From: Chloroflexota bacterium
GTDB lineage: Bacteria; Chloroflexota; Anaerolineae; UBA7937; JACPPX01
Direction of reading: 5' to 3'
Assembly (NCBI GenBank): GCA_016190785.1
Contig: JACPPX010000118.1
Coordinates: 1 to 27,981 of the forward strand
DNA: 27,981 nt
Below, piece by piece: positions 1 to 27,981 of the stretch. The translations under genes and the position numbers were made by a program. The notes beneath the pieces are model-generated. The model ran no database searches. It saw nothing but the letters and a program-made list of their open reading frames with translations, and was not told the origin of the DNA. Position 1 is the stretch's first letter; every line of letters begins with the position of its first letter.

Positions 1-647
1 AAGGTGAGGTGGTGAGGGGTGGGGAATTTTGGAGCCTGACCAAACCCTCCGTGCTGTTCATCAAAACTGGAGGCGAGTTGGGAATATGCCTTTTTCTGCA
101 CGCCTTCCTCCAATTCCTCCCCTCCCATTTCCTGTAGCGGCTCTTGGAGGTTGGCCGAGATTTGCTGAGCACTTTCCTCGATTTCTTCCCGACGCGTATC
201 CCAAAGATTTTTGACTCGGGCGCACAATTCCAGCATCCCTATTCTTCCGAAGCGGCTCTCCCGCGGCAGGTAAGTGGCGGCGAAAAAGGGGCGTTTATCG
301 GGGGTCATCACAATATTGAGCGGCCAACCTCCGCCCCCGGTCAACATCTGAGAAACAGCCATATAAGTGTTGTCAATGTCCGGCCGCTCTTCGCGATCCA
401 CTTTTATGGAAACAAAAGTATCATTCATCGCCTGAGCAACTTCTGGATCTTCAAACGATTCCTTTTCCATCACATGGCACCAATGGCAGGTAGAGTAGCC
501 AACAGACAAGAAGATTGGCTTGTCTTCCCGCCTGGCCTTCTCAAAAGCCTGTTCTCCCCAGGGGTACCAATCCACCGGGTTGTGGGCATGCTGGAGAAGG
601 TAGGGGCTTTTCTCAAATATCAGCCGGTTTTGGTATTCCTGACCCAT
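1..647 (-). CDS. Thioredoxin domain-containing protein, YyaL/SPATA20 (DUF255) family; 3' end lies outside the window
   Basis: Manual minus-strand translation from ATG at 647: [67 protein letters not shown]...[12 protein letters not shown]...[10 protein letters not shown]. The frame is open to the window edge. Absent from the ORF track because it has no stop here. Confidence 0.95.
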
Positions 648-715
648 CTCTACTGAATACTCCCCTGCTTATGTGATACCACTTTGGAGTTCCCGATTCA
701 AGTGTCCTAAGGCTT

Positions 716-1507
716 TTAAGGGAGAGGACCGGGACCCAAGAACAGATACTTCAAAACGGAGAGCACTCCCAGTTCTAAAATGCTAAACAGCAGTCCCCCA
801 CTTACCGGAACCAGAAAATCCGTCCATGATTCGGCATTCCCCACTCGCTTCCAGAAGGCAATAAGGGCTAAGGAATTGAACAGGGAGAGGAAAGCCAATA
901 CCCCGAAGACGCTCGCCAGGGCCACCGGATAGAAGAAAAGGTCAATTCCACCGAGTATAGCCAGCATTATCGACCCCGGCAGGACCCATGATCCGACCAG
1001 CTCCCCAATGTTTTGCGGCACCGCGGCCGGGGATGGCTCCTTCCAGAAGGTGGCGGAGAAAGCCGGCCAGGTAAGGAAGGCCATAGCCAATCCTGCCAAA
1101 AATCCGCTGATCAAGCGCAACCAATTCTGGGGCAGATATAGATATGGCAAGCCGAAATCATAGAGTGTGGCATTTACCCCATCTCCGCCCATAAGGACAA
1201 TAAATCCCAACAGCAAAACGAATATCTCTCGTCGGGGGAAACGGGAGGCCCTGCTGCGGCCAAGAAAGAAAATGTAGAGCAGAGTCAATAAAAAGCCGGC
1301 AAAGATGCCAGTCATTCGCGCTTCCAAGGGTAATTGGTTCCCCGCCAAGAAATAAGAGTGACTGGCCCGCTGCGGGCAGATGCCATAGGCGATAGCCCAC
1401 AATTTGCCCTCTGGGGGCCAAGGAGCGAGAAAGTAAGCCACTCCCCCTAAGAGAAGCAGCCCCAACAGGGCTGCCTCTTTTCTTTCTAGACGCCTAGCCA
1501 TAGCCAC
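716..1507 (-). CDS. DUF2085-family integral membrane protein
   Basis: GICPQRASHSY...QLPLEARMTGIFAG resembles the DUF2085 core; several hydrophobic helices; later MGGDG and LRLISG motifs. Start may be GTG 1507 or ATG 1501. Confidence 0.75.
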   Translation of the reverse strand: MAMARRLERKEAALLGLLLLGGVAYFLAPWPPEGKLWAIAYGICPQRASHSYFLAGNQLPLEARMTGIFAGFLLTLLYIFFLGRSRASRFPRREIFVLLLGFIVLMGGDGVNATLYDFGLPYLYLPQNWLRLISGFLAGLAMAFLTWPAFSATFWKEPSPAAVPQNIGELVGSWVLPGSIMLAILGGIDLFFYPVALASVFGVLAFLSLFNSLALIAFWKRVGNAESWTDFLVPVSGGLLFSILELGVLSVLKYLFLGPGPLP

Positions 1508-1518
1508 CGACCAAAGGA

Positions 1519-2121
1519 CTACCCTGGAGTATCCTCCGGACCCTGATCCCGGAAGCGGGCGATGAAACTCCGGATCCGCGCTTCATCGTAGTCATCGAAT
1601 TTATCGATCCACCCCCAGGCGGTAAGGGCAATAGTAGTATCCAGCTCTGGCCGGGGGACAACGATCAATTTCCAGGCGCCCTCAGCGTTAAAAATATCCG
1701 TTAATTTCTGCCGGAGGTCTTGGCATTCACTCTCGCTGAGGCTAGCACAGTTGTAGGAGATGATGACATATCCATGTTCCAGGCTGTGAATCAAATTCCC
1801 ATCCGGCACCGGCTCCGCATATACCCCGGGCTCTGCCGGCAGTGAATAATGCCAGCCGGAGGTAGGAGGGTTAGAGTTGTATTCATAGAGCGGTGCAGAT
1901 CCCGGCGAAACATGCTCCCAACCCAGGATAGGCACTTCCTGCGGCCCACCGGTAGGGCTAGCATCTGCCGGTAGGGTCGGTTTTGCAAATTGGCCATAGG
2001 CCCACCAACCCACAAGGAACAACACCAGGATCCCTCCACCGATGGCCAATAGGCGGTTGCGTTGCTGCTCCTGGGCGCGGCGCCTGGCTCGCTCCTCGCG
2101 TCGAGATATTTTGCGAGCCAT
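1519..2121 (-). CDS. DUF3105-family membrane-anchored protein
   Basis: Basic N-terminus plus one TM helix, then YNSNPPTSGWHY, HSLEHGYVIISY and IALTAWG motifs. The ATG directly abuts the lgt stop (TAG-ATG). Confidence 0.85.
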   Translation of the reverse strand: MARKISRREERARRRAQEQQRNRLLAIGGGILVLFLVGWWAYGQFAKPTLPADASPTGGPQEVPILGWEHVSPGSAPLYEYNSNPPTSGWHYSLPAEPGVYAEPVPDGNLIHSLEHGYVIISYNCASLSESECQDLRQKLTDIFNAEGAWKLIVVPRPELDTTIALTAWGWIDKFDDYDEARIRSFIARFRDQGPEDTPG

Positions 2122-3066
2122 CTAACTCGCTCCTGTGGCCGCGATTTCTGGTCGGCGACGATGACGCAGGAAGAGCAGAGTCCCGCCGAATGCCAACAAC
2201 CCCAGGCCAATGATCTGGGCGGTGGGAATCCCCCCCACCAGCCAAGCATCGGGCCTCTGGAATTCCACCAGGAAGCGGCCAAATCCGTAGAGCATCGCCC
2301 AGAGGAGAAATAGATCCCCTTTCATCAGCCGGCCTTCGTATCGCCGCCAGATATAAGACAGAAGAAAAAACCCTCCCAGATTCCACAGCGACTCATAAAG
2401 AAAGGTGGGGTGAAACCGGGTTGTTTCCGGATACTGGTCGATAGAAAACTGCGGGAGCCGATTATCGGCGCTGATCTGAATCCCCCAGGGCATCGTGGCC
2501 GGGTAACCATAGAGCTCCTGGTTGAAGAAGTTCCCCCAACGGCCGATAGCCTGCCCCAGAAACATGCTCGGAGCTACAAAATCCAGCCACTTGGCCAGAT
2601 GCAATTTATAGACCCGGGCATAGAGCCAAGCCCCCAGGAAACCTCCGGCAACTGCTCCATAAATCCCTAGCCCGCCTTGCCAAACATATAAAATCTCCGC
2701 CGGGTGCTGCCGATAATAATCCCAGCCTATGTTCGTCCCTTGAGGACTGGAAAAGATGTGATAAAGCCGGGCCCCGATAAGCCCCAATCCGGCTACCACT
2801 AGGATAGCGTTCCAGATGTGGTCCGGGTTCTCGCCGTTACGGCGGGCTTCGCGGGCGGCATGGTAAGCCCCGACCAATATACCGGTAACCATGAGCACCC
2901 CATACCAATATATGGTCAGAGGACCCAGCCGCACAAAAACTGAATCCGGCAAAGTGTCCGGAGCAAGAAAAGCCCCTAGCAAAACTCCCAAAACTAAGAG
3001 GGTCACATACCAATAGGTAAATAGTGGCCCCTCGCGCTGAAAAATGCCGTCTCGCAAAAAGTTCAT
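2122..3066 (-). CDS. lgt: Prolipoprotein diacylglyceryl transferase
   Basis: Signatures GGLGIYGA, IGRWGNFFNQELYG and HPTFLYES; SD AGAAAGGA before the ATG. Confidence 0.96.
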   Translation of the reverse strand: MNFLRDGIFQREGPLFTYWYVTLLVLGVLLGAFLAPDTLPDSVFVRLGPLTIYWYGVLMVTGILVGAYHAAREARRNGENPDHIWNAILVVAGLGLIGARLYHIFSSPQGTNIGWDYYRQHPAEILYVWQGGLGIYGAVAGGFLGAWLYARVYKLHLAKWLDFVAPSMFLGQAIGRWGNFFNQELYGYPATMPWGIQISADNRLPQFSIDQYPETTRFHPTFLYESLWNLGGFFLLSYIWRRYEGRLMKGDLFLLWAMLYGFGRFLVEFQRPDAWLVGGIPTAQIIGLGLLAFGGTLLFLRHRRRPEIAATGAS

Positions 3067-3095
3067 AGCCTGTCCTTTCTTAGTAATATGCCCTT

Positions 3096-3124
3096 ATTAT
3101 AGAAGGAGCCGCTCGGCCAGTCAA
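3096..3124 (-). promoter_or_regulatory. sigma70-type promoter of the lgt operon
   Basis: Minus strand TTGACT (3124-3119), 17 bp, TATAAT (3101-3096). Confidence 0.8.
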
Positions 3125-3130
3125 CCCCGC

Positions 3131-3181
3131 TTGCTTTTACCTTGCCCTAATCTATGCTAGAATTTTGTAATCTTGATTACC
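3131..3181 (+). promoter_or_regulatory. Candidate promoter TTGCTT-N16-TATGCT followed by palindrome GTAATC-TT-GATTAC (3167-3180)
   Basis: Read directly from the sequence; the palindrome overlaps the predicted transcription start of the thioredoxin-like/Crp unit. Confidence 0.5.
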
Positions 3182-3234
3182 ATTTATTTGGGTGAGAAGG
3201 CTTACTATCTATAAATATTGAGGAGTTCTCAAGG

Positions 3235-3504
3235 GTGAGCACAAAATTACAAATTGTGGTTGAGCCTCGCTGTGCCTTTTGTCCCCAAGCTATAACCTTG
3301 GGCCAGCAGGCCAAAAGCCATTTTCCGGACCTGGAGGTAGAGATATTGGATCTGGCTCAACAAGGAACCCAGCGCCCAGAACAAGTCGTAGCCGTACCCA
3401 CTTTCCTTCTCAACGGTGAGGTAATCTCCTTGGGCAACCCCTCTGCACTGCGTCTCTTCCAGAAAATCGAGGAAAAAATGATGAACACCGGTTTTCAAGC
3501 CTAA
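3235..3504 (+). CDS. Small thioredoxin/glutaredoxin-fold protein (CAFC)
   Basis: EPRCAFCPQA CxxC and VVAVPTFLLNG cis-Pro motif; SD GAGGAG before the GTG start. Confidence 0.8.
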   Translation: MSTKLQIVVEPRCAFCPQAITLGQQAKSHFPDLEVEILDLAQQGTQRPEQVVAVPTFLLNGEVISLGNPSALRLFQKIEEKMMNTGFQA

Positions 3505-3519
3505 TTCGGGGATGATCTA

Positions 3520-4215
3520 ATGCCCTTAAAATTAACCCGGGAACAAGCATTAAAAAACAAAATAGCTTATCTCCTGGAGGCCGAGATCTTCCAAGACCTC
3601 ACTCCCCAGGACCTCTCAGAGATGGATCGCACTCTCACTCTAGCCACCACCCTCACGGGTAAGATTTTCTACTCTCCTGAGGAAACGGGAGAGGTACTTT
3701 TTATCCTCAAGAAAGGACGGGTGCAAATCTATCGCATCTCCCCTGAGGGGAAGAAACTGGTTCTGGACACCTTCGGCCCAGGGAGCATATTTGGGGAGAT
3801 GTCCCTCATCGGCCAGGGGATGCACGACTCCTTCGCCGAGGCGGTAGAGGATTGCGTGATCTGCGTGATTAGCCGCGATGAACTGGAGCGGCTGCTCCTC
3901 AAGAAACCCCAGATTTCCCTCCGCTTTCTAGAGGTTTTAGGACAGCGGCTCTCCGAAGCGGAACGTCGCTTAGAGGATCTAGCCTTCAAAAGCGTCCCCG
4001 CCCGACTGGCCTCTCTCCTTCTTCGTTTGGGGCAGGAGCAGGGTGCTACGATCAGCGGATTCACTCACCAAGACCTAGCGGAAATGGTGGGGACCTACCG
4101 CGAGACGACCACCGCTACCTTAAACCAATTTCGTTCCCAGGGCTTGCTCAGTATTGGCCGGAAGAAGATCGAGATTCTGAATTGGGATGGGCTGCAGGAG
4201 GTAGCCGGAGAATAA
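3520..4215 (+). CDS. Crp/Fnr-family transcriptional regulator
   Basis: cNMP-binding-fold motifs ([22 protein letters not shown]) and Crp-type HTH ([17 protein letters not shown]). Confidence 0.93.
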
Positions 4216-4244
4216 AAGGCCACCTCGCAGTGGCCTTCTCTTTC
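4216..4244 (+). terminator. Intrinsic terminator after the Crp gene
   Basis: AAGGCCAC-ctcgca-GTGGCCTT followed by a pyrimidine-rich tail. Confidence 0.6.
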
Positions 4245-4261
4245 TCCCCCAACCGTAAATA

Positions 4262-4639
4262 TTATTTTCGTTTTTCAACCTTGGCTTCGGCGATGGCTGG
4301 CTGATTTTCCATAATTACTTCCCCGGCGAAGACCCCTCCCTCGTCCACGACAAAGGAGTCCACCGTAATATCTCCCATTACCTGCCCGCCAGAGAGGATT
4401 TCCAAGCGGCCAAGAGCATTGATATTCCCTTTAACCGCCCCGGCCACCGAAACGTTATTGCCCTTTATCTCCGCTTCAACCTTCGCCGCCTCTCCGATGA
4501 TGACATTTCCCTGGCTCTCCACCCTACCGACAAACACCCCATCAATGCGCACCCCGCCCTCACAGATAAGGTCCCCCTTGAGGCTGGCGGTGGGGCCGAT
4601 GACATTTTCGATTTTATCCTTGGCTTGATCTGCAGCCAC
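4262..4639 (-). CDS. Bactofilin (polymer-forming cytoskeletal protein)
   Basis: Beta-helix repeats VIGPTASLKGDL, VRIDGVFVGRV, VIIGEAAKVEAEI, VSVAGAVKGNI, VDEGGVFAGEV. Start reassigned to GTG 4639 (SD AAGGAGG); the track start at 4696 coincides with the -35 box. Confidence 0.9.
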   Translation of the reverse strand: MAADQAKDKIENVIGPTASLKGDLICEGGVRIDGVFVGRVESQGNVIIGEAAKVEAEIKGNNVSVAGAVKGNINALGRLEILSGGQVMGDITVDSFVVDEGGVFAGEVIMENQPAIAEAKVEKRK

Positions 4640-4667
4640 TTTTATCCTCCTTACGCGATTGGCTTTA

Positions 4668-4696
4668 ATACTAACGGGGAGAGTGCCGATTGTCAA
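4668..4696 (-). promoter_or_regulatory. sigma70-type promoter of the bactofilin gene
   Basis: Minus strand TTGACA (4696-4691), 17 bp, TAGTAT (4673-4668). Confidence 0.75.
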
Positions 4697-4759
4697 ACCA
4701 GCAGAGAACAGTATATCAGCCTCTAAGTTGTGTGCTAATATCCTGTCGAGAATGATAAG

Positions 4760-5353
4760 ATGAAATTGCTTCTCATTGCCACCCGTAACCCCGGCAAATT
4801 CCGAGAATACCAGGAACTCCTGGCCAGCCTCGACCTAACCCTGACCTCACTGGATAGAGAAAAGATATACCTGGAAGTGGAAGAGGTGGGAAGGAATTAC
4901 AGTGAGAATGCAGCGCTAAAGTCACGGGCCTATGCTCGGCTTTCGGGGATTCTAACCGTGGCCGATGATTCCGGGCTGGAGGTGGACGCCCTGGGTGGTG
5001 AACCGGGCGTCTATTCCTCCCGCTATGCAGAAAATGACGCGGAGCGGATAGAGCGGCTTCTAAGCCGAATGCGGGACCTTCCCTGGGAGAGCCGTGCTGC
5101 CCGCTTCCGCTGTGTCATTGCCCTCGCCACTCCCCAGGGACAGACTTGGACCGCCGAGGGAACCTGTGAGGGTTTTATCGCTCTGGCACCATCCGGAGAG
5201 CAAGGCTTTGGATACGACCCTGTTTTCTATCTGTCAGAGCAAAAGAAAACGATGGCCGAACTGCCACTGGAAGTCAAGAACCAGATCAGCCACCGCGCCC
5301 GCGCTGCTCAGGCCATCCACCCTGTCTTGGTGCAACTGGCCCGAGGCCGATAA
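4760..5353 (+). CDS. rdgB: Non-canonical purine NTP pyrophosphatase (HAM1 family)
   Basis: ATRNPGK, ADDSGLEVDALGGEPGVYSSRYA, FGYDPVF and KNQISHRARA motifs. Confidence 0.96.
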   Translation: MKLLLIATRNPGKFREYQELLASLDLTLTSLDREKIYLEVEEVGRNYSENAALKSRAYARLSGILTVADDSGLEVDALGGEPGVYSSRYAENDAERIERLLSRMRDLPWESRAARFRCVIALATPQGQTWTAEGTCEGFIALAPSGEQGFGYDPVFYLSEQKKTMAELPLEVKNQISHRARAAQAIHPVLVQLARGR

Positions 5354-5408
5354 AGATGTTAGCGTCGGGCTGAAGCCACACGCAAGAGCAGTAACCGGAA
5401 AGGTGACG

Positions 5409-6176
5409 CTAATAGAGTACTGAGTCCAAAAAGCTCTGCATTGCCTCGGTCACTTCCTGTGGCTTTTCCAGCATCACCATATGCCCCGCCCCGGGAACGA
5501 CAACCACCCGAGCGCCAGGGATATGATCCCGCAAGTACTGGGCATAATTAGGCGGGGTCAAGCGATCCTCATCGCCGCAGATTACCAGAGTCGGCACCCC
5601 AATCTCCCCTAACCGCTGCATTACATCAAAGCGATCGCATGCCGAAAAGTCATCGAAAAGCACCTCGGGTTGACTGGCCCGCAACTCTGCCTCACCCTGG
5701 TGCAAGGTTTCCTTCTCCGCTCCTGATCCGTAGAACCAAGTGACCAGACTGCTGATCGTATCCTCCACATTTTCCTGCAAGCCGTGGAGAAATTCGGGGC
5801 GAACCCGTAGCCGAGCCCCGGTGCCGACCAGAATTAGCCCGATTATTTGCGGACCTTGACGCAGGGCCAATTCCAGGGCTATAGCCCCGCCCATAGAATG
5901 GCCGACGATTATTGCTTTCTCGATGCCCAAAGCACCCAAAAACTCCAGAACGAAATCAGCATATGAGGTGATGGATTCCCGGCCCGCGCTTCCTGATCTC
6001 CCATGCCCGGGCAGGTCCAGGGCAATAGCTCGAAAGTTTTGCAAGCCATTCACCTGGAGCAGCCAAATCCGATGGGTTCCTCCCGCCCCGTGGAGCATTA
6101 TCAGCGTTTGCTGCTCGTCACCATGGGATTGCTCAACATAGAATACCGGTTGGCCTTTGACATTTATGGTGGGCAT
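5409..6176 (-). CDS. Alpha/beta hydrolase
   Basis: LHGAGG, DLPGHG, GHSMGG nucleophile elbow; Asp in GDEDRLTP and His in AGHMV complete the triad. Confidence 0.92.
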   Translation of the reverse strand: MPTINVKGQPVFYVEQSHGDEQQTLIMLHGAGGTHRIWLLQVNGLQNFRAIALDLPGHGRSGSAGRESITSYADFVLEFLGALGIEKAIIVGHSMGGAIALELALRQGPQIIGLILVGTGARLRVRPEFLHGLQENVEDTISSLVTWFYGSGAEKETLHQGEAELRASQPEVLFDDFSACDRFDVMQRLGEIGVPTLVICGDEDRLTPPNYAQYLRDHIPGARVVVVPGAGHMVMLEKPQEVTEAMQSFLDSVLY

Positions 6177-6253
6177 GTTAAGCTATTGACTCCATATTGA
6201 AACTAGAACTCACTAAGAGCTTGCCGTAAGTAAAATGCGCATTCATCACCCAC

Positions 6254-6287
6254 AAAAAGGGCGAGCAGATCAGAGCTCGCCCTTTTT
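6254..6287 (-). terminator. Intrinsic terminator after trxB (symmetric)
   Basis: Perfect 13-bp inverted repeat AAAAAGGGCGAGC-agatcaga-GCTCGCCCTTTTT. Confidence 0.85.
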
Positions 6288-6302
6288 CCAAAAAAACAGG
6301 GG

Positions 6303-7232
6303 CTATGCTTTGCGGTCGCCGAGAGAGGCCAGGTATTTTTCTGCCTCCATCGCCGCCATACACCCGAAACCGGCGGAGGTCACAATCTGACGGAAGATGT
6401 GATCCGAGACTTCTCCCGCGGCAAAAACCCCGGGTATATTGGTGTGCATCCGCTGGTCAGTGACAAGATAGCCCATTTCGTCCATCTTCAACTGGTCGAC
6501 AAAGAGCTGTGTATTGGGGGTGTGGCCAATGTAGACAAAGACCCCTTCCGTGGCCAGGGTTGCTGCTTTGCCGTTTTTCACATTCTCAGTCTCTACTGCC
6601 TGGACTGTCCCATCGCCGGAGATCTTGCGCACCAGCGTATCCCAGATAAACTCGATCTTGGGGTTGTTGAAAGCCCGCTGCTGAAGGATGGGATCCGCCC
6701 GCAACTCATCGCGACGATGGATTATCCTCACCTTATTAGCAAAACGGGTCAAGAATAACCCCTCTTCAACAGCAGAGTCTCCCCCACCCACCACTACTAC
6801 ATCTTTCTCCCGGAAAAAGAAGCCATCGCAAGTCGCACAATAAGAAACTCCCTTACCGGTAAACTCCTTCTCCCCTGGAACTTCCAATGCCCGGGGAGTG
6901 GCCCCGGTGGCGATAATCACTGCCCGGGCTTGGTACTCCTTGGCATCGGTCTTAATCGTAAATGGTTCAGTATTGAGGTCCACGGCGGTGACCTGCTCGA
7001 AGGCCATCTCCGTGCCAAACCGTTCCGCCTGCTTCTGCATCAACTCCACCAGTTGCGGGCCGGTGAGGGTTTCCGGAAACCCGGGATAGTTCTCCACTTC
7101 ATAGGTAAGGGAGATCTGTCCCCCCACCACATAACCAGTGATCAGCAGCGGATTGAGGTTGGCCCGGGCGGCGTAGATGGCGGCGGTCAATCCCGCCGGT
7201 CCAGAGCCGATGATCAATAATTGCCGTTCCAT
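6303..7232 (-). CDS. trxB: Thioredoxin-disulfide reductase
   Basis: [36 protein letters not shown] and GVFAAG motifs; SD AAGGAGG. Confidence 0.97.
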
Positions 7233-7429
7233 TAAATCCTCCTTAGAAAGAAGACAACGGACTCCGAATTAGTTTACTTATTGCCAAAAGTATTATAAAT
7301 CTTTTGGGCAAGGAATGCGCCGATATGTGCGCACATTTCTGACCTTCGAACCAGAGGAGGATTATATCTATTTCCTGCAACTTGGCTAGCGGGATCCCCG
7401 GGAGAAGGATATAATGCCCGACCACAAGA

Positions 7430-8182
7430 GTGAATACCGATCTGGATCGTGCTGCCCAGCGCGGCCTCCCCAGTTACCTCTGGCGTTTCGGCCAAGAGCG
7501 CCGCTTAAACCTCATCACCCGCTACGCTCCCTTGGCCGGCCAGACTGTCCTCGATGTGGGATGTGGGATTGGCACCTATCTACTTAGGATGCGGGAATTT
7601 ACCCCTCACCTTTTTGGCATTGACCTAGAAAGGGGGCAGCTGCTCCAGGGCAAGGCTTCTGGCCTGGCCAACCTAGCCTGTGCCCGCGCTGAGGCCCTCC
7701 CCTTTCCCGACGCATCCTTTGGCTTAGTCCTCCTCCATGAAGTTTTAGAACATGTCGATGATGATCGGCTCACCCTAAATGAGGCTCGCCGCCTGACCAG
7801 ATCCGGGGGCAAGATCGTGATCTTTGCCCCCAACCGTTTTTTCCCTTTCGAGACCCATGGCATATTTTGGCGAGGGAAATACCGTTTTGGAAATTTCCCA
7901 CTTGTAGGGTTTCTTCCCGATTCCTTGCGTCGCCGCTTGACTCCCCATGTGCGGGCCTACACTTCCCGTGATCTCCGCAACCTCTTAGAAGGATTAGAGG
8001 TGAGGATCATAACCCACACCCAGATTTTCCCCGGCTATGACCACATTGCCTCCCGCTTTCCGATGGTGGCCAAGATGCTGCGTGGGATCACCTATTTTCT
8101 GGAAAAAACTCCCCTGCGCATACTCGGTCTCTCTCATTTTCTGGTCCTGGAAAAACTGCCAAAGGATAGAACCATTTGCTGA
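7430..8182 (+). CDS. Class I SAM-dependent methyltransferase
   Basis: VLDVGCGIG motif I and EALPFPDASFGLVLLHEVLEHV; TATAAT at 7410-7415. Confidence 0.9.
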   Translation: MNTDLDRAAQRGLPSYLWRFGQERRLNLITRYAPLAGQTVLDVGCGIGTYLLRMREFTPHLFGIDLERGQLLQGKASGLANLACARAEALPFPDASFGLVLLHEVLEHVDDDRLTLNEARRLTRSGGKIVIFAPNRFFPFETHGIFWRGKYRFGNFPLVGFLPDSLRRRLTPHVRAYTSRDLRNLLEGLEVRIITHTQIFPGYDHIASRFPMVAKMLRGITYFLEKTPLRILGLSHFLVLEKLPKDRTIC

Positions 8183-8329
8183 AGCATATCTCCTTCGTAT
8201 GGCCCAGACTGTTTTGTTCCTTACATTCCGATTAGCCGGCCATAAGTAGCGAGAACAAGATGCTTCCTCTGCAATTTGCTCTTTGAGTGGTGAGGGGTTA
8301 ATATTTGAACATTCTGGCTGAAATGTAGT

Positions 8330-11314
8330 ATGCGGAATAACAATCGCTATCGCTACCAGTATATCATCCGTCGTCGGGCAAGGTTGAACGGGCGTCGCCG
8401 CAACAGCCGTTCCCTGGGGCAAAAGTTCCTGCTTGCCGTCATCCTGGCGGTGGTCATCCCCTTTGGATTGACCTTCGCCAGCGGGGTAGCGACCGCGGTA
8501 GGAGTCTATTATTACTACACCCGCGACCTACCGCCTCCCGAGGCCGTCCAGACTTTCTCTCAGGAAGGTTTCCAGACAACTAAAATCTACGATCGCACTG
8601 GCACCGTCCTTCTCTGGGAAATATTCGATCCTCGCTGGGGGAACCGAGAGGTAGTGCCACTTTCTCGCATCTCCATATATCTCCGTCAGGCCACTATTTC
8701 CTCCGAGGACCGCGATTTCTATCTCAACCCGGGGATCAACCTCCGCGGCCTTTTACGTGGTGGCCTGGTTACCCTCACCGGCACTATCTGCGAGGTGGAG
8801 AGCCTATCGTTCCTGTGCGATCCTTTGAGCGAACAGCTTCCCTTTTTCCAGGCTGGGGCCATCCAGGGAGGAAGTTCCATAACCCAGCAGTTAGTCAAAA
8901 ACGTAGTTATCCCCCTGGAGGAGCGTTATGAAAGGAGCATCCCTCGCAAAATCAAAGAAGTTCTACTTTCTCTGGAGCTCACCCGCCGCTACAACAAAGA
9001 CCAGATCCTTGAGTGGTATCTCAACACTGTCGATTACGGGAACCTTGCCTATGGGGTTGAAGCCGCAGCCCAGGCCTATTTTGGGAAACATGTTTGGGAA
9101 CTGGATCTAGCGGAATCTGCCCTCCTCGCCGGCCTCCCCCAATCTCCGGGGCTCAATAACCCCATTTACTATCCGGAGAGGGCGCGGGGGGTACAAAGTC
9201 GAGTACTGGAAGCTATGTACCGCGATGGGTATATTACTCTACAGCAGATGGAAGAGGCCAAGACAGAATTCGACGGTTTTGAGTTTCGACCACAACGTTT
9301 TGAGATCACTGCCCCCCATTTTGTGGATTATGTCCGCCAGGTCCTAGAGGAAAAGTACGGCACCGATCGCGTCCTGCAGGGAGGATTGCGGGTCTACACC
9401 ACCATCAATCTGGAATGGCAAAGCATAGCTGAGCAGGCCTGCCGCAATAACTTGCAGCGACTCAAGGAGCAAGGGGCGAATGTCACCAACTGCGCAGAGG
9501 TGTCCATCGATCCCCGCACCGGAGAGATTTTGGTCATGGTCGGGAGCCCTGACTATTGGAATGAGAAAATCGATGGCCAGGTCAACAACGCCCTCTCCCT
9601 CCGCCAGCCGGGATCCTCGATCAAGGTCTTCACTTACACCACCGCCTTTCTCAAAGGATATACCCCGGCAACGATGATTATGGATATCCGCACCACCTTT
9701 GACGATTACCCCAATCCTCCTTATACCCCGGAGAACCATGACCGTAAGTATCACGGGCCTTTGCGGCTGCGACAAGCTTTAGGCAACTCCATTAATGTCC
9801 CCGCCGTCCGTCTACTCTATGATGTGGGACTCCAAAATATGCTGGCCACCGCCCACCGTTTGGGGATCAACACTCTGCGCGAGGAGGGGCGTTACGGATT
9901 GAGCCTCACCCTGGGAGGAGGGGAAGTCACCCTACTGGATATGACCTATGCCTACGGGGTTTTCGCCAACAACGGAATGATGGCCGGAGAGCCGGTGCCC
10001 CCCGAGCGGTTGACCGCTGGATTTCGTCAGCTGGATCCAGTGGCCATCCTCCGGGTAGAAGATGCGCAAGGGAATGTCTTGGAAGAATATCGCTCTCCCC
10101 ACACCCAACAGGTGCTCGATGCCCGGGTGGCTTATCTGATCACTGACATCCTCTCCGACCGCTCGGCTCGCTCCATAACCTATACCCCGGGAGGGCCTCT
10201 GGAGCTCAGTCGGCCCGCAGCGGCAAAAACCGGGACCACGGACGATTATCGGGACGCCTGGACCATCGGTTACACTCCTCAGCTCGTTACCGGGGTTTGG
10301 GTGGGTAACGCCAATGGAGAACCGATGGAGCGGGTCTTTGGCTCGCGGGGGGCAGGGCCGATATGGCATGAAGTAATGGAAGCCATACTGGCCAATTATC
10401 CGATAGAGCAATTCACCGAGCCCCCGGGGATGGAGCGGGTAACGGTAGATTCTACCTCCGGGCTATTACCTACAGAGTATTCTCCCTCGACAGTGCAGGA
10501 AATATTCATCAGGGGGACGGCCCCCACCACCAACGATAATATCCACCAGGCCTTCCGCATCTACGTTCCCACCAACAAACTGGCTACCGCCAATTGTCCT
10601 CCGGATCAAGTGGCGGTGATGGTCTATTCCATCTTCCCCCGCGAGGCCACGGATTGGGTGCGGGAAAATGGCATTCCTCAGCCCCCCACGGAATATGAGC
10701 CTTCCTGCGGTGGCGGCCCATTATCGGGAGATGCAGCCATCACCAGCCCCGGCTCCTACGGATATGTACACGGGATATTCCCCATCCAGGGTTTTGCCCG
10801 TGGTGACGGCTTTGAACTCTACCGCCTCCACTTCGGAGAAGGTTTTAACCCCGGCGCTTGGTTCCCGATAGGTGGAGACCACTACAATGTGGTAGAGGGT
10901 GGAGTACTGGAGAATTGGGATACTACTTCTTTGCGGGAGGGGCTATACAGCCTGCAGTTGACCGTTATCAAGGGCGGCCAGCCGCATACGGCTACAATCC
11001 AAGTCACTGTAGACAACACCCCCCCGCGGGTGGTTATCACTTATCCTCCCCAGGGATCTTCATTTACCGCTGACGAGGATGAATGGGTTACCATCCATGC
11101 CGAGGCCACCGATAACTTCTCCATGGGCCGAGTAGACTTCTATGTTGATGGCGTTTTCCTCTTCACCGATACAGTAAGCTCTTACAACCAGCGTTGGACA
11201 ATAGTGCCTGTGAATAATACCCAGAATCACTCTCTCTGGGTGGTAGCCTACGATGCTGCCGGCAATTCTGCGGAAAGCGGCAAGGTCAACTTCCAGATCC
11301 GGCCCGATGAATAG
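8330..11314 (+). CDS. Class A penicillin-binding protein (transglycosylase + transpeptidase) with C-terminal Ig-like domains
   Basis: Arg-rich N-tail plus TM; TG motifs SEDRDFY, GGSSITQQLVKN, RKIKE; TP motifs GSSIK, NSIN, KTGT; C-terminal VDNTPPRV...VAYDAAGN Ig-like fold. Exact start uncertain. Confidence 0.93.
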   Translation: MRNNNRYRYQYIIRRRARLNGRRRNSRSLGQKFLLAVILAVVIPFGLTFASGVATAVGVYYYYTRDLPPPEAVQTFSQEGFQTTKIYDRTGTVLLWEIFDPRWGNREVVPLSRISIYLRQATISSEDRDFYLNPGINLRGLLRGGLVTLTGTICEVESLSFLCDPLSEQLPFFQAGAIQGGSSITQQLVKNVVIPLEERYERSIPRKIKEVLLSLELTRRYNKDQILEWYLNTVDYGNLAYGVEAAAQAYFGKHVWELDLAESALLAGLPQSPGLNNPIYYPERARGVQSRVLEAMYRDGYITLQQMEEAKTEFDGFEFRPQRFEITAPHFVDYVRQVLEEKYGTDRVLQGGLRVYTTINLEWQSIAEQACRNNLQRLKEQGANVTNCAEVSIDPRTGEILVMVGSPDYWNEKIDGQVNNALSLRQPGSSIKVFTYTTAFLKGYTPATMIMDIRTTFDDYPNPPYTPENHDRKYHGPLRLRQALGNSINVPAVRLLYDVGLQNMLATAHRLGINTLREEGRYGLSLTLGGGEVTLLDMTYAYGVFANNGMMAGEPVPPERLTAGFRQLDPVAILRVEDAQGNVLEEYRSPHTQQVLDARVAYLITDILSDRSARSITYTPGGPLELSRPAAAKTGTTDDYRDAWTIGYTPQLVTGVWVGNANGEPMERVFGSRGAGPIWHEVMEAILANYPIEQFTEPPGMERVTVDSTSGLLPTEYSPSTVQEIFIRGTAPTTNDNIHQAFRIYVPTNKLATANCPPDQVAVMVYSIFPREATDWVRENGIPQPPTEYEPSCGGGPLSGDAAITSPGSYGYVHGIFPIQGFARGDGFELYRLHFGEGFNPGAWFPIGGDHYNVVEGGVLENWDTTSLREGLYSLQLTVIKGGQPHTATIQVTVDNTPPRVVITYPPQGSSFTADEDEWVTIHAEATDNFSMGRVDFYVDGVFLFTDTVSSYNQRWTIVPVNNTQNHSLWVVAYDAAGNSAESGKVNFQIRPDE

Positions 11315-11317
11315 GCC

Positions 11318-11383
11318 ATGGCTGAGGTGGAGGACATATTCTACGGTCTTCCCCGGCACCTGGAACTTAGACCTCTGCACTAG
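11318..11383 (+). CDS. Possible 21-aa mini-ORF MAEVEDIFYGLPRHLELRPLH
   Basis: ATG 3 nt after the PBP stop; its TAG directly precedes the surE ATG. No homology evidence. Confidence 0.25.
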   Translation: MAEVEDIFYGLPRHLELRPLH

Positions 11384-12148
11384 ATGATCCGCGTCCTGGT
11401 TACTAACGACGACGGCATCTCCTCCCTCGGTTTGCGGGCCCTAGCGGTTGCTCTGCGGGAAGTCGGGGAAGTAACCACCCTGGCCCCCGACCACAACTGG
11501 TCGGCTTCCGGCCATAACAAGACCATGCACAAACCCCTGCGTATCGACCCGGTCACTCTTCCCGATGGCTCCCCAGCCCATGTCTCCAGCGGCTCCCCCT
11601 CCGATTGTGTGGCCCTCGCTCTCTTGGGTTTTATGTCCCCGCCTCCGGATTTAGTGATCTCCGGGATCAATATCGGTGCAAATCTGGGGAGCGATGTCCA
11701 TTACTCCGGCACCGTAGCTGCCGCTCGGGAAGCGGTGATTTACGGCCTCCCAGCCATCTCCGTATCTATGGAATCCGACGAGCAAGGTGACTTTCTGGCG
11801 GCTGCCCAATTCGTAGCCCGGCTGGCGAAGAAAGTGATGGAGAACGGATTGCCCCGCGGTATCCTCCTTAACGTCAATCTCCCCGACCTGCGGGATGGAC
11901 CACCCAGTGGAGTGGAGATCACCCGCTTAGGAAAAAGGGTCTATCAGGATGTGCTGGTGGAACGACAGGATCCCCGCGGCCGTAATTATTACTGGATCGG
12001 AGGGGAGCGGCCAGTGGGAGTATCAGAAGAAGGCGCCGATGTCTGGGCTTTGGAGAAGCGGCGCATCTCTATCACCCCTCTCCATCTGGATCTGACCTTT
12101 GGCCAAATAATCCCCCGCCTGCAAGGCTGGAGCCTTTCATATTTCTGA
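11384..12148 (+). CDS. surE: 5'/3'-nucleotidase SurE
   Basis: LVTNDDG, SGINIGANLG, YSGTVAAA motifs. Confidence 0.97.
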   Translation: MIRVLVTNDDGISSLGLRALAVALREVGEVTTLAPDHNWSASGHNKTMHKPLRIDPVTLPDGSPAHVSSGSPSDCVALALLGFMSPPPDLVISGINIGANLGSDVHYSGTVAAAREAVIYGLPAISVSMESDEQGDFLAAAQFVARLAKKVMENGLPRGILLNVNLPDLRDGPPSGVEITRLGKRVYQDVLVERQDPRGRNYYWIGGERPVGVSEEGADVWALEKRRISITPLHLDLTFGQIIPRLQGWSLSYF

Positions 12149-12175
12149 GGCTATGGACCGGCCACGCCCTGAGCA

Positions 12176-12204
12176 TTGACTTCGCTGGAAGGCAGTCGTA
12201 TAAT
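12176..12204 (+). promoter_or_regulatory. sigma70-type promoter of ilvE
   Basis: TTGACT (12176-12181), 17 bp, TATAAT (12199-12204). Confidence 0.8.
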
Positions 12205-12278
12205 AAGGATTGGCACCAACGAGGGCAACGGACAATGAAGTCTACCCCGATCAAGGGGAAATCCAAGGAAGGAGAAAA

Positions 12279-13244
12279 ATGGGCCAAACCAAGTTTGCCT
12301 TCTTTGAAGGAGAGATAGTTCCCATAGAGCAAGCTAAGATCAGCATCATGACCCATGCCTTCAATTACGGTACCGGGGTGTTTGCCGGGATCCGGGGCTA
12401 TTGGAACCAGGACGAAGAAGAAATGTACATCGTCCACCTCAAGAAACACTATGAACGTTTCCAACGTTCCTGCAAACTGATGATGATCAATCTCCCCTAC
12501 AGCGTTGATGATTTTTTCCAAATCACTCTTGAACTCTTACGCAAAGAGGGCTTTCGTGAAGACACTTATATCCGTCCCCTGGCCTACAAATCTACCCCAC
12601 AGATCGGAGTGCGGCTCCACAACCTGGAGGACGCTTTTGCCCTCTTCGCCACTCCCTTTGGAAGCTACATCGGCAACGAGGAAGCAGCCAAGGCAGGAGT
12701 TTCATCCTGGATTCGTCTCCCAGATAATGCCATCCCTGCCCGGGGAAAAATCACTGGGGCCTACGTCAACTCTGCCTTCATCAAAACCGAAGCAGCGCTT
12801 AATGGCTTCGATGAGGCAATAGTCCTCACCCGCGATGGGCATGTCTCGGAGGGGAGCGCAGAAAACCTGTTCATCGTCCGCGAAGGTATACTGGTCACCC
12901 CTCCAATTAGCGATGACATCCTGGAGGGCATTACCCGCGCCAGCATTATCGAGCTGGCCAAGAATGAACTAGGCAGAGAAGTCCAAGAACGTCACATTGA
13001 CCGCAGCGAACTATATGTGGCTGAGGAGGCTTTCTACTGTGGGACCGGGGTACAGATTGTAGCCATCACCGAAATAGATCATCGCCCCGTGGGTGAGGGA
13101 AAGATAGGTCCCGTTGCCGCTCAGTTGAGAGAAATCTACTTCAATATCGTCCGCGGGCGGAACAAAAAGTATTCCCATTGGGTAACCCCAGTGTATGCTT
13201 CGGCCAAGGCCACCCTGGAGAAAGCCCCGGTCGCCGCAACCTGA
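12279..13244 (+). CDS. ilvE: Branched-chain amino acid aminotransferase (PLP fold IV)
   Basis: HAFNYGTGVFAGIR, YIRP, GKITGAY, EGSAENLF, LEGITR, GTG motifs. Start reassigned to ATG 12279 (SD AAGGAG). Confidence 0.94.
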   Translation: MGQTKFAFFEGEIVPIEQAKISIMTHAFNYGTGVFAGIRGYWNQDEEEMYIVHLKKHYERFQRSCKLMMINLPYSVDDFFQITLELLRKEGFREDTYIRPLAYKSTPQIGVRLHNLEDAFALFATPFGSYIGNEEAAKAGVSSWIRLPDNAIPARGKITGAYVNSAFIKTEAALNGFDEAIVLTRDGHVSEGSAENLFIVREGILVTPPISDDILEGITRASIIELAKNELGREVQERHIDRSELYVAEEAFYCGTGVQIVAITEIDHRPVGEGKIGPVAAQLREIYFNIVRGRNKKYSHWVTPVYASAKATLEKAPVAAT

Positions 13245-13259
13245 AACCCCACTAAACCT

Positions 13260-13299
13260 GAAAGGGGGAGAATTTAAAATTCTCCCCTTTCTTCTTTTT
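13260..13299 (+). terminator. Intrinsic terminator after ilvE
   Basis: GAAAGGGGGAGAATT-taa-AATTCTCCCCTTTC hairpin followed by TTCTTTTT. Confidence 0.8.
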
Positions 13300-13358
13300 C
13301 GGCGGCTCTCGACACTAGGGGAGGGCGCGATGGGGCTTGATATATAATTAGTGACAAG

Positions 13359-14255
13359 ATGATAGAGTGGAGACCTCCCCGGCTCCGTAACGGAGTTATC
13401 GTTTTCCTCCTCTTGCTGGCTTTGGCCGCCACGGACGGCGGGGTCATCTATGGGATGCTATCCCGATCCCCCTCCACTATCACTTTTGCCCTGGGGTTGG
13501 GGGTGGCTCTCAGTATTCCACTGCTCGCTATCCTGGCCTATCGGCTCTATGAAATATGGAGCCTGCGCTACCTTTTAGGTCGTGATTCTCTTACCATCCT
13601 CTGCGGGGGGCGGGGGTATTTGGTCCCTCTCCATCAAATTCAAGGCATACTTCACGGCCCGGAATTTGCTGAGGAAATTGACCTAAATGGCCGAAGAAAT
13701 GGCTGGGGAGGATGGATCGGTCAGGGAAAGACAAAAGGAGGAGGCCAGGTACTTTTCCTAGCCACCCGTCCTATGGTCGAGCAGGTAGCACTCAAAACCG
13801 AAAAGCAAGTTTATGCCCTCTCCCCAGCCAATACCACGGGGTTTATCTTGGCCCTTCAAGCGCGCCGCAACCTGGGCCCGGTGCAGAACATTGAAGAGAA
13901 GGCAACGATTGCCGAATGGCTAACTCTGCCCATACGCCGCGATCGGTTGGCCCTCGGTTTACTGGGAGTGGGGATCCTAGCCAATATCCTCCTCTACGGC
14001 TATGTGCTTTCCAGACTTCCTGCTCTCTTCCCCATCCTCCCCATGCACTACAACGCCTGGGGGGTTGTGGACCGGATTGAGCCCCGAGGAGAACTGCTAT
14101 TATTGCCCACTATCGGTCTCATCGTCTTGATTTTCAATTCCCTTTTGGGAACATTTCTCCATCGCCGTGAACCTTTGGCCGCTTATCTACTTTTGGGAAT
14201 GGCTATCACGGTACAGCTGGTCTTAGCCGTGGCGGTGATCAACATAATCTCTTAG
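13359..14255 (+). CDS. Membrane protein with a bacterial PH-like domain and a C-terminal DUF1648-like region
   Basis: Two N-terminal TMs; soluble region YLVPLHQIQGI...VALKTEKQVYALSP; LPMHYNAWGVVDR plus three TMs. Confidence 0.7.
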   Translation: MIEWRPPRLRNGVIVFLLLLALAATDGGVIYGMLSRSPSTITFALGLGVALSIPLLAILAYRLYEIWSLRYLLGRDSLTILCGGRGYLVPLHQIQGILHGPEFAEEIDLNGRRNGWGGWIGQGKTKGGGQVLFLATRPMVEQVALKTEKQVYALSPANTTGFILALQARRNLGPVQNIEEKATIAEWLTLPIRRDRLALGLLGVGILANILLYGYVLSRLPALFPILPMHYNAWGVVDRIEPRGELLLLPTIGLIVLIFNSLLGTFLHRREPLAAYLLLGMAITVQLVLAVAVINIIS

Positions 14256-14262
14256 TGCAACT

Positions 14263-14823
14263 CTAGGCCCGAGATTGCCTCTGCAGTCGGGCGCTGAGTT
14301 TTGAGGAAAGTTCTGCTAAAAGCCCAGAAAACTTCTCACCTTTGAGATCGGGGATGGTCATCAAAAGAGCGTCTTCCCGGTTATCGCTATAATATTCCTT
14401 GCGGACTCCGCTTTCTCGGAAACCGTACTTGTGGTACAAACCCTGTGCCCCGCCGTTAGAGACCCGCACCTCCAAAGTCATGAGATCCGCCCCTAGAGAT
14501 AAGGCGTGCTCAATCATAGCTTCGAGGAGGAGCTCGCCCAACCCTGTGCGCCGATAATCGGGGTGGACGGCAATGGTGGAGATATGTGCCTCCCCCGTCA
14601 CCAGCCAGAACCCACCGTAACCTACCACCGGCCCCTTTTCTGCAGGATAGGAAAGTGAGGGGCGGGCCACAAAATATTGAGCCCGATCGTTCTGGGCCAG
14701 TTCATAGCGATAGGCACTGGCCGGCCAGGGATTGGGAAACGATTGTCGCTCGATAGCCAGCACCTCCGAGATATCGGGGATGGCCATGGGCTCCACCTTG
14801 TAAGCCAAACCTTTATATTCCAT
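14263..14823 (-). CDS. rimI: Ribosomal-protein-alanine N-acetyltransferase (GNAT)
   Basis: EAHISTIAVHPDYRRTGLG, LEVRVSN, YYSDNREDALLM; lies downstream of tsaB. Confidence 0.92.
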   Translation of the reverse strand: MEYKGLAYKVEPMAIPDISEVLAIERQSFPNPWPASAYRYELAQNDRAQYFVARPSLSYPAEKGPVVGYGGFWLVTGEAHISTIAVHPDYRRTGLGELLLEAMIEHALSLGADLMTLEVRVSNGGAQGLYHKYGFRESGVRKEYYSDNREDALLMTIPDLKGEKFSGLLAELSSKLSARLQRQSRA

Positions 14824-14846
14824 AGACTATTCGCGATTAAAGCATA

Positions 14847-15485
14847 CTAATCCGAGGATAGGTATATTGGTTCTAATTCGTGGAGATTATCAACCTCTCC
14901 CCTCTCTATCCTTTCCCATCCTAAGCGGGAAAGGGTTGGCCAACGAAAAACCTCAGGAAAGACTACCGTTCCGGCATGGCGCTGATCCAAAAACAAAGTG
15001 GGGTCGTTGATCTCTCCGCAAAATATGGCTGTTCCCTCTACTTCATGGGCCAGGGTCGGGAGGGTGGTCAATCGGTATTCCCCGCTTCTTTCCCATTTTC
15101 CACCAACGCTGGAATAGGGGGTAACACTGACACGTCCTCTCCCCGCCTCCAATAGTGCATACAGAGGAAAAGGGGCAACCCTTTGGGAATGGGCCAGGGC
15201 GTCGGGGGTGGTGATGCCCACCAGGGGGAGGGAATTGGCCAGAGCCAACCCTTTGGCCAGGCTGAGTCCCGCCCTGGTCCCAGTGAAGGATCCGGGACCC
15301 AGGGCCACCACCACGCCATCGACTTTAGTGAGCCCTTCCGGCCCTAACAGTTTATCCAGCCGCGGGGCCAGGGCTACAGTATGGTCCTGATCTGCAGTCC
15401 AAAATTCCCGAGCCAGAACCCCAGGCTTAGGCTCATACAAAGCCAGGCTGCAATTTTTGGTCGAAGTATCAATACTCAAAATCAA
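14847..15485 (-). CDS. tsaB: tRNA t6A biosynthesis protein TsaB
   Basis: ILSIDTS, GPGSFTGTRAGL, LEPIYL; TTG start with SD AAGGAGG. Confidence 0.93.
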   Translation of the reverse strand: MILSIDTSTKNCSLALYEPKPGVLAREFWTADQDHTVALAPRLDKLLGPEGLTKVDGVVVALGPGSFTGTRAGLSLAKGLALANSLPLVGITTPDALAHSQRVAPFPLYALLEAGRGRVSVTPYSSVGGKWERSGEYRLTTLPTLAHEVEGTAIFCGEINDPTLFLDQRHAGTVVFPEVFRWPTLSRLGWERIERGEVDNLHELEPIYLSSD

Positions 15486-15488
15486 CCT

Positions 15489-16010
15489 CTATCCTCCCTT
15501 TCCCCCAGCGCAACGAGTCGAGAGCTTTGCCAATTCCTGCAAAATCGCTTCATATTTGGCTCCCTGAGCAAGAATTTGGATCTGGCGTTCCTCGCCATCT
15601 CCGAAATCAATTTTAATCCATAAATTTTCTTCCGGAAGAAGTTCGCTTCCCTTTTCCGCCCACTCCACAACCGCCACTCCCTTGCCCCAGATCAATTCCT
15701 CCAGTCCCGCCCAGGTGAACTCCTGCGGTTTATCGATGCGGTAGAGGTCCAGATGATAAAGTGGCAATTCGTTTCCGATGTAAGTGGCCGCTAGGGTAAA
15801 GGTCGGGCTGGTCACCGGCCCTTCGACTCCCAACCCCCTGGCAATGCCTTGAATGAGGGTTGTTTTGCCGCTCCCCAGTTCTCCTTCCAGACCAATTACC
15901 TCCCCGCCGTACAATAGGCTAGCCAAGGCTTTGCCTAGCGTCCGCGTTTCTTCAGGAGAGTGGGTGATGACCTGGAGAGTTTGCACTACTTTCGGTCTAG
16001 CCTCCGACAT
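15489..16010 (-). CDS. tsaE: tRNA t6A biosynthesis ATPase TsaE
   Basis: GELGSGKTT P-loop, SPTFTL, HLDLYR, VVEWAE. Start reassigned to ATG 16010 because TTGTCG-N17-TATAAT lies at 16051-16023. Confidence 0.93.
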   Translation of the reverse strand: MSEARPKVVQTLQVITHSPEETRTLGKALASLLYGGEVIGLEGELGSGKTTLIQGIARGLGVEGPVTSPTFTLAATYIGNELPLYHLDLYRIDKPQEFTWAGLEELIWGKGVAVVEWAEKGSELLPEENLWIKIDFGDGEERQIQILAQGAKYEAILQELAKLSTRCAGGKGG

Positions 16011-16097
16011 CGCTCGACAGCAATTATATTTTTTCACTGGCCTGGCGACAACCGATAATCTGGCTCATCACCGCTTGTCGTGTTAAACTGAGAGGAT

Positions 16098-16829
16098 ATG
16101 CGTTATCTGATCCTCTCCGACATCCATAGCAACCTACCTGCTCTTGAGGCCGTGCTCCAACATGCTGCGGAGCGAGGGTTCGATCTAACCCTCTGCCTGG
16201 GCGATATAGTCGGCTATGGTCCTTACCCTAACCAGTGCACGGAGTGGGTGCGGGAGCATACCCGCACTTGCCTAGCCGGAAACCATGACTGGGCGGTCAT
16301 CGACAAGATGGATATCGCCGATTTCAACCCTACGGCCGCCCAGGCCACACTGTGGACCAGGGAACAACTCAAACCTGAGAACCAGGCTTATCTCCAGGAG
16401 AGGCCCACGGTAGTTGTTGAAGAAGGTTTTACCTTGACCCATGGCAGCCTCCGCGAGCCGGTTTGGGAGTATATCACCGACAACTGGATTGCCCAGCAAA
16501 GTTTCGAACTACTAACCACCACCTTGCTTTTTCACGGCCATACTCATATCCCAGCCGTCTTTCGCGAACAAAGAGACCGGCTGCCGCAGATCGTCCTTCC
16601 CCGCGGCGAGCAGAAAGTTATCTTGGACCAGGGCCGTTTCCTGATCAACCCCGGAGGGGTGGGCCAGCCCCGGGATGGGGATCCCCGGGCCAGTTATCTA
16701 ATCTACGATCAGGCCCAGTCGGCGGTAGAGTTCTACCGCGTGGATTACCCCATCGCCCAGACCCAGGAAGCGATCCTCCAGGCTGGGCTTCCCAAGAGCC
16801 TGGCCCAGCGGCTATCCCTGGGACAGTGA
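16098..16829 (+). CDS. Calcineurin-like metallophosphoesterase
   Basis: SDIHSN, GDIVGYG, GNHD, HGS, GHTH and NPGGVGQPRDG motifs. Confidence 0.93.
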   Translation: MRYLILSDIHSNLPALEAVLQHAAERGFDLTLCLGDIVGYGPYPNQCTEWVREHTRTCLAGNHDWAVIDKMDIADFNPTAAQATLWTREQLKPENQAYLQERPTVVVEEGFTLTHGSLREPVWEYITDNWIAQQSFELLTTTLLFHGHTHIPAVFREQRDRLPQIVLPRGEQKVILDQGRFLINPGGVGQPRDGDPRASYLIYDQAQSAVEFYRVDYPIAQTQEAILQAGLPKSLAQRLSLGQ

Positions 16830-16896
16830 GGGAACCTTTCTTCAGGAGGAAGCGTCTAGGATAGTGAGCAAAAATATCAGAGAAAGGACACCTAAG

Positions 16897-17775
16897 ATGA
16901 AAAGACTGCTTGTGTTCGCTATCCTTACTTTAGCCATTGCTGGCTGTGCCACGGTAGCCCCGACCCCGCCAGATATCGGCATTGCTCCCCTTCCTCCGGA
17001 GAGAGGTCTTGTTGAGCCCGAAGTCCCCGTAGCCGTGCCGGGGGAGGATTTCGCCGGGCAGCCTGAACTCCAAGAGCGGATGATTGTGCGCACCGCAGAA
17101 ATAACGATGGTGGTGGAGAACACTGAGGAAAGCCTGAACCGGATCGAGGCTCTAGCCATACAACTAGGGGGGTATGTATCCAATTCCCAATCTTGGAAGC
17201 AGGAGGAGCAACTCTTTGCCTTTATCACCATTCGCGTCCCGGCCGATCGATTCGATAATGCCCGCCAAGACATAAAAGACTTAGCCGTGGAGCCCCCCAC
17301 CGAGACTCAAAACACCCAGGATGTAACCCAGGAGTTTGTGGACCTGGAGGCCCGTTTGGAGAACCTGCAAAGGACCGAGGAGGAACTACAGATTCTGCTC
17401 ACCGAAGTACGGCAGAGGTCGGGGAAAGTCCAAGACATCCTAGAAATCTTCCGCGAACTAACTGCCATCCGCCAGCAAATCGAACAACTCCAAGGTCAGA
17501 TCCAGTATCTGGATAACCTAGTAGCTCTGGCCTCCATCACCGTGAGCCTATCTCCCCAAGAGCAGGTGGTGGACACCGGATGGGACCCCGGCAAGACGGT
17601 CCGCGAAGCGCTCCACGACTTGGTAGAGGCCCTGCAAGTGCTAGCCGATATTGCCATCCGCCTGCTACTCACCTTCCTGCCCTTGTTCCTACTTTTGTTC
17701 ATCCCCTTTCTGGTTGTATTCTGGTTCGTCCGCCGCTGGTGGCTGGGCCGAATCAAGCCCACTCCCAGCATCTAA
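16897..17775 (+). CDS. DUF4349-family lipoprotein
   Basis: Signal MKRLLVFAILTLAIAGC with lipobox; IVRTAEI, ITIRVPA, QDVTQEFVDLEARL coiled coil; C-terminal TM. Start reassigned to ATG 16897 (SD AGAAAGGA). Confidence 0.85.
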   Translation: MKRLLVFAILTLAIAGCATVAPTPPDIGIAPLPPERGLVEPEVPVAVPGEDFAGQPELQERMIVRTAEITMVVENTEESLNRIEALAIQLGGYVSNSQSWKQEEQLFAFITIRVPADRFDNARQDIKDLAVEPPTETQNTQDVTQEFVDLEARLENLQRTEEELQILLTEVRQRSGKVQDILEIFRELTAIRQQIEQLQGQIQYLDNLVALASITVSLSPQEQVVDTGWDPGKTVREALHDLVEALQVLADIAIRLLLTFLPLFLLLFIPFLVVFWFVRRWWLGRIKPTPSI

Positions 17776-17793
17776 CACCGCCAATTTCAAAGC

Positions 17794-17827
17794 AACGGCC
17801 CCGGCTCAAACCGGGGCCGTTTGTTTC
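17794..17827. terminator. Bidirectional terminator between convergent genes
   Basis: AACGGCCCCGG-ctcaaa-CCGGGGCCGTT, an 11-bp perfect stem with A/T-rich flanks. Confidence 0.8.
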
Positions 17828-17858
17828 TATAGAATATTTGCCGAGCAATGCTCGTCGA

Positions 17859-19061
17859 CTAACCTTCCGGCTTTTTCCCCTCCTCGCCGGACTCTCGGTA
17901 AGCGGCTAAAATCTCTCTTACTTCTTCCAGCCGCGCCTGGCGCTCTTTCTCCCGCTCTCGTTCGCGGAAAGCCTCCAGTTGGGCGAAGATTTCCTGTTGC
18001 ACCCGTCGCGGGTCGTGCACCCAATCGAAGGTGAAGGATCCCTCCTTGGCCGCGGTCTCGATGATCACATTACCGGTGTTGAGCAGGTTAGCCAGGAACC
18101 CGGGGATGACATAGCGCACATCCTGTACCATCCCCAGACTGGCCTCCCTTCTTTCTTCCCGCAAGAAGAAGGGCTTTTTATCGATGTCTATAATCCGATC
18201 CAGGGTGAGGACATAGACATCGTTCCGCCAGTCATCGTATTGATAGAACATGAGAAAGAGAGAGAGCCCGGCCAGGAGTCCGGCCAGGGTCAGACCGGCC
18301 GAGGGGGGGATGAATTGCAGCAAGGGCAGGTCGAGGGCCACTACTGTCCCTCCGGCCAAAACTAGAACGAGGACGGCCAAGGGGCCGGCCATCTTTTGCA
18401 GGAGTATATACCAGTGTTTTCGCCAAGTAACTTTCCCCTCCTCCTCCACTCGCAATCGCGGCAGGAAGTACTCTACCAGCGGAGCCCGGCGAGGAGGGGG
18501 AGGGCTTATCTTCGAGATTGCCGGGGCAGACTGCTCGGCCATTGCCTTCTCGACCACCACTCTCTCTGCGGAGGGGGTCGCTCTCTTTAATAATTCTTCG
18601 CGAAGAAGATCCGGCTGGGGAATCCCGGAGAGGACTATCTCTCCCTGCCCCGCGCTCTGGACGAAGAGTTCCCCGTAGCCGATGAGCCGAGAGAACATGC
18701 TCGGCCAGACTAACTCTACGCTCTGGATATTTCCCAGTGGCATTTCCTCCCGCTGTTCGTAGAGGAGATAAGTGCGGGTGACATGCACCAGCCGCCGCCA
18801 GCTCAAGGCCCAGTAGTCATCCTGCCAGTCCATGTAAAACCACAAAATGAGGAGGGCGGACAGTGGACCCAGGAAAAGAAAGGCCAGAGGCAAAACATCC
18901 GAGCCCTGGCCCGACAACCAGAGGTATAGGGGCACTGTCAGGAGCAGGGCGGGGATGGTCAGCCTTAGGAGGAGAAAGAAGAAATGCCTCCTCCCCCAAA
19001 GGAACACCTCCTCCCCTTCTTCCTGCCAGGGAAATGCGGTTTCAGCCACTCTTTCCTCCAT
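17859..19061 (-). CDS. Membrane protein with two tandem TM-TM-bPH_2-like modules
   Basis: Internal repeat: RRH...DWQDDYWALSWRRL...LGNIQSV...GYGELFVQSAG versus RKH...DWRNDVYVLTLDRI...LGMVQDV...NTGNVIIETAA; C-terminal coiled coil. Confidence 0.75.
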   Translation of the reverse strand: MEERVAETAFPWQEEGEEVFLWGRRHFFFLLLRLTIPALLLTVPLYLWLSGQGSDVLPLAFLFLGPLSALLILWFYMDWQDDYWALSWRRLVHVTRTYLLYEQREEMPLGNIQSVELVWPSMFSRLIGYGELFVQSAGQGEIVLSGIPQPDLLREELLKRATPSAERVVVEKAMAEQSAPAISKISPPPPRRAPLVEYFLPRLRVEEEGKVTWRKHWYILLQKMAGPLAVLVLVLAGGTVVALDLPLLQFIPPSAGLTLAGLLAGLSLFLMFYQYDDWRNDVYVLTLDRIIDIDKKPFFLREERREASLGMVQDVRYVIPGFLANLLNTGNVIIETAAKEGSFTFDWVHDPRRVQQEIFAQLEAFREREREKERQARLEEVREILAAYRESGEEGKKPEG

Positions 19062-20886
19062 CGCCCGAAGAATTCTGCCCGGAGTCGAGATGCTCTTTCA
19101 CCCGCTGGGCCACGATCTCATTCATCCCCTTTATCTCAGAAAGTTCTTGCAGGGTGGCTTTGCGGATCGCCTCCCAAGAGCCAAAGTGCTGGAGCAGGGC
19201 TTTTCTCCTCCGTGGGCCAATACCTGGGATTTCTTCTAGCACGGAGGCCAGGCCTTCTTTGCGGCGCAGCCGCTCGTGATACCCTTTGGCGAAGCGATGG
19301 GCCTCATCCCGGATGCGCTGCACCAGGTGCAAAGACCCTGACCCCTCGGGGAGGATGATGGGGTTAGGCTGGCCGGGCTTGAAGATTTCTTCCCGCTCCT
19401 TGGCCAGAGCCACCGCCGGAAACCAAAGCCCGTATTCGTCTAGCACTTCCTTGGCCGCGGAGAGTTGCCCTTTGCCCCCATCGATAAGGATCAGGTCCGG
19501 GAGTTCGGCCCACTCCTTAGCCCCCTCATCCATCACCCTCCGGAAGCGGCGGCGGAGGACTTCTTTCATCATAGCATAGTCATCCGCACCCGGGACTCCC
19601 CGAATCCGGAAGTGGCGATAGGCTGCTTTGGTCGGCCTCCCCTCTTTGAAGACTACCATCGAGCCGGTAGCCATCTGCCCCTGGATATTGGATATATCGT
19701 AGCCCTCGATCCGCGAGGGAAATTCCTCCAGCCCTAACCTCTCTTGCAAGTCAGCCAGGGCCGAGACTGCCTTCCCCTCTTCAGCCAGGGCCTGGGCCTC
19801 TAGGTGCTCAAGCATCTGGGCCGCATTCTCCTCGGCCAGGGCCACCAGTTCTTTTCGCTGTCCCCTCCTAGGCACCGCAATCTCGACTTTGGCCTCTCGC
19901 CGCTTGGCCAGCCAATCCCCAACCAAATTCTGATCAGCGATGGGGCTGCTCAGCAACACTTCTGCTGGTATATAAGCCACCCCGTCATAATACTGCTTGA
20001 CAAAGGACCCCAAAACCTCTCCTTCGCTCTCCCCTGCCACCCCATCCAGGATAAACGACTCGCGGCCGATCATCCTCCCTTGGCGGACAAAGAAAACCTG
20101 CACCCCGGCCTCCCCGTTCTTCCGCGCCAGGGCAATAACATCTTGATCAGTGGGAGTTTTGGAGACAATCCGCTGTTTCTCCATCGCCCGTTCCACGGCC
20201 CGCACTTGGTCCCGCAGCCGGGCGGCCCGTTCGTATTGCAGGTTCTCCGCGGCCTCGGCCATCTGCTTCTTGAGCGAACCGACCACCTCCTCGTGTTTCC
20301 CCTCCAAGAAGCGCACCAGACCGGCGATAGACTTGCGGTACCCCTCTTTATCGATGGCTCCGATACAAGGGGCAGTACACAGATGCAAATGATAATAGAG
20401 GCAGGGCTGCTTATCTTTTCCGGTGATTTTGCGGTCACAGGTCAGATAAGGGAAGATTCTCCGCGCGATATCCAAAGTCTGGTACATGGCTTGCGAAGAG
20501 GCGAAGGGGCCGAAATATTTGGCTCCGTCGCGGCGCATCTGCCGCACCATATGCACCTTGGGGAAATCATCCTGCCAGGCGATGCGGATATAGGGGTAGC
20601 GCTTATCGTCCTTGAAGCGGATGTTATACCGCGGCCTATGGCGCTTGATCAGACTCTGCTCCAAGATGAGGGCTTCCATCTCCGAGCCGGTGACAATGTA
20701 CTCAAAGTCTCCAGCCTCCAAGACCAACTGGTCGGCCTTAAACCCCGCCCCGGCCCCAAAGTAAGAGCGGACCCGGTCGCGGAGCCGCGCCGCCTTGCCC
20801 ACATATATCGGCCGGCCCGAACCGTCCTTGAAGATATAGACCCCGGCTTGCGTGGGGATGCTAGTTAGATCCAATTGCACCGCCAT
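19042..20886 (-). CDS. uvrC: Excinuclease ABC subunit C
   Basis: GIY-YIG (GVYIFKD...IYVGKA), Cys-rich region, UVR domain, RNase H-like RIEGYDISN/DDYAMM/IDGGKG, HhH IPGIGP. Start reassigned to ATG 20886. Confidence 0.97.
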   Translation of the reverse strand: MAVQLDLTSIPTQAGVYIFKDGSGRPIYVGKAARLRDRVRSYFGAGAGFKADQLVLEAGDFEYIVTGSEMEALILEQSLIKRHRPRYNIRFKDDKRYPYIRIAWQDDFPKVHMVRQMRRDGAKYFGPFASSQAMYQTLDIARRIFPYLTCDRKITGKDKQPCLYYHLHLCTAPCIGAIDKEGYRKSIAGLVRFLEGKHEEVVGSLKKQMAEAAENLQYERAARLRDQVRAVERAMEKQRIVSKTPTDQDVIALARKNGEAGVQVFFVRQGRMIGRESFILDGVAGESEGEVLGSFVKQYYDGVAYIPAEVLLSSPIADQNLVGDWLAKRREAKVEIAVPRRGQRKELVALAEENAAQMLEHLEAQALAEEGKAVSALADLQERLGLEEFPSRIEGYDISNIQGQMATGSMVVFKEGRPTKAAYRHFRIRGVPGADDYAMMKEVLRRRFRRVMDEGAKEWAELPDLILIDGGKGQLSAAKEVLDEYGLWFPAVALAKEREEIFKPGQPNPIILPEGSGSLHLVQRIRDEAHRFAKGYHERLRRKEGLASVLEEIPGIGPRRRKALLQHFGSWEAIRKATLQELSEIKGMNEIVAQRVKEHLDSGQNSSGDGGKSG

Positions 20887-20907
20887 CTTATTTAACAATT
20901 TTACCAC

Positions 20908-20936
20908 AAACGAAAGCCTGGGATTCCTCCCAGGCT
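20908..20936 (-). terminator. Terminator after the tandem membrane genes, upstream of uvrC
   Basis: Minus strand AGCCTGGGA-GGAA-TCCCAGGCT-TTCGTTT. Confidence 0.7.
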
Positions 20937-20964
20937 CAATCACTAGATCCTTGCCGAAAAGCGG

Positions 20965-21419
20965 TTAAGCCGCCGCGGACTTTGCTGAGCCTTGTAGGGC
21001 CTTAAAAATCAGCCCACCTAAACCGCCAAGTATGGCGAAAAAGACAACATTGATCACACAGAGTATAGCGCCTCCAAAATGCCTAACCCCGTATCTCCCA
21101 CCTCGTAGCCGCCCAAATATTGAGAGTATATTCCCGCCCCCACACCTAAGAGATTGAGCACCAGCTCGATAAAAGTAGAGGCCACGCTGGAGATAAAGCC
21201 AGTTATCGCTCCTGCCAAAGCACCGGCCCCCAATCCATCTCCGGGAGTGGCTAAGCTTTTCCCGCCAATTTGAACCGCTATAACTCCCACCCCGAATCCC
21301 AAAGACAGCCCTCCAATGCAGGCGATGCAAATGCCCAAAACCGGTATATATCCAAGAAGCACAAGGATTATACCTATGCCTCCGCCGATTATCCCGGCTT
21401 TAACCCCTGCTTGGCTCAT
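20965..21419 (-). pseudogene. Gly-rich multi-TM membrane protein split by a one-base frameshift (pseudogene or assembly error)
   Basis: The N-terminal frame (21419-21054) reads ...GDTGLGI; the second frame continues FGGAILCVINVVFFAILGGLGGLIFKA..., matching the C-terminus of the upstream paralogue. Adding one T to the T4 run at 21076-21079 gives a 151-aa protein. Confidence 0.75.
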
Positions 21420-21431
21420 GGAAGCGATAAC

Positions 21432-21953
21432 CTAAGAAGATACTGCCGGTTGTTGCTGCTTCGGCCGATGGCCGATGAGCCCGCCAATGGCTCCCATCAC
21501 TGCCGCGATCAAGGGGAGAATAATGCAACAGAGCACAAAGAAGATACCTACCGCCACCCCAAAGTATCCCTGAAATTCCTGCGGAGAAATGCCTACCTGC
21601 CGCAGTTGCTCAAGCGCCTCTGGTGGGAGTTGACCTGTTACCTGGGGACCGATAGCCAAGAAGGCCAGAGCCAATAAACACATAAAAGGCAATCCCCAGA
21701 AGGCGGAAGACACCGCCCCAGCGATCGCTCCTGCCCCGGCAGACGAACCACCACTGGTCAGAGAAGCCCCTCCCCACCGTGCGGCCAGAACGCCGCTTAC
21801 AAACCAGAGACCAAGGGTAAAGATGAATACAAGACAAGAGAATAAATTGGAGACATCGGGACTAAGGATGGCTGCTCCTACAAACCAGAAGACAGCCAGC
21901 AAGATGAGAACAAAGCCCATCACGATCCCTGCCTTCAAGCCTGCCGCCAGCAT
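21432..21953 (-). CDS. Gly-rich multi-TM membrane protein, paralogue of the downstream gene
   Basis: About four hydrophobic helices; AGLKAGI and SAGAGAIAGAVS motifs; SD AAGGAGG. Confidence 0.8.
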   Translation of the reverse strand: MLAAGLKAGIVMGFVLILLAVFWFVGAAILSPDVSNLFSCLVFIFTLGLWFVSGVLAARWGGASLTSGGSSAGAGAIAGAVSSAFWGLPFMCLLALAFLAIGPQVTGQLPPEALEQLRQVGISPQEFQGYFGVAVGIFFVLCCIILPLIAAVMGAIGGLIGHRPKQQQPAVSS

Positions 21954-21983
21954 TTTTCCTCCTTGCGTAAAAGAATTGGAGGT

Positions 21984-22011
21984 ATTGTAATGAAGTACAG
22001 AGTCTTGTCAA
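21984..22011 (-). promoter_or_regulatory. Promoter of the tandem membrane genes
   Basis: Minus strand TTGACA (22011-22006), 16 bp, TACAAT (21989-21984). Confidence 0.65.
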
Positions 22012-22653
22012 TCAATCGCTGGCTCCCGCGTAAACCCCCCTATACTCGGCCGGCAAAAGTTCAGCCAGTTTGCGCATTATTAGATCCGCATCGGCTTGCA
22101 AGGCTTCTTTTCGGGAGCGACCCTTCGCATCATCATCCAAGTGAAAAAGGGGGCCAATATTGATCCTGATGTGGGGGCGACGGAATTTGCGCAGGTCGGG
22201 CAAAAGCTGCTCCGTGCCAAAGACGGCGATGGGCAGGATGGGGACCTTGGCCTGCCGAGCCAGAAAGGCAGGACCAGTTTTGCCCCGCTCTAGAGTACCG
22301 GTTTTGCTGATCCTCCCTTCCGGGGCGATGGCTAGAACCTCGTTCCGTTCCAGAACTCCCAGAGCACGGCGGAGGGCGGCGCGGTCGAATTCTCCCCGCC
22401 GTAGCCAGATGACCCCGGCCATAGATAAAAGCAAGCCAGTGACCGGCACCCGGCGCAATCCCTCCACCGCCAGCCCGGTGAAACGCCGCGGCAGAATGGC
22501 TACCAGGAGGGGTGGATCCCAGTGGCTGAGATGATTGAAAACCAGAAGCAGTGGCCCTTTGCCCGGCAAGTTCTCCCGGCCGCTCACTTCATAACGGGTG
22601 AGGAGTCTGAAAACTAACTTGGCTAGGGCGCGGACGATCTCGTAAGAAAGCAT
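22012..22653 (-). CDS. plsC: 1-acyl-sn-glycerol-3-phosphate acyltransferase family protein
   Basis: NHLSHWD (HX4D) and IAPEGRIS motifs. Confidence 0.88.
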   Translation of the reverse strand: MLSYEIVRALAKLVFRLLTRYEVSGRENLPGKGPLLLVFNHLSHWDPPLLVAILPRRFTGLAVEGLRRVPVTGLLLSMAGVIWLRRGEFDRAALRRALGVLERNEVLAIAPEGRISKTGTLERGKTGPAFLARQAKVPILPIAVFGTEQLLPDLRKFRRPHIRINIGPLFHLDDDAKGRSRKEALQADADLIMRKLAELLPAEYRGVYAGASD

Positions 22654-22698
22654 ATTTCTCTAAAATCGTGGCCAGTAAAATCTGAGCCTCCGAGCAGC

Positions 22699-24114
22699 CT
22701 AGGGTGGAAAGGTGCGTATCGTCCACTCCTCAGGGTCCACCGGCACCCCGGCGATGCGCATCTCCCAATGGAGGTGCGGGCCGGTCGCCAAACCAGTGCC
22801 TCCCACATACCCGATAAGTTGGCCTTTCTTAACTTCCTGGCCCACCGCGACTAAAATTTGCGAGAGATGAAAGTATCCGGTGTATACTCCCAGGCCGTGG
22901 TCGATAATCACCGTATTCCCTCGCACTTGAAGGGTCTCGGCCAGAACCACTCGACCGGAATTGGCAGCCAGTACCGTATCCCCTTCATCCGCATTGTAAT
23001 CCACACCCAGGTGATAACTGGCCACCGGCCCGCCATCGTAAGAACGGCCCTCGCCAAAGAAAGAAGACTTCTCCCCCACTAGCGGCAATTGAAATATACC
23101 CTGCCACAGTGGTTGAGATGTGATCTGGGCGAATATCACCGCTAACCGATCCCTTTCCGGCACCGTCACTGCCGGATCCAGCAGCCCTTCCCGGTCGGGT
23201 GGTAGGTCAATGTAGTCAATGGGGAAATCATAATCTACCACCAGCACCGTCCCCTGACCGTTCCCTGTCCTCCCTTGTCCATCCGTAGCTTTTATCGACC
23301 ACAGGTAAGGTCCGGGGGTGTCCCAAGGGGCAAAACCTACTACACTCCAATATTCACCGTTGCTTCCAAAAAAGGTGAGCGGTCGGCCCTCAAGGTTTCC
23401 GGTTAGCATTGCATCGCCTTCGGTTTTTACCCTAAGAAAAAGGGTCTGGCCTTGGTAAACATTGGTGGGCACAATTTCCACCGCGACTATGGGCGACGCA
23501 AAGGTTGCTGCCCCTCCGCCAGGGATCAGCAGCCGTTGGCCGACATAGATCAAAGAGGGATTAGCAATATCATTGACCGAAGCCAGAGCCGAGACACTGC
23601 TTGAGTACTTCTGGGCAATTAAATACAGGGTCTCTCCGCGCTGCACAATGTGCACCACCGGCTCTCCTGTAGGTGCTGGTGGAGGACTGCTAGAAGTGGA
23701 CAAAATCAGGGATTGTCCAACGTAGATTAGCGAAGGATTGGAGAGGCTGTTCAGTTGAGTCAGAGCTTCGACGCTAGTTCCGTACTTGCGGGCAATCCCG
23801 GCTAAAGTGTCTCCGGGGCGGACAACATAGAACTGGGAAGTGGCCGGATCAGCATTGGGCGGGGGGATGATCAAGCGTTGCCCAGGAAATATTAAATTGG
23901 GATTGGCAATGTGATTGGCTTGGACTAAAGCTGTAACTGTGGTCCCGTAGCAGCGAGCAATGGCGGAAAGAGTATCGCCAACTGCAACTACGTGCATTCC
24001 GGTGCCATCAGCGCAGCGTATGGTTGAGGACACTGCACCGATCGGCGAGGAATACAAAAAGATGAGGACTAAAGCCAGGATTATGGCTTTCGCATATTTG
24101 CGCATAATAAACAC
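22699..24114 (-). CDS. Secreted 3xLysM + M23 peptidase
   Basis: Signal peptide; three LysM repeats ([24 protein letters not shown]...NPxLIyxGQ); M23 motifs HLGVD and GPHLHWE. Start GTG 24114 or ATG 24105. Confidence 0.93.
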
Positions 24115-24144
24115 AGCCGCGGATTATACCTTATAAACTAGGGA

Positions 24145-24173
24145 TTGACACTTACTGCCGCTTAGCCTATCCT
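24145..24173 (+). promoter_or_regulatory. sigma70-type promoter of rsmI
   Basis: TTGACA (24145-24150), 17 bp, TATCCT (24168-24173). Confidence 0.7.
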
Positions 24174-24182
24174 CTTCCAGTT

Positions 24183-25034
24183 ATGGGCACCCTTTATCTG
24201 GTGGCCACCCCCATTGGCAATTTGGAGGACATAACCCTTCGCGCCCTACGCATCCTCAAGCAAGTAGCCCTCATCGCCGCCGAGGATACTCGGCGCACAA
24301 AAATCCTCCTCGATCACTATCAGATCAAAACCCCCATGACCAGTTACTTTGAGCACAACAAATTGACCAAACTCCCCCGCATTATGCAGGCCCTCCAAGA
24401 GGGCGATGTGGCCTTGGTCTCAGAAGCGGGGATGCCGGGCATATCCGATCCAGGATACGAACTGGTGAAGGCTGCGCTCGATGCCGGATACGCTGTAGTC
24501 CCCCTCCCCGGGCCTTCGGCGGTAACTGCTGCCCTAGCAGCCTCCGGCCTGCCCACCGATAGTTTCCTCTTCCTCGGCTTCCTGCCCCGCAAAAAGGGCG
24601 AGCGAAGACAGGTGCTGCAAAGCGTAGTCGCGGAGAGCCACACCCTAGTGGCCTTCGAGGCTCCCCACCGCATCGTCGAGAGTCTTGGAGACATCGTAGA
24701 CATTTTGGGCGATCGAAAGATAGCTTTGGCGCGGGAAGTGACTAAAATCCACGAAGAGATACAGCGCGGCACCGTTTCCAAAATTCTGGCCTACTTCCAG
24801 AGGACCGAGCCCCGCGGGGAGTTCACCATAATTCTTGCCGGAGCCGAGCCGCAGGCCTGGGACGCAGAGCGCATCCGCCACAGGATTATCCAGTTGCAGG
24901 AGGAGGGAGTAGCCGGGGGAGAGGCTGTCCGCCAGGTATCTCGACTCGCTGGCAAATCCCGCAACGAAATCTACAAAATCTGGTTGAGCATCAAGCAAGG
25001 AAACCGGAAGGAGAAAAGTGATCGACCTCGATAA
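24183..25034 (+). CDS. rsmI: 16S rRNA C1402 2'-O-methyltransferase
   Basis: LYLVATPIGNLEDITLRAL, AAEDTR, SEAGMPGISDPG, AREVTKIHEE. Confidence 0.97.
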   Translation: MGTLYLVATPIGNLEDITLRALRILKQVALIAAEDTRRTKILLDHYQIKTPMTSYFEHNKLTKLPRIMQALQEGDVALVSEAGMPGISDPGYELVKAALDAGYAVVPLPGPSAVTAALAASGLPTDSFLFLGFLPRKKGERRQVLQSVVAESHTLVAFEAPHRIVESLGDIVDILGDRKIALAREVTKIHEEIQRGTVSKILAYFQRTEPRGEFTIILAGAEPQAWDAERIRHRIIQLQEEGVAGGEAVRQVSRLAGKSRNEIYKIWLSIKQGNRKEKSDRPR

Positions 25035-26085
25035 CCCTCAGACTTTGAAAAAGAATGACCGGGGGGAGATGGGACTCCGTCTCTCCGAACTCCCCCTCCA
25101 ATGCCGCACCGCCTGGCAAATCGCCCAGGAGTGGTCACCCCCTGCGGAGTACCGCGAAGTCGACAGTGCAATCATCTTGGGGATGGGCGGTTCGGCCATC
25201 GGCGGCGACCTTCTGCGGGGGCTGGTCTCCGATTCCTGCCCCTTGCCCATCTTCCTCCTCCGCGATTACTCCTTGCCCCACTTTGCGGGCTCACGAACTC
25301 TGGTAATCGCCTCCAGCTTTTCCGGGGATACAGAGGAGACCCTTTTCGCCTTCCAGCAAGCATTGCAGAGGGATTGCAAGACCTTAGCCATCTCCACTGG
25401 AGGCAGATTGGCCCAACTGGCCGAGGGATCGGCAGTACCGCTCTTGACCTTCAACTATCCCCCTCCCCCCCGTGCGGCAACCGGATTCTCACTTGTTCTC
25501 CTCCTGGGGGTCTTTTACCACCTGGGATTAATCCCTGATCCGTCTCCAGACCTCGAGGAAGGAATTGCTCTTTTGGAAAGTGGCATATCCCAATTTCGGG
25601 AAGAAGTGCCCACCTCCCAAAACCCGGCCAAGCAGTTAGCAGAGAAAATCCAAGGCCGGATCCCAGTCTTCTGGGGGGCGGAGCACCTCCACCCTGTTGC
25701 CCGACGCTGGAAGACCCAGGCCAATGAAAACAGCAAACTCGCCGCCTTCTTTGAGGCACTCCCCGAGATCCACCACAACGCGGTGGTCGGCCTCCGCTTT
25801 CCCACCGACTTGGCCCAGAAAATCTTTGTCGTCGTTCTTACCTCCAACCTGCTCCATCCCCGCAACCTGCTGCGGGTCCAGGTAACCGCCGAAGTTCTGG
25901 CCAAAGAGAAAATCCCCTATCAAGTAATTGAGGTGCTGGGAGAGACACGGCTGGCTGAGGTGCTGTGGGGAGTGCTCCTGGGCGACTATGTCAGCCTATA
26001 CCTCGCCGCCCGCAACGGTGTGGACCCCAGTGAGATAGAAGTCATTTCTCAGATCAAGAAGAGGATGGCCGAGGGATGGAGATAA
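25018..26085 (+). CDS. Bifunctional phosphoglucose/phosphomannose isomerase (SIS fold)
   Basis: GMGGSAIGG, SSFSGDTEET, KTQANENSK, PEIHHN; overlaps the rsmI end by 17 bp. Confidence 0.92.
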   Translation: MIDLDNPQTLKKNDRGEMGLRLSELPLQCRTAWQIAQEWSPPAEYREVDSAIILGMGGSAIGGDLLRGLVSDSCPLPIFLLRDYSLPHFAGSRTLVIASSFSGDTEETLFAFQQALQRDCKTLAISTGGRLAQLAEGSAVPLLTFNYPPPPRAATGFSLVLLLGVFYHLGLIPDPSPDLEEGIALLESGISQFREEVPTSQNPAKQLAEKIQGRIPVFWGAEHLHPVARRWKTQANENSKLAAFFEALPEIHHNAVVGLRFPTDLAQKIFVVVLTSNLLHPRNLLRVQVTAEVLAKEKIPYQVIEVLGETRLAEVLWGVLLGDYVSLYLAARNGVDPSEIEVISQIKKRMAEGWR

Positions 26086-26107
26086 CAGAAAATCATGCGA
26101 TTTGCCA

Positions 26108-26136
26108 TTGACAAAAATATTTCTTTGTCGTATACT
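26108..26136 (+). promoter_or_regulatory. Near-consensus sigma70 promoter
   Basis: TTGACA (26108-26113), 17 bp, TATACT (26131-26136). Confidence 0.85.
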
Positions 26137-26196
26137 GAAAGGGATAGAGGTTGCCGGCCATGAATGTTTTTGGCTCCTCCAGGAGAAAAGAAGTCT

Positions 26197-26233
26197 AGAG
26201 CACCCGCCGTGATTGGCGCGGTGCTCTTTTTTT
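26197..26233 (+). terminator. Intrinsic terminator inside the leader of the peroxiredoxin-like gene
   Basis: AGAGCACC-CGCC-gtgatt-GGCG-c-GGTGCTCT ending in a T7 run; it ends 5 nt before the ATG at 26239. Confidence 0.8.
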
Positions 26234-26238
26234 AGAGA

Positions 26239-26898
26239 ATGGAAGAAGTCCTGGCCAAGCAGTATGCCGCAGCAGATGCCCGCTGGCTCCGCCTTTGGAT
26301 GCAAGGTCCCACCAAAACTTCTTATCGCCAACTTCCGGTCCAGGTAGGAGAGCCTGCCCCAGATGTCGAACTCATCGATTCGGAGGGCAACCCAGTCCGG
26401 CTTAGCAACTTCTGGAAGGAGAGCCCCTTGCATCTCTTTTTCCTTCGCCATTACGGTTGCTCCTGTATGAAAGAAAGGTGGGGTCAATTGCGAGAGGAGT
26501 ATCCCAAACTGCGCGAGGCGGGAGCCCAGATGGTGGCCATAGGAATGGGCGAGCCGGAGCGCACTCAACTTTTCATCAAGGTCCGAGAGATACCAGCCCC
26601 TGTGCTTTGCGACCCGGAACAGAGAGCCTATACAGCCTATGGGATCATTGAAGGCACACCTCCCGCCATCCTCCACAATTCCGATTGGCAGCCTGATGAT
26701 GAAGAAACTGGCCGCAAGATGATGGACTCCCGCCGTGATACTGACCGTCGTTTGGTGGACAACCCCTGGATATTGCCGGCGGAGTTTATCATTGACCAGA
26801 AAGGGGTCATCCGTCACTCCCACCGCTATCAGTATTGCGAAGACTTTCCACCCACCACTGTCCTTCTAGGAGCCATCCGTGCCGCGAAGCAGAGCTAA
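26239..26898 (+). CDS. Peroxiredoxin-like (AhpC/TSA, PRXL2-like) protein
   Basis: VGEPAPDVEL, FFLRHYGCSC, VLCDPE...AYG, PAEFIIDQKGVIR and YQYCEDFP. Confidence 0.85.
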   Translation: MEEVLAKQYAAADARWLRLWMQGPTKTSYRQLPVQVGEPAPDVELIDSEGNPVRLSNFWKESPLHLFFLRHYGCSCMKERWGQLREEYPKLREAGAQMVAIGMGEPERTQLFIKVREIPAPVLCDPEQRAYTAYGIIEGTPPAILHNSDWQPDDEETGRKMMDSRRDTDRRLVDNPWILPAEFIIDQKGVIRHSHRYQYCEDFPPTTVLLGAIRAAKQS

Positions 26899-26932
26899 AG
26901 TTTCCACTAGCCCAGTAAAGAAAGGGGGAGAT

Positions 26933-27199
26933 ATGGATTCCGCAATGATCGGCAAGATCGAGAAGGCGAAACGCTACGCCGAAGAACGGGAACAGCGCAT
27001 CGCCTTCGGGATGTTCCAGGTTACCGTCCAAGGCAACCACCGCCCCCATCAGGTAACCTTCGAACAGGGGAAGTGGGCCTGCGACTGCGATTTCTTCGCC
27101 GCCCGCGGGGTGTGCAGCCACACCATGGCCCTGGAAAGGGTCCTGGAGGGAATGCTCCCCGCTCTACAAGAGCCAGCAGCCCAAACCGCAGCCAGATAA
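26933..27199 (+). CDS. Small SWIM-type zinc-finger protein
   Basis: MDSAMIGKIEKAKRYAEE...WACDCDFF...CSH (CxC...CxH). Start reassigned to ATG 26933 (SD AAAGGGGGAG). Confidence 0.8.
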   Translation: MDSAMIGKIEKAKRYAEEREQRIAFGMFQVTVQGNHRPHQVTFEQGKWACDCDFFAARGVCSHTMALERVLEGMLPALQEPAAQTAAR

Positions 27200-27226
27200 T
27201 TTCTTGAGCACTTTCTCGATCGGCGC

Positions 27227-27267
27227 AAGCGGGCGCCGACCTAGGTCGGAGTTCGCTTTTTGTTTTT
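27227..27267 (+). terminator. Intrinsic terminator after the SWIM gene
   Basis: AAGCGGGCG-CCGACCTAGGTCGG-AGTTCGCTT hairpin followed by TTTGTTTTT. Confidence 0.75.
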
Positions 27268-27342
27268 GCGGCCTGCTAGCCTTAGGTCAACAACTAGCAT
27301 AAGATTGAAGGCAATCGTCAAGAGGGGTGTGGTGACCGAGAA

Positions 27343-27981
27343 ATGAAAGTAGGGATTATTGGGGGCGGCTTCGCCGGGATGACCGCCGCCTACGAACTGG
27401 GCAAAAGGGGACACCAGACCGTTCTAATTGAACGGATGCCGGAGCTGGGCGGCCTGGCAGGAACTTTTCCCATCGAGGGTACCCGCTTGGAAAGAGGCTA
27501 CCATCATTGGTTCACCAGTGACACGGAGATCATTGGCCTGATGGAGGAGTTGGGGCTGGGCGATCGGGTGATGTGGATCCCCTCCAAGGTCGGCCTCCTC
27601 CACGGCGGCAAGATCTGGAACTGGGTGACGCCTATGGACATCCTGAGTTTTACCCCCCTGTCCTCCCCCGATCGACTCCGGCTCGGGGTCACCACCTTCT
27701 ACCTGACCTACATCGCCGCCTGGGGAGATGTGCAAAAGAAAATAGCTGCCTACGAAAAGATCACCGCCGCGGCCTGGCTCAAGAAATACGCCGGCCCCCA
27801 TCCCTGGGAGAAGGTCTGGGAACCTCTCTTCCGCGGGAAGTTCGGGGCCGAGGCTGAACACGTGCCCTTGGTTTGGCTGTGGTACAAGGCGGTCTTGCGG
27901 CTTGGCTCGCGCCGGGGCTTGACCAAAGAGGTCCTTGGCTATCCGCGTGGTTCCTTCCAAGTCCTGATCGATGCTCTGGAA
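27343..27981 (+). CDS. FAD-dependent oxidoreductase (amine oxidase/HemY-like); 3' end lies outside the window
   Basis: Manual translation MKVGIIGGGFAGMTAAYELGKRG...ERMPELGGLA...ERGYHHWFTSD...GYPRGSFQVLIDAL; GxGxxG Rossmann motif; open to the window edge and missing from the ORF track. Confidence 0.92.
   Translation, partial: MKVGIIGGGFAGMTAAYELGKRGHQTVLIERMPELGGLAGTFPIEGTRLERGYHHWFTSDTEIIGLMEELGLGDRVMWIPSKVGLLHGGKIWNWVTPMDILSFTPLSSPDRLRLGVTTFYLTYIAAWGDVQKKIAAYEKITAAAWLKKYAGPHPWEKVWEPLFRGKFGAEAEHVPLVWLWYKAVLRLGSRRGLTKEVLGYPRGSFQVLIDALE

Follow-up and report, generated by a model that had tools for sequence, protein, structure and literature searches.

Why should a near-consensus promoter be followed by a reading frame of 12 codons and then by a strong terminator just before the next gene, and which gene does such an arrangement serve? 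The question is raised by a stretch of 27,981 nt (contig JACPPX010000118.1, hereafter the window) from a metagenome-assembled genome of the phylum Chloroflexota, which has a size of 1.25 Mb, is 80% complete and contains 56% G+C. Members of this phylum abound in groundwater, sludge, sediments and hot springs, and to our knowledge almost nothing is known about their gene regulation. The local gene order is rsmI, pgi (a bifunctional phosphoglucose/phosphomannose isomerase gene, 25018-26085, + strand, 5' of the leader), the leader, a peroxiredoxin-like gene, a gene for a small SWIM zinc-finger protein and an FAD oxidoreductase gene, with 153 nt between the pgi stop codon (26085) and the ATG of the peroxiredoxin-like gene (26239). 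An earlier note on this DNA had proposed ribosome-controlled attenuation of the peroxiredoxin-like gene, or else a short RNA acting by itself. We read this leader as one copy of a leader-peptide attenuator of transcription that is conserved throughout the Chloroflexota and goes with the SWIM gene there, and give this reading a probability of roughly 60%.

The whole genome was searched, with genes called by a dicodon model, so that the two outer elements of the leader could be set against their genomic background. The sigma-70-type promoter TTGACA-N17-TATACT occupies 26108-26136 on the + strand (-35 hexamer TTGACA 26108-26113, spacer of 17 nt, -10 hexamer TATACT 26131-26136) and matches the consensus at 11 of 12 positions, which places the expected transcription start near 26143. 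The genome contains 93 sites with 11 or more of the 12 positions matched, and 82 of them (88%) are intergenic, though intergenic DNA makes up 14% of the genome; a match as good as this in intergenic DNA very probably marks a real promoter. Behind many of these promoters a start codon follows after 6-12 nt, which suggests that leaderless mRNAs are common in this genome. A scan of 24500-27981 for promoter-like sites returned none besides 26108-26136, and within that region the peroxiredoxin-SWIM operon has no promoter other than that of the leader. Between the hairpin and the ATG at 26239 there are no acceptable promoter hexamers, on which ground a separate promoter or a leaderless start for the peroxiredoxin-like gene was rejected, and the only Shine-Dalgarno-like sequence upstream of this ATG is AGAGA. 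The promoter, the want of room for a second one and the weak ribosome-binding site had all been read in this way in the earlier note.

The intrinsic terminator found by folding is likewise where it had been placed before. It consists of a 13-pair stem (26197-26227, -22.5 kcal/mol) followed by T7 that runs to 26234 on the + strand. Hairpin-plus-T-run terminators of -20 kcal/mol or stronger number 64 genome-wide, 47 of them intergenic, and the stem shows compensatory changes among orthologous leaders. Given the intergenic bias of promoters and terminators alike, it is very probable that both elements of the leader work, and a transcript of about 90 nt can safely be expected. From the pgi stop codon (26085) to the leader hairpin no other terminator was found, so the hairpin probably doubles as the end of the rsmI-pgi transcripts. 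This raises the possibility that there is no regulation at all, the hairpin being an ordinary rsmI-pgi terminator behind a chance promoter, with constant leaky read-through that acts as a damper. Such an arrangement would suit a compact genome, in which seven terminators of -16 kcal/mol or stronger lie at most 15 nt before a same-strand start codon, mostly right after the preceding gene.

Between promoter and terminator the leader carries signals for translation. A Shine-Dalgarno-like GAGG (26147-26150, + strand) stands 9 nt before the ATG of an upstream open reading frame (uORF; 26160-26198, + strand) of 12 codons plus TAG with the peptide MNVFGSSRRKEV, and the terminator stem has its first two bases in common with the stop codon; all of this agrees with the first description of the locus. 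In the predicted fold GAGG pairs with CCUC at 26176-26179 (codons 6-7), so the uORF may be poorly translated. The alternative to this sequestering pairing is a small hairpin within the uORF, CUCC-UCCA-GGAG (26174-26185, + strand), in the fold of the nascent transcript, which could conceivably act as a pause or synchronising hairpin for ribosome and polymerase. At the aligned place of a close relative, locus L316, its counterpart is CCCC-GCCAA-GGGG, which is compatible with one compensatory change. A second reading frame opens at the ATG at 26164 and runs for 23 codons through the hairpin to a TAG at 26233-26235, in frame with the peroxiredoxin-like gene; it was rejected as the functional one, as its geometry is absent from L316. 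Taken alone, the uORF is not significant against dinucleotide shuffles of the leader, 13% of which give a reading frame with Shine-Dalgarno sequence and ATG that reaches the hairpin and 4% one that ends at that very TAG, and accidental short reading frames are also present in the T-box and TPP leaders of this genome. That the uORF by itself lies within chance fits the view that nothing is regulated here; its weight comes from its conservation in relatives.

Constrained folding of the window leader gave no antiterminator, and no pairing competes with the terminator: when the 3' arm is blocked, the best fold reaches only -14.2 kcal/mol against -33.5 kcal/mol, and the leader before the hairpin is only about 54 nt long. 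Ribosome occlusion is therefore the model that fits, and the features it calls for are present, namely a short reading frame with start signals, an intrinsic terminator and a stop codon on its 5' arm. According to this model the leader would probably let transcription go on only with a ribosome close behind the polymerase. The near-consensus promoter, presumably constitutive, would start an RNA near 26143; a ribosome would bind GAGG and translate the 12 codons up to the stop codon that overlaps the foot of the strong terminator. If the ribosome follows closely, it would occupy the 5' arm during synthesis of the 3' arm and the U-run, the hairpin could not form, and transcription would continue into the peroxiredoxin-like and SWIM genes. 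Were translation of the uORF late, slow or blocked, possibly by the pairing of the Shine-Dalgarno sequence with the C-rich codons at 26176-26179, the hairpin would form and the RNA of about 90 nt would be released. Expression of the operon would then report how well translation keeps pace with transcription. We infer the transcription start, the translation of the uORF, the ribosome-dependent read-through and the physiological signal from the arrangement of these elements; with a 13-pair stem and T7, read-through may also be low and constant.

The peroxiredoxin-like gene (26239-26898, + strand) encodes a protein of the AhpC/TSA family (PF00578) with the motif GCSC; SelL-related redox protein matches it below that family's cut-off. 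Its start codon is supported by orthologues that align from residue 1-3. About 150 orthologues of 35-62% identity were gathered from relatives, genome contigs and metagenome contigs. Their operons are different ones, in which they follow an F420-type oxidoreductase or a membrane protein, and neither pgi nor the SWIM gene adjoins them; upstream of these orthologues no comparable leader was found. Apart from the window, L316-L318 are the only loci in which the gene follows the leader, whereas the leader abuts the SWIM gene directly in G002 and L216, of the same family, and in G004, of the same order. By this distribution the peroxiredoxin-like gene is a lineage-specific insertion behind the SWIM leader, limited to the lineage of the window and L316, and the leader belongs to the SWIM gene as its ancestral target and not to the peroxiredoxin. 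The attribution to the peroxiredoxin-like gene, as first proposed, must thus be given up.

The SWIM gene (26933-27199, + strand) starts 34 nt after the peroxiredoxin-like gene with a strong Shine-Dalgarno sequence, GGGGGAG, and encodes 88 amino acids with the pattern CxCx9CxH (PF04434, E 0.012); a terminator of -19.5 kcal/mol followed by a T-run (27227-27264, + strand) closes the unit. The protein is nearly universal: 350 of 401 class genomes have it and, among genomes at least 90% complete, so do 245 of 301 of the phylum. Each tally includes one unpublished genome (G360 for the class, G654 for the phylum) that enters into no further claim. Homologues number roughly 4300 in all. The family was placed in the Anaerolineae and the Chloroflexota by source names and Atlas clusters. 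Its structure model is confident (pLDDT 86.8), and comparison with the PDB and with AFDB Swiss-Prot returned no match below E 0.3.

Upstream of this gene the leader is a regular feature. In G004, 3' of pgi, TTGACA-N17-TAAACT is followed by a leader, a terminator and directly the SWIM gene, and the layout of promoter, leader, terminator and SWIM gene was seen in 17 of 17 readable SWIM orthologues of the order. Among 97 upstream regions of SWIM orthologues from the class, which is the Anaerolineae by inference, 76 contain exactly TTGACA-N17-TATACT, and 81 contain a promoter (at least 10 of 12 positions) and then a terminator (-14 kcal/mol or stronger) before the SWIM start codon. The hairpin of the class leaders starts 41-120 nt past the -10 box, and a strong Shine-Dalgarno sequence before the SWIM gene follows 20-140 nt past the hairpin. 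The design recurs in loci from other classes, among them L346 from a 1.5-Mb single-contig genome; one family from another class, g271, has no clear terminator. The nucleotide sequence itself is not kept over such distances, as a similarity search with the leader DNA against 40 relatives and the genome of the window gave chance matches only. Contigs from four groundwater metagenome source runs do not differ over the leader and are uninformative.

These comparisons also bear on the damper without regulation. Most orthologous leaders are not adjacent to pgi, and in G004 and L316 pgi has hairpins of its own upstream of the SWIM promoter; moreover, the order of promoter, uORF stop codon on the stem and terminator would not persist phylum-wide without function. 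We therefore consider an unregulated terminator to have only a slight chance of being the explanation. Among the findings that, according to the earlier note, would speak against attenuation were a hairpin that merely ends the rsmI-pgi mRNA and a leader that is not conserved. The hairpin probably does end those transcripts as well, but the layout is conserved at loci away from pgi and the two roles do not exclude each other; a lack of conservation runs counter to the 81 of 97 SWIM upstream regions with promoter and terminator.

The comparison of uORFs begins with L316, in which the order rsmI, pgi, leader, peroxiredoxin-like gene, SWIM gene and FAD oxidoreductase gene is the same and whose SWIM protein (L316-L318) is 74% identical to that of the window. 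Its uORF likewise has 12 codons, with the peptide MNVFRPAKGKTI (beginning MNVF), and its TAG also lies on the base of the hairpin. L316 keeps the promoter hexamers, AGAGGTT around the Shine-Dalgarno sequence and ATGAATGT, and has CCUC directly after the Shine-Dalgarno sequence; the stem retains AGCACC/GGUGCU in its lower part, above which the sequence differs but still pairs. RNAalifold on 11 leaders recovered the terminator and no other structure.

The class leaders fall into 53 similarity clusters, in which a short reading frame is a recurring feature. In one cluster of 10 it always has 16 codons, with the consensus MIVSALQIGKHC.PKH; it starts with ATG in seven cases and GTG in three, with a G-rich block upstream of the exchanged start codon, and ends in TGA (six) or TAA (four) within the 5' arm. 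Two further clusters show exchanges of the stop codon, TGA/TAA or TAA/TAG. An end of the form CAC-TGA, CAC-TAA or CAC-TAG within the 5' arm occurs in L266, L297, L304, L309, L311, L324 and L337. The opening ATGAATG (M-N) of the window recurs in L216, L234, L273, L297 and L306, and uORFs of these loci begin ATGAATGG (M-N-G).

For an unbiased count we took the reading frame opened by the 5'-most ATG of each leader and compared it with dinucleotide shuffles in which the hairpin was kept. The stop codon fell at or in the hairpin (from -12 to the hairpin end) in 35 of 81 leaders, against 16.0 in the shuffles, with a sharp peak at -6 to +11 and contributions from 24 of the 53 clusters; the loci are related, so such counts overstate independence. 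This rule replaced a stricter one that asked for a uORF with Shine-Dalgarno sequence or a leaderless one (48 of 81, 25.8 expected). The first-ATG rule also has exceptions: in 14 of the 81 leaders the uORF stops short of the hairpin by more than 12 nt, and a further 11 lack an ATG; some of these exceptions would need TTG or GTG starts. Several leaders have an ATG 6-8 nt past the -10 box, so that a uORF there would be leaderless.

The peptide sequence of the uORFs is barely constrained and the coding signal is weak: synonymous to non-synonymous changes number 32/61 in frame as compared with 25/70 and 24/71 out of frame, and the uORF alignments show no third-position excess. This would be expected if translation matters and not its product, and it also weakens the argument for coding. 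Ribosome-controlled attenuation, as the earlier note had conceived it, is nevertheless the best-supported reading, on account of the conserved promoter, reading frame and terminator and of the stop codons at the 5' arm in excess over shuffles; what did not hold was its assignment to the peroxiredoxin.

The weak constraint on the peptides leaves some room for an RNA that binds a ligand or a protein, whether riboswitch-like or autoregulated by the SWIM protein, and that controls termination while the short reading frames are incidental. The genome has 11 cases of a long gap and then a terminator with a start codon less than 45 nt behind it, and three of these cases are known leaders (T-box, TPP riboswitch and L10), so the layout equals that of ligand- or protein-controlled leaders of the same genome. 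Family f2 has, ahead of the terminator, a hairpin whose variants are compensatory, and in genus g22 the hairpin ACACGCAG...UGCGUGU is conserved. Being zinc fingers, SWIM domains could bind nucleic acid, which would allow autoregulation. On the other hand, only the terminator is common to the lineages, the window offers about 54 nt before the hairpin and no antiterminator, and the excess of stop codons at the hairpin and the exchanges of ATG/GTG and TGA/TAA would be left unexplained. Nor was an Rfam family found. The whole window gave no hits to Rfam 15 at gathering scores, in agreement with an earlier failure to match the leader to a riboswitch by eye; a sensitive search of the region gave as its best match the rnk leader (E 0.98), driven by the terminator, and in the same kind of search of the 17 orthologous loci nothing covered the leader. 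Taken together, a binding RNA seems unlikely, though it is a candidate to be kept in mind.

The transcript of about 90 nt could instead be a small RNA acting in trans, the genes behind it being expressed independently or by incidental read-through. It has a consensus promoter and a strong terminator of its own, so the short RNA should be abundant, and the genome contains nine gene-free promoter-to-terminator units, in the others of which Rfam found nothing. Its sequence differs between lineages, however, so that there is no common seed-like block; the position directly 5' of the SWIM gene is conserved, and the downstream genes have no other promoter. Where a small RNA would show a conserved seed and conservation independent of its neighbours, the leader forms 53 clusters and always stands beside the SWIM gene. 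A trans-acting RNA that leaves the genes behind it to themselves is thus very unlikely; action in trans is unlikely as the main role of the leader and possible as a second one.

For the attenuator that we prefer, the best reading is that it forms a new family of a known kind, the ribosome-coupled attenuator of the pyrL/pyrE/pil1 type; a literature search found no description of this leader. In the pyrL leader the ribosome blocks the terminator hairpin itself and so suppresses termination, and coupling is the controlled variable (PMC5021804). The likeness to pyrBI (pyrL) and rph-pyrE of Escherichia coli is that a ribosome moves to or through the terminator hairpin and no antiterminator helix is needed. 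Unlike the leader in the window, the pyr leaders sense UTP via U-rich pause sites and precede pyrimidine genes. Such UTP-sensing features were not found: the U5 of the window (26166-26170) reads GUCUUUC in L316, and downstream lie the peroxiredoxin-like and SWIM genes. The leader reading frame of pyrL has 44 codons and that of the window, with 12, is much shorter, and there is no sequence relationship between the two. The rph-pyrE leader of Escherichia coli presumably uses the same ribosome-suppressed termination without an antiterminator.

In the pil1 locus of Streptococcus gallolyticus, read-through is high with a stop codon within or near the hairpin and low with one 39 nt upstream (PMC3894217). 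The leader described here shares with pil1 the leader peptide before a premature terminator and the same logic of stop position. It differs in that phase-variable GCAGA repeats switch the stop codon of pil1, whereas the stop codon of the present leader is conserved at a fixed place, which leaves translation or the speed of the polymerase as the points where any regulation must act. A uORF attenuator has also been described before a DUF1127 gene of Sinorhizobium meliloti, where the ribosome-binding site pairs with C-rich uORF codons and the system was proposed to monitor ribosome availability (PMC12218461). The combination of a uORF and premature termination before a small-protein gene is alike, as is the GAGG/CCUC pairing in the window; in the model for Sinorhizobium, however, a translated uORF favours attenuation, the reverse of what we propose, and the phylum is a different one and no sequence relationship exists.

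More distant parallels are the trp, his, leu and thr attenuators, which also place a leader peptide close to the promoter and a terminator after it. They depend on tandem regulatory codons and on a 2:3 antiterminator, neither of which the present leader has; no conserved codon run was found in the leader peptides across the clusters. Terminator riboswitches and T-box leaders, both of which occur in this genome, have the same layout, but the leader of the window lacks an aptamer, an Rfam match and an antiterminator. An attenuator that responds to antibiotics, of the erm, vmlR or msrD type, was considered separately and rejected, as the downstream genes are not resistance factors and there is no antiterminator.

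The position of the stop codon can also be expressed as a distance to the polymerase. Counting starts at the first base of the stop codon and runs to the likely termination point, which was set 7 nt beyond the stem; the median is 38 nt (interquartile range 35-39) and the value for the window is 39 nt. Expressome structures give 38 nt (pre-collision, NusG-coupled) and 34 nt (collided) from the P-site to the active site of the polymerase (10.1101/2020.03.01.971028), and the median thus compares with the shortest separations of 34-38 nt, an agreement that is suggestive only, because the termination point is assumed. It hints that a terminating ribosome would be about as close to the polymerase as possible at the termination point. 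One might go further and suppose a phylum-wide sensor of the coupling of transcription and translation, in which the stop codon is so placed that polymerase and terminating ribosome come into contact exactly at the termination point and the SWIM protein feeds back on the translation or transcription machinery. We regard this extended version as improbable; if true, it would be a homeostatic loop undescribed in any bacterium.

The leader goes with a small protein that ranks among the most widely retained in the phylum. If the attenuator is as we read it, the leader, with its near-invariant promoter and a stop codon on the stem, would offer a natural system for the study of coupling-controlled termination outside Escherichia coli, and conditions that raise read-through would indicate when the cell needs the SWIM protein. 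In the lineage of the window, a gene of oxidative-stress type would have been placed under the control of the SWIM leader, and this insertion may illustrate on a small scale how a regulatory leader already in place acquires new genes.

The leader in front of the peroxiredoxin-like gene also holds a second open reading frame of 23 codons (window 26164-26235), which starts 4 nt past the first ATG and reads across the terminator. Its TAG lies one codon ahead of the peroxiredoxin-like ATG, with which it is in frame. This second frame is not conserved in L316, the close relative with the same gene order and 12-codon uORF, and was therefore set aside as a coincidence.

The peroxiredoxin-like protein itself (window 26239-26898) carries a GCSC motif and matches NF040769, 'SelL-related redox protein', with a score under the cut-off. 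More distant relatives from this class (loci L027-L035), at ~30% identity, each contain one in-frame TGA inside the match; they may encode selenocysteine versions, with the window gene as the cysteine form. The SWIM zinc-finger protein encoded behind it (window 26933-27199) measures, like its homologues, 80-90 aa. It is among the small proteins most widely kept in the phylum, with ~4300 clusters of homologues reaching an E-value of 1e-5 or lower; residues D2, M5, K8, Y15, W48, C50, C52, C61 and H63 are invariant. A search of PDB and AFDB Swiss-Prot with its model returned no fold match below E 0.3.

Members of one genus of the class (g22; L282, L288, L296, L299 and L302) retain in the SWIM leader a hairpin of the form ACACGCAG-(loop with GGGGGAGGCUUCCC)-UGCGUGU. 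One member has ATC in place of the ATG of this hairpin, and an open frame can continue through the leader as far as the SWIM coding sequence; SWIM control in g22 may follow a different variant. Family f93 of another class (L332, L334, L336, L340, L344 and L345) keeps the SWIM promoter TTGACC-N17-TATACT with a leader of ~170 nt, and no clear intrinsic terminator was found ahead of the SWIM gene in these six loci. Control in this family may be translational or Rho-dependent.

Elsewhere in the host genome (G000), Rfam recognised a T-box leader (C45:994-1166, L200; E-value 2e-15, under the gathering score), a TPP riboswitch (C87:6459-6684, L204) and an L10 leader (C111:1803-1966, L198; E-value 5e-4, under the gathering score), each with its terminator 17-29 nt ahead of the regulated gene. 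Further units that run from a consensus promoter to a terminator without an intervening gene lie at C21:1324-1461, C23:3346-3436, C48:10156-10394, C64:3680-3834, C89:1821-2060, C151:4913-4830 and C102:1553-1390 (L196), and none of these gene-free units matched Rfam at E 0.01 or better. The C102 unit is a candidate for another leader of no recognised family, because its promoter matches 12 of 12 positions, its leader measures 85 nt and its terminator stands 12 nt ahead of a gene.

Many near-consensus promoters of this genome end only 6-12 nt ahead of the next start codon (e.g., window 12176-12210, C2:4314-4351 and C99:309-343), so that leaderless mRNAs seem common in the organism. Strong terminators are found 0-24 nt from the next same-strand start codon and only 16-29 nt past the preceding gene (e.g., C61:640-687, C24:4320-4366 and C13:5201-5157), an arrangement with no space for a promoter. 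In this small genome, attenuation inside operons or read-through seems to be frequent.
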